The position numbers and the translations under genes were made by a program. Under the pieces are notes generated by a model. It saw only the letters and a program-made list of their open reading frames with translations, was not told the DNA's origin and made no database searches. Below, piece after piece: positions 1-64,000 of a stretch of 64,000 bases of DNA. Position 1 is the first letter of the stretch. Each line of letters opens with the position of its first letter. The stretch covers positions 62,001 through 126,000 of the IMG/VR virus record IMGVR_UViG_3300042560_001323. One strand, written 5' to 3'.

Positions 1-983
1 TGTGCAGAATCTACTTGAGAAAGAGGAATCCAGGTTGCAGAAGTTGCATCGGAACCTCCCCGAACTTTCGGTAGTTCACCATCAGGAAGACAAATGTTAA
101 AGGCGTGAGTAATAGTCCTACCCCTTGAACTGCGTTGAATGGCATCAAAAACGTGAGTGTTCTTAATGTTTCCGCGAAGAACAGGAGAAGGAACTTTAAG
201 ACCAGTTTCTTCTCGGAGTTCTCTAATCATTGCATCCTCAAGAGATGCATCACTATTTGCATCCAAGAAGCCTCCTGGAAGTGCAAGCAATCCTCGCCCT
301 GGTTCAGAACGACGATTAATCATTAAGATGTGGCCAGATTGAATAACTACTGCATCTACAGTCACAAATGTTGGAGGATAAGGATATGATGCAAATTGTT
401 GCTTATACATTTCCTCAAACTGCCGCTCTCGGACAACTTGAGCAAACTCTTCAGTTTTCTTAAACACTTCAAGATATTCTAGGATACGTTGTGGAATAAC
501 TCCTTGAATAAAATTAAGATTGGAGTCATCCCTGAAATACAAATTCCTAATGTTAGTTGCACTCAATTCTTCAACAAGAGGAACCTCAACAAGTTCCCAC
601 TGGGGGAACATTTCAAGATAGTAAGAACTTTCATCTTTTTTGTGACCGATGATAGCCACCTTATCAGTGGGTGCAGTTTCGGCCTTTACAATTTCTTGAA
701 CTCGGACTGCCCAGGCAGTGTCATTGTATAGACTATCTCGAGTTCCTACAACTACAAAATCCAGTTCTTCTTCGTATCCAAGAATGGATAGAGTAGGAGA
801 AATCATATCATAACGGTCGCAGAGTGTAAATGGATTCTTATAGGTTCGCGGTTGATGAGCAGAACCGACCACAAGAATAACTTTATCTGCTAGTGCTGCT
901 GCTTGTTTGAAAATTTCTAGGTGTGCATTGTGAAACGGCTGAAATCTACCGATGAACACAATGGCATCGTATTGTTTGGTCAT
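1..983 (-). CDS. nadM: Bifunctional NMN adenylyltransferase / Nudix hydrolase (NadM-Nudix, NatV-like); 3' end runs off the window
   Basis: Missing from the ORF track; manual translation from ATG 983 gives MTKQYDAIVFIGRFQPFHNAHLEIF (GRFQPFH/HxGH-like motif) and a later Nudix box GGFLDANSDASLEDAMIRELREETG. Confidence 0.9.
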   Translation of the reverse strand, partial: MTKQYDAIVFIGRFQPFHNAHLEIFKQAAALADKVILVVGSAHQPRTYKNPFTLCDRYDMISPTLSILGYEEELDFVVVGTRDSLYNDTAWAVRVQEIVKAETAPTDKVAIIGHKKDESSYYLEMFPQWELVEVPLVEELSATNIRNLYFRDDSNLNFIQGVIPQRILEYLEVFKKTEEFAQVVRERQFEEMYKQQFASYPYPPTFVTVDAVVIQSGHILMINRRSEPGRGLLALPGGFLDANSDASLEDAMIRELREETGLKVPSPVLRGNIKNTHVFDAIQRSSRGRTITHAFNICLPDGELPKVRGGSDATSATWIPLSQVDSA

Positions 984-1044
984 TGTAAGCTCCTTACAAA
1001 TGGTTTATGTGTGGAGCGTCTATCGCTCCAGGATTATATAGTAG

Positions 1045-1192
1045 TAACAAAAACCAATAAAAGTTCAAAAACTCTATTGGTTTTCTAGACGCTTCATGGC
1101 AGATGCTAAGTGGTGATAATCACCGCTCAGTCTTAATTCCGCTCCACGTCCGTAATCTGCATACTCTGCAGATGAAAGTTCTTTATCGGTTA
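1045..1192 (-). ncRNA. Dispersed structured RNA cassette, copy 1 (most divergent)
   Basis: Shares core TACGGACGTGGAGCGGAATTAAGACT...TTAGCATCTGC..TGAAGCGTCT, a GAGTA-loop hairpin and a 3' hairpin with copies at 30.9, 31.5 and 50.6 kb, with compensatory changes. Confidence 0.8.
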
Positions 1193-1232
1193 GATTTCTC
1201 CAACCTTCTTTAAGAATGTGACAGATTCCGAA

Positions 1233-1292
1233 GTGGCACACAGAAAACAATCACATCGCAAATCCAATAGCTCGGGCTTCTTTCTTCTTGGT
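1233..1292 (-). repeat. 60-bp duplicate of the AAA ATPase 3' end and its downstream motif (2241-2300)
   Basis: 59/60 nt identical; encodes TKKKEARAIGFAM-stop out of context. Confidence 0.9.
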
Positions 1293-1341
1293 GGTGTGGT
1301 TAATGAGTTATTGTTAAAGAATTTCTTGGGTTTCATTTGTT

Positions 1342-1641
1342 TTAATCGATAATAATAGCAGGAATTTCTTCTTCGGTCCACCCTAGACTTTCGGGGGTGA
1401 CTTGCTTATTGCAGCTAAACCAATGTCCTAGTTTTTTAAACGAATACTTGAATATATAACCTTTATTGTCTGTAGTCTTTACTACATTGTTGGTATAGAT
1501 GTCAATTTCATCCTCTAAGTCCTCGTCTCCTTCGTAGTTGCCGTCACTTTTATAGAAGAGAACTTCTACATCATCCATTTCTTCAGGAAATTCATTCAGT
1601 TTTTGTTTTAAGTCTTTGAGTTTCATTAGTCTTTCATCCAA
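1342..1641 (-). CDS. Hypothetical protein
   Basis: 99 aa ORF, phage-like MKLKDLKQKL start, on the strand of its neighbours. Confidence 0.7.
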   Translation of the reverse strand: MDERLMKLKDLKQKLNEFPEEMDDVEVLFYKSDGNYEGDEDLEDEIDIYTNNVVKTTDNKGYIFKYSFKKLGHWFSCNKQVTPESLGWTEEEIPAIIID

Positions 1642-1937
1642 CGGTTAGAGGAAGTCAAAAATCCAATTTTCAGAGTGCTCCTTTTATGAGTAAAAGTAAA
1701 AGAAAGAACCTCATCCTCGCTTAAAACATTAGAGGTAAAATTAAAGAAGGGAATGGACCAAGGGTACTCTTCTCTTCCAAAAAAAACTTTAAAGAAACAG
1801 AGGTCACAAGATGTTCCACCCCGAGGATTTTCAGTTTGAATGAATTCACAAAAATAAACAAGATTCTCTTCATCACAAACATTGATGAAATCAAAGAATT
1901 TTACAAATTTCATCGGGTAGTATTTATTAAATTTCAT
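1626..1937 (-). CDS. Hypothetical protein
   Basis: Start refined to MKFNKYY (ATGA overlap with the upstream stop). Confidence 0.55.
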   Translation of the reverse strand: MKFNKYYPMKFVKFFDFINVCDEENLVYFCEFIQTENPRGGTSCDLCFFKVFFGREEYPWSIPFFNFTSNVLSEDEVLSFTFTHKRSTLKIGFLTSSNRWMKD

Positions 1938-2194
1938 TGATTGAGTTCCTCCATTAGGTTTGCGATGTGATGAAGGTCTGTGCATTTTACTGCGGCAATT
2001 TTAAAATCTTCATAACCATCAGCAGTATAAATGTCTTCACTCTCTCTTTCAGCTAAGACACGAAGAATGGCAGCAATAGCATCATACTTATTACTGGTGC
2101 TATCGTAAGCATCAATGAGTTTTTCATATTCTTTCAGGACATATTCTCTTTGTTTTTGGTCCATTTTAAGTTCCTTTGATTGCTCTAACAACAT
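1934..2194 (-). CDS. Hypothetical protein
   Basis: 86 aa ORF in operon context. Confidence 0.7.
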   Translation of the reverse strand: MLLEQSKELKMDQKQREYVLKEYEKLIDAYDSTSNKYDAIAAILRVLAERESEDIYTADGYEDFKIAAVKCTDLHHIANLMEELNQ

Positions 2195-2225
2195 AGCCCA
2201 TCTACGCTGTCTCTTGATTGGTGGT

Positions 2226-2247
2226 GTGCCACTTCAAGCGGTGGCAC
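2226..2247. promoter_or_regulatory. Dyad motif GTGCCA-N10-TGGCAC (member of a genome-wide operator-like family)
   Basis: Perfect palindrome; related dyads at 1218, 3417, 20205, 37897, 39131, 48345, 49691, 54720, 57296, 57612, 58565. Confidence 0.65.
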
Positions 2248-2258
2248 ACAGAAAACAA

Positions 2259-3371
2259 TCACATCGCAAATCCAATAGCGCGGGCTTCTTTCTTCTTGGT
2301 ATTTTTTTGAGAGTTGAAAATCTCAGCAATTGTGAAGTTTTTCTCAGGAAGTTCAACTTCTACGCCTTGCTTCTCCGCAACAGCAATTGCCTCATCTTTA
2401 GTAAGTTGACGGAACTGTAGAACATCAAAGCAACGACCTGGACGAATAAGGGCTTGGTCAACATCACTGAGACTGGCCAGGTTTGTCGTAAAGATAATCT
2501 TTTTATCAGACGATGAGATTAGACCATCACCAGCATTAAGAAACTTGTGAATAGTCCGGTTTCCGCTCTCACGGGAAGTCAAATATGCATCGGCGTCCTC
2601 AAAGATAAGATAGTTTACCGAAGAGTCATTAATGAAACTACTCAGGAAATTGTCGCTTTTAAGAATTGCATCATCATAGGAGAGTAGGGCATTCTTTTTT
2701 AAATGATGTAGTAGCCCACGAATGAACGTCGTTTTACCGGTTCCAGGTGGTCCCTGGAGCAAAAGAATAGAGGCAGAAGATGAGTTAAACCGTTCATAAT
2801 ATTCCTCAAGGCTTTCACCATTGAGGAAAGGATACATCTCAGTGAAAGGAGTATTCTTTATCTCCAGCTCTTTTGTAACTTTAACCATTTTATGATTGTC
2901 ATCCGTAAAACACCAGTTAATCATACATTTTTGTTCTTCGGTGTATTTTTCAAAATGTTCATATAGAACTGCGATAAATTTTTCAATTTCTTCTTTATCT
3001 CCACGCATCATTACATTAAAACTACGAGTATTAGATGTAATTGCGAAGTTTACAATAATATTATCAAAAATCAAACTATATGTATTAGTCGGACAAGTTG
3101 TGAATACTTGTGGTTTAGGATCGGGAAAAATTGTAATAAAATCTTCAAATTTTTCCCGAAATGCTTCATTAACCCCATTGTTTATCTGGCATTTCGGGGC
3201 CTCTAGATACACGTCTTCTGTGTGTAAATTTTTTCCTGCGTTAATATAATTAACAATAAATTGAGCATTGATGGCATTACGAAGCTCGTAACTACCAAAA
3301 GAATTATTATTTTGATGAAGAGTTGGGGCGGGAATGGTAAGACGGGTTTCGGTCATCTTGATTAATTTCAA
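2259..3371 (-). CDS. AAA+ ATPase
   Basis: Walker A GPPGTGKT, Walker B LIFED, SRH-like ALIRPGRCFD; paralog of 34057-35130. Confidence 0.9.
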   Translation of the reverse strand: MKLIKMTETRLTIPAPTLHQNNNSFGSYELRNAINAQFIVNYINAGKNLHTEDVYLEAPKCQINNGVNEAFREKFEDFITIFPDPKPQVFTTCPTNTYSLIFDNIIVNFAITSNTRSFNVMMRGDKEEIEKFIAVLYEHFEKYTEEQKCMINWCFTDDNHKMVKVTKELEIKNTPFTEMYPFLNGESLEEYYERFNSSSASILLLQGPPGTGKTTFIRGLLHHLKKNALLSYDDAILKSDNFLSSFINDSSVNYLIFEDADAYLTSRESGNRTIHKFLNAGDGLISSSDKKIIFTTNLASLSDVDQALIRPGRCFDVLQFRQLTKDEAIAVAEKQGVEVELPEKNFTIAEIFNSQKNTKKKEARAIGFAM

Positions 3372-3426
3372 AGGTTTCTAGAGCCTAACACTTATAGGAA
3401 CCTTTGGTTGGGTTGTGTGCCAGTTG

Positions 3427-3678
3427 TCAAACCGTCACGGTGTAGGTGCGGGTGATGACACTATTAACGATGAAGTCTTGACTAACACAAGTTAGGGCAA
3501 ACTCAAGAGCATCTTTCATTGTGTAACACTCTTTCCTAAGAATTGTGAGATCGTGTTTGTGGTGATATAAAACAACAAAGTTGCCTTTAGTTTCCTGTTC
3601 AATGGGTATTGTAAATTCTTCACCGAGATAGTCTACATATTCGTCATAGACTTCACCGGGACATTCTGAATAGAACAT
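3427..3678 (-). CDS. Hypothetical protein
   Basis: 83 aa ORF downstream of a putative promoter. Confidence 0.6.
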   Translation of the reverse strand: MFYSECPGEVYDEYVDYLGEEFTIPIEQETKGNFVVLYHHKHDLTILRKECYTMKDALEFALTCVSQDFIVNSVITRTYTVTV

Positions 3679-3727
3679 ATTTGTTTATGAAAAACTTATA
3701 CTAGCATCAAAATAAGGGACTCGGCTT

Positions 3728-3904
3728 TTACTGTGCCACTTCAGAATCTGTCACATAAGTCGGAGCATTTAAACAACAAAATTCGTTAAAGATGATCTTC
3801 ATTTCTTTGTTAGTTAGATTTGCATTGTCTGCGGCTTTAGGAACATTCCATTTTGCAGCAAATAGCATCTCAAGTGATTTTTTAGTTTCAGGTCTTGTGC
3901 TCAT
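3728..3904 (-). CDS. Conserved cyanophage hypothetical protein
   Basis: KKSLEMLFAAKWNVPKAA...LTNKEMK resembles a T4-like cyanophage core ORF. Confidence 0.7.
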   Translation of the reverse strand: MSTRPETKKSLEMLFAAKWNVPKAADNANLTNKEMKIIFNEFCCLNAPTYVTDSEVAQ

Positions 3905-4104
3905 TCTGACACATCCTCCCAATCTTCTTTTTTTAAGGTCTTGTCCATATACTCAACAATATTCAAAAATTCGGTTGGGGTATCACAAACAATTTCTTTT
4001 ACACCCCCAGTATTAGAATAAAGTCTAACCGACCTTTCTAAAACATTAACCGCATAGCCAATTAAATAATCATTCATCAACTTCAATCTCCAATGGGGAA
4101 ACAT
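3901..4104 (-). CDS. Conserved cyanophage hypothetical protein
   Basis: VRLYSNTGGVKEIVCDTPTEFLNIV resembles a cyanophage ORF that follows the gp5 region. Confidence 0.7.
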   Translation of the reverse strand: MFPHWRLKLMNDYLIGYAVNVLERSVRLYSNTGGVKEIVCDTPTEFLNIVEYMDKTLKKEDWEDVSE

Positions 4105-4726
4105 CTTTTCTTGTTGCCGTAACTGTATAAAAACAGTTAATAATTTGATCGTTATTTGATTTAATTTTTATATCTGGGTATGTTGCCTCTACAACTAAAT
4201 CTTGAGACGTTCCAATCTGAGTTAGACTTACATTAATTGTTGAGTAGTCTACAAGGTCTTCCCAATAATCTGGGACTTCAATAATTGAAGAATCAAACAA
4301 CCTACCTCTGATATAAACCGCAATTTCTGGTCCTTCTAAACAGGCGTGTCTTAAACGCTTATTTGGTTTTGAGGGATGTGGAATATCAAACAGTTTATAT
4401 GGAGCAGAAAGACTAGTAAAGGTTCCTAGTGGTGCCCTTATTTCAGCCTGACACTCAACCAGCGGGCTATTTAGAGAGATTAAAGTTGACTTAACCGAAA
4501 ACTCAGAAAGTTGTCCGACCGAATGGCTGAAGTTTAATTTAGTATCAGTTGAAAGCTCACAATATGCATATTGGCTCGGGTTACTACCAACCCAAATTGC
4601 AGCAACATTACCCGAATAGTTGATGCCAAAGTTCAGAGCGTCCGGGTCATATTCATAATCTTCATTTGGATAATCATATTGGTTACGGATAAAAGACCCG
4701 TAATAGCGGTTATAATCATAGGCCAT
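4070..4726 (-). CDS. Virion/baseplate-associated protein, paralog of 4716-5345
   Basis: Shared domain HPSKPNKRLRHACLEGPE..VY.RGR...PDYW. Confidence 0.75.
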   Translation of the reverse strand: MAYDYNRYYGSFIRNQYDYPNEDYEYDPDALNFGINYSGNVAAIWVGSNPSQYAYCELSTDTKLNFSHSVGQLSEFSVKSTLISLNSPLVECQAEIRAPLGTFTSLSAPYKLFDIPHPSKPNKRLRHACLEGPEIAVYIRGRLFDSSIIEVPDYWEDLVDYSTINVSLTQIGTSQDLVVEATYPDIKIKSNNDQIINCFYTVTATRKDVSPLEIEVDE

Positions 4727-5345
4727 ATTCTTCTGGATTCACCTCTACTTTAAGTTTTTCAATATCTTTTCTTGTTCCATAAACGTGATAGTAGCAATCA
4801 ATAGGAGCGCCAATGCTAGACTCTTTAATATAAATTTTGCACCCTTTGATTACCTCAACAAATAGATTCTGCGAGTGTCCAATGGGTTGAAGTTGAACAG
4901 TAATAGAATCTTCATCAACAAAGTTTACCCAATAATCTGGCAGTTCAATATAATTTTTATCGGTTATCCTACCTCTTACATAAACACCGTTTTCTGGCCC
5001 CTCTAGGGCAACGTGAACTAACTTCTTATTTGGTTTTGTTGGGTGGTCAATAACAAATGGCTTAGCCGTTGTTGCTGCAACAACATCTCCGACAATAACT
5101 CCTTTGACTCTAACTCCACCGTGAAAATATGCGGACCAAAATGCAGGAGTTTTTACCTCATCATTAACCTGTGGTGCAACCATAAGGGCTGCGGGAATTA
5201 CTGGAAATCTTGCAACATTACCAACTGCAAGTGGCCCTTCAATATAAGAAGAACCTCTTACTTCAGTTGGCCCCCTACCCAATGCATTCGGGGCACCTTC
5301 GCCAACAAAAAGCCTTTTACCAACATATAAATCTGGAACTTTCAT
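4716..5345 (-). CDS. Virion/baseplate-associated protein
   Basis: HPTKPNKKLVHVALEGPENGVYVRGR motif; adjacent to the gp5 genes. Confidence 0.75.
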   Translation of the reverse strand: MKVPDLYVGKRLFVGEGAPNALGRGPTEVRGSSYIEGPLAVGNVARFPVIPAALMVAPQVNDEVKTPAFWSAYFHGGVRVKGVIVGDVVAATTAKPFVIDHPTKPNKKLVHVALEGPENGVYVRGRITDKNYIELPDYWVNFVDEDSITVQLQPIGHSQNLFVEVIKGCKIYIKESSIGAPIDCYYHVYGTRKDIEKLKVEVNPEEYGL

Positions 5346-5927
5346 TTACTTGTACTTTTCCTCATTTGTTGAACCACCTTTTGAGCCGTTAATTTTTGTT
5401 GCACCATCTGCACAATCAATTAAACCGCCATAGATGTTAAGTATTGCCTTTCCGACTAAATCGATTTGATTATCGGAGACCAATCTCGTTGAAACTTTTG
5501 ACTTTACTGAAATAATGGGGGCGGTTACAATTACCTTCTCGTTTGCATCAATAGTTATGTTACCATTTTGTCCATCTCCGCCTCTGGCAATAAGGTCAAT
5601 ATTTTCCCCAATAAAGCGGATTCTACCCTTTCCTGCATTAATAACAATGTCACCGTTAACCGCCTCAATATAGACTCCAATATTTTCTTCAATGCCAGAA
5701 CTTTTTACATTATCTCCGGCTTTAATCTGAAATGCCCCAGTTGACCTACAGATTGTTCCGTGTTTTCTGTGGGGCTGTCCTTCGGAATCCATTGAGATAT
5801 AATGATTGGATTCTGCACCACTTCTCAGAAGAACAGAAGCAATCTTGCTATCATCGTGAATGTGACCAAATTTTAATTCACCGTCTTTTGTTCCATATCT
5901 AACGGCATTATCATTTTCTGCGCTCAT
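5346..5927 (-). CDS. Baseplate spike / gp5 C-terminal-like beta-helix protein
   Basis: Beta-strand-rich repeats; directly follows the gp5-like gene. Confidence 0.65.
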   Translation of the reverse strand: MSAENDNAVRYGTKDGELKFGHIHDDSKIASVLLRSGAESNHYISMDSEGQPHRKHGTICRSTGAFQIKAGDNVKSSGIEENIGVYIEAVNGDIVINAGKGRIRFIGENIDLIARGGDGQNGNITIDANEKVIVTAPIISVKSKVSTRLVSDNQIDLVGKAILNIYGGLIDCADGATKINGSKGGSTNEEKYK

Positions 5928-8225
5928 TTATTTTCCGGGGCAATCTACGACGTTAATGACCTTTTCACGGTTCACTGGCACAATAGTTAGGTTATCACCA
6001 ACTCTCTCTACACAGAGCCGTGCAATAAGATTTACCCTATAGCCAGTTTGAGACTGAATATAGATTTTTGGCATTTCTGTAAATCCTTCACCTTTTGTAA
6101 GAACATCAATTTTTATGATGGCTCCATTAGGACTTATTGTTGCTCTTGCGGTTGCTCCATTTGGAGGCTCAATAATAACTTGATCGCTTTGCGAGTAGCC
6201 AAATCCACTTTCTCTAATAATAACGTCACAGAGTTTTAGAATGACTGGGTATTGGCCATTTGATTTGGATGGATAGATTGCAGTTGGGGGTTTAACTGGA
6301 TCAGTCAAGGTTCTACCATCTCCACCTAAACTTCCATCTGGTGCAGAAAGATAACCGGAGCCCATATCTGTTATAACTACTTTAGTTACTCCAGTTGTAG
6401 TTGTTCCATTTGTTCCGGTTGCATTTGTTCCGGTTGTAGTTGTTCCATTTGTTCCGGTTGTAGTAGTGGAGGTGGTTCCAGAAATTTGAGCATTGACCAC
6501 ACCAATAATAGCAGTAGCAACCGCACCAGAACCTTTACCGCAAGCATCATAAAACTTTATTAGAGGAGAAGATGTATAACCCCCACCTGGATTTGTTATG
6601 TCAATTCCGATAACCTGACCCAATGCACTAACAATTGCATTACCGGCTGCACCGGTTCCACCTCCACCAGAGAATTGAATAGTTGGGGGACCACAAGAAA
6701 TAGCACCCACATTACAGGTATCTTGAAATGCATCACTAAAATCTAAATCAAAGTTAAAATTATCGGGGTCAACAGACTGTTGGACATTTGTAGCAAATGA
6801 CTTCATTTTACTAATCAATCCCGAAATATCCGTGATATCTCCCGCAATAGATTCTGGTCCGTCCCATATACTCCATTCTTTTATCTTTGCACAGGATGGT
6901 TCTTCATCACAAGAAATACCCGAAAGAAGATCGCTAACAAACCCGAGAATATCTGAAACAACATCAAATATACCGAAAACTGCCTTCAACGGAGCAAGAA
7001 TTAAATCAATTGCACCGGTAAGGAGACCTGTAATTTTACCAATAAGAGCCCCGACAAAGTTTTCAACCGCGCACAGTGGAGTATTGATAAGATAATCCAC
7101 TGCGGATGCAAGAAACTTTGCAACCATTTTAATAAGATTTTTGATTATCTTCCTGAACAAACAGGCCAATAAATCATTTGCTTTTTCAACCTTATCTATT
7201 GCCTTCTGGAGTTCACTTGGAAATAGAGTATAATATACATTCTTAAGTTTATCGTTAATTTGATTAATTATAAACTGTTGTATTTGTGTGATTAGGGTTT
7301 TCAGAGGAACAGAAATAAATTTTGAGACCTCTTGAATTTTTACCTTAAGATATTCATCAATGCTATATTGTTTTCCTTCTTTATTTTGATATGTATCAAT
7401 TGAATTAGTAAATCCAGATGAGAATACTTCATTTAAAGTTGTGCTAACCCCGATAGGAGAGTTAAAAGAGCCAAGTGCATTAAAAGGAATAAATGCTGCT
7501 GAATATGCTCCACTCGCAATGGTGCTAATACCAGATGAATTAATATTGAAATTTTGAAGAGTCGTTGATCCTATTTCAATAGAAGGGCTCTGACCAATAC
7601 TGGCAAGACTATTTTTTTGATTGGCAAACCACAATTTTGCATCAGTTATTTCTCTGATGAACTTCTTTAAACTGCTCTGAATTGCCCCGAGTGGCACTTT
7701 TTCACAGGTTGTTGGCGCCTCAAGAAATGTCGTAAAAACTCCATCTTGAAGTTCAAAATAGTTGGCAACATTTTCGTAGAACATTGCATTAGCCGAAGAC
7801 TCAATGAATCCTTTCTTTGGCGAAATATTATAAACTGGTGGTTGTTCTTTGCCGTTAAAGGCACTAAATGGAGTAAACCCTACGGCAGACGTTCCAAATA
7901 ATGTTTGTTCATTAGTGCCAAGACAGCCAGTAATAAAGTATCTTTCTCCAATTTGTGAGACCCAGACGAATGAACCCTCGGTCAAATTTGCAGTTTGATA
8001 ATTAGCCCTATGGCCAGTTCCTGCGGTTACAGGATACATTACTTCCAACCAAGGAAGATTTATATCAGGAAGAATTGACTTATTTTCAGAATGAATACCT
8101 TGGATTCTTACGGGATACCTTTTACCCCATCCTTTATTTGCTCCAGGTTTCCATTTTCCAGATGCGGAATTGCTTTTCCAAAAATCAGGTGGTATTTGGC
8201 CAATAAAGAAGTTATTATTTCCCAT
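5928..8225 (-). CDS. Baseplate hub subunit gp5-like
   Basis: N-terminal OB-fold signature RYPVRIQGIH...LPWLEVMYPVTAG; Gly-rich GxGY repeats; Thr/Gly low-complexity tract near 6380-6480. Confidence 0.85.
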   Translation of the reverse strand: MGNNNFFIGQIPPDFWKSNSASGKWKPGANKGWGKRYPVRIQGIHSENKSILPDINLPWLEVMYPVTAGTGHRANYQTANLTEGSFVWVSQIGERYFITGCLGTNEQTLFGTSAVGFTPFSAFNGKEQPPVYNISPKKGFIESSANAMFYENVANYFELQDGVFTTFLEAPTTCEKVPLGAIQSSLKKFIREITDAKLWFANQKNSLASIGQSPSIEIGSTTLQNFNINSSGISTIASGAYSAAFIPFNALGSFNSPIGVSTTLNEVFSSGFTNSIDTYQNKEGKQYSIDEYLKVKIQEVSKFISVPLKTLITQIQQFIINQINDKLKNVYYTLFPSELQKAIDKVEKANDLLACLFRKIIKNLIKMVAKFLASAVDYLINTPLCAVENFVGALIGKITGLLTGAIDLILAPLKAVFGIFDVVSDILGFVSDLLSGISCDEEPSCAKIKEWSIWDGPESIAGDITDISGLISKMKSFATNVQQSVDPDNFNFDLDFSDAFQDTCNVGAISCGPPTIQFSGGGGTGAAGNAIVSALGQVIGIDITNPGGGYTSSPLIKFYDACGKGSGAVATAIIGVVNAQISGTTSTTTTGTNGTTTTGTNATGTNGTTTTGVTKVVITDMGSGYLSAPDGSLGGDGRTLTDPVKPPTAIYPSKSNGQYPVILKLCDVIIRESGFGYSQSDQVIIEPPNGATARATISPNGAIIKIDVLTKGEGFTEMPKIYIQSQTGYRVNLIARLCVERVGDNLTIVPVNREKVINVVDCPGK

Positions 8226-8231
8226 TAAATT

Positions 8232-9539
8232 TTATACTCCGTAGCTATCTCTTACAAGATTCAATTTAGTAAAGTTTGGGCCGGCCGGACTAATATAATG
8301 ACATAAATCAACAATCAAGTATTTACCTGATTTCTTTTTGCTAACCATTTGTGTATATTTAGAGGACACTTCTGGAAAAGAACATTCAATAATATCTCCA
8401 GCGTGAAGGGTTAAATCACAGAAGATTGTAGTCTGCAGCTGAATAGAAAATAGTTGGTTATACCTCATTGTACTCTGATTGAGGATTCCGCGAACATTAA
8501 AGTTCTCTTTTATTGAGTTTTGTAGCTGGTCATCTACTGTTACACCATAAGACAGTTGACCAATATCAAGCGTTGAGAAATTTGTTTTAGATGATTTATA
8601 CAGTTCTTCAGGAATGAACGGAAGATTTTTTGCTGCCCTTACTGCACCAGCATTTTGTTCCGTTGAATTAATTGTTTTTCTATCGTATTGTTGAGTGACC
8701 GGATTAAATGTGATGATTGTTGAGGCATTTGTTCCTGCCTTCATTTGTTCAATCAAAGACGGCCCTTCTGAGAATGAAAAATTTAAAATCTTGCCATCAT
8801 AACCAAACGGTAGTTTTGTGGTATTGTTCATAATATACCGTTTTAATGGTTCTTGGCTCAATAACTTATCAACAGATTTAAAATGATAGCCGTCCGAAGT
8901 CTCATAAAAGAAATAACCAGCAGTATTTCCTTCAGTCTTTTTAGATTGAACAATGGGAATAGACTTTGCGGATAACTGATTGAGAACATTAAACGGCATT
9001 GCCTCATCATTAATTCTACCCGCAATCTTTAGATTGTTTAAGGTATCTTCAATGAATAGTGGTTTTTTTGTTTTTAGATGTTCAGTGAAGATTTTCTTAA
9101 CGGTTTCAGATATTTTTCCTTCATATGTTCTTGCAACTCTATTCTCTTCAAAGTTGTTGGTTAGATATTCTTTACTTGACAGACAGGCCGTTACAATTTC
9201 AGAACGAGTTGTTCCAATAACCTTTGGTCTTGCCATAAAATGGAGACAGGTATCATTCGTGATGAATTGCAGTCTTCCTCTTTCATCATCTTGTATGTCA
9301 AGAAAAACCTTTTCGGCATATTGTAGGTCTACATCATTTGCCTCAGTTGTTGCTGAAGTTTCTCCTGCATAATTTCTGTTGCCAGTATCTGCATATGTTA
9401 CAGTTACCTTTACTGTGTTTTCTAGGATACTTTCATAATAGTATAGTTGAGCAGAGCCATTAGAGATTTCAACCGTCTTTCCTTTATTGGAGACGATTTC
9501 AAACCTTTTAATCTGAATATCTGACCTTGATTCGTTCAT
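8232..9539 (-). CDS. Baseplate hub / tail protein (gp27-like)
   Basis: YYYESI, GYFFYET.DGYHFKS.D.L and SGKYLI..LCH motifs; position upstream of gp5. Confidence 0.7.
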   Translation of the reverse strand: MNESRSDIQIKRFEIVSNKGKTVEISNGSAQLYYYESILENTVKVTVTYADTGNRNYAGETSATTEANDVDLQYAEKVFLDIQDDERGRLQFITNDTCLHFMARPKVIGTTRSEIVTACLSSKEYLTNNFEENRVARTYEGKISETVKKIFTEHLKTKKPLFIEDTLNNLKIAGRINDEAMPFNVLNQLSAKSIPIVQSKKTEGNTAGYFFYETSDGYHFKSVDKLLSQEPLKRYIMNNTTKLPFGYDGKILNFSFSEGPSLIEQMKAGTNASTIITFNPVTQQYDRKTINSTEQNAGAVRAAKNLPFIPEELYKSSKTNFSTLDIGQLSYGVTVDDQLQNSIKENFNVRGILNQSTMRYNQLFSIQLQTTIFCDLTLHAGDIIECSFPEVSSKYTQMVSKKKSGKYLIVDLCHYISPAGPNFTKLNLVRDSYGV

Positions 9540-12299
9540 TTATGTTAATATTGGTTGAATAAGAATTTGAGTTTCTTTTTCAATATTTGTTGTTATCCTG
9601 CTTGCAATATTACTTATCTGTTGTAATCTTTGTTGTTGTGGGGAGGATGCTATGGCCAGAGGTTTAGCCCCAGAAAGATTCATTTGTTCAGACGTTTGAT
9701 TGGAAGAAATTAAAGGGCCAGAATCTCTTCTAAATCGTGCCCTACTGGCAGGAGTTTTAAATCTAACGTGAATGTGATTTGGATGTTTAAAATTACCCGG
9801 CGCCGAATGCATCGGCATACCTTCAAACCACTGTCCAACTGGGTCGAATATAAGTTCATCAATTCCCAATTGTTTCCGCCTAGAAAACAACGATTTATAT
9901 AGAACCTTTAATCTTTCAATCCCCTCACTTTCTTCCCCACGAAAATCGGTAATATCCAATGAATGTTCAGCGTGGTCTGCACTATTTGAATGTGATCCAA
10001 CATAAGAAGACCCTAAAGGATTGAATCCCTTAAATTTAGTGAAGAATCTGTTTTCAGCAACAGTAAATCCCATTTTTAATAAGGACTTACCAACTGTTAT
10101 TGGGTCTGAACCACCAAGATGAAATCCTTTAATCTCTTTTCCAATATTTCCACCTTTGGCTTTTTGTATCGCGGACTGAAGTTTTGTTTTACTGACAAAG
10201 CTCAATCCTCTCCATTCATTAATAAAATTCTCAACAGTTGCTCCAGTTGAAAGCCTATATTTTATCAAGGCTATTGCTAGTTTATCTTGATTTGCTGGTG
10301 AAAATTTATCGGTTGTTCTTACGCCAGTATCTCCATAGCTCCCAGACATAAGCCCGCGCATTGTCTTTCCTATAATTTGATATCTTCCCGCAGCGTGTAT
10401 TGGGGGATTTTTATTCGCCTGATGTTGCATTATTTCTGCAATGGTCATATCAGTAAGATTTTTTCGTATTGGACCAGAAGATGACGGGCCACTATAACCA
10501 ACAGTTTGGTAGCCGCTATCTGTACCACCTTCATTATACGCATTATACCCCCCAGATGTAGCACTCTCTTTTTGAGCAATAATATTCAATAAATCGGTGT
10601 AATCTCCATCGAAATAACTCCCATCGCTAGGCATATCCCCAGAATCCCCGGAAGATTTAATTTCGGGTCTGTGCAACTCTAATTCTTTGCGTATATTCTG
10701 AAAAATTTCAGAACTTCTATTGTCCAACATTGCAGTAAATGACCGAACAATTTCCTTTGCAACAACCTGGCCCGGTGATGCCCCAGATTGACTAATCGTT
10801 CTACTAGCGGGAACAATACCACCACCAGCCATCGCAAACATAGATGAGCCGAGCATCTTTGCATTTGTTGCGGTTTGGTCATCAATAGAAGAGTCAATAA
10901 CAAAGGCAAGATACTTTTCGAGGCCCATTAAAGTTGACCGTTCAATCTTCTGGCCGAGTGCCAACATCTCAACACCAGAACTAAGAAAATTACCAAAAAC
11001 ACCAGCCTTTTTCATAACCCCAGCGTTTTTCTTCAAGAGCCTCAGCGGACTCATCGTATTATCATTATCGCTGTCGGGGAATAACTTCTTGATGTTATCT
11101 TCACCGCCAACATTTTTACCGGGAAGTGTGCGCTGACGTAACTGTTTAGGAGGTCTTTTTGGTTTGGCTTTTTTTATTGTTCTAGGAACTCTTGTATAAG
11201 ATTTTGAACCAACTCTACCACCAGTTGCGTGTTTTTGGGGTTTACCAAATCCAGACAGTGTATCATAAAGAGCACCGCCAACAATGTCACCAATAATACC
11301 ACCTAAAATCGTGCCAACTCCTGGAACTGGAATAAAACTGCCTAATCCTGCACCAATAGTTGCACCAATAGCCTTTGCGGCGGCCTTACCCGGTTTTTCA
11401 CCCATCATCATAGAAATGGCAAAATTAATCAGGCCACCAACGATTGGAACTCTACCAAATATTCTTCCAAACTTACCAATAAACTTTCCGCCAGTTTTTG
11501 CTGCGGCTCTTTTTACTCCACCTTTAGCTGTCGCTTCTCCGACATTAATATATCCACGCCTTGCAAGTCTTGCCCTATCTCCAATATTTGCTTCTCCAGC
11601 AATAAAACGGGCATAAGATTCATTAACCCTACTTAAAGAGCCGGGTTTTAATATGGGGACTTTACTGCCTTTTGGTGCCTTTGGCATAGGAATGCCGCCA
11701 CTTCCTGCAACAGCAAGACCTAATACAACTGCAAGATTTAAAAAGGTATTAAGATTTTTCTCTAAATCTTCAAATGACTTTTCAAACTTATCTCCAGTAG
11801 TTTTCTTTAAAATTCCTTTTATTTTATCGTGAACCTTATACCCAAAATCTACTGCACTAACAATGCCACCTAAAACATTGCCGACAAAGTTCTCAAAAAC
11901 TTTATAAAAAGGAGTAATGAACTTTACAATGCCTAGTATTTTTGGAAGATTTTTTAGAGCAAAAGGAACTGCCATTCCCATTGCGGTGTATAAAATAAAA
12001 TTGCGGATTGCATCTAGAAATCCGGTTCTAGGAAGTTTCTCCTTAATGAAGTTAATTGGATTAACTTTTCTTTGTTTCTCAATACTAAGTTTTTTATCTC
12101 TTCTCTTTGAATCTGTGTCTTTTTTTCTTTGGTCCTCTAATTGTTTTCTCTTTCCCTTTATCCCCAATACAACATATGCATCAATTTTACGCATATTGTT
12201 GTTAATACCCTTGAGTTCTAGAACAACAGGGTCATTTCTACACTCTGGATTAAGTGTGATACTTTTTGGAATAAAGGAAGAACGAGAAAATGATACCAT
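9540..12299 (-). CDS. Large tail-associated protein (gp29/tape-measure-like) with lysozyme-like and possible peptidase domains
   Basis: LLNIIAQKES..GGYNAYN...AAGRYQI lysozyme-like fold; C-terminal H..H.LD and HPNHIHV. Confidence 0.7.
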   Translation of the reverse strand: MVSFSRSSFIPKSITLNPECRNDPVVLELKGINNNMRKIDAYVVLGIKGKRKQLEDQRKKDTDSKRRDKKLSIEKQRKVNPINFIKEKLPRTGFLDAIRNFILYTAMGMAVPFALKNLPKILGIVKFITPFYKVFENFVGNVLGGIVSAVDFGYKVHDKIKGILKKTTGDKFEKSFEDLEKNLNTFLNLAVVLGLAVAGSGGIPMPKAPKGSKVPILKPGSLSRVNESYARFIAGEANIGDRARLARRGYINVGEATAKGGVKRAAAKTGGKFIGKFGRIFGRVPIVGGLINFAISMMMGEKPGKAAAKAIGATIGAGLGSFIPVPGVGTILGGIIGDIVGGALYDTLSGFGKPQKHATGGRVGSKSYTRVPRTIKKAKPKRPPKQLRQRTLPGKNVGGEDNIKKLFPDSDNDNTMSPLRLLKKNAGVMKKAGVFGNFLSSGVEMLALGQKIERSTLMGLEKYLAFVIDSSIDDQTATNAKMLGSSMFAMAGGGIVPASRTISQSGASPGQVVAKEIVRSFTAMLDNRSSEIFQNIRKELELHRPEIKSSGDSGDMPSDGSYFDGDYTDLLNIIAQKESATSGGYNAYNEGGTDSGYQTVGYSGPSSSGPIRKNLTDMTIAEIMQHQANKNPPIHAAGRYQIIGKTMRGLMSGSYGDTGVRTTDKFSPANQDKLAIALIKYRLSTGATVENFINEWRGLSFVSKTKLQSAIQKAKGGNIGKEIKGFHLGGSDPITVGKSLLKMGFTVAENRFFTKFKGFNPLGSSYVGSHSNSADHAEHSLDITDFRGEESEGIERLKVLYKSLFSRRKQLGIDELIFDPVGQWFEGMPMHSAPGNFKHPNHIHVRFKTPASRARFRRDSGPLISSNQTSEQMNLSGAKPLAIASSPQQQRLQQISNIASRITTNIEKETQILIQPILT

Positions 12300-14494
12300 T
12301 AGGACATATTACCTGCTCTAATTCCAAGTGTTGCAAGAGTTCCATTATCTCCATATCTATCTGAATAAGGTGGAATTGCAGAGAAGTCTGGAACATCTGT
12401 TGATGCACTTTCTCCACCTTTAGGGTCTTGATTTTTGAGGCTAATCGGGGGTAACTCTGTTATGGTTACTTTACCAGCGGTTCTAGGACCGGGAGCTATG
12501 ACTGTTGGTGCCATAGCGGTAAGTTGAAGATTATTTTTTGGTAAAAAAGACTGCTCATTTCCAGGTTGAAGATTGTTTCTTGGTATAAATGACTGCTCAT
12601 TTCCGGGTTGAGAATATAGCATTGAAGGAATTGGAGCAGCAACATTTCCCCGCTCTTTATGGTATTTTGTATTCTCTGCTGGGTAATTTGTGAAGAAATT
12701 ATCCTTTCTCGGAACTTTATTGCCGTTAACCATATCATAACGAATGGCATCATCTCCTTTCATATGCTTGAGTTGAGATGTTCCAAAGAATGAAGGTCTT
12801 CCTCCAACGTGCTGTTGAGCATTTATTTGGAGTTGACTATTTCTCAATGCTCTTTCGGTTTCGTTCAACATTTGCATCGCTGAATTAATATCAACATTTT
12901 TAGCCTTGGCTAGAGCAAGAGCAGCAGATTTTCTATCATTAATATTTAACCAATCGCTTCTATTTTTAAATGTTGGCTCGTATTGACCCTCTCCAGTTAT
13001 AATATCTTTTATGGTATTCCTTCTGGCAGTTGGCATAAAGTTTACGCCATATGCCGATGAGCCAGCATATAGGCGATTGTAAATGGATTGAGCAACATCT
13101 GCTCGTCCTTGTGGGTCTGAATCTTCAGCAGATGCAATAGCAAGTAGGGAATTATAATCTGCTTGACTTATTTTAGGCGAATTTTTTGGAGGAGTGAATG
13201 AATTTATTGCCTTGGCTGGTCTACCAAACTGTGGCATACTTTTCATCATATTTGAGCCAACAGATTTAATGCCGCTCATAATTCCACCGACAATACCACC
13301 ATCTTTAGCGAATTGGATATTGTTTGCAAATTTTGGTCGGTTGCTAGAACCAGCCTGTAGATTCATTTTTAAAAATGTATCAGCCCCAAACTTATCAACT
13401 GCAGCCTTTGACATTACAACCTCTCCAGGTTGTGCTGCAATTAGTTGCGTATCTGGCCCAGCTCCAGTAATTGCAATACCACTTGCCTCATCAATATGCC
13501 CACCTTCGGCATAACGAATTTCGTTAACGTGCTTTTCTTCTGGAAGGAAGAAATTGATTCCTCTCACCAAACCACCGCTAGAATAAGCACCAGTAGGTGC
13601 CATCGGAGAAGAAGCGGGGGAAGTTCCACCTTTATTTGGAGTTTTGTTGGGTTCTTGATTACTCCCCTCATCTGCCTTTGTGAGTAACTTGTGGGCAAGA
13701 ATACCCGCACCCGCCAATGCTCCAGCAGCAAGACCTCTAACTCCTATTGATTTTAAACCGAAAAGAATACCGGGAATACCGATTTTTCGTAGATATGTAA
13801 TAGTAGAAATAACTGCTCCGATAGATGCACGGATTGCACCACCAAATTTAGTTCCAAAAAGAACAAATGCACCTAGTAATGCTGGCCACCAATCTTTTAA
13901 GAATCTAGTAAGAGACTTGACTTTCTTCTCGTTTGCTGGATCTGCAAACCATTTTAAAATCTTGCTAATGGCCCGACCGGCTAAAGTGAATAGGATGAAT
14001 TTAAAAATTGCATCCATTGCACCTTTAATCGGATTGAATGCCTGTTGAAATGTTCTTGATAGCTTTCTACCGGAAGACTCTAATAGATTCTCTTTTTCTT
14101 TTCGTTCTTGATCCTCTTGGTTTTTTCTTATCTCATCTGTCTTTTTTTTATCTAAAAGGCTTTCAACTTTGAGGACATTTAAAACCCTAGAAACAGATTC
14201 ATTAATTATGTTGAGCATCCCCAACATATCATCGCAACAGTTACAATAATTGTTAGATTTATTATTTCCCAATGATAGGCCGGTTTTGGTTATTCTTCTT
14301 GGCGTTTTACTTCTTCTTGGCGTTCTCTGTCTTTGAGGAGGTTGTGGTTCTTGTTGTTGGGCTTCCGCTTTTTCTTCCTGTTTAATTTGAAATAAAAGTT
14401 CTTCAATCTTATCGCCCGCAGACTCTCCTCCAACAATTTCCGGTTTAGGAAGAGGCTTTTTATTTGGGTTTTTATTAGAGCGCCTGGGTGCCAT
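12299..14494 (-). CDS. Large tail-associated protein with SleB-like cell wall hydrolase domain
   Basis: AEDSDPQGRADVAQSIYNR...IITGEGQYEP; coiled-coil N-terminus. Confidence 0.7.
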   Translation of the reverse strand: MAPRRSNKNPNKKPLPKPEIVGGESAGDKIEELLFQIKQEEKAEAQQQEPQPPQRQRTPRRSKTPRRITKTGLSLGNNKSNNYCNCCDDMLGMLNIINESVSRVLNVLKVESLLDKKKTDEIRKNQEDQERKEKENLLESSGRKLSRTFQQAFNPIKGAMDAIFKFILFTLAGRAISKILKWFADPANEKKVKSLTRFLKDWWPALLGAFVLFGTKFGGAIRASIGAVISTITYLRKIGIPGILFGLKSIGVRGLAAGALAGAGILAHKLLTKADEGSNQEPNKTPNKGGTSPASSPMAPTGAYSSGGLVRGINFFLPEEKHVNEIRYAEGGHIDEASGIAITGAGPDTQLIAAQPGEVVMSKAAVDKFGADTFLKMNLQAGSSNRPKFANNIQFAKDGGIVGGIMSGIKSVGSNMMKSMPQFGRPAKAINSFTPPKNSPKISQADYNSLLAIASAEDSDPQGRADVAQSIYNRLYAGSSAYGVNFMPTARRNTIKDIITGEGQYEPTFKNRSDWLNINDRKSAALALAKAKNVDINSAMQMLNETERALRNSQLQINAQQHVGGRPSFFGTSQLKHMKGDDAIRYDMVNGNKVPRKDNFFTNYPAENTKYHKERGNVAAPIPSMLYSQPGNEQSFIPRNNLQPGNEQSFLPKNNLQLTAMAPTVIAPGPRTAGKVTITELPPISLKNQDPKGGESASTDVPDFSAIPPYSDRYGDNGTLATLGIRAGNMS

Positions 14495-14501
14495 TTGTTA
14501 C

Positions 14502-14672
14502 TTATTTCTGTTTGGCCTTTTCCTCTTCCTCTTGAAGATGGTTTTGTAATAAGGTTGAATAAATCTCACGTTCATAAGGAATCATATTTTCAATAAATTC
14601 AGGACTCCATTTATGAAACTGGCAGAGGGCAAAAATCAATTTATAATAAGTCTCAAGGTTATTATACATCAT
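14502..14672 (-). CDS. Baseplate hub assembly protein gp51-like
   Basis: Below the ORF-track cutoff; MMYNNLETYYKLIFALCQFHKWSPEFIENMIPYEREIY; follows gp26. Confidence 0.85.
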   Translation of the reverse strand: MMYNNLETYYKLIFALCQFHKWSPEFIENMIPYEREIYSTLLQNHLQEEEEKAKQK

Positions 14673-15397
14673 TACGATGCGAAAAAAGATGATAACCCTT
14701 CTAAGGTAACAGTGCTTTTAACTTCAGTCTTTGGATTTGTAATCTCAATTTCGTGAGATAGTTTGGGCATAGTCTCGAAGAATTTCTCAATGCCTTTAAA
14801 AACTGAACTATTCAGATTATTAAGAAACTCGCTCCACTCATCTTTAGTATAATCAGAGAAAGTATAAACTTCTTCTGCATCATATAATTTGTCAATACAA
14901 TCAATAATATAATCCATAGCCTGTTCTGGTGTCATACTAAGATTTTCAACATCAAAATTATTTTTAAGAAACTGGTCAAGAGACGGATATTTAAGTTCAA
15001 GAATGTATGAATCATTGAGTTTAATTTTATTTGTATGCTCTGGATCCATTTTGACTTTAACATCTTCAAGGTCAATTTTAATTTTAACCTCAGTTTCTCC
15101 ATCGTCTGGACAATAGACTATTAGTTCAACTTCTTCTCCTACGGATTGAGCCCTAATATTTAAAAAGATATATTCAATATCAAAAATAGGTAGGCTTTCG
15201 AGTTTAACTCCCTTTGTTAGAACGCAATTTTTAATAATAGTTTTTATCGCGGTTGTTACTTGCTCGTTGCTGTTAGATTCAAGAGCGAGAAGAAGAAGTT
15301 TTTCTTCCTTTACGATAAATGGTCTATAATTAATTTCTTTTCCAGAAGATGGAAGATTCAACTTATAAGTTGGAGTAATAAAAGCGGGTAAAGGCAT
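14672..15397 (-). CDS. Baseplate hub subunit gp26
   Basis: MPLP..TPTYKL.LPSSGKEI.YRPF.VKEEK.LL and FDIEYIFLNIRA.SVGE. Confidence 0.92.
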   Translation of the reverse strand: MPLPAFITPTYKLNLPSSGKEINYRPFIVKEEKLLLLALESNSNEQVTTAIKTIIKNCVLTKGVKLESLPIFDIEYIFLNIRAQSVGEEVELIVYCPDDGETEVKIKIDLEDVKVKMDPEHTNKIKLNDSYILELKYPSLDQFLKNNFDVENLSMTPEQAMDYIIDCIDKLYDAEEVYTFSDYTKDEWSEFLNNLNSSVFKGIEKFFETMPKLSHEIEITNPKTEVKSTVTLEGLSSFFAS

Positions 15398-15420
15398 AAC
15401 AAATTAATGATGTTGTTGAG

Positions 15421-16116
15421 TTATTTAGTGTCGTTTTTGGAGTTTATTCTAGAGCGAACATAACGAATGTATGTGAAGTTTACAATACATTTAAGGATGG
15501 TTCCACTTTCATACGAAACGGGCATTGAATCAATAGAAATTGGATATGCTCTAATAAAATTATAATCCATTTCGGTTGCACTATAATTTGGAATCACATT
15601 AGTTTTTCCGCTGTTAATTACTTGTCCCATATTTCTTTCAAACTTTGAGATCGCAATCTTTCCTGCATAATCATTTCTAAATTTAATTCTATAAGAAGCA
15701 TTATCGGATAGATATTTTTCTTGACTATCCTCATTTACAATATAATTCATCCAACCTTCTAAAAATTCAATTATACTGTAGTCTTGGTCAACATAAAATG
15801 TAAATGAAGATTGATCATCGTATTGCCTACGATAAACCATCTTTTCGGTTGCACCAGTAAAATCTCCCGTTACTTCATTTGTGAATAGAGAACTACCTGG
15901 AAGGGTTGCCTCGCTGCAGAGCAACGATAGTTCATCTAATTTATCTTGCGTAAAGCCTTGAATACGCGCTTCGTTTGCCACAAAGGCAATTACTCCAGGA
16001 GGAGGAACTATTTTTACCGCAAAATGAGAAGTTAGTGCTGGACGAAGAATTGTGCTCTTAATCTCCGAGATACTTTTAGACCTAACATCAGCTTTAATGA
16101 AGGGCATAAATAACAC
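15421..16116 (-). CDS. Baseplate tail tube initiator gp54-like
   Basis: LLCSEATLPGSSL, FYVDQDY...FLEGWMNYI, AYPISIDSMPVSY. Confidence 0.8.
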   Translation of the reverse strand: MLFMPFIKADVRSKSISEIKSTILRPALTSHFAVKIVPPPGVIAFVANEARIQGFTQDKLDELSLLCSEATLPGSSLFTNEVTGDFTGATEKMVYRRQYDDQSSFTFYVDQDYSIIEFLEGWMNYIVNEDSQEKYLSDNASYRIKFRNDYAGKIAISKFERNMGQVINSGKTNVIPNYSATEMDYNFIRAYPISIDSMPVSYESGTILKCIVNFTYIRYVRSRINSKNDTK

Positions 16117-16138
16117 TAAACGCTATCTATTATTTAGA

Positions 16139-16588
16139 GTGGCCGAAAAGAACTATGCTCAAAACTTCTTTACACCATCTAATCCTCAAAAATATATTGG
16201 GGATTTGGGTAATATTGTCTATAGAAGTAGTTACGAACTCCGGTCATTTAGATGGTGCGATTCAAATCCTTCTATTTTAGAATGGAGCAGTGAATCTATT
16301 ATTATAAAGTATTTTGACCCAACAACACAAAAGATAAGAAGATATTTTCCAGATTTGTATGTAAAACTGCAAGAGCAGACTGGAGAGGTTAAACGTTATA
16401 TTCTTGAAATCAAACCCAAAAGACAAACAATTCCACCAAATCCATCACCAAAAAAGAAGACCAGAACATATCTTACTGAAGTTAAAACATATGCAAAGAA
16501 CGAAGCAAAATGGAAGGCGGCAGAGAACTTCTGCAAAGATAATGGCATCATTTTTAAACTTGTTACTGAGGACGAACTAGGCATATGA
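16139..16588 (+). CDS. Head completion protein gp4 (TnsA-like nuclease fold)
   Basis: FTPSNPQKYIGD...VYRSSYE...WCD, RYFPD, EIKP; probable GTG start downstream of ATAAATA. Confidence 0.92.
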   Translation: MAEKNYAQNFFTPSNPQKYIGDLGNIVYRSSYELRSFRWCDSNPSILEWSSESIIIKYFDPTTQKIRRYFPDLYVKLQEQTGEVKRYILEIKPKRQTIPPNPSPKKKTRTYLTEVKTYAKNEAKWKAAENFCKDNGIIFKLVTEDELGI

Positions 16589-17190
16589 AATTTCCAATTC
16601 AACTTAATTCTATTGCGAAAGCCGCTCTTGGCACAATGCAAAGTCTTAAGGGATTCTTCTCAAGACTTGGAAAAGCAAGTGAAACTAGATTACAACGAAT
16701 TTCTGACCAACTTAAAACCTTGGTTGCAAAAGATGAAGCTGCCGGAATTTACCATCCTTCTCTTTCAATTTTTGAAGTTGACAGACTTAAGAAAGAAAGT
16801 GATGAGTTTTATGCAGTCAAAAACTTTGTTGAGAAACTCCCTCCCGGCTTATCTCCTCCACAATACTTTAATCTTGTTCTGGAACTTTTGAGAAAGTTAG
16901 GCAGAGCCGAAGAGGCAATGGATATGCACGGCATTTATACTTTCAAGTATGTTGCAGTAACTAAAGGAAAGTATTATGATGTGTTCCCCGTTATTATGTT
17001 AAATTCAGTAAGTTCAACGTATTATCGTGGATTTAACTTTCATTGGGAAAGAGCCCCGCAATATGTTGAGAGTGTTATCCGCACTTATAATTTTTCAAGG
17101 ATACAAAGTAGGTTTTATAGAATCAAACCACACGAATTGGAGTATTTTCTACAGATTCCTACGTTTATGCCGATTTATATACCGGAATAA
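16585..17190 (+). CDS. DNA end protector gp2-like
   Basis: YTFKYVA.TKGKYYDVFP...RGFNFHW; position between gp4 and gp48. Confidence 0.7.
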   Translation: MKFPIQLNSIAKAALGTMQSLKGFFSRLGKASETRLQRISDQLKTLVAKDEAAGIYHPSLSIFEVDRLKKESDEFYAVKNFVEKLPPGLSPPQYFNLVLELLRKLGRAEEAMDMHGIYTFKYVAVTKGKYYDVFPVIMLNSVSSTYYRGFNFHWERAPQYVESVIRTYNFSRIQSRFYRIKPHELEYFLQIPTFMPIYIPE

Positions 17191-17216
17191 ATAGGGTATA
17201 CAAATAGCGTTAAATA

Positions 17217-18557
17217 ATGGCCTGTAAAATTGTAACTCTTACACCTTTTATGGCATATGTAAAAGAACCTTTTACAAAATTTGGTGCGACTAGTATCCAA
17301 GAAATAAAAAGAAATTTTGTAACTGTTGTAGATCAATGTAGTGGCGATACGATAGTTTATGAAATAAATAAAGACAACAAAAGAACTCCAAAAATAACCA
17401 TAACTGGAAAAAATAGTATAACTGTAAAAGATAAAACCAGTAATGTTGAAGTTCAAAAAAGTTTAGAAGAAAAAGTTGGGAAAGAAAACGCTTTAAAGCA
17501 AAGGCTCGAAAACCTCAAATCTCTTCCTCCAGATGAAATAATAAAGAATGGTTTACTAGATATTGTAGAAACCCCCGAAGATGCTCCATCAGATGCTAAA
17601 GCCGAAGGGACGGCGGCGAATAGAGAAGATTTAGATGTTCTTCAAAATGAGGGGGTTGATAATGTAAATAAAGATATATCACCACTGCCAACAAATCTTT
17701 ATTATCCCGAAAAATATAAACAGTATGAGCAAGATTATATTAAATTTCAAATTTTAGATTATAAACCTCGTATTTTTAACAAGAATAATCTAGCAAGAAA
17801 CGAGCGTTATAAAAATGAAAAGGGTGAGACAAAAAAAGATAAGTTTATAAAATCTACAATAATTTTACCAATTCAAGGTGGTATATCCGATAGCAATACT
17901 GTAAATTGGAATGGCGACCCAATGAATGCTATTGAGCAGGCAACAGCATTTGCATCTTTAATGTCTATGAATAGTACGGATTTAAAATCAGATTCTGGTA
18001 CAGTTATAGATGCAATAGGAAATTTAGTGAAAACTGACCCGTCAAATAAAGCAATTGGCGCTTACCTTCAATCATACCTTTCTAGAATGGCTGCCAATTC
18101 TAGTGCCAATTTCTTTAGCAGGGCTTTTGGCGCAATTCTGAATCCTAACCTCGAACTACTTTTTCAAACTCCAGAATTACGTTCATTTGGTCTCAGATTT
18201 GATTTGACCCCAAGAACTGAAGAAGAAGCAATACAGGTTAAACAAATCATAAGAGTTTTTAAACAAACAATGGCTCCAAGAAAAGGTGTTGCGGATATAT
18301 TTCTAAAAACTCCAATGATTTTTGATATTACTTACATAAATGGAAAACTTGAAAAAGAACATACCTCAATTAATAAAATCAAGACCTGCGCTCTCAAAAT
18401 GTTTAATGTTAACTATACTCCAAATAATCAGTATATGACATATGATGATGCTGAGGCGACAATGACTGGCTACTCATTAGAAATGCAGTTTCAAGAACTT
18501 GAACCACTATTTTACGATGATTACATTGGTATCCCATATCAGGAAATCGGGTATTAA
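17217..18557 (+). CDS. Baseplate tail tube cap gp48
   Basis: NPNLELLFQTPELRSFGLRFDLTPR..EEA..VKQIIR.FK; C-terminal FQELEP. Confidence 0.9.
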   Translation: MACKIVTLTPFMAYVKEPFTKFGATSIQEIKRNFVTVVDQCSGDTIVYEINKDNKRTPKITITGKNSITVKDKTSNVEVQKSLEEKVGKENALKQRLENLKSLPPDEIIKNGLLDIVETPEDAPSDAKAEGTAANREDLDVLQNEGVDNVNKDISPLPTNLYYPEKYKQYEQDYIKFQILDYKPRIFNKNNLARNERYKNEKGETKKDKFIKSTIILPIQGGISDSNTVNWNGDPMNAIEQATAFASLMSMNSTDLKSDSGTVIDAIGNLVKTDPSNKAIGAYLQSYLSRMAANSSANFFSRAFGAILNPNLELLFQTPELRSFGLRFDLTPRTEEEAIQVKQIIRVFKQTMAPRKGVADIFLKTPMIFDITYINGKLEKEHTSINKIKTCALKMFNVNYTPNNQYMTYDDAEATMTGYSLEMQFQELEPLFYDDYIGIPYQEIGY

Positions 18558-18560
18558 ACA

Positions 18561-19571
18561 ATGTCTTTCTACTTCCGCTCAGTTCCAAACTTTGAATATG
18601 TTAATCCTTCAAGTGATGCATCTATTTCTGATTATGTTCAAATTAAGAACCTATTTAAAAAGAGTAAACTTCGTGAAGATATCTTTGGAAGCCTGGTATA
18701 CTTTACAAAGTATAATGTCGTCGGCAACGAAAGACCAGACCAGATCGCCGAGAAATTCTACGATGACCCAACTCTTGATTGGGTAATTCTTTTGGCAAAT
18801 AATATCCTAGACATAAGAAGCGAATGGCCATTGGATAATACCTCATTTGATAAGATGTTGTTTGATAAGTATGGCTCTTATGAAAACCTACACAGCGGCA
18901 TTCATCATTACGAAACAGTAGAAATCAAGAACTCCCAGGGTATTACCTTACTTCCAGCTGGTATCAGACTGAATAAACAGTGGAGAACCAATGGAAACTT
19001 TATTGAAGTCAATGCTCAAAAAATTAGTCAAATCTTCTGTGGTAATGGTGTCGTTCCTTCAACTACTGCAACGGCTACACTAGTAACAGGCGTTCAAGGC
19101 TTGAAAGTTGGAGATGAAGTAATCGTTGCCAATATCTCAGAAAACTTGTTTAATGGAACATTCAAAGTTACAAGTGTTACCATTCCATTTAACGATAACA
19201 TTACTCGTTCTTTCACTTACCAATTGACAACAACTCCAGGTGTTGCAATTCCAATAATGAGCACAAGTCAACAGGAAGAAATTTCTATTGTTGTTTATGA
19301 TGGTTCTATTAGTGGAAATACTTATTACTTTGAGTATTATGACCAAGGTTTATTAAATCGTCGGTCTTCTACTAGTGCTCTAACTGAAGTTACCAACTAT
19401 GATTATGAACTGAATCTCAATAACAAGAAGAGAGAGATTTATATTCTAAAACCAAACTATCTTGGAATCATTCTTAATGATGCTGAGGCTGCAAGTAGTT
19501 ATAAAACTGGCGGGGTTCAGTTTGTTAATGATACCTTAAAGCGAGGAGATAATATTCGGATTTATTCTTAA
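18561..19571 (+). CDS. Baseplate wedge subunit gp53
   Basis: YFR.VPNFEY, ERPDQIAEKFYDDPTLDWVILLANNI, HHYET. Confidence 0.92.
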   Translation: MSFYFRSVPNFEYVNPSSDASISDYVQIKNLFKKSKLREDIFGSLVYFTKYNVVGNERPDQIAEKFYDDPTLDWVILLANNILDIRSEWPLDNTSFDKMLFDKYGSYENLHSGIHHYETVEIKNSQGITLLPAGIRLNKQWRTNGNFIEVNAQKISQIFCGNGVVPSTTATATLVTGVQGLKVGDEVIVANISENLFNGTFKVTSVTIPFNDNITRSFTYQLTTTPGVAIPIMSTSQQEEISIVVYDGSISGNTYYFEYYDQGLLNRRSSTSALTEVTNYDYELNLNNKKREIYILKPNYLGIILNDAEAASSYKTGGVQFVNDTLKRGDNIRIYS

Positions 19572-19652
19572 AAGGTTGACCGGTAATAATTGTTCGTAAT
19601 GGGGCTATTGATATAGTGTTGAATCCAATCACTTGCTGAGAATCCATTAGGA

Positions 19653-20180
19653 TTAGGGGGTGCTAATAAATGTAATCTTTGGTCTTAGCGGTGGTTCTTC
19701 CTCAGTTTCTTCCTTAGTGAAGTCAAACAGAGGAACGAACAATAAAGTCTTACCATCGTCCAAAAGCGTGTGCATACTCATTAATTCCCAAGTGGCATCC
19801 CTGGCGGCATACCAGGCGGCATACCAGGCGGCATCCCTGGCGGAATACCCGGCGGCATCCCCAGCGGCATACCAGGCGGCAGACCCGGCGGCATCCCTGG
19901 CGGCAGACCTGGCGGCAGACCCGGCGGCATCCCTGGCGGCAGACCCGGCGGCATTCCTGGCGGCAGAGTCTAGGGCACGGTAGCGGCGGGCAACTTCATT
20001 CCATTGGTCGGCAGTAAGACCATCCATGAACCACCAGAAGTTAAGGACGGTTTCGTAGTTTGGTCCTAGAAAGTCTTGTGGACTTGTAAGAGCTTCAGGG
20101 TTTTGAAGTTCGTTGAAGAAGTTTTGATGGGCTTTTGAGTAATACATAAACTCCGTTGGATTTCTAAGAGAATAACCCAT
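19653..20180 (-). CDS. Ala-Ala-X-X repeat protein family, copy A
   Basis: [36 protein letters not shown]-domain, 14 tandem 12-bp units, ELMSMHTLL...LLFVPLF end. Confidence 0.8.
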
Positions 20181-20226
20181 CTGGAGACCAAATGGGTTAA
20201 AACGTGGACAGTCTAAAAACCGTCTA

Positions 20227-21174
20227 TCAGCCTTCTGCTAGGGCTATAAAGCGTTGTAGGTCTTCATCTTCTTCATCTTCGGCAATTGCTGCCTTTGATT
20301 TAGAATAAGAAGTCTCAAGTTCAGCAAGAATATCTTCTTTTGGATTGAGAAGTTCTTCAAGGTCTTTTTCCTGCTCTTCAACTGAAGGGGCAGACGTTGC
20401 TGGACGGGAGTTAGTCACAGCAGAAAGACGCTTTTCAAGTTCTTCGTAAGACTTGAACTTTTCGGGAGCAACGATTGCTTGTAGTGAGTGTAGTTGTTTA
20501 TACACAGTTTCAAGTTTATCATCATCACCACCCAAAAACTCCGTCTGAGATTCAAATTTGCTGTCATCGTAATTGGGCATACTGCGCTCTTTACCACCAA
20601 TAATAGTTTTGATGGTCTTTGTGATAAGACGGAAGTTTGCACCTTCCCAGAAATCAAATGGTTGAATAACTGGGTCGCCTTCAAATTCGGGCTTCATTGC
20701 AGCAACAATCTTGTCAAAGATTTTCTGTCCGAATCGGAAGATTTTGACAGTCCCTTCTACTGAAGGATCTGCAGGATTGCTCACCACATAAACATTGGCA
20801 TAATATGAAAGTTTACGTTTCCTGTCGCGGGCAACGTTCTTATCAGAGTCGTTTCCGCTATTCCAAAGTGCGCTGTTAGAGGTGCAAATCGAGCACTGTT
20901 CGCCTAAAGTAGTCGGGCAGTTTTCAATCAGCCACTTACCATTCACCTGGAAGCCGTGATTATAGAGCCTTACAAATGGGGCACCCTCACCAGCGGGAGC
21001 GGGCAGGAAGCGCAGAATTGCGCGACCGTTACCAGCCTTATCCGTTTCAAGTTTGAAAATGTTAAGGTCGTCGGAATATGAACCGCTATTCAGTTTTTCG
21101 GCTTCCTTCAGAAGTTTTTCTGTAAGAGCACCGATACCTGACTTGCTCTGCTTTTTAAGTTGTTTGAAATCCAT
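20227..21174 (-). CDS. Single-stranded DNA-binding protein gp32
   Basis: DKAGNGRAILRFLPAP, IENCPTT.G..C.IC, FDFWEGANF, acidic tail. Confidence 0.97.
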   Translation of the reverse strand: MDFKQLKKQSKSGIGALTEKLLKEAEKLNSGSYSDDLNIFKLETDKAGNGRAILRFLPAPAGEGAPFVRLYNHGFQVNGKWLIENCPTTLGEQCSICTSNSALWNSGNDSDKNVARDRKRKLSYYANVYVVSNPADPSVEGTVKIFRFGQKIFDKIVAAMKPEFEGDPVIQPFDFWEGANFRLITKTIKTIIGGKERSMPNYDDSKFESQTEFLGGDDDKLETVYKQLHSLQAIVAPEKFKSYEELEKRLSAVTNSRPATSAPSVEEQEKDLEELLNPKEDILAELETSYSKSKAAIAEDEEDEDLQRFIALAEG

Positions 21175-21253
21175 AGTACGTTAAATTGCGTTAGATGTTT
21201 GTGTTTGCGTTTTGGAAACTTTTTGAAACTCAACGGTTTGCCAACCTGTTTAT

Positions 21254-21994
21254 TTAGAAGAGTGTATCTAGGGCATTTGGAACGGGAGTTTTGTTTATTC
21301 TCTCAGAGCCAAGTTTAAAATACTCTTCATCTAATTCAATACCAATAAATCCCCTTCCATTCTTCTTTGCCGCAACACCAGTTGTGCCACTACCAAAGCA
21401 ATTATCTAAAACTACATCGTTTTCATTTGTGTAGGTCTTAATAAGATATTCCATTAAAGGAACTGGCTTTTGAGTTGGATGTAATCCTTTCTCTTGTTTG
21501 AACCGGAAAACAGTTTTTGGGTATCTAGTTCCTTCTGGGTTATCTCTATGTTTGGAATCTAGGTCACCATATACCTCACCCAACTTTTTCTGTTTTGATT
21601 TAAATCCTCCATAAGGAGTTGAAATCGTCATCTGGGGGTTATACTTCGGCCTCTTTCTATAAAAGACAACGATGTTTTCGTGAGCTTTTAATGGTTGTAT
21701 CTTGGCAACCATTGCATTTGTGCCCTGTGGCTTTTCCCATATCCATTCATATCTAAAGTTTTTTAGATTAGATGAAATAAGAGAAGTGGTAAATGGTTGA
21801 GATGCAGTGAATACCATTGCTGCATCTTCTTTTGCAATCCGGTTGTATTGCTCCCATAACGGCTCAAATGGAATAAGAATATCAAACTTTGCGGCAGTTA
21901 TTTCATAAGGAAGGTCAGCAAGAATCATATCAACTGAATCATCTGGAATAGTCTTCATTATTTCAAGACAGTCACCCTGATAAAGTTCAATCAA
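21254..21994 (-). CDS. DNA amino-methyltransferase (N6-A/N4-C, beta class)
   Basis: Motif IV ADLPY, HPTQKP, motif I VLDNCFGSGTTG. Confidence 0.93.
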   Translation of the reverse strand: MIELYQGDCLEIMKTIPDDSVDMILADLPYEITAAKFDILIPFEPLWEQYNRIAKEDAAMVFTASQPFTTSLISSNLKNFRYEWIWEKPQGTNAMVAKIQPLKAHENIVVFYRKRPKYNPQMTISTPYGGFKSKQKKLGEVYGDLDSKHRDNPEGTRYPKTVFRFKQEKGLHPTQKPVPLMEYLIKTYTNENDVVLDNCFGSGTTGVAAKKNGRGFIGIELDEEYFKLGSERINKTPVPNALDTLF

Positions 21995-22574
21995 TCGTAA
22001 TTACCTCCGGTTGAATATTTGACACTTCTAGATTTATTGTAGTCCAGAGTTGTCCACTTAAAGATTGTTGAATTACGGCTTGGTATCTATCAGTTTTACA
22101 GAACCAGCCACTTTGTTTTCCCATCTTTGAATATTTCGGTTGCCAGTCAGCCTCCGAATAGTTAAGAATGCGCGTATCAAAAGAGAATAGGTAGTATTCT
22201 TTTTTTTCTGTTTTTCTGCTATTAGTTGCAAGACAGACATATGCATCTTCTCGCTTATCGGAAAAAAACTTTAACTTCTGTTTAAGGGTCTTATATTCTC
22301 CACTTCTTGAACCACTGATTTGTAGTGTATTATTGGTTGGATTATACTTTCCACTCTTATTTGAAATCTTAATGGTTCTTCCTTCAATCGTGCAGATTTG
22401 ATCTTTTCCTACAGAATGAGAGCGGTCCGGCCTCCAATCTGAATATCCTTCAATGTCTTCAATGGACTTTGCAAATATCTCTTCCCAGTATTCGGCAATA
22501 ACTGGTAGTTCGTAAAGTTTGTGGTGTTCTTTTATTCTATATTCAATTCTGGTTTTTAAATCATTGTCTATCAA
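21987..22574 (-). CDS. Hypothetical protein, possible PD-(D/E)XK restriction-type endonuclease
   Basis: Overlaps the MTase start; EE...D...ISNKS spacing is suggestive only. Confidence 0.5.
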   Translation of the reverse strand: MIDNDLKTRIEYRIKEHHKLYELPVIAEYWEEIFAKSIEDIEGYSDWRPDRSHSVGKDQICTIEGRTIKISNKSGKYNPTNNTLQISGSRSGEYKTLKQKLKFFSDKREDAYVCLATNSRKTEKKEYYLFSFDTRILNYSEADWQPKYSKMGKQSGWFCKTDRYQAVIQQSLSGQLWTTINLEVSNIQPEVITID

Positions 22575-22884
22575 TTTCCTTTCTCATTTCATCAATTAAG
22601 TATTGGACGCTATTAAGAGCATCTTGAATTGTATCCGCACCAAATAATCCTGAACAATCTTGAATTCTTTGCTTCATTTCTTGGGCTTCTTTATCTTCCG
22701 ATAGACTCAATCTTGCATAAAATAGATTGATTTTATTCAACATATCCTGAAGTGTATCAACTCTTTCAGACTTCTCTCGTAGACTTAGAGTTGGGAAAAT
22801 TAAGATATTTTCAGATATAACTGAACCAAGTTTTGAAATATTTTCAATTTCTTCTTGAACAATAGGAGAATCAAAGAAACTCAT
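22561..22884 (-). CDS. Conserved cyanophage protein (DUF1825-like)
   Basis: MSFFDSPIVQEE...FYARLSLSED.EA. Confidence 0.8.
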   Translation of the reverse strand: MSFFDSPIVQEEIENISKLGSVISENILIFPTLSLREKSERVDTLQDMLNKINLFYARLSLSEDKEAQEMKQRIQDCSGLFGADTIQDALNSVQYLIDEMRKEIDRQ

Positions 22885-23471
22885 TGAATGTATTTGCGTA
22901 TTATGTTCTTGTATTTAGAGGAATCAAAATCAAGAAATGGTGCAAACTTTTCAATTTTATTGCTAACTAATGTCCATATTGGGTCTTGCAATGCCTCATC
23001 ATATTTTTCCTTCAAATTCAAAATCTCAACAAAGATAAAGAAGGTTTCAAATTTTATTGAGTTGTTAAGGTAACTTCTTAGAAGTTTTGGATGCTTTGAA
23101 CCATCTACCTTAACAACTTCAAATAAGTGTTGTGACTCCGTTAATTTTTTAAGGTCTTGCTCAAAGATATAAGACAGAGATTCTCTAATTCTTTTACTCT
23201 CTAGGTAAATTTTTTCTCCATTTTTTATGATATCTCCCACCCAAAGAGAGGATGGATTATCTGATGCAACAAAGTTAGAAACAAAGAAATCTACAATCTC
23301 CTGGGGCTTTTTCTTTCTACTCAGTCGTTCAAAAAACAACCGGTCTTTACTCTTTTTGTATGTTTCGGGAGAACATTTAATCTTTCCTTGATATTTAAAA
23401 AAATCGTATGAAGGTGTGGAAAAATGTCGCTTTAAGGCAAGAAAAGTGACGTAGACTTCATAAGGATTCAC
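22881..23471 (-). CDS. Helicase loader gp59
   Basis: YLALKRHF-like FLALKRHF...YDFFKYQGK...KDRLFFERLSRK. Confidence 0.9.
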   Translation of the reverse strand: MNPYEVYVTFLALKRHFSTPSYDFFKYQGKIKCSPETYKKSKDRLFFERLSRKKKPQEIVDFFVSNFVASDNPSSLWVGDIIKNGEKIYLESKRIRESLSYIFEQDLKKLTESQHLFEVVKVDGSKHPKLLRSYLNNSIKFETFFIFVEILNLKEKYDEALQDPIWTLVSNKIEKFAPFLDFDSSKYKNIIRKYIQ

Positions 23472-23671
23472 GGGTTTTTAATAATTTCAGGTACGATATG
23501 GGTTTGAAAATACTCTTCAAATTTTTTCTTCAATTCCCTGTCTTCAATTCTCCGGGAAAATCCTAAAACTTCTTTTGTTGCTAACCAATAGATTTTTCCA
23601 CTATTATCTTTAGTTCTCGTTAGACTAGAGTAACCTAGGCCAGTAAAATGATAAGAACTTCTAATTATCAT
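23468..23671 (-). CDS. Hypothetical protein
   Basis: 67 aa ORF with ATGA overlaps at both ends. Confidence 0.65.
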   Translation of the reverse strand: MIIRSSYHFTGLGYSSLTRTKDNSGKIYWLATKEVLGFSRRIEDRELKKKFEEYFQTHIVPEIIKNP

Positions 23672-23931
23672 AGAGGTAGCCGCGCTTTAGATGTTCGCTT
23701 CAAGAAGTTTAGTTTGATTGCATCGCCTTGAATTCTATCTTTGAGAGTCTTTGAAATTAGTTTTGTAATTGACTCAATATCAATGCTATTGACCTCACAA
23801 TATTCGGTGATTGCGGTAATATAATTCAAGTCATCCCTTTTAGAAACAAGAATCTCAATTTCTTTGGCGAATTTGTCTGGGCAGAGAAACTTTTTTTCTA
23901 TTTCTTTTTGTAGTTCTTCGGAAGCATTCAT
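23668..23931 (-). CDS. Late transcription coactivator gp33
   Basis: FAKEIE.LV...YI.AI..YCE.NSIDIE...LISKTLKDRI...A..LNFL. Confidence 0.9.
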   Translation of the reverse strand: MNASEELQKEIEKKFLCPDKFAKEIEILVSKRDDLNYITAITEYCEVNSIDIESITKLISKTLKDRIQGDAIKLNFLKRTSKARLPL

Positions 23932-24635
23932 TGATTATCGGTGATAAATTTGTTTATATATTTTCTAAGAAGTTTAACGTATTTTTGAAGGTCTTTCTCA
24001 ATGTAAACTTCAACTTCTCCGTTTTGACAAGACATAATAATCACAAGTTGTTTTGGCATTACACTAAATCGTTCAGCGTACATATAGGCATATGAAAAGC
24101 ATTGAACAAAATAACCTTCAATCCATTCTAGTTTTTTGGGCTCCACTGATGTTTTATGGTCAATAACGCTAAGAACTCCATCAAACTCTGCAATCATATC
24201 GGGTGTTCCCGCAAGTTCCCAATCAAACGAATAAAGGGGAACTTCAATTGTATGAATCTTTCCAATTCTATTGAATGTAGAAAGAGCATTGTTGAACAGA
24301 AACTTAGCAAGAGCAGATTTTTCTGGAATTTCTTCGTTTTTAAAGTATGACTCAGAAAGAGCGTGGTATTGAGTTCCCAGTGTTGTTGCAAACTTAATAA
24401 CTCGTTTTGCCTCATCTTCGCCAACCTTCTTTCTCCATTCAGCAATCTTCTCTTTGGAGTAATTAGAAGTAACTGATGTAACAGAAATGAAAGTTTTATA
24501 GTCTTCAAAATCTGGAACCTTATAATACCTATTGCCGTCCAGAGTTACCCTTTCTATTTTCGGTATATTTAAATCTAGATGTTCAAATAACGGACGCTTG
24601 ATTTTATTTATTTTTTGTTTTAGGGTGCTACCCAT
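23928..24635 (-). CDS. Exonuclease (PD-(D/E)XK, Cas4-like fold)
   Basis: SVTSV, GTQYH, AGTPDMIAEFDGVLSVIDHKTS. Confidence 0.88.
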   Translation of the reverse strand: MGSTLKQKINKIKRPLFEHLDLNIPKIERVTLDGNRYYKVPDFEDYKTFISVTSVTSNYSKEKIAEWRKKVGEDEAKRVIKFATTLGTQYHALSESYFKNEEIPEKSALAKFLFNNALSTFNRIGKIHTIEVPLYSFDWELAGTPDMIAEFDGVLSVIDHKTSVEPKKLEWIEGYFVQCFSYAYMYAERFSVMPKQLVIIMSCQNGEVEVYIEKDLQKYVKLLRKYINKFITDNQ

Positions 24636-24684
24636 TTTTCCTCGCTCTGGAGTGGTATCACCCTAGCACATCTTCTAGAATTTG

Positions 24685-25446
24685 TCAAGTGGTCGCGGTT
24701 TCCTGCTCGTATTCGTGTTCCGCAATTAGGAAACTGCGAACCAAACCTGAGCGGATCACATCTTCAATGCCAAACTGAACCAAATCAAAACACTCCATTC
24801 TCTTAAGAACCTCGGCAAAATCAAGAAAGCCTTTACGTTCGCTCATTTTTGTCAGGTCAGATTGCTTAGAGTCACCCGCAAAAAAGATTTTACTGTCTTG
24901 GCCAACACGGGTAATGACCGTTGATAGATGATGATAGTTAAGGTTCTGGCACTCATCTACAATAAGGATGCAGTTATCATAGGTTGTGCCCCTAAGGAAA
25001 GATACACACATAAAGTCTAGAACTTTTTCGGCCTTAAGTAGACCATAGAGCATTTCAAAATCTTCTTCTGTTGGCAAGTCAAACATAGACTTTACCATAT
25101 GCTTGTATGGAGACTCAAACGGTGCAATCTTTTCACCTACATTACCAGGAACAAATCCAATTTCAAGGGATTGAACAGTTGAACGCACAATGATAATTTT
25201 ATCATATGGTGTTCTTTCGTTTAGAACATCTTTAAGAGCATTATAAAGCAAAACGTGAGTTTTACCAGTTCCAGGCGAACCATAAGCCAGAATATTTTGT
25301 CCTCTTTCATATGAATCAAAAAGTTTAGCCTGGTTATCAGTTAGTGGATGCATTTTATGTAATACATCTAAACTGATTGTTCTTTTATTTCTCTTTGGTG
25401 CCCTATTGTAGCCTTGTGCGTCTGCGGTCCGTCTTTTACGAGTCAT
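24685..25446 (-). CDS. phoH: PhoH-like protein
   Basis: GSPGTGKT, FLRGTTYDNCILIVDECQN, TRVGQDSKI.F.GD..QSDL, RSGLV. Confidence 0.95.
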   Translation of the reverse strand: MTRKRRTADAQGYNRAPKRNKRTISLDVLHKMHPLTDNQAKLFDSYERGQNILAYGSPGTGKTHVLLYNALKDVLNERTPYDKIIIVRSTVQSLEIGFVPGNVGEKIAPFESPYKHMVKSMFDLPTEEDFEMLYGLLKAEKVLDFMCVSFLRGTTYDNCILIVDECQNLNYHHLSTVITRVGQDSKIFFAGDSKQSDLTKMSERKGFLDFAEVLKRMECFDLVQFGIEDVIRSGLVRSFLIAEHEYEQETATT

Positions 25447-25469
25447 TTAGGTTCGTTTAAGGAAATGGG

Positions 25470-25724
25470 TTAGATTTTGCTGATTTTATTTTGAGACCCG
25501 GCCGATTTACCAGCCTTTGCTAGAATTTCATTCCATCCTGGGTTCTTTTTAAGGAGTTTGTCTTTCCATTCTCCTGACTCATTGATGGGACTTGAGCATC
25601 CTTTAGACCAATCCCTCTTCCAGTCATCTTTATTTTCTTCACTCCATTTTACCCATTCTTCTATGGATATTTGTAATTCTTTTTCTTCTCCAGTTTTAAT
25701 ATTCACAATTGGATAGAAAGGCAT
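25470..25724 (-). CDS. Conserved cyanophage hypothetical protein
   Basis: MPFYP..N..TGE.KE...W..KL.KKNPGWNE.L; usual position upstream of phoH. Confidence 0.75.
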   Translation of the reverse strand: MPFYPIVNIKTGEEKELQISIEEWVKWSEENKDDWKRDWSKGCSSPINESGEWKDKLLKKNPGWNEILAKAGKSAGSQNKISKI

Positions 25725-25746
25725 AAATTATTCCCCCTTATTTTTA

Positions 25747-26511
25747 CTATTTAACAAGTTTCCAACCTCTATAAGTTTTTCTTTTTCCATTAATTAACCT
25801 ACTAATTCCACTTGGTAATAAATCATGTTCATTCGCAAATACTGATAATTCTCCAACAACCACATAATAGTATATACCATCAGGGGATTCCAAGCAATAT
25901 TTTTTACCAAATCCAGGTCTATTCCAATCCCTCGTAGGCTTTTTATTTTTAATTTTACAGGAATTAGTTAAAGTCCACCCTTTATGTGTATATTGTTTAT
26001 AGCAACGAAGTGATATTAGTGCATTTAAACTTAAATTATGTTCTCTGGCGAAATTAGTAATATTTGTGCCAGAATAAACAATTCCTTCGGGGGAAGTAAA
26101 TGAAAATTCTTTAGTCTGTAATGGAGGCTTTATTCCAAGTTCTTTTTGTTTTAAGCTAAATTTCAGTCTTTGCTCTTTAGTGTGAGGGGGTCTAGTAACT
26201 CTACCTTTAAGCGATTTACTGATTTTTCTCCTACTTTCTTCAGTATGTCCAGTAAAAACGGGAGGAGCATCTCCACCATTTGATTTATTACAGAGAAATC
26301 CAGTTCCTAAATCTTTTCTGCCAAATACATTAATCATATAAATTTCATGTTTATATGCCTCCTCTTCCGTGAGATTATTTTTAAGAATGAGTATTCTATC
26401 TTTTGGAGGAATTGTAAAATAATCATGTTTTTGGTATGCCCGTCTACCTTTCCCCTTACCGATATACCAAGGAGTTCCATCTTCTCGTAAATATGCGTAA
26501 GTATAATACAC
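25747..26511 (-). CDS. Free-standing GIY-YIG homing endonuclease
   Basis: YTYAYLREDGTPWYIGKG..RR, E..MI...GRKD...G.L.N; NUMOD-like DNA-binding repeats; own CTAAATA promoter at about 26537. Confidence 0.88.
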   Translation of the reverse strand: MYYTYAYLREDGTPWYIGKGKGRRAYQKHDYFTIPPKDRILILKNNLTEEEAYKHEIYMINVFGRKDLGTGFLCNKSNGGDAPPVFTGHTEESRRKISKSLKGRVTRPPHTKEQRLKFSLKQKELGIKPPLQTKEFSFTSPEGIVYSGTNITNFAREHNLSLNALISLRCYKQYTHKGWTLTNSCKIKNKKPTRDWNRPGFGKKYCLESPDGIYYYVVVGELSVFANEHDLLPSGISRLINGKRKTYRGWKLVK

Positions 26512-26544
26512 TTTATGTTTTAAAACAGCATATAACTATTTAGA

Positions 26545-28281
26545 TTAAGGGCTCAACCTTGCCTTACGGAATCTCTTCTCTTCATAATAAGCCCAAACAT
26601 TTGGAGCCCAGCGTTGTAGTTCTGGAACAATCGCATCACACAAAGCCTGAATCTCAAGTTGTGCATCAAGTTTGGCCCTTAAGTCTAGAAAATGTAGAAC
26701 CGAACGAAGATTAAATGAAACTACAAAATTTTGGCGAATAGCCTGAGCCAAAGAATCTCTAATATGTTCTTCAGACATTCCCCGTTCATACCTTGAGGCA
26801 TAACGCTTACACCCCTCAATGAAGTGCTCAAAATCTTCCTGGCGGTCTTCTTCTGTCCATTCGTACTTTTTACCTTTACGATTGGTATAGAAGCCAACAG
26901 GGCGAACGTAAAAAACATCTTCTACATCTAATTCACCGCTGGCAACTTTTAAAACCCGCTTCCCGGTGTAACGCTGCGACTGAACATCCCAAGTAGTTCC
27001 AATGCGATGGGTTCTACCCTGAACCATAACATTGTGGACGAATCCGGCACAAGAGAATGTAATCTGTGGATGCTCTAAACAGTTACCACATACTGCAACT
27101 TTATCATTACGACGAATAATAAGCGCACCAGTAGAAACCGTGGCACAATGAATTTCGCCTTCATAATCTACCCAGTTCTCGCTATAAGTTCTAGACCGGG
27201 TTGATTGTGAAATTTCAACTCTAGGATAGATTCTATCGGTGAGGCGTAAACAATAAAGGTCATTATGATTTTCGTTGTCTTTAATATCTTTACAGCAGGT
27301 AAACTTTAAATCGTTTATTGCGGCAATCGCTTGAAGTTGAGAGGCTAAACCATATGAGGTAGTTGAATATGCCCAAGTATTTCTACGATTCGTTCCATCC
27401 GAATTTCGCAAACCATCAAAAAGATTATAAACACAATCTTTTTCAAGTCGCAGATAACCATCGGGAAGTTTCTTAAAGTTTGAAGCGTAAAGGCAATTGG
27501 TTTTCATCCAATTTCCAATACCAGGATATGAAACAACATACCTATCATTTTTAGTTGAATAAAATTCTATCTCTAGTTCTTCACAGAGGGTTTGAAGATA
27601 TTCAATTTTCCTTTCTCGTTTTAAATGAAACCCTAGAGTGTTTGAACTAGTATGGGAATCCCCGTCTCCAACCCAAAATCCAATCAAGGCCCAAAAACTA
27701 GGATTATCAATTGGGGTATTTACAACGAGTCTTTCATTCTCCGAAAGATTTCCAGAAGTTGAATATCTAACGGGTTTATTATAAATTTCTTCCGCAGAAA
27801 TTGCATATCTTTCTGTCCAACTTCCATCTTTTTTTCTACTTTGAACAATCATTCTGTGGTCAGGACTAACTAAAAAGTCTAAAGCCTGACCCTCTAAATG
27901 ATACATTTTTCCTTTATAATCCCACCTTTGAACTGCGGTTGGCTTTTCAAAATTAACTAATCCAGTTTTTGTATCATAAGATGCTAATACTGTTTCTTTT
28001 GTTACGTCTGGCCAGAATATCCACCCATTTTCAGTTAAAACTTCCATATCAGATGAATAACAACCATAATGGCCACGGTCATTAGCAAGAAGTTGTTCAA
28101 CGATCCATTCACCACATTTCTGTGGAGTAGGAGTTTCAACTTGATGAATAGGAACTTCCGAGTAATCATTTTTACCCGCTTGCCATACAACCTGTTCTGG
28201 AATTGGATAGCATTGTAACATTACAACTTCTAATCTTGGATCTAGGAGTAGAAGGTCTTCCGCTTTAACTGGCCTGTTCAT
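26545..28281 (-). CDS. thyX: Flavin-dependent thymidylate synthase ThyX with an intein
   Basis: Exteins join as RGHYG-CLEH; Q.RTHR and NLRS.LHFLDLR...AQLEI ThyX motifs. Confidence 0.92.
   Translation of the reverse strand: MNRPVKAEDLLLLDPRLEVVMLQCYPIPEQVVWQAGKNDYSEVPIHQVETPTPQKCGEWIVEQLLANDRGHYGCYSSDMEVLTENGWIFWPDVTKETVLASYDTKTGLVNFEKPTAVQRWDYKGKMYHLEGQALDFLVSPDHRMIVQSRKKDGSWTERYAISAEEIYNKPVRYSTSGNLSENERLVVNTPIDNPSFWALIGFWVGDGDSHTSSNTLGFHLKRERKIEYLQTLCEELEIEFYSTKNDRYVVSYPGIGNWMKTNCLYASNFKKLPDGYLRLEKDCVYNLFDGLRNSDGTNRRNTWAYSTTSYGLASQLQAIAAINDLKFTCCKDIKDNENHNDLYCLRLTDRIYPRVEISQSTRSRTYSENWVDYEGEIHCATVSTGALIIRRNDKVAVCGNCLEHPQITFSCAGFVHNVMVQGRTHRIGTTWDVQSQRYTGKRVLKVASGELDVEDVFYVRPVGFYTNRKGKKYEWTEEDRQEDFEHFIEGCKRYASRYERGMSEEHIRDSLAQAIRQNFVVSFNLRSVLHFLDLRAKLDAQLEIQALCDAIVPELQRWAPNVWAYYEEKRFRKARLSP
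27082..28062 (-). mobile_element. Intein (327 aa) with LAGLIDADG homing endonuclease domain in ThyX
   Basis: Starts CYSSDMEVLTENGW, block B DHR, ends VAVCGN followed by Cys+1; ALIGFWVGDG and LFDGLRNSDG motifs. Confidence 0.92.
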
Positions 28282-28459
28282 TCTCTTGCTCTCCTTTTGC
28301 TCTCTTACGTGATTTTTTTAGGTCCTTCATCAATAGTTTAATCTCTTGATATGCCTCTTCTGCGGTCATCTTATCGCCAATCTCTAGGCCGACAATAATC
28401 TCAATTCTATCAGCAAAAGCCGCCATATCCTTTTCAAACGGGGTTAAATCATAAGCCAT
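28265..28459 (-). CDS. Conserved hypothetical protein (cyanobacterial-type)
   Basis: FADRIEIIVGLEIGDKMTAEEAYQEIK. Confidence 0.75.
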   Translation of the reverse strand: MAYDLTPFEKDMAAFADRIEIIVGLEIGDKMTAEEAYQEIKLLMKDLKKSRKRAKGEQENEQAS

Positions 28460-28674
28460 TAGTCTTCCTCTTGGTATTCGGGGTCTTCATATTCGTCTTG
28501 TATCTTTTGTATCATATCTTCAAAACGAACAATATTCGTTTCTTCTTCCTCAACACAAACCTCATCTTTAAGAAGTTCAACAATATTCTCTAAATTTTGA
28601 ATCAAAAGTTTGAGACGTTTATTGTTTACTTTCTCGGGGACGGGCTGCTCTTGAGGTCGGTAATACCCTAGCAT
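28459..28674 (-). CDS. Conserved cyanophage hypothetical protein
   Basis: RLKLLIQNLENIVELLKDEV. Confidence 0.7.
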   Translation of the reverse strand: MLGYYRPQEQPVPEKVNNKRLKLLIQNLENIVELLKDEVCVEEEETNIVRFEDMIQKIQDEYEDPEYQEED

Positions 28675-28689
28675 AGTTCCTCCATTTTG

Positions 28690-29406
28690 TCAAGTCCCAA
28701 ACGTGTGGGTGGTATAAATTCCGTTCTTCTCTAAAACTGCGCTACAAGTATCAACCCAATCTCCACAGCAAAAATATTGATAACCGTCAATAATCCTATA
28801 ATTGAGATGATGAATGTGGCCAACAATTGCTCCAGTGTATAGCCTATTGTGAAGATTTTCTTTTATTCTTAGACCAGAAATAACATCCCGTTCATAAGAA
28901 TCAATATAATCTTTTCCGCGTTTTGTTTTCTTTAAAAAGTTTACCAACGATACATTGAAATTCTTCTTTAGGAAATGATTAAGAGGCGTAATCCATTCAT
29001 AGCCTTTATGTAAGAAAAACTGTTTCCAATCTCCAGATGAATGAGTTGAAAGTTTATCTCCGTGAATACACAAGAAGTTATTGCCCTTTGAATCTGTATG
29101 AACATATTCTCTACAGAATGTTATTCCACCAAAATTTCCAACGTAGCGAGATAAATCCTTTTCGTGGTTTCCATAGATGTAAACAATCTCACAGCCTTTA
29201 TTCTTCTTTTCCAGAAGTTTATGAATAATAAGGGTATGAAGTCTATTCCATTTTGAACCTCTTTCTAGGCACATTAAATCAATAACATCACCAACGAGAA
29301 CAAGTTTCTTCGTTTTAATTTCTGAAAGAAATTCTAAAAGGGCTTCGGCATCACATCGGTTCGTACCGATATGTAAATCCGAAATAAAAACGGTGTCGTG
29401 AATCAT
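28690..29406 (-). CDS. Metallophosphoesterase (LpxH-like)
   Basis: SDLH.G, LVGD..D, GNHE, IHGD, GHIH, GDWV. Confidence 0.88.
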   Translation of the reverse strand: MIHDTVFISDLHIGTNRCDAEALLEFLSEIKTKKLVLVGDVIDLMCLERGSKWNRLHTLIIHKLLEKKNKGCEIVYIYGNHEKDLSRYVGNFGGITFCREYVHTDSKGNNFLCIHGDKLSTHSSGDWKQFFLHKGYEWITPLNHFLKKNFNVSLVNFLKKTKRGKDYIDSYERDVISGLRIKENLHNRLYTGAIVGHIHHLNYRIIDGYQYFCCGDWVDTCSAVLEKNGIYTTHTFGT

Positions 29407-29729
29407 CTTCCGATATCAATAAGAGTATGATAGCTGGCATTCATCTGCTGAAGAATCCATTGGGCACCAAGTTTTGAATCTGCAATGCCGCAAGTATAAA
29501 TGTCAAAGGCTGCGGTTCCTTTCTCTGGAAAGGTATGAACTGAAATATGAGATTCTGATAAAAGAAGTATTGCCGTTACACCTTGCGGGTCAAATTTATG
29601 GGACACTACATTTAAAATGGTTGCTCCACATTCACTGGCAGCTTTTCTTAGCACTCGAATCATAAAGTCTTCGTTATCAAGAATCTCAAACTTACAACCA
29701 TAAACATTGAGCAAACAATGGTGTCCCAT
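29403..29729 (-). CDS. speD: S-adenosylmethionine decarboxylase proenzyme
   Basis: MGHHCLLNVYGC...FDPQGVT..LLLSESHISVHTFPE..AAFDIYTCG; start refined. Confidence 0.95.
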   Translation of the reverse strand: MGHHCLLNVYGCKFEILDNEDFMIRVLRKAASECGATILNVVSHKFDPQGVTAILLLSESHISVHTFPEKGTAAFDIYTCGIADSKLGAQWILQQMNASYHTLIDIGR

Positions 29730-29730
29730 A

Positions 29731-29898
29731 CTAACCATTTGGAATATCCTCCAAAAGTTTAGAGACGATTTGCTCGGTTCCGTCAAGAGTTTTCATTTCA
29801 TATAGACTACTTTTCATATATTTTTTAATCTTCTTATATCGTTTGAGGAGTTTATTCAACTCATTATCATTAATAATCGCTCTTGCGAAACCGCTCAT
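29731..29898 (-). CDS. Small conserved hypothetical protein
   Basis: Manual translation MSGFARAIINDNELNKLLKRYKKIKKYMKS... Confidence 0.6.
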   Translation of the reverse strand: MSGFARAIINDNELNKLLKRYKKIKKYMKSSLYEMKTLDGTEQIVSKLLEDIPNG

Positions 29899-30212
29899 TT
29901 CTTTTTGTTTACCTCTTCTGTTTTCTTATTTTGTCTCCAAATTCTTGGACTAACTCTTCCATTAGAGTAATCAATTTTTTCAATCACTCCCCCGAACCGG
30001 TCATAATATAAATCAAAAATGTCAACCATTCTGGCTGCTCTACAAATGTCCACTTTTTCTCCTTCTTTATCCTTATAGTAAATTAAATAAGAATCCGACG
30101 GAAGGGCATAGGTATTGACATCTAAAGTGTTAATGAAAAGAAGTTCGCATCTATAAGATGTTGGAACGGCTTCTTGTTCAGGTAAAGACCAAGGTTCAAG
30201 GGTTGCGATCAC
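29895..30212 (-). CDS. Conserved cyanophage hypothetical protein
   Basis: LPSDSYLIYY...DI.RA..MVDIFD.YYD. Confidence 0.75.
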   Translation of the reverse strand: MIATLEPWSLPEQEAVPTSYRCELLFINTLDVNTYALPSDSYLIYYKDKEGEKVDICRAARMVDIFDLYYDRFGGVIEKIDYSNGRVSPRIWRQNKKTEEVNKKK

Positions 30213-30772
30213 ACTCTATTCCCCCATTGAATCTCGGGAAATGCTTCTTTAACAACATCAAAGGAAATGTTATACTTTTCTTGTAGCTTTTTATCTTTCA
30301 CAAAACAAATAATTTCAGCCTCACGAGGATGTAGACCTTGTAGCAGATTGATGAACATTGTTTCCCGGCGAATTCCAGAAAGGGAATCATTGCCACCACG
30401 GATAAAGTTAAAGAAATTAGTGTATTCCTTACGAATAGTTGTTCGGTTATTACTACCATAAGAATCTAACATCTCATCGGTTTTTAGTTGCTTATTCATA
30501 CTATCCGAAAAGGTTGTATCATTTCCAACAACGCCAATTTCTCTGGCATCGGCAAACGGTACATCACCCGGAGGAATTGCAGATTCTAAGCTTTGGTCAT
30601 AATTCCAAATGAATACTGCCATCATAGATGGGTCCTTATATTCTTGAAGAACTTCTACTTTTTTGGCATTGGAACGTTGTCTTTCAACCAAGTCAAAAAC
30701 TTCAAATAGAAATGGATTGGCTGGAAGTTTTTTAGGCGTAGTCACCTTCGTCGTCTTCGTCTGTGTCGTCAT
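30209..30772 (-). CDS. Conserved T4-like cyanophage protein
   Basis: LP.NPFLFEV...KKVEVLQ...RRETMFINLLQGLHP.EAEI. Confidence 0.85.
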   Translation of the reverse strand: MTTQTKTTKVTTPKKLPANPFLFEVFDLVERQRSNAKKVEVLQEYKDPSMMAVFIWNYDQSLESAIPPGDVPFADAREIGVVGNDTTFSDSMNKQLKTDEMLDSYGSNNRTTIRKEYTNFFNFIRGGNDSLSGIRRETMFINLLQGLHPREAEIICFVKDKKLQEKYNISFDVVKEAFPEIQWGNRV

Positions 30773-30825
30773 AATTTTGATCAAATGTTACTGCGTAAAG
30801 TATGTCTGGTTTGATAGGCCCGTCG
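30754..30825 (-). repeat. 72-bp duplicate of the 3' end of gene 31038-31259 (31057-31128)
   Basis: 66/72 identical; 5 of 6 differences are synonymous in the upstream gene's frame. Confidence 0.9.
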
Positions 30826-30831
30826 CTATTA

Positions 30832-30992
30832 TAGTAACAAAAACCAATAAGAGCCAAAAACTCTATTGATTTTATAGACGCTTCATAGCAGATGCTAAAT
30901 GGTAAATAACCTTTTTAGTCTTAATTCCGCTCCACGTCCGTAATCGGTGTACTCCACCGATACCCGAAAAGTATTAACTAGCCGAGCGTCTT
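30832..30992 (-). ncRNA. Dispersed structured RNA cassette, copy 2
   Basis: Core conserved with copies 1, 3 and 4; preceded by ATAAATA; ends in hairpin plus U tract. Confidence 0.85.
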
Positions 30993-30999
30993 TATTTAT
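30993..30999 (-). promoter_or_regulatory. T4-type late promoter ATAAATA
   Basis: Matches the TATAAATA-type late consensus directly 5' of RNA copy 2. Confidence 0.6.
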
Positions 31000-31037
31000 C
31001 TAACTTTTGTTTGTGGATAACTGAAAATACTCTATTC

Positions 31038-31259
31038 TCAGGCGTCCTTATAATCTTCTTCGTCTGTGTCGTCATAATTTTGGTCAAAAGTTACTGCATA
31101 AAGGATATCTGGTTTGATAGACCCGTCGTAGTTATACATCTCGGGGTGAAGTCTAGGAGCCGGGGGATAAAACTTGGATGCTATAAATCCAATAACACCA
31201 CCGAGCATTAAAAAGCAAAGAACTACTAGGACCGTTAGGGCAGTTATGAGGCCATACAT
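31038..31259 (-). CDS. Small membrane protein, conserved in cyanophages
   Basis: TM helix, then HPEMY..DG.I.PDIL.AV.F. Confidence 0.8.
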   Translation of the reverse strand: MYGLITALTVLVVLCFLMLGGVIGFIASKFYPPAPRLHPEMYNYDGSIKPDILYAVTFDQNYDDTDEEDYKDA

Positions 31260-31408
31260 TTTAGTTTTCTCCTGAATGTTTTTTTAGTTATTTTTAACTC
31301 AATCTTCAGGTGAATTTCTTTTGAGAAAAAGGAAACTACCTTAGCAATTCTAAAATTAAATAGTTCCTCCGTTTTTCTTTGCTTTTTATTGCGGAGCATA
31401 AACTCCAT
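31244..31408 (-). CDS. Hypothetical protein, duplicate of 31564-31749
   Basis: MEFMLRNKK...FNFRIAKVVSFFSKEIHLKIELKIT; the longer ORF-track start lies inside the RNA cassette. Confidence 0.6.
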   Translation of the reverse strand: MEFMLRNKKQRKTEELFNFRIAKVVSFFSKEIHLKIELKITKKTFRRKLKCMAS

Positions 31409-31413
31409 AGTAT

Positions 31414-31560
31414 GGAAAATCACTAAACTATAGTGATTTTCCAGACGCTTCACCGCAGATGCTAATTGGTATGAATAACCTATTAGTCTTAATTCCGCTC
31501 CACGTCTGTAATCGGTGTACTCCACCGATACCCGAAAAGCATTAACTAACCGAGCACAAT
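31414..31560 (-). ncRNA. Dispersed structured RNA cassette, copy 3
   Basis: Core conserved; 3' hairpin is a different but perfect 12-bp stem (GGAAAATCACTA/TAGTGATTTTCC). Confidence 0.85.
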
Positions 31561-31567
31561 TATTTAG
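31561..31567 (-). promoter_or_regulatory. T4-type late promoter CTAAATA
   Basis: Directly 5' of RNA copy 3. Confidence 0.6.
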
Positions 31568-31749
31568 GAAGGTCTTTCAGTTATTTTTAACTCAATTTTG
31601 AGATGAATTTCTTTTGAAAAAAAAGAAACTGCCTTAGAAATTCTAAAATTGAATAGTCCAGCCTTTTTTTCCTGTTTTTTAGAACGGAGCATATATTCAA
31701 TACCCCTATTTAGTTTTAACTTTGGCTCTCCTTCCTGGTCTTTTGTCAT
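31564..31749 (-). CDS. Conserved cyanophage hypothetical protein
   Basis: LNRGIEYMLR...FSKEIHLKIE. Confidence 0.7.
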   Translation of the reverse strand: MTKDQEGEPKLKLNRGIEYMLRSKKQEKKAGLFNFRISKAVSFFSKEIHLKIELKITERPS

Positions 31750-32059
31750 AAACATATTTCTCCGCGTCTTTAATAAATGCTTCCAGGTAGGTCTTAATAC
31801 GCCGAGCAAAAGGCTTTGAGAGGTGTCCATAAGCCTCTCTAAGGTAGCAGTGGCGAGGGTCTTGGCCACCCTCAAGGTATTCGGACAATTCTTGTATGGT
31901 TGTCTTTAGATTGACTACTGTGGGGCTACCCAAAAAATCCTGGGCATCAGTTCTTCTAAATTCTTTTTGCTGAAGATATGTATATAAATTAAGAATGAAC
32001 TTGCTCTCGGCGAAGGCAAAATCTACTGCTTTTTCTACATCAAGATAGACTTCTTCCAT
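31706..32059 (-). CDS. Conserved cyanophage hypothetical protein
   Basis: YLEGG.D...LREAYGHLSKP.AR.IK.YL. Confidence 0.8.
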   Translation of the reverse strand: MEEVYLDVEKAVDFAFAESKFILNLYTYLQQKEFRRTDAQDFLGSPTVVNLKTTIQELSEYLEGGQDPRHCYLREAYGHLSKPFARRIKTYLEAFIKDAEKYVYDKRPGRRAKVKTK

Positions 32060-32295
32060 TAGAGAATTTTTTGATCTTTTAGGAATAGAATTGTATCTTT
32101 ACAACCCCCCAGTTTTATAGTATTCATTAAAACTTGAGGAAAAGTTGTCCCCTCACCAAACTCATAGTAAAAATCATCTTTTGAGTAATGCTCGCCAAGA
32201 TTGAGTATGGAGTAATCTAAACCGGCAAGATGCATAACTTTTTTAATTTGGTCGCAATATGGGCAACCGTCTTTTGAATAAATTACGAATTTCAT
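32059..32295 (-). CDS. nrdC: Glutaredoxin
   Basis: CPYC active site, TFPQV, LGGC. Confidence 0.93.
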   Translation of the reverse strand: MKFVIYSKDGCPYCDQIKKVMHLAGLDYSILNLGEHYSKDDFYYEFGEGTTFPQVLMNTIKLGGCKDTILFLKDQKIL

Positions 32296-32537
32296 TTTTG
32301 GGTTTCAATATCGGAGATTCTTTTTCTTAGGGTGTCAATTTGTCTTTGCCTGCTTTCTTCTTCAGCCGCTTTTCTTTGTTCATCGGCGCTCTGCTGAAGT
32401 TTTTCTTGATTACTTTGCCTCTGTTGTTCCAGATCGGCGGCGAGTTGTTCTCTTTTTTCCATAGAAGTTGAACGAATAACTTGCCTTCGGGTTTCTATGT
32501 TTGAATTATCTTCGCAAAATTGTTGAAAAGTTTTCAT
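32292..32537 (-). CDS. Late coiled-coil protein (MKTFQQF-type start), possibly virion-associated
   Basis: CTAAATA upstream; MKTFxxF starts are typical of T4-like internal/virion proteins. Confidence 0.65.
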   Translation of the reverse strand: MKTFQQFCEDNSNIETRRQVIRSTSMEKREQLAADLEQQRQSNQEKLQQSADEQRKAAEEESRQRQIDTLRKRISDIETQK

Positions 32538-32714
32538 TCTAATTTTTAAATTAGAACTATTTAGAGGTCAAATATCTTTCCAGCCGCAGATTGCTTATAG
32601 AACTCCAATTCTTGTCTCAGTTTTTCGTTCTCTGAAAGCAAAGAAGTAACATTTACATTTAGTCGTTCTGAATCAGTGAGATCGTGCCGGAAAACATCAA
32701 GAGCAGTTTTAAAT

Positions 32715-32903
32715 TTAGTAACTAACATTTAAATTACGGGTAAGGGGGTGTGAATCATCTGCACCATCCAATGACTTAACAAATAGTTCAGCGAACTTTT
32801 GCATTCGTTCAGGAATGACACTAGAAGGTTGCTCACTAATTGCCTTGCGAAGACTATTCATCTCATCCCATTCTTCTTTTGTCATTGGTTTGGTTGCATT
32901 CAT
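32715..32903 (-). CDS. Conserved cyanophage hypothetical protein
   Basis: EW.EM..LR.AI...P.SV.PERM.KFAEL. Confidence 0.7.
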   Translation of the reverse strand: MNATKPMTKEEWDEMNSLRKAISEQPSSVIPERMQKFAELFVKSLDGADDSHPLTRNLNVSY

Positions 32904-32910
32904 TTTTTAT

Positions 32911-33171
32911 TTAGAGTTTAGTGAAGTTTACAGAGTAGTTTTCGTTTTCTTTAGATTTAAAGAATAGTTGCTGGGTTACATTATCCCAACCAAAGGTATT
33001 CGGTTGTAAGTCATCAAGAAACTCTTCAAGAGTGAACTTATCAGTTTCTCGTCTGTAGAACCAAATAGTGAAACTATCAGGCTCTTCCTCAGTTTCAATG
33101 AATTTCGTTGAAAGTTTTTTTGTAATTTCAAAGAAACCTTCAAAGGGTTTAGGAATCTCTGTCATTGTCAA
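32911..33171 (-). CDS. Hypothetical protein
   Basis: ORF in an overlapping operon. Confidence 0.6.
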   Translation of the reverse strand: MTMTEIPKPFEGFFEITKKLSTKFIETEEEPDSFTIWFYRRETDKFTLEEFLDDLQPNTFGWDNVTQQLFFKSKENENYSVNFTKL

Positions 33172-33376
33172 TCTTTTTAAAAAGGATTTCTTGAAGGGTT
33201 TTTAGGGCCTCGTATTGTTGGTCAACTGCAGAGATATTCTCAATAGAAACAAGAATTTCACCTATTAGACGAATCACTACAGGCTTTTCGGTTCTAGATG
33301 CAAAACTTAGGGCATTGCGAATATGTGAGGCGGCTTCACTAAGTTCTTCTTGTACTCGTTCAGAAATTTGGTTCAT
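33149..33376 (-). CDS. Conserved cyanophage hypothetical protein
   Basis: L.EA..H.RNAL.FA.R.EKP. Confidence 0.7.
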   Translation of the reverse strand: MNQISERVQEELSEAASHIRNALSFASRTEKPVVIRLIGEILVSIENISAVDQQYEALKTLQEILFKKIDNDRDS

Positions 33377-33666
33377 TGTTGGTTTTGTAAGGATTTGAGT
33401 TTAGGATAAATCGTTTTAGCTAGATGATACCGGCCACTATCAAAACTATCATACCAACCGGCATATTCTTTTGAAAGAATTTGTTCTAGTTCTTTTAGAA
33501 TAGAATCAATTGTTTCGGGTGGGTTGGGTAGAGATGGAGTTGGGCCATAATCTGTAATAAGAGACGCTGTTCCAAAAGTCTCTTTCATATAAACTGGATC
33601 TCGGTCTGTTTTTGCCATTGTTTTAGTGAGTTGTGTCTCTGGTGATAGTTGGATAAATTGGTTCAA
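33373..33666 (-). CDS. Hypothetical protein
   Basis: RDPVYMKETFGT..LITDY segment resembles cyanophage ORFs. Confidence 0.65.
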   Translation of the reverse strand: MNQFIQLSPETQLTKTMAKTDRDPVYMKETFGTASLITDYGPTPSLPNPPETIDSILKELEQILSKEYAGWYDSFDSGRYHLAKTIYPKLKSLQNQQ

Positions 33667-33805
33667 TTTTACTTATGTTGCACCAATCTGGGTTTCCCTA
33701 AAGGTGCTGCAAAGTTTTCGTTGCTCAGTTTGAGTTTTTGTGGTAAGTTGCCTATGAATGCGGGGAATAAAAACAAACCCGCAAACTATGGTTGAAGTAA
33801 TTACA

Positions 33806-34054
33806 TCAATCATCCGCCGAAACAAAACGTTGTGGATGTTGAGTAATTACAGAGTTCCAAACTTCTGGAAACTGCAAGTCAACTCGCTCAATAGAATATT
33901 CTAGAAAGGCAATTGCTGCATCTAATGCTACATCTGGATTTTCAGATTTTTCACGAGTATAATAGAGCATCTGTTTAACGTGTTCAAAGTTAAACAGAAG
34001 TTGTTCCATTTCACTTAATGAATCAAAAGAAGAAATGTAATGTGCGTCAAACAT
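33806..34054 (-). CDS. Hypothetical protein
   Basis: 82 aa ORF following the AAA ATPase. Confidence 0.65.
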   Translation of the reverse strand: MFDAHYISSFDSLSEMEQLLFNFEHVKQMLYYTREKSENPDVALDAAIAFLEYSIERVDLQFPEVWNSVITQHPQRFVSADD

Positions 34055-34056
34055 GA

Positions 34057-35130
34057 TTAAATGAATCCTACAGTAGATTTTGCTTTAAGTTGGCTAGAAA
34101 AAGGCTGACGATTAAAGACTTCAGCTAGTGAAACTTTTCCGTCAAAAAGTTCTTGCTCCAGTTTAAGAGCCTCGGATACTGCATTAGCCTGTTGTGCAGT
34201 AAGATTCTCAAAGTTAAGAATATCAAAGCAACGGCCTGGGCGAATAAGAGCCGGATCAATTTCTTTAACCGAAGGAAGATTTGTTGTAAAAATAATCTTC
34301 TTATGTTGATTGCTAACTAATCCATCCCCAATATTGAGGAATTTCATAATCATATGATTTCCGTCCTTTCTCGGCCCAAGGAAGGTATCAGAATCTTCAA
34401 GAACCAAAAGTTGACTATTATCATCACCAATAAAGTTGGCAAAGAAACTATCGTCTTCAAGAATCTTTACATCGTAGGAGACGATAGCATTGCTTTTAGT
34501 ATGTGCAATAAGGCCCCGTAGAAATGTAGTCTTTCCAGTTCCAGGTGGACCAATAAGAATGAGAATAGAAGCCCTAGACTTCATATATTCATCATAATAA
34601 TCTTCAAGTGACTTTTCACCGAGAAATGGATAGAACTCTTTAATTGGATAGTTGTCAGTTAAAACCGGAAGAGTTATGCTATCACCTTTTCGGTTGTAGA
34701 CCCATTCAATCGATGAAACAACTTCCTCAAAATTATCTTTAAAGAGCTGTTGCACTCTTTGAACCTCTTGCTCTTCTCCGAAAATTTGAACACTTGTTGA
34801 GTTTCGGTGAATAGCGCGAATTTCAATAACACATTGTTCACTCTTAAGAAGAAATGAATATTGCGTCTGCGAAATAACGAAATCTGGTAAAACCGCTTTT
34901 ACAAACTCTTTGAGATTTTCTGGATTAGTGTAAAACTTGTAATCGGCCTTAAATACATTTTCTGAATTTTCCCAAGAAGAGTTGAGGAACTTGCCGAGAA
35001 TGAAGTCTGAATAACAAATTTCTTGATAAGAGATGGAGTCGTTTGGCATTTCCTTTTTCATTGGTTCATCCACATCATAGAACATTTTTGAGCGGGTTGG
35101 GCAGTAAGTGGCCAGTTTTGCAACTGTCAC
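34057..35130 (-). CDS. AAA+ ATPase
   Basis: GPPGTGKT, LVLED, FTTNL, ALIRPGRCFD, C-terminal GF; paralog of 2259-3371. Confidence 0.9.
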   Translation of the reverse strand: MTVAKLATYCPTRSKMFYDVDEPMKKEMPNDSISYQEICYSDFILGKFLNSSWENSENVFKADYKFYTNPENLKEFVKAVLPDFVISQTQYSFLLKSEQCVIEIRAIHRNSTSVQIFGEEQEVQRVQQLFKDNFEEVVSSIEWVYNRKGDSITLPVLTDNYPIKEFYPFLGEKSLEDYYDEYMKSRASILILIGPPGTGKTTFLRGLIAHTKSNAIVSYDVKILEDDSFFANFIGDDNSQLLVLEDSDTFLGPRKDGNHMIMKFLNIGDGLVSNQHKKIIFTTNLPSVKEIDPALIRPGRCFDILNFENLTAQQANAVSEALKLEQELFDGKVSLAEVFNRQPFSSQLKAKSTVGFI

Positions 35131-35327
35131 AGTTCATAATATTCGTCTTTTGGTTTTTTCTTTTGAAGTTTAATGAAATCTCCCGCCCGGTCGTATGAAC
35201 GAAAAAATATCCTGTGCGGCGGAAAACTGGTTTCCCAATAATCCCAGTACACAAAAAAACGTTTATACTGTGGAACATAAATGGTTAAGCCTTCTATGTC
35301 TGTTGTTTTTTTGATTCTGTGACTCAT
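35127..35327 (-). CDS. Hypothetical protein (RI....PQ.K.F..W family)
   Basis: Similar to the C-half of 52069-52518 and the pseudogene near 39.3 kb. Confidence 0.65.
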   Translation of the reverse strand: MSHRIKKTTDIEGLTIYVPQYKRFFVYWDYWETSFPPHRIFFRSYDRAGDFIKLQKKKPKDEYYEL

Positions 35328-35590
35328 TTTTTGGGTTGCGTTTTTTGGAGGGTATAATCTTTTGCTTTTAAAGCATTCCGTTTAATATATTTTTCCATAT
35401 CAATTTTATCTTTAAACCAACAAGTCTTCTTTTCGCCCCTATCTGAATGTTGCAGCTCAAATGGAAAACTCAGATGAAAAGGCTTTGCATTCGGCTGTTC
35501 AACTGGTAGCGGGGCATTTGCAGGAGGATTTACCTTTGTTGTTGCATTGAGATTTCTACGCTTTTTTGCCACTTTCTCGTCCTGCTTCAA
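35324..35590 (-). CDS. Conserved cyanophage hypothetical protein
   Basis: FPF.L.H...GEKKTCWF.....MEKYI.R. Confidence 0.75.
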   Translation of the reverse strand: MKQDEKVAKKRRNLNATTKVNPPANAPLPVEQPNAKPFHLSFPFELQHSDRGEKKTCWFKDKIDMEKYIKRNALKAKDYTLQKTQPKK

Positions 35591-35759
35591 ATGCTGCTTT
35601 TAACCAAGATAGAAAAACTCTCTCGGCTTCCTTCTTTTGCAGTTCGTCACCATCTTTTAAATAATGGTCACAATCTCCGAAAAACCTTTCACTCTTAAGA
35701 GAGAAATATTCAAGATAATAAAACCATTCGTCAAATGTGCTTTTTGTTTCCATTATCAA
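35556..35759 (-). CDS. Hypothetical protein
   Basis: TFDEWF...F.L.SERF..D...WLKAAFEAG. Confidence 0.7.
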   Translation of the reverse strand: MIMETKSTFDEWFYYLEYFSLKSERFFGDCDHYLKDGDELQKKEAERVFLSWLKAAFEAGRESGKKA

Positions 35760-35889
35760 CCCTCAAAGTCTTTAAATAATTTTGATAACGGAGAAATTTT
35801 TGAATCGTTGGTTCTACCCCTAGACTCTCACAACAAAAAGTGTAACTAAGGAACTCGAACCAGGGGGCAGTGGAATCAAAATCACTCAT
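35731..35889 (-). CDS. Conserved cyanophage hypothetical protein
   Basis: MSDFDSTAPWFEFLSY..CCESLGV.P...KFLRY; start refined. Confidence 0.7.
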   Translation of the reverse strand: MSDFDSTAPWFEFLSYTFCCESLGVEPTIQKFLRYQNYLKTLRVDNGNKKHI

Positions 35890-36478
35890 CTTCTTCTTCA
35901 GGTTTAAGGTCATAGTAGCACATATCTTCTTCATATCGGTGAAAAATACTACTACACGCCTCAACAAACGAATTTGAGATTTTCATAACATTCTCGTGAC
36001 TGTCCTCAAAGTTATTCGTCAAAGAATCAATAAAATCTTCAGAAGGAATTTTAGCAAACAAAAGAGTAAGGGCGGCAATCAGATAACCACCAATCCAATG
36101 GGCAGGAGAAACATCTCTCATAACTAAGATTCTATCAAAAGTGCTCGGCTCATCTTCTTCTAATTCTTCATCCTCACTATAATATGCGATTCTCTGCATT
36201 CCGCAGAGCCATACTAATTCCATCATTAGATAGTTTTGCCCGTCGCTATCCAATGGCAATAAGTCTTCTTTTGTTGGAACCTTTCCACACTGCAAAACCT
36301 TAATAATCTCATCTGGAACATCTTCCAGTTCAATGTCTTCATAAAGAGCGGAATCCAGATTATAGCGGCTTTGTAAGCATTCAATAAACTCAACTGTAAA
36401 TTCTGATGTGGATTCACTTTCAGCCTTAAGAGAGGCAACCATACTATTCAGTTGGGTAAAATCAAGTTCTTCAGTCAC
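35882..36478 (-). CDS. Acidic hypothetical protein
   Basis: 198 aa ORF in operon. Confidence 0.75.
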   Translation of the reverse strand: MTEELDFTQLNSMVASLKAESESTSEFTVEFIECLQSRYNLDSALYEDIELEDVPDEIIKVLQCGKVPTKEDLLPLDSDGQNYLMMELVWLCGMQRIAYYSEDEELEEDEPSTFDRILVMRDVSPAHWIGGYLIAALTLLFAKIPSEDFIDSLTNNFEDSHENVMKISNSFVEACSSIFHRYEEDMCYYDLKPEEEDE

Positions 36479-36726
36479 AGTTTTGGTTCCTCACTTTTTT
36501 TAACATTTTTGACAAGTTCTCTGATGAGGAGACGGTATTTAATTTCCATTCTTAGACGGACTAATGGATTTTTTGGATGATTATTCATCAACCACCATAA
36601 ACCAGCAATCTTAACCCTGAGAAATTTAAGATTAAGAATAATGTATTCAGCAAACCTCGGTTCTATGTAAAGAAGGTAAAACAAGAAGCCAAAAAAGATT
36701 ATAAGAGTTTGAAAATAAAGATTCAT
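36475..36726 (-). CDS. Small membrane protein
   Basis: N-terminal TM segment; HP.NP motif as in cyanophage ORFs. Confidence 0.7.
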   Translation of the reverse strand: MNLYFQTLIIFFGFLFYLLYIEPRFAEYIILNLKFLRVKIAGLWWLMNNHPKNPLVRLRMEIKYRLLIRELVKNVKKSEEPKL

Positions 36727-36823
36727 TTTTTGTAGGGTTTAATTGTTTGCTCTGGGCCAATTTGGACTGGACAATTGGGAACAGTTTTTCTGAGTTCGAG
36801 AAAAATATGAACTTTTTGTTTAA

Positions 36824-37051
36824 GTGAGAGGAAAAATATGGGTAAATAATAGTTCAATTGAAATGATGGTTGTTTCGGACCAAATACCAAAAGGATTCGT
36901 TAAAGGAAGAATTAAAGAGAAATGTTTTTCAAATGTAACAAAAAGGGCAAAAGCAAAAGGAACGCATTGGTGGAATAATGGAACAATTGAAAAAATGTCT
37001 AAAATTCAACCCGATGAAACCTTTGTGCAAGGTAGACTTAAATCCAAGTGA
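36824..37051 (+). pseudogene. Remnant of a homing endonuclease DNA-binding region
   Basis: WVNN..IE...PKGFVKGR and WWNNG..EK...FVQGRL repeats with no nuclease domain; opposite strand to neighbours. Confidence 0.55.
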
Positions 37052-37055
37052 TTAA

Positions 37056-37832
37056 CTATAAATTTAAGTAAAAGTGTGGATTAAACCCCGTGTTTTGTCC
37101 GGGATACCCGACAGGATTACATATAACCCGACACTCTCCAATTTTGTAATCAAAAGGAGTATGCGTATGCCCGTGGATAAAGTATTTAATTTGAGGGTGT
37201 TTCATAATCAACTCATCTAAATCACTACAATACGCACTATTACACGATGAAGTTTTATACTCATCTGCAATGGAGCGATAACTTGGAGCGTGATGACTAA
37301 TCACGAATACATTCTCTTTGAGAGTTTCAAGTTGATTGAGAAGATAATCCCTACTTTTAAGATGAAAGTTTAGCGTATCTTGTGCTCTCAACTTTCTATA
37401 ATTGGAACCAATACGAATGACTTTATAATCATTCATATATTGCTCCGCATCCATCATTTCTATAGGATTTCCATTACGAAAGTTAGTCCATAGAGTGAAC
37501 CCCACAAAAGCCCAATCCCCAATCTTGATAGTATCATTCTCTAATAGATGAAAGTTATTAGGAAGATGCTCCTTTAAGGTTTTAAAAGTTCCTTCAAAAT
37601 TGAACCCGAAGTGTTCGTGATTTCCTAACACATAAAGAACTTGATTAAAATTCTTGGAGCAATTCTCCAGAAATGTATAGTAAACATTGTGAAGATACCC
37701 ATTAGTCTTAAAATACTTAACCGAAAGAATATCTCCCGCTAAGATTAGTACATCTCCGCGTCCTAAATCTGGAAGTATTTGACAAGAAATATAATGGTCA
37801 AGGTGAATATCTGATGCGATCCGAACCTTCAC
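37056..37832 (-). CDS. Calcineurin-like metallophosphoesterase
   Basis: SDIH, LAGD, LGNHE, TLWT, SHHAP, HGHTH, NP.GY. Confidence 0.92.
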   Translation of the reverse strand: MKVRIASDIHLDHYISCQILPDLGRGDVLILAGDILSVKYFKTNGYLHNVYYTFLENCSKNFNQVLYVLGNHEHFGFNFEGTFKTLKEHLPNNFHLLENDTIKIGDWAFVGFTLWTNFRNGNPIEMMDAEQYMNDYKVIRIGSNYRKLRAQDTLNFHLKSRDYLLNQLETLKENVFVISHHAPSYRSIADEYKTSSCNSAYCSDLDELIMKHPQIKYFIHGHTHTPFDYKIGECRVICNPVGYPGQNTGFNPHFYLNL

Positions 37833-37907
37833 TTTTATAGCTCCTTTACTTGAGTTCTTTCATTATAGCAGGTTTTAGGGCCTGTGCCCGTTTAGTGTGC
37901 CAGTTCA

Positions 37908-38765
37908 TCAGGTGGACTCCGATGTTAGTTTAAGTATTCTTAAAATATCTTTATGTGGAGATTTTCTTTTATTGCTTACGATATAATATAATGAATTTGG
38001 TTTATAGTTATTGTTCATTGCCCATTCAGATAAGCAAAAAATTATTTCACATCTACCGTCATTAAATTCAATTTTATAGTGTGATGAATTTGAATTTTTA
38101 TTTCCAGGTTTTGAATAATTACCAGTTAATGGTAATCTTCCAGGTTTCCATCCATTTGGGCATTCTGGGCAAAACTTTTGCTCACATTCATTATTCCACC
38201 ATTTATTTTTCTTTCTTTCATTAGTGAGCCTATCTACAATTTCTCTATCTATTTTATTTCCTTTTGAATAATTATTTCCCAATAAAGACTTACTAATTTT
38301 TCTTTTAGTTTCTTCGGTTAGAGGTTTACCTTTTTTTGCTTCACTCATTTTTCTTCTGGTTTCTTCTGATAGATTTTTACTCGCCTCACTCATTTTTCTT
38401 TTACTTTCTTCAGAATGTGATTTACCATAAAGAGGGTGATTTTTACCTTTACGACACTCACTCATTTTCCGTCTAGTTTCCATAGATAGATTTGCTGGAG
38501 CAACTCCACCATCACTTCTATTTCTCAATAAACCAGTACCTAAATCTTTTCTGCCGAAAACAGCAATCATATATCTTTCGTGATGGAGAGCTTCATCTTC
38601 TGTTAGATTTTGTTTTAGAAAGATTATTCTTAGTTTATCTTTAGGGGGGTTTACTTCATTTTTCCCTTTACGGTAAATTCTTCTTCCTTGTCCTTTCCCA
38701 ATATAATAAGGACTTCCATCTTCACGCAAATATGCGTAAGTATAAAACCTTTTTGGGTCTTTCAT
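37908..38765 (-). CDS. Free-standing GIY-YIG homing endonuclease with NUMOD3 repeats
   Basis: FYTYAYLREDGSPYYIGKG; SEE.RRKMSE repeats; start refined to MKDPKRF. Confidence 0.9.
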   Translation of the reverse strand: MKDPKRFYTYAYLREDGSPYYIGKGQGRRIYRKGKNEVNPPKDKLRIIFLKQNLTEDEALHHERYMIAVFGRKDLGTGLLRNRSDGGVAPANLSMETRRKMSECRKGKNHPLYGKSHSEESKRKMSEASKNLSEETRRKMSEAKKGKPLTEETKRKISKSLLGNNYSKGNKIDREIVDRLTNERKKNKWWNNECEQKFCPECPNGWKPGRLPLTGNYSKPGNKNSNSSHYKIEFNDGRCEIIFCLSEWAMNNNYKPNSLYYIVSNKRKSPHKDILRILKLTSEST

Positions 38766-38775
38766 CTGCTCTATA

Positions 38776-38859
38776 AATTGACTTGCAATGCTATTTATAT
38801 TTTTAAATTTTAAGGGGAAGTATGATAACTCCCCCAACCTGAAAAGATGCAAGTCAATT
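38776..38859 (-). promoter_or_regulatory. Leader hairpin (12-bp inverted repeat) enclosing a TATAAATA late promoter upstream of the endonuclease
   Basis: AATTGACTTGCA (38776-87) / TGCAAGTCAATT (38848-59); TATAAATA at 38792-38799. Confidence 0.65.
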
Positions 38860-38890
38860 ACAGGCATTAGTATTTATACCGCTAAAAAAT

Positions 38891-39064
38891 TTAATTTTCA
38901 TCATCTTTAAGTTTGGCAATTTCTTCCTGAATCCGGCATTGAAGTTCTTTTAGTTGAGTTGTAGAAACATCATAGTCGTCAAACTCATTATACTTTTTAA
39001 TTGACTTAATTGCCACGGAAAGGCAATAATCAAGATTTTGGAGGTCGTTCAAATTAAGATTCAT
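38891..39064 (-). CDS. Small hypothetical protein
   Basis: Manual translation MNLNLNDLQNLDYCLSVAIKS..., 57 aa. Confidence 0.5.
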   Translation of the reverse strand: MNLNLNDLQNLDYCLSVAIKSIKKYNEFDDYDVSTTQLKELQCRIQEEIAKLKDDEN

Positions 39065-39148
39065 AGTTCTTTCTTAATGAAGAGTTGATGGTTACACCCT
39101 ACTAGATTTAGCCGGGTTGTGGGTATTTAGTGGACGGTTTGAGTACTG

Positions 39149-39184
39149 TCATAAGTCGTTAAAAGGGGGAACAACAAAGTCTTA
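39149..39184 (-). repeat. Relic of the 3' end of the AAXX-repeat gene family
   Basis: AAGACTTTGTTGTT..TTTTAACGACTTATGA matches the ends of the copies at 47134 and 49209, with a small deletion. Confidence 0.65.
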
Positions 39185-39236
39185 TCCTCAAGATTTGTCA
39201 AGGGTTAGGAGGTGAGGGTTTGCTGACAATATAAAT

Positions 39237-39431
39237 TCAGTTTAATTCTTGTTGGTTGATGTAGTGATAGACTGGTTCAGGTTCTAACTCTTTATAATAT
39301 TCGTGGTGTTCTTTAATTTGTTGAAGGGCTAGTTCTTTTGTTTTATACGAATAGCCAAAATCAGTCCACCACCACAAAAAGTTAATCTGTGGAGTAAAAA
39401 CTCCGTTGCGTTCTTCAATTCTGTATTACAT
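39237..39431 (-). pseudogene. Decayed ORF (ATG immediately followed by TAA, plus a later frameshift)
   Basis: YRIEERNGVFTPQINFLWWWTD... continues in another frame as KELEPEPVYHYI. Confidence 0.45.
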
Positions 39432-39432
39432 T

Positions 39433-39837
39433 TTACCATTGCTCTTGTGGAAATTTGTTTTTTACATCATATAAGTCGTCATCAATAGTTTCAATTTTAC
39501 TTTCAATATATTGAAGACGTTCAAATAGATTTTTTAAAAACAGTTCCATTCCAGACTTTTCATACTCGTCATCTTTTAGTAAAGTTTCTATTAGGTTTCC
39601 CGATATTCCCGTAAACATTTGGCTTGCAAAATTCCACGAGTTAACATTTCCAATAAATTCCTCGTGCAACCAAAAATCTTTAAAATCCTCTCTAATCATA
39701 GTAAAATTGGCAGAGGGAGCATCGGTATAACCCATTTGCATTCCGTGTTGTCCATACTCGGGAAGATAAGGAAAAGTTTTGTCCCATTTGGCCTTCCCCT
39801 TTTTCGTTAATCCGTTTGGTTCTAAAAATACTAGCAT
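39433..39837 (-). CDS. Hypothetical protein
   Basis: 134 aa ORF. Confidence 0.65.
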   Translation of the reverse strand: MLVFLEPNGLTKKGKAKWDKTFPYLPEYGQHGMQMGYTDAPSANFTMIREDFKDFWLHEEFIGNVNSWNFASQMFTGISGNLIETLLKDDEYEKSGMELFLKNLFERLQYIESKIETIDDDLYDVKNKFPQEQW

Positions 39838-39886
39838 AGTTCAATTATTTTAACGATTATGAGCTTAGCACACCATCTTGATTTTG

Positions 39887-40687
39887 TCAAACCCCTTGTG
39901 CCACTTGTCCAGATGGCTCGGCGATGCGCCCATGATAAGGATTAAAATCTGTGATTTGTTCAAGAGAAACCTGTGCTCCTAATTGGGACCAGAAGTTAAA
40001 AATGCCGTCATAAGAATTTTTATGAAAAGCATCTAAGTGTTCCGGGTGAATAGTTGAGCCCATATCCAACTTATATAAAAATAGTGGACAAGCATACGTC
40101 ATACCAGCATTATAGATTAGGTCATCTGCGGTTGCTCTTGGTTTTACTCCATTGTCTAGTTTATATTTGTCATCTCTAATGTGTAGGTCAATAAGTTTTT
40201 TGGCATACCGGCGTGTAATGATATAACAAGCAGTGGAAAAACTGTTGACGAATCTTGTATGAATTGGAACACTAATATCACCAGTTGAGATAATTGCAAG
40301 TTGAATACAATCCCAGGCATAAGGAACTCTGCCAATAAAATCAACGAAAGTGAAATTCCAGAAGCGGGCAATACTAATGTCTACATCATCCTCCATAAAA
40401 AGAGCATAAGGAGACTCAGATGTTTCATACCACTCCTTAATTGCTTTTAGATGACTACAAGTGCAACCAATTTCACCACTTGTCATATTCTCTGGATAGG
40501 TTCCCCTCAAAATTTCACTAAGGTCAGATGCTCTACCATCATATGCAGAGATTCTTGTGTAGTTTTCAATTTCCCAATAAGAGAACTGCTCCTCCATATA
40601 TTTACGACGGTTTTCCTGATCATCTAGATTAATATAATAGATTGAAGGAAGATTTTTTAGTTTATATGCTGATTTGTTGATGTCCAT
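39887..40687 (-). CDS. Glycosyltransferase family 25-like
   Basis: YYINLD....RR..ME, EIGCTCSHL.AI, MEDDV. Confidence 0.9.
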   Translation of the reverse strand: MDINKSAYKLKNLPSIYYINLDDQENRRKYMEEQFSYWEIENYTRISAYDGRASDLSEILRGTYPENMTSGEIGCTCSHLKAIKEWYETSESPYALFMEDDVDISIARFWNFTFVDFIGRVPYAWDCIQLAIISTGDISVPIHTRFVNSFSTACYIITRRYAKKLIDLHIRDDKYKLDNGVKPRATADDLIYNAGMTYACPLFLYKLDMGSTIHPEHLDAFHKNSYDGIFNFWSQLGAQVSLEQITDFNPYHGRIAEPSGQVAQGV

Positions 40688-40751
40688 ACTTAAAATTAAT
40701 GAAGAATATCATTCAAAATATACAATAAAAGATTTGTCTTATTTCCATCTT

Positions 40752-41447
40752 TTACATTATAAAATGTGTCCCAGTTGCGGGCATTTCTAGAATGTAAAAA
40801 TTGCCAGCAAAATGAAGTTCAAAGTTATAGCCCAATGTGACACTCTGATCGGTTAAATCAATATCCTTGTATGCTTCTGGATATGTTGCTCCAGTATTTT
40901 TAAATTTTATGTTTTTATCTCTTAAGATTGTATATGTTCCACCACCACTATCAACTTTTTGCCCTTCCACTTCCCCACATTTCCAATTTATTTCAGCAAA
41001 AGAACTAGTCTTAAATGCAACAAGACCCGGCCAAATGTATTTAACATGTTCTCGCTGCTGCAGCAGCCCGAGAATATCGTAACCATTCAACTCTTCAACA
41101 AGATTCAAGTCTTCGGTGAGGAAAATATCGTGATCTAAAAATAAAACAATCTTATCATCTAGTCGTTTAACTATATTATCATAAGTCCACTGAAGGGCCT
41201 CTGAATGATATTGTGATGATTGTAGCCCATTTGGAGATTGATGGGGGCAATAGTATACTGAAAGTTCTTGATACTTTTCACTTATCTTTTTGCAGACAGC
41301 TTCAAACTCATTTACTAAACTACCATTTCTAGTGTCGTGAATGACATTTAAGTTAAAATCATTTAAAAGAAATTTTTTAAGACAATCTACTTGCAGTTCC
41401 AGTAAATCTGGCCTATTAAATGCAAACGTAAATATTTCTATTTTCAT
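40752..41447 (-). CDS. Glycosyltransferase-like protein (GT-A fold)
   Basis: FAFNRPDLL, LFLDHDIF; located in the sugar cluster. Confidence 0.65.
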   Translation of the reverse strand: MKIEIFTFAFNRPDLLELQVDCLKKFLLNDFNLNVIHDTRNGSLVNEFEAVCKKISEKYQELSVYYCPHQSPNGLQSSQYHSEALQWTYDNIVKRLDDKIVLFLDHDIFLTEDLNLVEELNGYDILGLLQQREHVKYIWPGLVAFKTSSFAEINWKCGEVEGQKVDSGGGTYTILRDKNIKFKNTGATYPEAYKDIDLTDQSVTLGYNFELHFAGNFYILEMPATGTHFIM

Positions 41448-42337
41448 AATTGCCCCTCAATCCACTCAATTACATTGACCTTTGGCTCCCATTCTAAAAT
41501 GCCTTTGATCTTATCAATATTTGCTCTAGAATGAATAACTTCACCAATACGTTCGGGTAAATTAATTTGATTCAAAGAGATAAGATTCGCAATAAATTCA
41601 ATGGAAGTGCCTAGCCCAGTTCCAACATTAAAAACCTCACCATACTTATATAAATTTTTTTGGCTCGCAATAATGTTTGCAGATACCACATCAGAAACGT
41701 GAACGAAGTCCCGTGTTTGATAACCTTCACCAATAAGAGTAAGAGGTTCATTATTATTTTTCTGCCTTAGAAAAATTCCCAAAACTGGAGCATAACTTCC
41801 AACAAGAGGCTGCCTCTCACCATAAACATTAAAGTATCGGAAGATAACGGTTTTCAGCCCGTAAAGGTTGTAATACATCTGGCAAAGTTGTTCACCGGAA
41901 TACTTTGAAATGGAGTAAGTATTCAAACAATCAATAGGATTGGTTTCCACACTGGGGAGAAACAGACTATTTCCATAAACCGCAGAGGTAGAGGAAAATA
42001 CAACTCGCTCAACACCATATTTTCTTGATGCCTCTAAAACATTTAAAGTTGAGAGAACATTATTCTGCATTGACTCTCGGGGATGCTCAACACAGTAAGG
42101 AATAGAAATCTCTGAGGCAAGATGAAAGACGTAATTTACATCTTCAAATAACCATTCGATTCCAGAATAATTAGACAAATCGGCCTTGTGATAAGTTGCA
42201 TTATCATTAAAGAAGTATTCAGTTCTTGTTGAAGAGGTCTGGCTATCAATAACAACAACCTCGTGTCCAAGTTCAATAAGTTTATCTACAATATGGGAGC
42301 CAATAAAACCGCAACCACCAGTTACAATACTTTTCAT
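41444..42337 (-). CDS. NAD-dependent nucleotide-sugar epimerase/dehydratase
   Basis: VTGGCGFIGSH, SSTSAVYG, YSISK (YxxxK), RYFNVYG, RDFVHV. Confidence 0.95.
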   Translation of the reverse strand: MKSIVTGGCGFIGSHIVDKLIELGHEVVVIDSQTSSTRTEYFFNDNATYHKADLSNYSGIEWLFEDVNYVFHLASEISIPYCVEHPRESMQNNVLSTLNVLEASRKYGVERVVFSSTSAVYGNSLFLPSVETNPIDCLNTYSISKYSGEQLCQMYYNLYGLKTVIFRYFNVYGERQPLVGSYAPVLGIFLRQKNNNEPLTLIGEGYQTRDFVHVSDVVSANIIASQKNLYKYGEVFNVGTGLGTSIEFIANLISLNQINLPERIGEVIHSRANIDKIKGILEWEPKVNVIEWIEGQL

Positions 42338-43104
42338 ACAATTCTCGTTGGAACAAAATAACCTGGAATGCCATTAACATCCCGTCTACTTATTAGTGGT
42401 CGGAAAGGCGATTTAAACTCCTCGTTTAACTTATAGAAGTTCGCATCGTCAATTAGAATCTGCCGGTAAAAAGACTCAGCATCAACGGCATCTATTGAGT
42501 TCTCAGACAGTTTGCCGGTCGTTACTGCCGACCATTCATATTGCCTGAACAGAGGTTCATCTAGTGCATACACATCAAAGTATTTTTGATTTTCGGCAAA
42601 CCCAATGTCAAGATGATTATTTACTTGATAGCCGTGATGATAAGCAATCCGTGAGCACATTTGAGTATATTCATCATTGAGATATAGAATTGCGTGAGTT
42701 GCTAGCATATTGTAGACCCTTACACATTCAGTATCAGTTTTAGATGTATGAACATATGGTCCAGAATGATTCAGATATCTACCCCAATGTGAAATACCAA
42801 GATACACAGCATCTGCTGTATTTGGATATTCTATTACACCATTGAACTCTTTATTTAAGGAACAGTCATCTTCTAGAATGATTGCTGGACCACTAAGAGT
42901 AGAGAGAATCTTATGATGTGACCGGGCACAACCAACAATTCTACCAGCCTCGTGCTTAATAGCAGAAACGCGGGTTACATCTTTAAACCCCATTTCGCCA
43001 AGAAGTTTTTCAGTTCTTTCCTTCTTTTCTGCCTCTTCATCCAGATTAATATAATAAACTGGAATTTCTCTTAAATCAAGTTTATAATCAATTACGGACT
43101 TCAT
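42334..43104 (-). CDS. GT25-like glycosyltransferase
   Basis: YYINLD, GCARSH, ILEDD, YNMLATHAILY; start refined to MKSVID. Confidence 0.8.
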   Translation of the reverse strand: MKSVIDYKLDLREIPVYYINLDEEAEKKERTEKLLGEMGFKDVTRVSAIKHEAGRIVGCARSHHKILSTLSGPAIILEDDCSLNKEFNGVIEYPNTADAVYLGISHWGRYLNHSGPYVHTSKTDTECVRVYNMLATHAILYLNDEYTQMCSRIAYHHGYQVNNHLDIGFAENQKYFDVYALDEPLFRQYEWSAVTTGKLSENSIDAVDAESFYRQILIDDANFYKLNEEFKSPFRPLISRRDVNGIPGYFVPTRIV

Positions 43105-43816
43105 TATGATTCTTCTGTAATGCCATAACCTTTGGAGAGAATGGAACTCTCCAACCGTATGGATAATATTTAGTAGGAGCACCATTCTCATCTGCACCTT
43201 CTGGGAAGCAATAAGATGGATTAAGTTCAAGAGTTGGGGGATTATCAATAAGATAACGATTCATATGAGATTCATCGTGCCATTCTGCAATGATACCACT
43301 ATCAAAATCTCTATTAATATTTTCAACAATTGTCTCAGCCATACTCAAAAAGTTCACAGGATTTCCACCGTTAAATCCTCCCGCATAATATTTTCTTCCT
43401 GCTCCATATGGAACATATGCGGTGCTCTGTGGTCGCCTTTCGTAAGTAAAAGAATCTGGTGTTTTATTCCACATTCCAGGATGTTGGGTAGCCACAAGGT
43501 CTCCAAAAATTTCTTCCCCGACATTATCCACAATCATCATATCAACGTCAAGATAAAAACAATAATCATATTTTTGAATATGTTCTTTTTCTTGAAGAAA
43601 ATAATGATACCTCTTAAGAGTTGGCATCGGCCAAGGCTCGTGTTGAATTTGTGAGACCTTAATTCGGTCAGATTCAACTTCAAGTTCTTGATTAGTAAAT
43701 ACTAGAGCATCAACCGTATGGCCATTTAAAAAATTTTGATCAATAGAATCTAGCAAAGGATTGATGAACCGAATGTAGTGGTTTGTTGCCACATTTAAAA
43801 TACAAATTTTTTTCAT
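43088..43816 (-). CDS. Family 6 glycosyltransferase (ABO / alpha-1,3-Gal(NAc)-transferase-like)
   Basis: WPMPTL.RY, FYLDVD, HPG, YERR..STAYV, YYAGGF.GG, WHDESHMNRY. Confidence 0.92.
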   Translation of the reverse strand: MKKICILNVATNHYIRFINPLLDSIDQNFLNGHTVDALVFTNQELEVESDRIKVSQIQHEPWPMPTLKRYHYFLQEKEHIQKYDYCFYLDVDMMIVDNVGEEIFGDLVATQHPGMWNKTPDSFTYERRPQSTAYVPYGAGRKYYAGGFNGGNPVNFLSMAETIVENINRDFDSGIIAEWHDESHMNRYLIDNPPTLELNPSYCFPEGADENGAPTKYYPYGWRVPFSPKVMALQKNHNEVRN

Positions 43817-44490
43817 TGCTTCTCCATATAAAATTCTTCTGTTACAAAAACGGTGTTATGAATATCGCTATAAATTTCTACATATTTTTTTAATTTGATA
43901 AACTCTCTTAGTTCCTTTATTTCTTGAATTAGGTCTGGATATTTTTGAAATGATGGATGTTCATCTTCTAATTCAACAATTAACATTTTGGGGCGCCACT
44001 CATCAATGTCAAATGTTTTAAAAATTTCAGATTCTTTTCCTTCTACATCTACTATAAGAATATCAAAGTTTTTAGGGGCTTCTAGCCGGTTCATCAACGT
44101 ATCCAAACGCATCTGGTCACACATTACTTCATCAAACTGAATATGGGCAGACCAGTCAATTTCTTTATATCTATCAACTTGTTCTGGATTTAGGGTTGAA
44201 AGGGTTTGCCCCCTATACATTTTAATTTCACCTTCTTCTAGACCAATAGCAACGTTAGCAACTGTAACGTCATTCAGTTCGTGTCGTTTTAGGCATTTTA
44301 AATAGTATTCATAAACGGGCTCAATATACAGTCCATTCCATCCAATATCGGCTAAAAAAGAGGTATTTGAAACAAACTCCCCATCATAAGCACCAACTTC
44401 AACAAAGAAGCCTTTTGATGGATAGCCAAAATATTTTTGATAAATTTCATTGAGAGTTTTAACTTGACAATCAGGAGATATATTATACAT
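43813..44490 (-). CDS. FkbM-family methyltransferase
   Basis: FVEVGAYDG...SNT, IEP, DVEG.E. Confidence 0.9.
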   Translation of the reverse strand: MYNISPDCQVKTLNEIYQKYFGYPSKGFFVEVGAYDGEFVSNTSFLADIGWNGLYIEPVYEYYLKCLKRHELNDVTVANVAIGLEEGEIKMYRGQTLSTLNPEQVDRYKEIDWSAHIQFDEVMCDQMRLDTLMNRLEAPKNFDILIVDVEGKESEIFKTFDIDEWRPKMLIVELEDEHPSFQKYPDLIQEIKELREFIKLKKYVEIYSDIHNTVFVTEEFYMEKQ

Positions 44491-45149
44491 TATTTCAAAG
44501 GATAAGGATAAAACTGAAGTGAATTAATTTCCATACATTCAGTGTGATTAACAGAGGTTATGGATCTATTTGTAGCATTTTCATTGCTACTCTGAGCAAA
44601 CAAGGGGTCGTTAAAGGCATAAACATTAAAGTATCTTTGCACCTCTGCGAAGGCAACATCGTTATAATTTTCTATAACATAACCAGTATGATACGCTATC
44701 CTTTTTATCAGACTGGTGTATTCTTCACTTAGATATAAAATGGAATGAGTCGCCAACATATTGTATACCCGGAGCAACCCCGGATAATCGTCTACATAAT
44801 CATATTGAATAAATTCTCCATTGTGACCATTCATTCTTCCCCAGGTTGAATTACCCAGATATACTGCATCGGCATCATCTGGAACATTAATTATTCCACC
44901 GTTCCAATTTTTGTCAAGTAAAAAAGCATCATCTTCTAGTAAAAGAAATGGAACATTTTCGGGGTCCAAAGAATGATAATGTGCCCTAGAACAACCCGCC
45001 ACGGGATTTTCGGGATAAATTGACCCATCTAAACGTTGAACTTTTTTAAAACTTAAACCAGTCAATAGAGCTTCAATCTTTTCTCTCTTGCTTGTGTGTT
45101 GTGGCAAATTAATATAATATGTTTGCAATTCAGTTAAATCAATTTGCAT
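44490..45149 (-). CDS. GT25-like glycosyltransferase (paralog of 42334-43104)
   Basis: YYINL, GCSRAH, LLEDD, YNMLATHSILY; start refined to MQIDL. Confidence 0.8.
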   Translation of the reverse strand: MQIDLTELQTYYINLPQHTSKREKIEALLTGLSFKKVQRLDGSIYPENPVAGCSRAHYHSLDPENVPFLLLEDDAFLLDKNWNGGIINVPDDADAVYLGNSTWGRMNGHNGEFIQYDYVDDYPGLLRVYNMLATHSILYLSEEYTSLIKRIAYHTGYVIENYNDVAFAEVQRYFNVYAFNDPLFAQSSNENATNRSITSVNHTECMEINSLQFYPYPLK

Positions 45150-45936
45150 TTTTACCGTAAATAATATGAACAGTGTGTGGGGGTCTAATTTCAATTTCAA
45201 AGGTAATAGAAAAGTCGTTGGAGGCCATTTCAATAAATGCCTGAGAGTTTAAATTATTTTCAGTAAAATTATTATATACAATATAAAAATTTTTGGCATT
45301 TTTGATGAAGGAGTTATAATAAAGTTTTTGATATTCCCTGGAACATTCAGAGAAAGCATAGTTACTAATAACCAAATCTAAGTTATCATTTTCTGCGACT
45401 TCACTTGTTGAGATGTGCTTGATTTTAGTTTTAAGATACTTGAACTTATTCAAGTATTTTTTTGATAACCTATTTACTTCTGGGAAGTCTACTAGATGAT
45501 AAGTATCAAACCTATTAAAAGAACTGAATACTTTACATAAGCCACCATATCCACCACCAATTTCTAGAACATTCTTAAAGGGCATCTCTGAGCCAAAATA
45601 TGAAACGATATCAAGACTATTCTTAATATATCTAACAGTTGTTGGCGAAATAACACCGAGTTCGGAATGATTAAACAATAAAGGAGAACCATATGTGTCG
45701 TTTTCCTTTACTGAGTTTACAAGAGCTTCAGTAAGAATTTCTTTAGATTTCATTTCCGAAAAATAAAGATTAGCATCGGTCTCTGTTAAATGTTCAAGAA
45801 CTGGTGTATATCTTGAATCTACCTTAAAAACGCTAAATAAATTATCATTTTCCACAAATTCATTGCAAGCCTGTAAATAGTTGTCAATCATAGACTGATT
45901 GACATCCCAAAGTTTATTCATTTCATTCTCCTTCAA
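45139..45936 (-). CDS. Putative sugar O-methyltransferase
   Basis: VLEIGGGYGG SAM motif, DLVISNYAFSE. Confidence 0.8.
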   Translation of the reverse strand: MKENEMNKLWDVNQSMIDNYLQACNEFVENDNLFSVFKVDSRYTPVLEHLTETDANLYFSEMKSKEILTEALVNSVKENDTYGSPLLFNHSELGVISPTTVRYIKNSLDIVSYFGSEMPFKNVLEIGGGYGGLCKVFSSFNRFDTYHLVDFPEVNRLSKKYLNKFKYLKTKIKHISTSEVAENDNLDLVISNYAFSECSREYQKLYYNSFIKNAKNFYIVYNNFTENNLNSQAFIEMASNDFSITFEIEIRPPHTVHIIYGKNAN

Positions 45937-46721
45937 ATTGTCTTCCAGGACTCCCTATATATTCCGCTTGAATCCGCTCCCGTTAAAGTCTCCCCAAACC
46001 ACAGTTTAGGAGCAACAGTCTTTTTGCTATCTGCCAAATAACTTCCCCACCACGAAAAAGAAGAGTTGCAGATGATATGATAAGAGCACATACTCTGTAA
46101 ACATAGATCAACCGCTGTTGTATTGTTTTCCGAAATCAGAAATCTATCATCTTCAAAGAGTTCCTGTTCGTAGCACCATTGATGGTCGTCCGAAAATACC
46201 ATAACTGGTAGAGAAGAATCAAAATGCTTCAAGGCTTCTTCATAATAAGACATTGGTTGCAGGGGATGGTTAGGATTACTAACATAATCTCCCCTTCGGA
46301 TATGTAGAGAAATGTATTCTTCATTGCCTAGAAGATTTCCACAAAGACCTTGAATCTCTTCAGAAAAAGTGAAGTCTTTTCTAATTTCTCCTTCAATATG
46401 TTTGAAGTAATTCTCGTTCTGAAAGTATCCAAGAAGATTGATATTATCTGGGCAGTTTTCAAATAAGTTCTGATCAAAATTAAATGTTGTCTCAGTAACA
46501 GTTTGATAATCGGTTATATGATAGTTTACTCCACTAAGTTGAAACGTATTGTGAATATTAGCATCCGAGTGTCTGACATTTAAATCAGTATGCCCTGCAA
46601 CATTTGGAGATGGAATACAAAAGTCAAATCCTCTATTTCTTGCGATACCCTTAAGAGATGCATACTGAAACATCTGATTACCGAGTCTTCCAAGATTGGC
46701 CAAATTGTTAAATGAAATCAT
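45933..46721 (-). CDS. Family 11 glycosyltransferase (alpha-1,2-fucosyltransferase-like)
   Basis: GRLGNQMFQYA, GYFQ...YF, LHIRRGDY, NSSFSWWG. Confidence 0.93.
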   Translation of the reverse strand: MISFNNLANLGRLGNQMFQYASLKGIARNRGFDFCIPSPNVAGHTDLNVRHSDANIHNTFQLSGVNYHITDYQTVTETTFNFDQNLFENCPDNINLLGYFQNENYFKHIEGEIRKDFTFSEEIQGLCGNLLGNEEYISLHIRRGDYVSNPNHPLQPMSYYEEALKHFDSSLPVMVFSDDHQWCYEQELFEDDRFLISENNTTAVDLCLQSMCSYHIICNSSFSWWGSYLADSKKTVAPKLWFGETLTGADSSGIYRESWKTI

Positions 46722-47137
46722 ATATTGTCAAACAATGAAACGAAAATCAGTCGTTTGCCCTGCTCCAGTAAGATGTGCATACCGATTAATTCTTGAGTTG
46801 CCCAGGTGACTGCCCTAGCCTCATCTAAGTCTTCAGTCCCATAATCATCGGCGTAATGTGACCAGATAGAATGCCAAGTGGCCTGCAGGGCTGCGTGTGC
46901 GGCTTTTGGATTTACGAAATGAGCAGCATCTTCTACATTACCAACAGAATTGTATTTAATTATGTAATCATATCGCTTGGCAACTTCTCTAAATTGAACT
47001 GTAGTAAGTGTATCAATCCATAACCAAAAATTTATGACCGCCGCACAATTCGGACCCAAAAAGTCTTCGGGGCGCTCCAAGGATTCAGAGGCTTCTGAGT
47101 ATTTGCTAAACCGTTGGTGAATTTTAGAGTAGGTCAT
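46718..47137 (-). CDS. Divergent member of the AAXX-repeat family lacking the regular repeats
   Basis: SKIHQRF...P.DFLGPN..AV.NFWLW.D.L and TQELIGMHILL..GK.L.FV.LF. Confidence 0.75.
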   Translation of the reverse strand: MTYSKIHQRFSKYSEASESLERPEDFLGPNCAAVINFWLWIDTLTTVQFREVAKRYDYIIKYNSVGNVEDAAHFVNPKAAHAALQATWHSIWSHYADDYGTEDLDEARAVTWATQELIGMHILLEQGKRLIFVSLFDNI

Positions 47138-47592
47138 AAGTCGTTAAAAAAAGGAACGAACAATAAAGTCTTACCATCGTCCAAAAGCGTGTGCATACCA
47201 ATTAGTTCATAGGTGGCATTCCTGGCGGCATACCCGGCGGCAAAATAGGCGGCAGACCCGGCGGCATCCCTGGCGGCAGACCAGGCGGCATCCCCGGCGG
47301 CATACCCGGCGGCAAAATAGGCGGCAGACCCGGCGGCATCCCTGGCGGCAGACCAGGCGGCATCCCCGGCGGCATACCCGGCGGCATACCTGGCGGCATC
47401 CCAGGCGGCATCGTCTAGGGCATCATAACGGCGGGCAACTTCATACCATTGGTTCTCGGTAAGACCGTCCATAAACCACCAGAAGTTAAGGACGGTTTCG
47501 TAGTTTGGTCCTAGAAAATTCTGTGGATTTTTTAGGGCTTCAGGGTTTTGAAGGCGGTTGGAGAAGTTTTGGTGGGCTTTTGAGTAATTCAT
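47134..47592 (-). CDS. Ala-Ala-X-X repeat protein family, copy B
   Basis: Same N- and C-domains as copy A; 16 tandem 12-bp units including a 6-unit higher-order duplication. Confidence 0.8.
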
Positions 47593-47807
47593 TTTACAAA
47601 ATAAAGTTGCAACAATTTGGCCCCTTCAATAACTGCGAAAAAACTCCCAATTAAAACTGCATCCCACATCTTTAGTTGAATAAAAGAAGGAAACATTATG
47701 ATGCCGCCAATAAGCTTAATACCGAGACCAATTTTTACGTCACAATATAGAAGTATACAATAACCAACTATGAGAAGTAAATTGCCAAGCCACCGCAAAT
47801 TAGTCAT
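47589..47807 (-). CDS. Small membrane protein
   Basis: Hydrophobic 72 aa ORF. Confidence 0.65.
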   Translation of the reverse strand: MTNLRWLGNLLLIVGYCILLYCDVKIGLGIKLIGGIIMFPSFIQLKMWDAVLIGSFFAVIEGAKLLQLYFVK

Positions 47808-48031
47808 TTTAAGTATGCAGGTTCACCAACTAACATCTTTGCATATTCCATATCTTCCATTGCATATGAGCATTGAATGCTATTATCAAACAGGACTGAA
47901 TCTTTCCAAGTTTTAAAACGGGGATGCCGGATTTGAAGTCTATAATCCGGCATACCATTATGAAAGATTGTTCCCTTAATCACAAAGCGGAAATCATTTG
48001 TTTGAAGTAAAACTTTAGGTTGATTTGTCAT
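47804..48031 (-). CDS. Conserved cyanophage hypothetical protein
   Basis: NGMPDYRLQ.....W.D..LFDN..QC..AMED.EYAK. Confidence 0.75.
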   Translation of the reverse strand: MTNQPKVLLQTNDFRFVIKGTIFHNGMPDYRLQIRHPRFKTWKDSVLFDNSIQCSYAMEDMEYAKMLVGEPAYLK

Positions 48032-48255
48032 CAGACCATCACCTCAATCCCTAGTTCTTCTGAAATAAGATTGAGAATCATAATATAGTCAGCTTCCACT
48101 TCACCGTAAAATGAAACATTCTGATCTTCGTAAAACTTCACAATTTTTTTCCAGAGTTTTGGTTTATCAATAGGAAGAATAACTTCTCGGTCAAGGGCTC
48201 GCTGAAGAGTGTATTTTTCTTTGCGAAACTTTTCGGCAAAAGTTTGTTCAGACAT
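48031..48255 (-). CDS. Conserved cyanophage hypothetical protein
   Basis: KL.KK..KFYE.Q.V.FYG....DY. Confidence 0.75.
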   Translation of the reverse strand: MSEQTFAEKFRKEKYTLQRALDREVILPIDKPKLWKKIVKFYEDQNVSFYGEVEADYIMILNLISEELGIEVMV

Positions 48256-48366
48256 ATGTGGCTTGTGTTAATCATTAGTAAAGGACTGGTGAGATTTTTC
48301 TCGGTTTTATTATAGGGTATAATGCCCGGTTTGTCGAGCAACAGTGGACGGTTGTGATGGTGTCCA

Positions 48367-48437
48367 TAGGAACATCGGGGATTGAACCCAAATCAACCGG
48401 TTATAGGCCGGTCGCTCTTCCATTGAGCTATGCTCCC
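48367..48437 (-). tRNA. trnI: tRNA-Ile, anticodon UAU
   Basis: Cloverleaf GGGAGCA/TGTTCCT; anticodon arm ACCGG-CCTATAA-CCGGT; T loop TTCAATC; no encoded CCA. Confidence 0.85.
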
Positions 48438-48592
48438 ATCAAAATCAACAACCGTCGTTATGCTCTCCAAGATAGTTAAAATCGGCACTATCTTCTTTTT
48501 TCTGATGGTCAGTATACATCTGAAAACTTAATAATATTCCCCTTAAATGGGAACAATCATCCATTTCATTTCAATGTTTTCAGTCATTTTTA

Positions 48593-48787
48593 TCATAAGT
48601 ATTCGGGTGGATCAAAGGGTTCGTGAAACATTTCTTGTGAGCGCATTTTTATTGCTCTTTGAGTTATTGCTTCCACAGATTTTTCATCTATAAATCTTAT
48701 AGAATAGAGCATTTCACCTCTTTGAACTTTATTTAGCTCTGGATGATTGCTAGTCTCAAAGGGAATCCAACTTGATCTAAAAATCAT
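48593..48787 (-). CDS. Hypothetical protein
   Basis: 64 aa ORF. Confidence 0.55.
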   Translation of the reverse strand: MIFRSSWIPFETSNHPELNKVQRGEMLYSIRFIDEKSVEAITQRAIKMRSQEMFHEPFDPPEYL

Positions 48788-48939
48788 TTTTTGTTAAAGA
48801 ACGTCTCCATTGGGTCTACTCCGGTTTTTAAAATTGCACAAGCCCTTTTATAAAACTGGCAATCAGTTTTTCTGGATGCCTCTAGGGTATCTTTAATTTT
48901 TTGCCAGTTTTGGCGGGTGTGGTTGTCCATTTGATTAAT

Positions 48940-49212
48940 TCATTGAGTTAATTTATCTTCATATTCTTGAAAAATATTCATTTCCCAATAATCAAACTCT
49001 TCTTGAATTTTACGTTTTGCATCTTTGTATGATTTTTCGGTAAGACACCCCGGATTTTGATAAAGAATTTTCATTTGTTCAAGGGCATTTTGTAAGCCTT
49101 GGATATATTCAAAACTATATTTGCGGGCATTATATTGCTCTAAGGTCTCGGTTACTCCATCTGGGTAATAAAACTTTTCTGTTTGAGAATTAAATGTAAT
49201 TTGATTAGTCAT
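48940..49212 (-). CDS. Hypothetical protein
   Basis: 90 aa ORF; ATGA-coupled to copy C. Confidence 0.65.
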   Translation of the reverse strand: MTNQITFNSQTEKFYYPDGVTETLEQYNARKYSFEYIQGLQNALEQMKILYQNPGCLTEKSYKDAKRKIQEEFDYWEMNIFQEYEDKLTQ

Positions 49213-49631
49213 AAGTCGTTAAAAAGAGGAACGAACAACAAAGTCTTACCAGCATTCAATAAAGTGTGCATACCAATTAGTTCATAAGTTGCATACCCGG
49301 CGGCATACCCGGCGGCATACCCGGCGGCATCCCAGGCGGCATACGCGGCGGCATCCCAGGCGGCATCCCAGGCGGCATTCCTGGCGGCATCCCAGGCGGC
49401 ATCCCTGGCGGCATTCCTGGCGGCATACCTGGCGGCATACCAGGCGGCAGAGTCTAGGGCACGGTAGCGGCGGGCAACTTCATTCCATTGGTCGGCAGTA
49501 AGACCATCCATAAACCACCAGAAGTTAAGGACGGTTTCGTAGTTTGGTCCTAGAAAGTTTTGTGGACTTGTAAGAGCTTCAGGGTTTTGAAGTTCGTTGG
49601 AGAAGTTTTGGTGTGTTTTGGAAATTGGCAT
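49209..49631 (-). CDS. Ala-Ala-X-X repeat protein family, copy C
   Basis: Near-identical flanks to copies A and B; 13 tandem 12-bp units. Confidence 0.8.
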
Positions 49632-49708
49632 CTCTTACTTTGTTTCATTGTAGAAACAATAACACAAACCGCGAGCATTGGGAGAAACAGTGGACGGTTT
49701 TGAAACTG

Positions 49709-49966
49709 TCACCGCTCCTCAAATGTTATTCTACGAACACCGCGCTTCTTTCTTTCTTCCTGCCACATTAAATCAGAAGAAGACAAGACACTCGCGGGCT
49801 TCTTATAAGAAGGGCTACCAGAAATAATAACAACTTGAGAAAGGTCAACAGCAGATACAGAATCCCCACGAATTGTTGCCATATTTGAACATTTACATAC
49901 TGAAGATTGGCCAGGTTTTGCAAGAACTTCAGTATTACAGGCAAGGCACCGAATTTTTAACATCAT
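49709..49966 (-). CDS. Conserved cyanophage zinc-binding-like protein
   Basis: RC..C..E......CKC.NM..I.GD.VSAVDLS.VV. Confidence 0.75.
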   Translation of the reverse strand: MMLKIRCLACNTEVLAKPGQSSVCKCSNMATIRGDSVSAVDLSQVVIISGSPSYKKPASVLSSSDLMWQEERKKRGVRRITFEER

Positions 49967-50032
49967 AAATCACCGAATAACAGTGATGCTATTTAGTTCT
50001 AAAAACTGCATAACCTTTAACGTTGTATTAGT

Positions 50033-50476
50033 TTACTGTAGGTAAGACCTCAACTTATAAACATTCTTACCGTGGGATTCCATCAAATCCTGCACAAGAT
50101 TTGCAGTTGCATAACTTCTTTGTTTTTCCGCTTCTTCGGAAATGTCTGTGAGCATTTCAATAAGACGTTCATTATCTGCACGCAGTTGTTCTACCATACC
50201 TCTTGCATCAATCTCTTGATTGGCATTGGCTGGCCCTTCAATAGCAGAAACCTCAACAATCCGCTCAAGTCTTGAGACTGGGCGAATGTTGAGGTAGCGC
50301 ATATGCTCACTGAGCCTATCAATCTCATCAAACATTTCGGTATATTGGTCGCCAAAAAGTTCGTGTAACTGAGGAAAATCCGTTCCAACGACATTATGAT
50401 GGTAGTTCCAGGTTTTCTGGAATAGAACAAACAATGTGGCCTGGGTGTCACTCAATAGTTTAAATAATTTTTCCAT
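50033..50476 (-). CDS. dps: Dps / ferritin-like DNA protection protein
   Basis: KTWNYHHNVVG.DFPQLHELF..QY.EM..E.D..SEHMR; HGK..YKLRS. Confidence 0.92.
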   Translation of the reverse strand: MEKLFKLLSDTQATLFVLFQKTWNYHHNVVGTDFPQLHELFGDQYTEMFDEIDRLSEHMRYLNIRPVSRLERIVEVSAIEGPANANQEIDARGMVEQLRADNERLIEMLTDISEEAEKQRSYATANLVQDLMESHGKNVYKLRSYLQ

Positions 50477-50491
50477 TATAGTCTTTTTGAA

Positions 50492-50653
50492 TAGTAACAA
50501 AAACCAATAAGAGTCAAAAACTCTATTGATTTTCTAGACGCTTCATAGCAGATGCTAAATGGTTTAAATAACCTTTTAGTCTTAATTCCACTCCACGTCT
50601 GTAATCGGTGTACTCCACCAATACCCGAAAAGCATTAACTAACCGGGCACAAT
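50492..50653 (-). ncRNA. Dispersed structured RNA cassette, copy 4
   Basis: Core conserved with copies 1-3; C-G to U-G compatible changes; CTAAATA at 50654-50660 directly upstream. Confidence 0.85.
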
Positions 50654-50663
50654 TATTTAGGTC

Positions 50664-51071
50664 TTAGAGCAACTTCAAATGACCAGTAATATCCTGAAGT
50701 TCTTCCTTTGTTGCAGGACCAATGGCACAACAAGTAAGGGTCTTAACCCCTTTAAATTCGGTAAGTCCCGAGTCTTCAATAATCTCGCAAATTTGATTGG
50801 TTAGTTTTGCCTTATCGTAGATGGCTAAAAGTTCTTCTTCAGAATCCACTGACACGCAAATCTTAGTAAATGCACCCTTTAGCCACTCTTTAACCCGCCA
50901 ATCAATTAGATGTGGTAGAATGGCAGCCACAGAGGCGTGTGCGCCTTGTGCGACCATCTTACCCTTCCGCATATTTAAGTCTTTGCGTATTACGATGACT
51001 TGTTGTAGTTTGTTTGTTTCTTCTCCTTGTTCTGCAATTTCTGTCATATCTTCATAGTTAAGGTTAGTCAT
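50664..51071 (-). CDS. pth2: Peptidyl-tRNA hydrolase, Pth2 type
   Basis: QVIVIRKDL.M.KGKMVAQGAHAS, FTKI, DSGLTE...LTCCAIGP, ITGHLKLL. Confidence 0.93.
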   Translation of the reverse strand: MTNLNYEDMTEIAEQGEETNKLQQVIVIRKDLNMRKGKMVAQGAHASVAAILPHLIDWRVKEWLKGAFTKICVSVDSEEELLAIYDKAKLTNQICEIIEDSGLTEFKGVKTLTCCAIGPATKEELQDITGHLKLL

Positions 51072-51072
51072 T

Positions 51073-51255
51073 TCAGTTTCCTACAAAATATGGTAAATCG
51101 TTTTCTTTAGGTTCTGATTGAGTTGCCCCAGGAAAGAGTTTTCGGAGTTCTTGTAATACGGGGATAAGTTCGTGGTCATACTTTATATCTCCACTATTGT
51201 TTAGTCTCAATAAAAGGTTGTAAAGTTGCCTCAATTGCTCTTCAGTCAAAGACAA
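51073..51255 (-). CDS. Hypothetical protein
   Basis: MSLT.EQL..LYNLL. Confidence 0.6.
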   Translation of the reverse strand: MSLTEEQLRQLYNLLLRLNNSGDIKYDHELIPVLQELRKLFPGATQSEPKENDLPYFVGN

Positions 51256-51273
51256 TTTATAGTTTTTTGAATT

Positions 51274-51534
51274 TCAATCATTTTTTAGTTCCTTATACTT
51301 AAGTGCAAAGTGTTCGTAAATACTCATAACAATATGTTCCATATACTCGGTGTGATGATGCATAGGAATTTTAAGATTAGAACAGAATGCTTGTGCGTTT
51401 GACCTCAAAAGACAATCTCCAATCTGCCCTTCTCTTTTCCATTCTTTATAGTTATCAATCATATCCCACAAACTTTCTTCGTTTCCGTTGTCTGCGAAGT
51501 GTTTTACAAACTGGTCAATCGTGTAATATTTCAT
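51274..51534 (-). CDS. Hypothetical protein
   Basis: 86 aa ORF in operon. Confidence 0.65.
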   Translation of the reverse strand: MKYYTIDQFVKHFADNGNEESLWDMIDNYKEWKREGQIGDCLLRSNAQAFCSNLKIPMHHHTEYMEHIVMSIYEHFALKYKELKND

Positions 51535-51773
51535 TATGGTCTGTTTAGTCGGTTGGTAGATTGTTCATAGGGTGTTCCTTTTCGGGTTAGTTGAGAAACA
51601 GTAAGAGAGTCTTTTCTCCAAGTTTGTAAAACTTCTCCTGTTTCTTTATTCATAAGATGCGCCCAGTCAGTTGCTACTGTTCCGCAACAATCAATAAATT
51701 TTCCATAAGTGGATACTTCCATTACTGTGGGAAGATGATTATAATGGGAATGAAAGAATGCTACAAGGGTCAT
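51534..51773 (-). CDS. Hypothetical protein
   Basis: 79 aa ORF in operon. Confidence 0.6.
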   Translation of the reverse strand: MTLVAFFHSHYNHLPTVMEVSTYGKFIDCCGTVATDWAHLMNKETGEVLQTWRKDSLTVSQLTRKGTPYEQSTNRLNRP

Positions 51774-52045
51774 TTGGTTTCCTCACAAATCATACAGTAT
51801 TTACATTGAAAACTAAAGTGGTCATTATGATGAGCATATTTCTCACCTCTTAGTTCCCCCGAATAATAAATCTCATACCAGTGTTCATCTTCGTGGTCTG
51901 ATGCTGGATAGATTTTAATCTCATCAATCGTTACGACAAGATTAGCGCCATCAACAGAAACCCAACGAGTTCCAACTTTAAATTCTTTTCGGGGAAAAAT
52001 GTGACTGACAATTACTCTGTGTCCGTTAATGATTTCAGTTTCCAT
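51770..52045 (-). CDS. Hypothetical protein
   Basis: 91 aa ORF in operon. Confidence 0.65.
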   Translation of the reverse strand: METEIINGHRVIVSHIFPRKEFKVGTRWVSVDGANLVVTIDEIKIYPASDHEDEHWYEIYYSGELRGEKYAHHNDHFSFQCKYCMICEETK

Positions 52046-52068
52046 TGGTTTGGTTGCTTATGCGAGTA

Positions 52069-52518
52069 TTATAGCACCTTTGGGGGTGGGTTGGGGTCTG
52101 GGGAGACAGCTAGTGAAGCGTCATATTCAAGATATTCTATTTTATCTTTTTGTGATTTTTGGAAATCCTCAGTAATAATCTCATTTGCCCAGTGTTTGCT
52201 TGAAAAGGGACCAATGTTAGAAATGTCTACCCAGAAAAACCACAGAACTTTCTTTTGTGGTTGATACCAAACTGTTTCATCACCTTTAGTGATTTTTTTG
52301 GTGCGATAATTATTCATTTGATCTTGTTCTGGTAAGAAATCTTCACGGATTAATCGGGGTTTAGGAAATTCAGGTTTCATATTTTTAAGTTTAAGTTGAG
52401 GTTCGCCTTTTGGGGGATTTCGGTTTTCGTATAAGCTACCTCCCAACCAGAAAACACCGGGAGCAATTTCCCGTTCTTTTGAGAAGAGAAACTTTAATAC
52501 GACAACAAATACCTTCAT
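52069..52518 (-). CDS. Hypothetical protein
   Basis: 149 aa ORF; C-half YRTKK...YQPQKK.LWFFW. Confidence 0.6.
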   Translation of the reverse strand: MKVFVVVLKFLFSKEREIAPGVFWLGGSLYENRNPPKGEPQLKLKNMKPEFPKPRLIREDFLPEQDQMNNYRTKKITKGDETVWYQPQKKVLWFFWVDISNIGPFSSKHWANEIITEDFQKSQKDKIEYLEYDASLAVSPDPNPPPKVL

Positions 52519-52880
52519 TTCATTTTCAAGTGATTATCAAGTTCATATCTATGTCGTTCAAAGCAACCCATCGCAGTTCCAAATGCCCAGTTATCATAAT
52601 CTTCCTGAGTTGGTTCTGTATCATTACCATCTTCCCATTCCACAAAAAAGTCTTCAATAGGACAATCAAATTCAATGTATGCGGTTTTTGGTTTATATGC
52701 ATTTTCCCTAATTCATCAGCGATTTTATAAAGAATACTAGGATAACCATTCATATTGTCGGCAAATGTTCGCAGAGAAGTAGCAAGTGCTTCCTTCATAT
52801 CATCAGTTGGCGGCTGGGATAGTTCACTACAGAATGCTTCCCACATTTTTTGTGCTCGTTCAGACATTTTCCAGTTCATT
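52515..52880 (-). CDS. Hypothetical protein (SERAQK..ADEL family) with a probable frameshift
   Basis: The frame after GAATTAGGGAAAATG reads more protein-like in -1 (ENAYKPKTAYIEFDCPIEDFF...). Confidence 0.45.
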
Positions 52881-53122
52881 GATAAGAGATAAAATACTAT
52901 TCCGTAAGAATTGATTATTTTGCCATTCGCGGTCTGCTTCATCATCCCAAAATTGAGAGTCTCCTGGATGTGGATCATTAGGAACAATCTCGTTAGCAAT
53001 AAAGAGAAGAACATTACGGGTTGCATTTAAACTTTTTCCTGTTTATCTACACTGCTTGCAAACTTCATTAGACTGAATAATATTTAAAACTTTTTGAGCA
53101 GTTGAAGAGATTTGATTATTGG

Positions 53123-53478
53123 TCATTTTCCGTATTTTAAAATCATTTTGAGAGTTGTTGCGGGTTCCATATTATCTTCAAGTTTATGAGGTTCTAGGAG
53201 TTTTGCAAGTTCCTCATATTTTGCTTTGTAGTTAGTTCCTAAATCTACATCCTCATCACAAAAAGCATCTTGAACAATTCTCAAAGATGCTACTATTTTA
53301 TTTGGATGGTCTTTGGGCGAGTACTCAAAGTTCTCAAATACACCTCTCATCCATTCTGGGGTATATGCATACTTATGAATAACTTTTCGGACATCATCTT
53401 CGTCTAAAATGTAGAGGAAGTGATATACTGGGAGATATCCAGTATTTGCTGATATGTCTTTGTAATAATCAAATTTCA
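53123..53478 (-). CDS. Hypothetical protein
   Basis: Start refined to MKFDYY downstream of ATAAATA at about 53500. Confidence 0.65.
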
Positions 53479-53512
53479 TTATTAGTTCCTTTAGTGATAT
53501 ATTTATTAAAAT

Positions 53513-53682
53513 GAATCCCCAACCGAAGTCGGGGATTCTAAACGGGGGTTCTCTAAGTTTTTCTAGAATTCTTAGAGAACGATGAGTCTGATACTCAAAA
53601 GAGTAGAGCAGCGACGGTATGAAAGGGTTATCTCGCAAGGTGGCGATATTAAATCACCGGGCGGGATACACTTTCCAATTCC
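53513..53682 (-). ncRNA. Candidate stand-alone structured RNA
   Basis: Bounded by late promoter ATAAATA (53683-89) and terminator-like GAATCCCC/GGGGATTC hairpin; internal perfect 10-bp stem GTTCTCTAAG/CTTAGAGAAC and other hairpins. Confidence 0.5.
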
Positions 53683-53749
53683 TATTTATTATTAAGACTT
53701 TCATCACAAAACAGGCAAAACTATGTGAAAGAATTTGGCTAAAAGCCAA

Positions 53750-53822
53750 CGGCCAATAGGAGATTTGAACTCCTGTAACCTACTAGACATGTAGGTGTCC
53801 TAGACCACTAGACGAATTGGCC
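53750..53822 (-). tRNA. trnD: tRNA-Asp, anticodon GUC
   Basis: GGCCAAT/ATTGGCC acceptor; anticodon arm CCTAC-ATGTCTA-GTAGG; T loop TTCAAAT. Confidence 0.88.
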
Positions 53823-53825
53823 ATA

Positions 53826-53873
53826 TCCAGACCTCCCCAAACGGTGCCGTCTACCGCTGACTTATTCCTGGAT
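53826..53873 (-). pseudogene. Truncated tRNA-like remnant (5' half, TGG = Pro-like)
   Basis: D-arm-like TAAGTCAGCGGTAGAC, then GCACCGTTTGGGG; no T arm; ends can pair (ATCCAG/CTGGAT). Confidence 0.35.
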
Positions 53874-53894
53874 GTGTCAACTATTTAGGTTGAT

Positions 53895-54048
<154 letters not shown>

Positions 54049-54119
54049 TTAATGAAATTAAGTTTTTGTGCCTTTTAGAGCATTTCAAGAATTTGAGTTG
54101 TAGAAACAGTCATTTTAGT

Positions 54120-54260
54120 TTACCTCTTGGCAATTACACCAAATAAAAATCCAGAAATCCATTTAGTAGCACCAGAAGGTTCTGGAACTACCAGTAAAAC
54201 CATAGCAACAATTATAAGTGCGGCTATAACCACTTTAACTGTTTTCTCCTCGTTGGTCAT
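54120..54260 (-). CDS. Small membrane peptide (46 aa)
   Basis: Manual translation MTNEEKTVKVVIAALIIVAMVLLVVPEPSGATKWISGFLFGVIAKR. Confidence 0.5.
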   Translation of the reverse strand: MTNEEKTVKVVIAALIIVAMVLLVVPEPSGATKWISGFLFGVIAKR

Positions 54261-54311
54261 AAAAATACATCCACAATTAAAACATCAATTAGAATGAAAT
54301 TGGTCATTCAA

Positions 54312-54594
54312 CACCCCGTGAGGGCTACGATCCCCCGATCTACTGCTTAGCGTACCACTATGGTTTTCACCACCACCACATTTAGTGTTTGTGGTCTGGA
54401 CCATCCCTTCACCATATTTCTTAAGAACTTAGGTGCTTCCCGTCTGGTCTCTACACGTTCAAGATTTCTCTTGCTTCGCTCGGGATTGCCATTTTAAAGG
54501 TTTCCCCGAATTTGAGAAGTTACATTCATAGAGTTTCCCCTATGGCGCTCCATCAGTTTAAGGCAGTTGCTTTATCCGGCTAAGCTAACGGGGC
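54312..54594 (-). tRNA. trnR: tRNA-Arg(UCU) interrupted by a group I intron
   Basis: Exons 54594-54560 and 54350-54312 splice to ACTGC-CTTCTAA-GCAGT; acceptor GCCCCGT/ACGGGGT. Confidence 0.88.
54351..54559 (-). mobile_element. Group I intron, 209 nt, no ORF
   Basis: Follows a U, ends in G; core P AAATTCGGGGAAA, Q AATCCCGAGC, R GTAGAGACCA, S AAGGGATGGTCC (P7 GACCA/TGGTC). Confidence 0.88.
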
Positions 54595-54632
54595 AAAAAA
54601 TTCCTTCAATAAGAAGAGAATTATTCAACTAC

Positions 54633-54639
54633 TATTTAG
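54633..54639 (-). promoter_or_regulatory. Late promoter CTAAATA upstream of tRNA-Arg
   Basis: Motif match about 40 nt 5' of the tRNA. Confidence 0.5.
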
Positions 54640-54731
54640 AAGTTTTATGGATAGGAATGTGATTGATTTCTCAACCACCCCTTAAGAATAACACAAAACC
54701 ACCAGAACGGTGAGAGCGTGTGCCAGTTTGA

Positions 54732-55172
54732 TTACTGGCTAATTTCTTCAAGATGTGGCGGAACAAAAGAAGCCCGAATACCCATAACGCCACCTAATTT
54801 CCTTTGAGCCTCGCTATTATCGGGTCTGAACTCATAATACACAGCATTCTCAATAAGAACCCGCTCGGGTCTATACCGATACTCATCAAGTATCTGCTGG
54901 TTCTTCATTTTAGGTTTATACATTCTCTTTTCTTCCCGTTCATACTGCTCTATCGCAGAATCAACATCGTATTTTACTCTGCTGTCTAATAATTCAGGGG
55001 TTTTAATAATGTATTCATTTAACTCTTTCGGAGAGTATTTAGTGTTTCTTTGAATCTGGTCATTAAGAACCCAAACTTTCTCTTCAGATAAACCGGTGCA
55101 ACGGGAAATACAGAAAACAATCGTTGTTATTGTCAGAGATATAACTGTCCATCTAATAGCTTCTTTTTTCAC
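54732..55172 (-). CDS. Hypothetical membrane-anchored protein
   Basis: N-terminal TM helix; C-terminal I.NAVYYE....KLGG..GIR. Confidence 0.7.
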   Translation of the reverse strand: MKKEAIRWTVISLTITTIVFCISRCTGLSEEKVWVLNDQIQRNTKYSPKELNEYIIKTPELLDSRVKYDVDSAIEQYEREEKRMYKPKMKNQQILDEYRYRPERVLIENAVYYEFRPDNSEAQRKLGGVMGIRASFVPPHLEEISQ

Positions 55173-55175
55173 CTA

Positions 55176-55706
55176 TCAATAAGAGCCAGGTTCTTGAAAC
55201 ACAGAGAGAAATACAGTTCCTTTCTTATAAAGTGGTAGAAGTTTATCTCTTAGATCAATGTTATAAAGTCTTACACAACCTAGTGTGGGGTATAGTGGTT
55301 GTCTAGGTGCCCAGGCTCCTGGCCAAAATGCGGCAGATCCGCCACCGTGAACCATAAGACCGGCTCTACCATATCTTGCTTCTTGGCCCTCTAGTTCTAC
55401 CATATCAAATGACATCCACCCATATGCCATTAGGGTGCGATCATAGCGGGGGTAATCGCCGTAAGTTGCATAATCATTGTAAAGCTGTCCTAGCTTATAA
55501 AGGCCAGGAACAGTATCACTTCCAGTTGCAGAAAATAGATAATCGCTACCTTGACCGCGAGCAAGAGCGGGGATTTCCCATAGAAGATTACCATAGAAAT
55601 CGTATGCCTTTGCAGTCTCTACGATATCATTAACAATAATATGAGTATCAAGTGGTTTAAACCCAAATTCTTTAGGGCTTTTACCGGGTCCTACTGGTTT
55701 AGTCAT
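55176..55706 (-). CDS. L,D-transpeptidase-like (YkuD-fold) protein
   Basis: MVHGGG...TLGCVRLYN catalytic His/Cys motif. Confidence 0.75.
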   Translation of the reverse strand: MTKPVGPGKSPKEFGFKPLDTHIIVNDIVETAKAYDFYGNLLWEIPALARGQGSDYLFSATGSDTVPGLYKLGQLYNDYATYGDYPRYDRTLMAYGWMSFDMVELEGQEARYGRAGLMVHGGGSAAFWPGAWAPRQPLYPTLGCVRLYNIDLRDKLLPLYKKGTVFLSVFQEPGSY

Positions 55707-55737
55707 AATTACAGCATATTGAACTGTAATTATTTAG

Positions 55738-56235
55738 TCAGTATGTAGACTCAGCATAGACTAACAATAATATGATAAGAAAAAGCAAAAATCCAATAGC
55801 AGCAAAAATATTAAATTTAATTAATGGTACAAGAACAAATGCAAGAAAAAGGTAAAAGCCGAATGCAACACCTGTAAGAGCCAGAGTAATAGCTAATGCA
55901 ATAAGAACTTTAGAGAAAAAAGGTTCCCATAAAAATTCAAGAATATCCCAAATCTCTTTAAAAACAAAGACTATTCCTGTTCCACAAAAGTTTAGAATCT
56001 TTTTACAGAGTCTAAGAAAGCCCCTACTTTTATCTCTCGGAGGATTCTTATACTCACTAAAAATTCTAAAGTTTTCAATAGCAGTAGGATCAGCAGAATC
56101 TAGCCACTCTAAAAATTGCTGAGAGTCATAAGAGTTAATTTTTTGCCAATCTTCTTCAAACTCTTCAAAGTAGTCTGGATTATTTTTCAGGAATGCAGCT
56201 GTGATTGGTCTGGTGTGTTTCATTGGTGGTTTCAT
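55738..56235 (-). CDS. Hypothetical membrane protein
   Basis: C-terminal hydrophobic helices. Confidence 0.6.
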   Translation of the reverse strand: MKPPMKHTRPITAAFLKNNPDYFEEFEEDWQKINSYDSQQFLEWLDSADPTAIENFRIFSEYKNPPRDKSRGFLRLCKKILNFCGTGIVFVFKEIWDILEFLWEPFFSKVLIALAITLALTGVAFGFYLFLAFVLVPLIKFNIFAAIGFLLFLIILLLVYAESTY

Positions 56236-56299
56236 AATAATACAGGCAAAGGGCTCCCCAAAAGAGAAACCCTTAACATTCCTAAATCAACCGTTTGAA

Positions 56300-56767
56300 T
56301 CAGTTAAGAACTTCAAGACGAACATCGGCAAGACCACTGGAGGTTACTCCAAGATGACTTGCAATGCCTTGTCCAAGGTCTACAATACGGCCACCAACAT
56401 AAGGTCCACGGTCATTTACCCTTGCAACGGCACTACGACCATTGTTAAGATTAGTGATGCGAACTCTCGTGCCAAATGGCAGACTACGGTGAGCAACAGT
56501 AAAGGTTCCCGGTCGGTAAGTTTCACCATTAGCAGTGCGATTACCATAGAATCCAGGACCATACCAACTTGCAACACCAGTGGATGCACCGGCAAGCGTA
56601 TGTTGAATAGTTTGATTCTCCTCCATCATCCATTTATTCGTATTGATAGAAGTTTCGGGGGAAACATCTACTGTAGAATAAGAACTAGAAGAAATTGCTC
56701 GTGCCTGAACTGGGGTTAGCAGAACTGCACCGGCAAAAAGGATTGAGATAGTTTTGTTAATTTGCAT
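56300..56767 (-). CDS. rlpA: RlpA-family lytic transglycosylase (DPBB domain)
   Basis: GVASWYGPGFYG.RTANGE, AHRSLPFGT.V.ITNL.NG, VNDRGPY. Confidence 0.95.
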   Translation of the reverse strand: MQINKTISILFAGAVLLTPVQARAISSSSYSTVDVSPETSINTNKWMMEENQTIQHTLAGASTGVASWYGPGFYGNRTANGETYRPGTFTVAHRSLPFGTRVRITNLNNGRSAVARVNDRGPYVGGRIVDLGQGIASHLGVTSSGLADVRLEVLN

Positions 56768-56780
56768 TTAATTGAATAGA

Positions 56781-56850
56781 ACTCGACATCCAGGCTTGAG
56801 TACCGTCGCAACGCCCCCGTTCTAAAAGGCAGCACTCCCTGGCTCTAGTA
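56781..56850 (-). promoter_or_regulatory. GC-rich structured 5' leader of rlpA (three-way junction candidate)
   Basis: CCAGG-GAGTGC / GTACTC-AAG-CCTGG closing two hairpins; CTAAATA at 56874-56880. Confidence 0.5.
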
Positions 56851-57340
56851 ACACTTATTTCATTATGAAAAAGTATTTAGGCTGGGTTTCCCAACCTTGA
56901 AGATAGAATAGCACAGTTTTAGAGTTTATGGTGCAGCAGTGACCAGTTGTGGTTCTGACCACTCCTCCACAATTGCTTTTTTATATTCTGTAAGGTTTTT
57001 ATCAGTGAGATGCTTACAGCGTTCAGAAACCCACTTCTTGTTGGCTTCTTCAATTTTTTGTTCGTTGTTCATAGTTATTTAAGGAATTGTGGCACAGGCC
57101 GCCGCAATAATACCAACAATAATACAAAGAAATAATAAAAATCCTAGTGGGCTAAAATAGGTAGAGGCAAAACTGAATAAAAGAACAATTCCAAAAAGAC
57201 TGACACTAACTAATGTTGCAATTTTAATAAATTTCATCATCTTCATTTAAAGGATCCTCTAACATACATCATTTATTGATAGTTGGACCGTTCGGTGGAC
57301 ACTTTTTAAATTGTCCATAATAGGTCTATTCGGGATGGAT

Positions 57341-57550
57341 TTATTGCTCTAGTTCAGCAGCGATTGCGCAAAGTTGTTCTGCATCAATGTAAAAATTCCC
57401 ATAATCATCCATATATTCTGTATCTTTACAGTCTGCAAGGGCACGGAGGGCGGCGGCAATGGCATAACTTGCTTTGTCAACGGCATAAACATCCCATTCT
57501 GACAAGAACGCATTCAACACTTTCTGTGCAGGGCCATCTTTCTGTGCCAT
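57341..57550 (-). CDS. Hypothetical protein (AQKVL..AAALRALAD family)
   Basis: Resembles the ORF at 52.8 kb. Confidence 0.7.
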   Translation of the reverse strand: MAQKDGPAQKVLNAFLSEWDVYAVDKASYAIAAALRALADCKDTEYMDDYGNFYIDAEQLCAIAAELEQ

Positions 57551-57648
57551 ATCGTTGTTTGGTAAACTGCCAACATAACATACGCCATCTACAACCTAAC
57601 GGGCCTTTCAGTGGACACTTCTTAAACTGTCCATAAATACAAATAAAA

Positions 57649-58107
57649 ATGTGGCTGTATAATAATCAAGTTCTTGAAACCGTACCCGAAGGAATGGAAG
57701 GGTTTGTATATCTTATTGAAAACTTAACAAACAATAAGAAATACATCGGTAAGAAACATTTCTGGGAAAGAAGAAAAGACCGTAAGACTGGCAGAAGAAA
57801 GACAAAAGAGAGCAGTTGGCAATCTTATATGGGGAGTTGCGATGAATTGATTGCCGATTATAAAGAACTAGGAAGGGTAAACTTCAGGAAAACTATTCTT
57901 TATCTTTGCCCACATAAAAAGTCAATGTCTTATTTTGAAACACTGGAGCAGTTCAAAAGAGACGTTATTATGCGTGAAGATTATTACAATACTAATGTTG
58001 AAGGAAAGTTTTTTACCTCAGAGAAAGACAATATTTATAGTAAGGTATTATTCTCGGAAACAGTTCAAGACCAATCTTCAAACATAAATCCACTTGTGGT
58101 TGAGTAG
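57649..58107 (+). CDS. GIY-YIG family nuclease (conserved T4-like type)
   Basis: GFVYLIENLTNNKKYIGKK, W..Y.GS, YN.N..GKF; ATAAATA upstream. Confidence 0.85.
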   Translation: MWLYNNQVLETVPEGMEGFVYLIENLTNNKKYIGKKHFWERRKDRKTGRRKTKESSWQSYMGSCDELIADYKELGRVNFRKTILYLCPHKKSMSYFETLEQFKRDVIMREDYYNTNVEGKFFTSEKDNIYSKVLFSETVQDQSSNINPLVVE

Positions 58108-58508
58108 TGAATTTTTGTTATTCCATTGTGCTTAAGAAATAGAGTACATAGAGGACAAGGACGAGAGTTTCTGAGTTTATTGCCACCGTGACCACCGACT
58201 CTTGCAACAACAATTGTATCGCCTTCTTCTTTTGCTCTCAAAATACAGTTAAGTTCGGAATGTAAGAAATGCTTTTTCGAGTACACATCATTATCGTGAA
58301 TGCGGCTCGCAAGAATAGCATACTTCTCTTGAATAGGATGGGTCTTTCTATCGTAATTACAGGCGGCGGATATAATCTTTCGCTTTTTGAGAAGAATGCT
58401 CCCAACTCGTTTTTTAGAAGGAGATGCCATTGCAACCGAAATTGCATTATTAAGAATCTCCGGTTTCATTTGCGACGGGACTGCAATAATATCACTCAAA
58501 AGATACAT
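58065..58508 (-). CDS. Cytidine/dCMP deaminase-family protein
   Basis: HSE...SRPCPLC zinc motif. Confidence 0.8.
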   Translation of the reverse strand: MYLLSDIIAVPSQMKPEILNNAISVAMASPSKKRVGSILLKKRKIISAACNYDRKTHPIQEKYAILASRIHDNDVYSKKHFLHSELNCILRAKEEGDTIVVARVGGHGGNKLRNSRPCPLCTLFLKHNGITKIHYSTTSGFMFEDWS

Positions 58509-58582
58509 CAGTTAGGCATTAAAAAATCACTCTAGCACGGAGTTGTGACTAGAGTGATTTAGGTGTGACAGTTTTTAAAGTG

Positions 58583-59728
58583 TCAGTCTTCTAGATAGTT
58601 GCTAGCAAACTCGGTTAAGGTTTCAGTGGACATATCCTCTAAGATAGACACTGCCTGACTTTCAGTTTCAGCATATCCTTCATTAATAAGATCTTCAATC
58701 ATATATTGCGTTAGGAGATCGTAGTCTACTGAGGCATTTACATTTTGCCGTTTCCTTGCACTACGAATTGCAGGGGCAACAGCCGAACCTTTAAGAGGAT
58801 TACCGGCCTTAGATGTAACTTGAACCCCCATTTTTGATCTAGTTCTTGATGGGAAGGCAGTAGGATTAACAGGAGCAGCGGGCCTATTGCTTAGACCCCG
58901 TAGACCCAATCTAGGCCGATTAGTTTCTGTAGAAGTAGCGGAGGCTTTTGGAGTTGCAGGTTTTGCAAATACATCATCATTTGTGGCTCGGGCAGAAGCT
59001 CTGGCCTGCCGAGTTTGCTCCCTACCTGGAGTTCTGGGGGTTGGCTTGGTTAGAGGAGCCTTGTAGCCGCTTTTAGCGCCCTGATATGCGCCTCTAGCAG
59101 CATTGACTAGGCGTCTACCACCCCGGCCAACTCTTGCCAGAGCGGCTTGAGCTTTTCCTGCTACTTCACTACCAGTTTTCTTTAGTTGAGCCTTTCTATC
59201 TCTGATTTTCTTATTAGCGATTTCCATCGCACCTTTAACACTTCGCTTTGCACCACTAAGAGCGCCACGAATGGCAGCGGATCTAGATGCACGCCGGGCT
59301 CTGGCGGCGGAATCTGAAGCAGAAGAAAGAGAACGTTTTGCAAGTTGTGTGGCTGATTCCAAATCTTTTGTGGCTTTTGCTCCAGATGCGGTTGCAGAAG
59401 TTTTAAAACGTGCGGCATCTTGAGCACTATAATTGCCTCTCAAACCTCTCTGCGAAGACCTTCTTTGTGAAACTGACATTGCCTCATTAATCATCTCTAG
59501 AGATTCAGTAAGAACTTCATCATCAGAGAAAGTGACTTCAAGTGTATCTACAGCCTCATCAAGAGTATCACCATAATCCATAAATTCCCAAATTAGGGAT
59601 TCCATTACTTCTTCAATTTCTTCTTGTTGAAGATAGTCTACGAAGCGAAGATTATCGTAAAAACTGGCTTCAGTAAAACGGCTATTATATAGTTCACCGT
59701 AAGCCTCAGTTAGATGGTATCTAGACAT
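58583..59728 (-). CDS. Late protein with acidic ends and a basic Ala/Arg/Lys-rich core (probable virion protein)
   Basis: CTAAATA upstream; L.EAY..LY and YL..EGYA.T...A..I...MS end motifs typical of cyanophage structural proteins. Confidence 0.7.
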   Translation of the reverse strand: MSRYHLTEAYGELYNSRFTEASFYDNLRFVDYLQQEEIEEVMESLIWEFMDYGDTLDEAVDTLEVTFSDDEVLTESLEMINEAMSVSQRRSSQRGLRGNYSAQDAARFKTSATASGAKATKDLESATQLAKRSLSSASDSAARARRASRSAAIRGALSGAKRSVKGAMEIANKKIRDRKAQLKKTGSEVAGKAQAALARVGRGGRRLVNAARGAYQGAKSGYKAPLTKPTPRTPGREQTRQARASARATNDDVFAKPATPKASATSTETNRPRLGLRGLSNRPAAPVNPTAFPSRTRSKMGVQVTSKAGNPLKGSAVAPAIRSARKRQNVNASVDYDLLTQYMIEDLINEGYAETESQAVSILEDMSTETLTEFASNYLED

Positions 59729-59931
59729 ATTTTGTTTTAGGTTATACTCTCCTATTATTTAGGAAACTTGTCCCAGCAACTTTTCCTCAAAGTCTTCCCA
59801 GTATTTGTCTGTTGCCTCTGTATTATCTTCGGGGCTTCCTAGATAATCAAACCAGAACTCTCCCGATTCGTGAAAGTTCTCCCAAAAGGCGGTTTTAATT
59901 TGGTCTAAAGTAAAAGTTTCTTCCATTGTGT

Positions 59932-61128
59932 TTAAAGTTTAAAGTTTGCAAAGGCTGTAGGACTAACATCTTGTTTAATTCCACCAACAACATAACTCTC
60001 AACCTCAGTCTCTTGTGGTGCCACTTGTAGACCCTTAGAGGAAATCCAATGTTGAGTCCAAGGTAATGGATTATTATTTGCAGAAATATCATAAACCGGA
60101 TTTAATCCAATAGCTTTAAGTCTACGATTAGCAATCCATTCAATGTATTGCTGAAGAAGTTTATCATTTAGGCCAATCATACTTCCATCTTTAAATAAAT
60201 ATGATGCCCACCGCTTTTCTTCATTTACTGCACAATCAAACATTTTATAAATCCAGTTCTCCTCTTCCTTTGCGATACTTTGCATATCTGGGTCGTCACC
60301 CTCTTTCCATTTATTTAAAATGTTTTGAGTGAGAGCTAGATGTTGATTTTCATCTCTTGCAATAAGACTGATAATTTTTGCAGAACCCTCCATCAATTTC
60401 AGTTCACCGAAAGCAAAGCTACAAGCAAAACTAACATAGAAACGAATACCTTCAAGAATGTTCACATTTACAACAGCTCTAAACAATTTTCTTTTAACTT
60501 CCATCAAGGTTTCCCTTGCATATTGAACTCCCTCAAGATTGTGAATCCAAGTATCAGAAGACCCGTAATTCTGTGCAGATTGAATAAAATCATCATATGA
60601 TTCGGTAACACTTTTTGCCCTCTCTATAATATTTTTATCGTCAATAATAGTATCAAACACTTCTGATGGGTTAGAATAAATATTCTTAATAATATAAGTA
60701 TATGACCTTGAATGTATCATTTCCATGAATTCCCAAACTGTCATACATGCTTCAAGTTCTGGAAGAGAGCAATAAGGAATAAACGCCATTCCTGGACCTC
60801 TACCCTGAACTGAATCCAGCATAATCTGGTATTTAAGATTAGAGGTGTATATGTGCTTTTGTTCCGGGCGAAGTGTTTGATAGTCCCCGCGATCTTTTTG
60901 TAGCGAAATCTCCTCGGGTCGCCAAAAATATCCAAGTTGTTGGGTAGTTAGTTTTTCAAATATTGGATACTTATATGAATCATATCTTTGAATTCCAAGA
61001 GGTTTACCGAAAAACATTGGTTGTCTTTTAGTTTCCACTTTTTCTGTATTAAATACTGTCATTCCTTTAATGGCTGTAGTTTGTTCGGTTAAAAAATCTT
61101 TAAGCTGATAGTCTGGTTTATTTTGCAT
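59932..61128 (-). CDS. nrdB: Ribonucleotide reductase class Ia beta subunit
   Basis: FWRPEE, LDS.QG, EMIHSRSY, ILEGIRFYVSF, IARDENQH, APQETE. Confidence 0.97.
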   Translation of the reverse strand: MQNKPDYQLKDFLTEQTTAIKGMTVFNTEKVETKRQPMFFGKPLGIQRYDSYKYPIFEKLTTQQLGYFWRPEEISLQKDRGDYQTLRPEQKHIYTSNLKYQIMLDSVQGRGPGMAFIPYCSLPELEACMTVWEFMEMIHSRSYTYIIKNIYSNPSEVFDTIIDDKNIIERAKSVTESYDDFIQSAQNYGSSDTWIHNLEGVQYARETLMEVKRKLFRAVVNVNILEGIRFYVSFACSFAFGELKLMEGSAKIISLIARDENQHLALTQNILNKWKEGDDPDMQSIAKEEENWIYKMFDCAVNEEKRWASYLFKDGSMIGLNDKLLQQYIEWIANRRLKAIGLNPVYDISANNNPLPWTQHWISSKGLQVAPQETEVESYVVGGIKQDVSPTAFANFKL

Positions 61129-61218
61129 TGGTTTTATTTAATATAATTTAAATGGTAAATTATAGGTCCATAATATCTTACATAATCATAACTTTTAGGT
61201 GAATCGTCGCGGGCATTT

Positions 61219-61908
61219 TTAATTACTCATTTTTACATAACTCCATTTGTACCCCTTACAGTGGTTAAATCTTCCCTCACAAGTATATTTAATATTAGAT
61301 GCGTTTGTTTTTACAAATCTTGCCGCAGCATTGATTGATTCAAACTCTCTTAAAAAATTTCCATCAATATCATACTGAAATACCTTTACTCTTTTTATGT
61401 TTGGATTATTTCTAAGTGTTTGCGATGTTTTGGCTTTACTCTCATCTGTATGAGATTTTCCAGCAAATCCACAAACAGATGGTTTTCCCTTTCTCATTTT
61501 ACGCAATTTTTCTTTAGTCTCTTCCGTATGATGACGACCGTAAAACGGGTTATCTTTTCCCGTGTACTTGCCCCTCCTCATCTCTGACAAAAGTTTTTTA
61601 GTTTCTTCTGTGTGATAATATCCGGGATTGCCCCCATCTCCTCCAAGAGATTGGTTATAATCTGGACGCAATTGAGAAATCCAGAACATTTCTCTATTTC
61701 CTAAGTCACATTCGCAGAATTCTATTTCCTCTATGATGAAATTTTCTTTTCCATATTTTCTAATCGCTCTATGTAGATAGGTTGTAGAATTTTTTTTTGT
61801 TGCGTCATAGCAATGGTTGGAGAATCTCTCAGCTAAAGACTTTACAGTCCTACCCACATAAAATTTACGGTTGACTTTATTTGTTATCTTATAAATTTTC
61901 CCTTTCAT
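61219..61908 (-). CDS. Free-standing GIY-YIG homing endonuclease between nrdA and nrdB
   Basis: KIYKITNKVN.KFYVGRT...RF..H; NUMOD3 repeats; NUMOD1-like C-terminus. Confidence 0.92.
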   Translation of the reverse strand: MKGKIYKITNKVNRKFYVGRTVKSLAERFSNHCYDATKKNSTTYLHRAIRKYGKENFIIEEIEFCECDLGNREMFWISQLRPDYNQSLGGDGGNPGYYHTEETKKLLSEMRRGKYTGKDNPFYGRHHTEETKEKLRKMRKGKPSVCGFAGKSHTDESKAKTSQTLRNNPNIKRVKVFQYDIDGNFLREFESINAAARFVKTNASNIKYTCEGRFNHCKGYKWSYVKMSN

Positions 61909-61924
61909 AGAATTCCTAAAAACT

Positions 61925-61944
61925 TATTACTATTTATAGTAATA
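61925..61944 (-). promoter_or_regulatory. TATAAATA late promoter embedded in an 8-bp inverted repeat
   Basis: TATTACTA-TTTA-TAGTAATA on the plus strand; promoter at 61931-61938. Confidence 0.6.
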
Positions 61945-61960
61945 GGTCTTTAAGATTTTA

Positions 61961-64000
61961 TTAAATAGAGCAGCTATCACACATTGATTCATCGGAATTA
62001 GAAAGTTCTTGGAGAATGACCTGAAGCTCTTGTTCAGAGTTTTCCGTCACTTCATCCGTTTTATTATCAAAAGTGTTTTGATAATAACTTGTTTTCCAAC
62101 CCACGGAATATGAGTAAAGCATGTCATGGGCCATTACGCTAACTGGAACTTCATTATCGGGATAGTTTTCCGGATTGTAAGACCAGTTCCCAGAAATTCC
62201 CTGATCGATAAATTTCTGTAGAACTGCAACGGTATTAATATAACCTAAATTAGACTTCATATCCCAAAGAAGCGTATAATTATTCTTAAGAGTGTGATAT
62301 TGTGGAACAATTTGCTTAAGTGGACCTTTTTTGGACTTTTTAATTGACAGCAGTTCACGAGGAGGTTCAATTCCATTAGTTGCATTAGAAACAACAGAAC
62401 TACTCTCCGATGGCATCTGTGCAGATAGAGTTGAGTGCCTAAGGCCATTTTCAAGAATGGATTTTCGCAATTCTTCCCAATCATGTTGAAGAGGAACTGA
62501 GGAAATTTCATCCACCTCTTTCTTGTAAGTATCTATGGGTAAAATTCCATCAGAATACTTAGTTCGCCCAAACCATTCACAGTGTCCTTTTTCTTTAGCG
62601 AGTTGATTGGATGTCTTTAAAAGGTAGTATTGAAAAGATTCAGAAAGTTTATGCATCGCATCCCACGCCCCTTGTGAATCATAGTTAACTCCAAGTTTAG
62701 CAAAATAGTGAGCAAGGCCAATAAAGCCAATTCCAAGCGATCTGCGACGCTTTGTAAAGTTTTCCGCCGCTTTGACGGGATACTTTTGATAATCAATAAT
62801 TTCTTCTAGAGCACGAACTGCAAGATCACATAACTCTTCAATCTCTTCGTCTGGTTTTATTTTGCCAACATTAATAGCCGAAAGAATACAAGTGGCAATT
62901 TCAGAAAAATTGTCATCATCAATATGTTGAATTGGGGTAGTGGGTTCCGTGATTTCTTGGCAGAGGTTCGACATCGTAATCTGGTCTTTATATGAACTAT
63001 GAGTGTTACAATGATCAATGTTCATAATATAAACCCTGCCAGTTTCAGCCCGTTCTTTAAGAAGATTTAGAATTAATTCTTGAGCTTTAACAGTCTTTTT
63101 AGGAATCGTCGGATCATTTTCATATTCAACGTAAATAGAATCAAATTCAGGCAGCCCAAAAGCATCATACAGCCTAGGTACATTATGTGGTGAGAAAAGG
63201 GTAATCTCTCCATTCTGAATGAATCTTTCGTAAAAAATTCTACTAAGTTGAATTGAATAATCGAGCCTGCGAACTCTATTGTCTTCAGTTCCCTTGTTAT
63301 TTTTTAATACTACGACATCCTCTATTTCTTGGTGCCAAATTGGAACATGAACCGTCGCAGAACCACCTCTAATGCCATTTTGCGTGCAACTTCTAACGGT
63401 TGCCTCAAATTTTTTAAAAAACGGAATAAGCCCAGTGTGTATGACCTCTCCTCCCCGGATTTTGCTGTTGATGCCGCGAATTCTTCCCCCGTTAATACCG
63501 ATTCCAGCGCGTTGAGCTACATATCTAAAAATCGCAGAATCGCTGGCCTCAATGCTATCAAGAGTATCGTCTACATCAACAAGAACACAACTTGCAAATT
63601 GACGAAGTGGAGTTCTAACCCCCGCCATAATAGGCGTAGGAATGTTAATTTTGTGTTTTGAAATTGCATCATAGTATTTTTTTACAAACGCCAGTCGGGT
63701 CTCTTTAGGATATTCAGAGAAGAGGGTTAGCGCAATCATAATATACATAAATTGCGGAGTTTCATATAATTTGCCGCTACTTCGGTCTTGTACCAAATAC
63801 TTGTCAACAACTTGACGAATACCGGCATAGGTAAAAATGAAATCCCTGTCGTGATTTATAAAATAATTTACCTTATCAATTTCTTCCTTTGAATACTTCT
63901 CATAAACTACGGGATCATAAAGATTCATTTGAACACAATGATTGATGTGCTCATCTAGATGGGGCAAATCAATTCTACCTCCATACACTTGCTTACGAAT
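61961..64000 (-). CDS. nrdA: Ribonucleotide reductase class Ia alpha subunit (5' end outside the window)
   Basis: QFASC, SNLCQEI, CILSAIN, MPSESSS, KTSYY; frame open to the window edge. Confidence 0.97.
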   Translation of the reverse strand: MRKQVYGGRIDLPHLDEHINHCVQMNLYDPVVYEKYSKEEIDKVNYFINHDRDFIFTYAGIRQVVDKYLVQDRSSGKLYETPQFMYIMIALTLFSEYPKETRLAFVKKYYDAISKHKINIPTPIMAGVRTPLRQFASCVLVDVDDTLDSIEASDSAIFRYVAQRAGIGINGGRIRGINSKIRGGEVIHTGLIPFFKKFEATVRSCTQNGIRGGSATVHVPIWHQEIEDVVVLKNNKGTEDNRVRRLDYSIQLSRIFYERFIQNGEITLFSPHNVPRLYDAFGLPEFDSIYVEYENDPTIPKKTVKAQELILNLLKERAETGRVYIMNIDHCNTHSSYKDQITMSNLCQEITEPTTPIQHIDDDNFSEIATCILSAINVGKIKPDEEIEELCDLAVRALEEIIDYQKYPVKAAENFTKRRRSLGIGFIGLAHYFAKLGVNYDSQGAWDAMHKLSESFQYYLLKTSNQLAKEKGHCEWFGRTKYSDGILPIDTYKKEVDEISSVPLQHDWEELRKSILENGLRHSTLSAQMPSESSSVVSNATNGIEPPRELLSIKKSKKGPLKQIVPQYHTLKNNYTLLWDMKSNLGYINTVAVLQKFIDQGISGNWSYNPENYPDNEVPVSVMAHDMLYSYSVGWKTSYYQNTFDNKTDEVTENSEQELQVILQELSNSDESMCDSCSI

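What the first reader, a model, noticed from the sequence alone, without database searches (positions are those of the whole stretch)
54312..54594. Phage tRNA-Arg(UCU) split by a group I intron at position 34/35
Seen: 209-nt ORF-less intron with a complete P/Q/R/S core between U34 and C35; the spliced loop is CU-UCU-AA; the T loop is atypical (AUCGUAG). Known: the cyanobacterial tRNA-Leu(UAA) intron occupies the same position, while described bacterial tRNA-Arg introns are in the CCU isoacceptor and most phage group I introns sit in protein genes. Inference: intron transposed between tRNA species or captured from the host; it could hide the anticodon loop until splicing.
Basis: partly seen in the sequence, partly recalled or inferred. 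Interest (0 to 1): 0.7.

Follow-up and report, generated by a model that had tools for sequence, protein, structure and literature searches.

The report
Self-splicing intron in phage tRNA-Arg
A large lake-water phage related to cyanophages carries its AGA-reading arginine tRNA gene split by a small self-splicing (group I) intron. It belongs to a large family of such introns in phage and bacterial tRNA genes that I could not find described in the literature.

Summary
On the minus strand, 54594-54312 encodes a tRNA-Arg(UCU) split between U34 and C35 by a 209-nt ORF-less group I intron (Rfam 55.2 bits; ARAGORN calls it only in intron mode).

Across 54 related introns, comparison supports the assigned splice sites. 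The exon end C32-U33-U34 always pairs with the guide GAG, and the last intron base is always G. The base 5' of GAG is G where the 3' exon starts with C (Arg) and U where it starts with A (Leu). 31 of 44 predicted helix pairs show compensatory changes.

The closest related phage contig has the same tRNA at the same site without the intron. It differs mainly in the anticodon arm. This points to DNA-level gain from another intron-bearing tRNA-Arg(UCU) allele, not capture from the host.

This copy is not unique. The same intron at the same site occurs in at least 39 distinct viral tRNA-Arg(UCU) genes and in 44 bacterial genomes from five phyla. Some copies carry an I-Ssp6803I-type homing endonuclease. 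Close relatives sit in viral tRNA-Leu(UAA) genes.

The papers I could search describe none of this. A 2014 review states that all phage introns lie in protein genes. No RNA data cover this phage, so splicing is inferred.

The parts
54560..54594 (-). 5' exon of tRNA-Arg(UCU): acceptor 5' strand, D arm, anticodon stem 5' strand ACUGC, then C32 U33 U34. The last three bases form P1 with the intron guide.
   Evidence: ARAGORN with introns and on the spliced sequence. Sequence read. CUU/GAG pairing holds in 54 of 54 relatives.
54351..54559 (-). 209-nt ORF-less group I intron (IC3-like, Azoarcus/Anabaena type).
   Evidence: Rfam RF00028 at 55.2 bits, above the gathering score of 50. RNAalifold gives 44 pairs, 31 with compensatory changes. 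Fold z-score is -2.72. No ORF on this strand.
54548..54551 (-). GGAG. GAG is the internal guide pairing with C32-U33-U34 (U34.G wobble at the 5' splice site). The preceding G pairs with C35, the first base of the 3' exon (one-pair P10).
   Evidence: P1 holds in 54/54. The base 5' of GAG is G in 28/28 introns whose 3' exon starts with C, and U in 26/26 whose 3' exon starts with A. Coordinates.
54527..54544 (-). P2 hairpin CAUAGGG-GAAA-CUCUAUG with a GAAA tetraloop (L2).
   Evidence: (five pairs predicted here, 13-26 sequences each with both sides changed).
54514..54519 (-). P3 5' strand CUUCUC. It pairs with GGGAAG at 54436-54441 (pseudoknot with P7).
   Evidence: 46-54 of 54 sequences paired at each of six positions, with several pair types. 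Coordinates.
54480..54509 (-). P4-P5 domain: UCGGGG ... CC/GG ... UCCCGA, which includes the old 'P' and 'Q' elements.
   Evidence: columns 76-81/115-120 and 85-86/110-111. centroid fold.
54455..54479 (-). P6 (GCG/CGU) with the P6a hairpin CAAGAGAAAUCUUG.
   Evidence: columns 121-123/161-163 and 127-129/156-158, with compensatory changes..
54445..54449 (-). P7 5' strand GACCA (the 'R' region, where the guanosine-binding helix lies). It pairs with UGGUC at 54399-54403 ('S').
   Evidence: five pairs, three of them with changes on both sides (GACUA/UAGUC, GACUU/AAGUC, GAGCA/UGCUC in relatives)..
54410..54435 (-). P8, carrying the CCUAAG...UAUGG motif. By sequence this is an 11-nt GAAA-tetraloop receptor.
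   Evidence: (columns 184-187/210-213). The receptor assignment rests on general knowledge of IC3 introns and was not tested.
54354..54395 (-). P9 domain: ACCAC/GUGGU stem enclosing the hairpins CACUAAAUGUG and UGGU-GAAA-ACCA.
   Evidence: columns 228-232/275-279 nearly invariant; 260-264/269-273 with 13-36 sequences changed on both sides..
54351..54351 (-). Terminal G of the intron (omega G) at the 3' splice site.
   Evidence: G in 54 of 54 aligned introns.
54312..54350 (-). 3' exon: C35 U36 A37 A38, anticodon stem 3' strand GCAGU, variable loop AGAUC, T arm GGGGG-AUCGUAG-CCCUC, acceptor 3' strand, discriminator G73. No CCA is encoded.
   Evidence: The T arm is identical in the intron-less orthologue L008:5581-5654.

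Best explanation
This is a real, probably splicing-competent, ORF-less group I intron of the small IC3 type found in bacterial tRNA genes. It sits between U34 and C35 of the phage's only tRNA-Arg(UCU) gene.

Inferred mechanism, from the family's known chemistry:
- In the precursor the two exon halves pair as the anticodon stem.
- C32-U33-U34 pairs with the intron guide GAG, giving a three-pair P1 with a U34.G wobble.
- An external guanosine bound in P7 attacks after U34.
- The terminal G then takes the binding site. C35 is held by the G just 5' of the guide.
- The exons are joined, giving a tRNA with loop CU-UCU-AA that reads AGA, the phage's commonest arginine codon.

Origin. This lineage gained the intron at the DNA level by recombination or endonuclease-driven homing from another intron-bearing tRNA-Arg(UCU) allele, most likely in another phage. 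The donor's anticodon arm came with it. This copy has no endonuclease gene, so it is a passenger that persists because it splices.

Shown: anatomy, boundaries, covariation, the empty site in a relative, and the family's distribution. Inferred: splicing itself and the route of gain.
For: Identity and boundaries:
- Rfam group I hit above the gathering score.
- ARAGORN finds tRNA-Arg(tct) only when the 209 nt are removed.

Across 54 related introns:
- P1 holds in 54/54 and the terminal G in 54/54.
- The first P10 pair covaries perfectly with tRNA type: G with C in 28/28, U with A in 26/26.
- 31 of 44 RNAalifold pairs have compensatory changes. P3 and P7 both covary.

The tRNA is in use:
- AGA makes up 41% of Arg codons in 150 long ORFs.
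- The odd T arm is kept unchanged and the D stem shows a compensatory U13-A22 versus C13-G22 change against the intron-less orthologue.

Empty site:
- L008 (neighbouring protein 92% identical, same flanks) has the uninterrupted tRNA.
- 9 of the 14 differences in 74 nt fall within nt 26-43.

Nearest relatives:
- The nearest intron is viral tRNA-Arg(UCU) L132/L021: 85% identity, sister at 99/94 support.
- Intron-bearing Arg(UCU) alleles found by the exon-independent scan share the same kind of anticodon arm.

Mobility of the family:
- Long members encode PF11645 PD-(D/E)XK endonucleases (E 1e-32 to 1e-43; PDB 2OST family). Other members keep decayed remnants of that gene.
Against: - No RNA evidence. 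The RNA runs that share words with the region hold only conserved cores of other introns, not this phage.
- P10 is a single pair here and P1 only three pairs, so splicing may depend on the anticodon stem or on protein help.
- The donor was not identified. The closest intron is only 85% identical.
- The phage genome has no PF11645 homologue, so homing would need an endonuclease supplied in trans, or plain recombination.
- The constant G39-C40 among most Arg(UCU) examples was partly imposed by my search pattern.
- Selection on the anticodon stem after insertion, rather than co-conversion, cannot be excluded.
Confidence: 0.75

Rival explanations
1. Direct jump within this phage lineage from a tRNA-Leu(UAA) intron into tRNA-Arg(UCU). 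The route would be reverse splicing or illegitimate recombination, possible because both loops begin C32-U33-U34.
For: - Viral Leu(UAA) introns are 79-83% identical to this one and share its starred 44-row clade.
- P1 (CUU/GAG) is the same in both, and one guide base separates the two types.
- The first bases of this intron (AAA) resemble the Leu 3' exon.
Against: - The phage genome has no tRNA-Leu gene. ARAGORN with introns finds only Ile, Asp and Arg.
- The nearest intron is already in an Arg(UCU) gene and already has GGAG.
- The whole anticodon arm changed with the gain, which fits DNA exchange with an Arg allele.
- The AU test does not reject a single origin of all Arg(UCU) introns (p 0.117).
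Confidence: 0.1
2. Captured from the bacterial host: the host's own tRNA-Arg(UCU) gene carries the intron, and the phage copied the intron with its anticodon arm, or the whole gene.
For: - The same intron at the same site exists in at least 44 bacterial genomes of five phyla.
- Phage tRNA genes are often of host origin (general knowledge).
Against: - Acceptor, D and T arms match the related phage L008, not the bacterial genes.
- Bacterial Arg(UCU) introns mostly form a separate clade (100/99) from this one.
- The phage looks like a distant cyanomyovirus. In 401 cyanobacterial genomes the best match is 76% identical and none is in Arg(UCU).
- The host is unknown, and the BLAST sample covers only part of the phylum.
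Confidence: 0.08
3. Dead intron in a dead gene: the insertion inactivated the tRNA and neither is used any more.
For: - No transcript data exist.
- The T loop is unusual and the first acceptor pair is G1.U72.
- There is no endonuclease gene.
Against: - All core helices, the guide, the terminal G and the tetraloop motifs are intact, and none departs from the family consensus.
- The unusual T arm is shared with the intron-less orthologue, and the D stem changed in a compensatory way.
- AGA is the main Arg codon.
Confidence: 0.07
4. The intron is kept for a use of its own. It might gate the supply of the AGA-reading tRNA during infection. It might also shield the gene or precursor from anticodon-directed nucleases or from a competitor's endonuclease.
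For: - Only indirect: tRNA introns recur in many phage contigs.
- The phage's sole tRNA-Arg(UCU) depends on splicing.
Against: - Intron-less alleles persist in close relatives, L008 here and S-SZBM1 for the L147 group. That is the patchy pattern expected of a selfish element.
- The mature tRNA would be as exposed as any other.
- No test was possible.
Confidence: 0.05

Closest known systems
[quoted passage not shown] 1990 and Kuhsel et al. 1990, as cited in PMC3984707)
   Same: - Same insertion point (U34|N35).
- Same three-pair P1 (C32-U33-U34 with GAG).
- Same IC3-like core.
- The exons pair as the anticodon stem.
- Cyanobacterial Leu(UAA) introns fall in the same large clade as this intron.
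   Different: - The host gene is tRNA-Arg(UCU), so the 3' exon starts with C, not A.
- The base 5' of the guide is G, not U.
- It is carried by a phage.
- Best identity to any of 401 cyanobacterial genomes is 76%, over the core only.
tRNA-Arg(CCU) group I intron of Agrobacterium and cyanobacteria, and the Azoarcus tRNA-Ile(CAU) intron (Reinhold-Hurek and Shub 1992, from memory)
   Same: - Small ORF-less IC3 ribozyme in a tRNA anticodon loop.
- GAAA loops in L2 and L9, and a CCUAAG...UAUGG motif in P8.
- Three-base exon recognition.
   Different: - In the CCU genes read here the intron follows U36, not U34, and the guide differs.
- The isoacceptor differs.
- The cyanobacterial CCU introns form their own clade (100/99).
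Synechocystis tRNA-fMet intron with the homing endonuclease I-Ssp6803I (Bonocora and Shub 2001, cited in PMC3984707; PDB 2OST)
   Same: ORF-bearing members of the Arg(UCU) intron family encode the same PD-(D/E)XK family (PF11645). They match 2OST.
   Different: - This copy has no ORF, and the phage genome has no homologue.
- The host tRNA and the insertion point differ.
Phage group I introns in protein genes (T4 td, nrdB and nrdD; Twort; psbA of cyanophage S-PM2)
   Same: Phage-borne self-splicing group I introns that spread by homing. This genome also has two further group I introns, one next to a psbA fragment.
   Different: Those interrupt protein-coding genes. The 2014 review says that was true of all phage introns known then. 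This one interrupts a tRNA and belongs to the tRNA-intron lineage.
Microcoleus phage My-WqHQDG (GenBank OR578706.1), annotated 286-nt 'tRNA-Arg'
   Same: A deposited phage record whose tRNA-Arg gene holds a 213-nt group I-like intron. It was the only such annotated case I met.
   Different: It is tRNA-Arg(CCU) with the intron after U36, and it groups with the cyanobacterial CCU introns. I found no paper describing it.

Membership tests
Group I intron (Rfam RF00028) | Conserved core of paired regions P3-P8 recognised by the family model above its curated score | tested here: met
   55.2 bits against a gathering score of 50, E 2.7e-11, full model length 1-253. Found again in the whole-genome search.
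Group I intron (Rfam RF00028) | 5' splice site after a U that forms a U.G wobble with the internal guide (P1) | tested here: met
   U34 pairs with the first G of GAG. C32-G, U33-A and U34.G hold in 54 of 54 aligned relatives.
Group I intron (Rfam RF00028) | Intron ends in G (omega G) | tested here: met
   G at 54351, and G in 54 of 54 relatives.
Group I intron (Rfam RF00028) | P3/P7 pseudoknot, with P7 as the guanosine-binding helix | tested here: met
   Both helices can form and both covary: P7 (three of its five pairs changed on both sides), P3. The binding site itself was not tested.
Group I intron (Rfam RF00028) | Self-splicing by two transesterifications started by external guanosine | not testable with these tools
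   No RNA run holds this phage. Needs an in vitro assay.
Bacterial tRNA anticodon-loop introns (subgroup IC3) | Sits in the anticodon loop, and its removal yields a valid tRNA | tested here: met
   ARAGORN calls tRNA-Arg(tct) on the spliced sequence. The anticodon stem is made from both exons and covaries strongly across relatives.
Bacterial tRNA anticodon-loop introns (subgroup IC3) | Small core with GAAA tetraloops in L2 and L9 and a CCUAAG...UAUGG receptor in P8 | tested here: met
   All three motifs are present at 54534-54537, 54365-54368 and 54410-54435. Their tertiary contacts are assumed from the Azoarcus structure, not tested.
Bacterial tRNA anticodon-loop introns (subgroup IC3) | Groups by sequence with reference tRNA introns | tested here: met
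   Cyanobacterial Leu(UAA), fMet and Arg(CCU) introns fall in the same 80-row clade (100/99) as this intron. No formal subgroup classifier was run.
Mobile group I intron with its own homing endonuclease (I-Ssp6803I type) | An endonuclease ORF inside the intron | tested here: not met
   No ORF on the intron strand. No PF11645 homologue anywhere in the 243-kb genome. Relatives of 597-668 nt do carry one.
tRNA-Arg (bacterial type) | Cloverleaf with anticodon UCU, short variable loop, A20 and purine 73 | tested here: met
   (cloverleaf, tct). A20 in the D loop AGCCGGAUA and G73 are read from the sequence. Their role as Arg identity elements is general knowledge. Charging was not tested.
tRNA-Arg (bacterial type) | Canonical T loop (U54 U55 C56 R57 A58) | tested here: not met
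   The loop is A54 U55 C56 G57 U58 A59 G60. The same loop occurs in the intron-less orthologue, which still scores 57.3 bits as a tRNA.

The most novel reading that the evidence does not exclude
Phage tRNA genes host one retargetable ribozyme lineage. The same core moves among anticodon loops by changing only a three-base guide and one to three neighbouring bases. Observed sites in viral contigs are Leu UAA, Arg UCU, Ala UGC, Thr UGU and a UCA reader after U34, and Thr UGU, Lys UUU and Arg UCU after U36. Some phages may keep it for a use of its own: timing or protecting the supply of a rare-codon tRNA, or excluding competitors' alleles during co-infection. The first half is fairly well supported. 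The probability given is for the adaptive second half.
Probability: 0.12. Interest if true: 0.8.

Novelty: new variant of a known kind. Interest (0 to 1): 0.6.

Why it matters
A standard review states that all known phage group I introns lie in protein genes, even though phages carry many tRNA genes. The main tRNA finder, tRNAscan-SE, is not built to see group I introns. These genes are therefore easily missed in annotation.

Three consequences follow:
- Phage tRNA genes are a common home for self-splicing introns. This includes a tRNA-Arg(UCU) site for which I found no description.
- The same Arg(UCU) intron sits in cultured bacteria such as Vibrio, Lysinibacillus and Fibrisoma. Their genomes may therefore appear to lack this tRNA.
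- The family offers a natural series in which a tiny change in the guide sequence goes with a change of target tRNA. That is directly testable. It bears on how ribozymes change targets and on intron traffic between phages, cyanobacteria and other bacteria.

Tried and rejected
- **Direct evidence of splicing.** Two run searches and two read layings. The DNA runs hold the phage, but no RNA run does. The RNA runs match only the conserved cores of other introns. No intron-less variant appeared in the contigs of four lake metagenomes, but contigs drop rare variants.
- **Exact 21-mer of the P7 region in viral contigs.** No match.
- **Near-identical phages in GenBank.** None. A distant blastn search found only core matches: a 735-kb uncultured phage, where the intron lies in tRNA-Leu(UAA), and introns in protein genes.
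- **Endonuclease next to the tRNA or elsewhere in the genome.** None by Pfam, PHROGs or tblastn.
- **Repeated Leu/Arg switching.** The free trees need at least five changes on well-supported branches. However, the AU test does not reject a single clade of all Arg(UCU) introns (p 0.117). I therefore do not claim a number or a direction of switches.
- **My first loose boundary finder.** It gave many false positives. I replaced it with a check that ARAGORN recognises the spliced product with the junction exactly after position 34.
- **Conservation of G39-C40 in Arg(UCU) hosts.** Not used as evidence, because the search pattern required it.
- **Literature.** Eight searches and nine papers read in part. 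None describes a phage tRNA group I intron or a tRNA-Arg(UCU) group I intron. The library lacks most subscription journals, so this is not proof of absence.

Full report
**What is there.** The feature lies on the minus strand. Read 5' to 3', positions 54594-54560 give the first 35 nt of a tRNA: acceptor strand, D arm, anticodon-stem strand ACUGC, then C32 U33 U34. Positions 54559-54351 are 209 nt that begin AAACUGAUGGAG and end GUGGUACG. Positions 54350-54312 continue with C35 U36 A37 A38, GCAGU, a 5-nt variable loop, the T arm, the acceptor strand and G73.

Default ARAGORN does not see the gene. With introns allowed, it calls tRNA-Arg(tct) with a 209-nt intron after U34. It calls the same tRNA on the spliced sequence. 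Rfam's group I model matches 54570-54376(-) over its full length at 55.2 bits (gathering score 50, E 2.7e-11). No ORF of 40 aa or more lies on the intron strand.

**The genome.** The window is part of a 243,166-bp virus record with direct terminal repeats, from lake-water metagenomes.
- It has only three tRNA genes: Ile(UAU), Asp(GUC) and this one.
- A tail protein has homologues almost only in Synechococcus and Prochlorococcus myoviruses, at 38% identity or less. The phage is therefore a distant relative of cyanomyoviruses. Its host is unknown.
- AGA is its commonest arginine codon: 41% of Arg codons in 150 long ORFs. A tRNA reading AGA is plausibly useful to it.

**Is the intron likely to work?** I collected relatives in two ways.
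- A scan of viral contigs for a core motif of this intron, independent of the exons.
- A scan for the 3' end of the intron joined to the Arg 3' exon.

I kept only cases in which ARAGORN recognises the spliced product with the junction exactly after position 34. That left 39 distinct viral and 44 bacterial tRNA-Arg(UCU) genes, 35 viral tRNA-Leu(UAA) genes and a few others.

In an alignment of 54 short members (A1):
- RNAalifold recovers the anticodon stem and P2, P4, P5, P6, P7, P8 and the P9 domain. 31 of 44 pairs show compensatory changes.
- P3, which forms a pseudoknot with P7, pairs in 46-54 of 54 sequences at each position, with several pair types.
- C32-U33-U34 pairs with GAG in 54 of 54, and the last intron base is G in 54 of 54.
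- The base just 5' of GAG is G in all 28 introns whose 3' exon begins with C (27 Arg, one UCA reader). It is U in all 26 whose 3' exon begins with A (Leu).

That last covariation, between an intron base and the first exon base after the splice site, is what a working P10 contact predicts. It fixes the 3' junction at G|C35. In this copy every element matches the family consensus. The single sequence also folds better than shuffles (z -2.72). Splicing itself is still an inference. The RNA runs that share words with the region hold only conserved cores of other introns.

**How it got there.** The closest related contig is L008, whose neighbouring protein is 92% identical. It has an uninterrupted tRNA-Arg(UCU) at the same place, with the same flanks, the same rRNA-like element and the same tRNA-Asp downstream.

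The two tRNAs differ at 14 of 74 positions. Nine of those lie in nt 26-43, the anticodon arm, which reads A-ACUGC-CU...AA-GCAGU here and G-GAAGU-UU...AA-ACUUU in L008. The acceptor stem apart from position 72, and the whole unusual T arm, are identical. The D stem differs by one compensatory pair.

The arm found here is the kind carried by other intron-bearing viral Arg(UCU) genes. These include those found by the exon-independent scan. The nearest intron, L132/L021, is in a viral tRNA-Arg(UCU). It is 85% identical and sister to this one at 99/94 support.

The simplest reading is DNA-level replacement of the anticodon arm together with the intron, by exchange with an intron-bearing Arg(UCU) allele. 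That is the co-conversion pattern expected of homing. Members of the family 597-668 nt long encode a PD-(D/E)XK endonuclease of the I-Ssp6803I family (PF11645, E 1e-32 to 1e-43; PDB 2OST). One of them is viral. Other members carry decayed remnants. This copy has none, and the phage genome has no homologue. The enzyme would therefore have acted in trans, or ordinary recombination during co-infection did the job.

**Relation to tRNA-Leu introns and to the host.** Viral tRNA-Leu(UAA) introns are 79-83% identical to this one. In IQ-TREE trees they mix with the viral Arg(UCU) introns in one well-supported clade. Most bacterial Arg(UCU) introns form a separate clade (100/99).

The free tree needs at least five changes of host tRNA on well-supported branches. 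However, the AU test does not reject a single clade of all Arg(UCU) introns (p 0.117). The number and direction of switches stay open.

Cyanobacterial Leu(UAA), fMet and Arg(CCU) introns fall in the same large clade as the viral ones. Among 401 cyanobacterial genomes, though, the best match to this intron is 76% identical over the core. None lies in tRNA-Arg(UCU). Host capture is therefore not supported, with the caveat that the host is unknown.

**How it compares with what is known.** The ribozyme works like the classic tRNA-Leu(UAA) intron: same position, same three-pair P1, exons held by the anticodon stem. It looks like the small Azoarcus-type IC3 introns: GAAA loops in L2 and L9, and CCUAAG...UAUGG in P8.

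It differs in three ways:
- The host gene is Arg(UCU), not Leu(UAA), Ile(CAU), fMet or Arg(CCU).
- The guide base that meets the 3' exon is different.
- It sits in a phage.

The 2014 review of bacterial group I introns says all phage introns seen to date are in protein-coding genes despite many phage tRNA genes. The tRNAscan-SE 2.0 paper says the program is not designed to detect group I introns. Eight literature searches found no description of a phage tRNA group I intron or of an Arg(UCU) one. The one annotated case I met is a 286-nt 'tRNA-Arg' in Microcoleus phage My-WqHQDG. That is an Arg(CCU) gene with the intron after U36.

**Verdict.** It is one ordinary member of a family that is large in the data but that I could not find in the literature. 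This lowers the rarity of this single locus and raises the interest of the class. I rate it a new variant of a known kind: a known ribozyme type and mechanism, in a new target tRNA and in phages. Intron-less alleles in close relatives (L008 here; S-SZBM1 for another subgroup) fit a selfish element that comes and goes.

Noticed in passing
window 53995-54041 (minus strand); also L008 around 6668-6725: A 47-nt stretch matches bacterial 23S rRNA model positions 1098-1144. This is the L11-binding, GTPase-associated hairpin GGUUGGCUUAGAAGCAGCC (24.3 bits, E 1.5e-5). It lies between tRNA-Arg and tRNA-Asp and is kept with two changes in the related phage L008. In the metagenomes it attracts depth from many unrelated contigs. 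Its function is unknown. It might be a protein-binding decoy or a leftover of rRNA-gene exchange.
   Followed up: partly
L001 1501-1737 (genome C1:227320-227556, minus strand) and L001 1718-1909: A second group I intron (66.2 bits) lies directly after a 63-aa frame matching only the N-terminal part of photosystem II D1 (psbA). The PHROG E-value is 3e-17, but Pfam is below cut-off. No downstream psbA exon was found anywhere in the genome. It looks like a psbA 5' fragment carried along with an intron.
   Followed up: partly
L003 1501-1737 (genome C1:21275-21511, minus strand): A third group I intron (54.8 bits) lies between two ORFs of 174 and 227 aa that match no Pfam or PHROG family. The host gene is unidentified.
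   Followed up: partly
window 54312-54350 and L008 5581-5654: The tRNA has A54 and U58 where nearly all tRNAs have U54 and A58. In the window copy the first acceptor pair is G1.U72. Both phages keep the same T arm. All other intron-bearing Arg(UCU) genes seen have the usual GGUUCGA-type loop.
   Followed up: partly
window 54067-54385 and 54540-54681, as seen in run X4: An 18.7-kb contig of a related phage (about 95% identical in the flanks) keeps a diverged copy of the intron core (54386-54539, with 14 differences and 12 gaps). It has 816 and 588 other letters in place of the two sides. The relative may therefore have a different intron copy, another host tRNA or an insertion there. The contig sequence could not be read.
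   Followed up: no
L051, L072, L112, L034, L068, L087/L130 (viral contigs): Other members of the same intron family sit in other tRNAs, each with a matching guide.
- After U36: Thr(UGU) with guide GCA, Lys(UUU) with GGA, Arg(UCU) with GGG.
- After U34: Ala(UGC) and Thr(UGU), with C 5' of GAG pairing G35.
- Also after U34: a tRNA with anticodon UCA.
   Followed up: partly
L316, L319, L342, L329, L268, L348, L286 (bacterial genome loci): Cultured bacteria carry the Arg(UCU) intron: Vibrio floridensis, Enterovibrio nigricans, Lysinibacillus odysseyi, Cytobacillus gottheilii, Fibrisoma limi, Marinomonas lutimaris and Alkalicoccobacillus gibsonii. Standard tRNA annotation probably misses these genes. 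I did not check the records' annotation.
   Followed up: no
L386 413-698 (GenBank OR578706.1 84823-85108): Microcoleus phage My-WqHQDG has an annotated 286-nt 'tRNA-Arg'. It is a tRNA-Arg(CCU) with a 213-nt group I-like intron after U36. A PD-(D/E)XK nuclease gene lies just upstream.
   Followed up: partly
L004 343-633 (GenBank LR756501.1, 735-kb uncultured phage): This very large phage has a tRNA-Leu(UAA) with a 205-nt group I intron (56.6 bits) at position 34/35. The record carries no annotation.
   Followed up: partly
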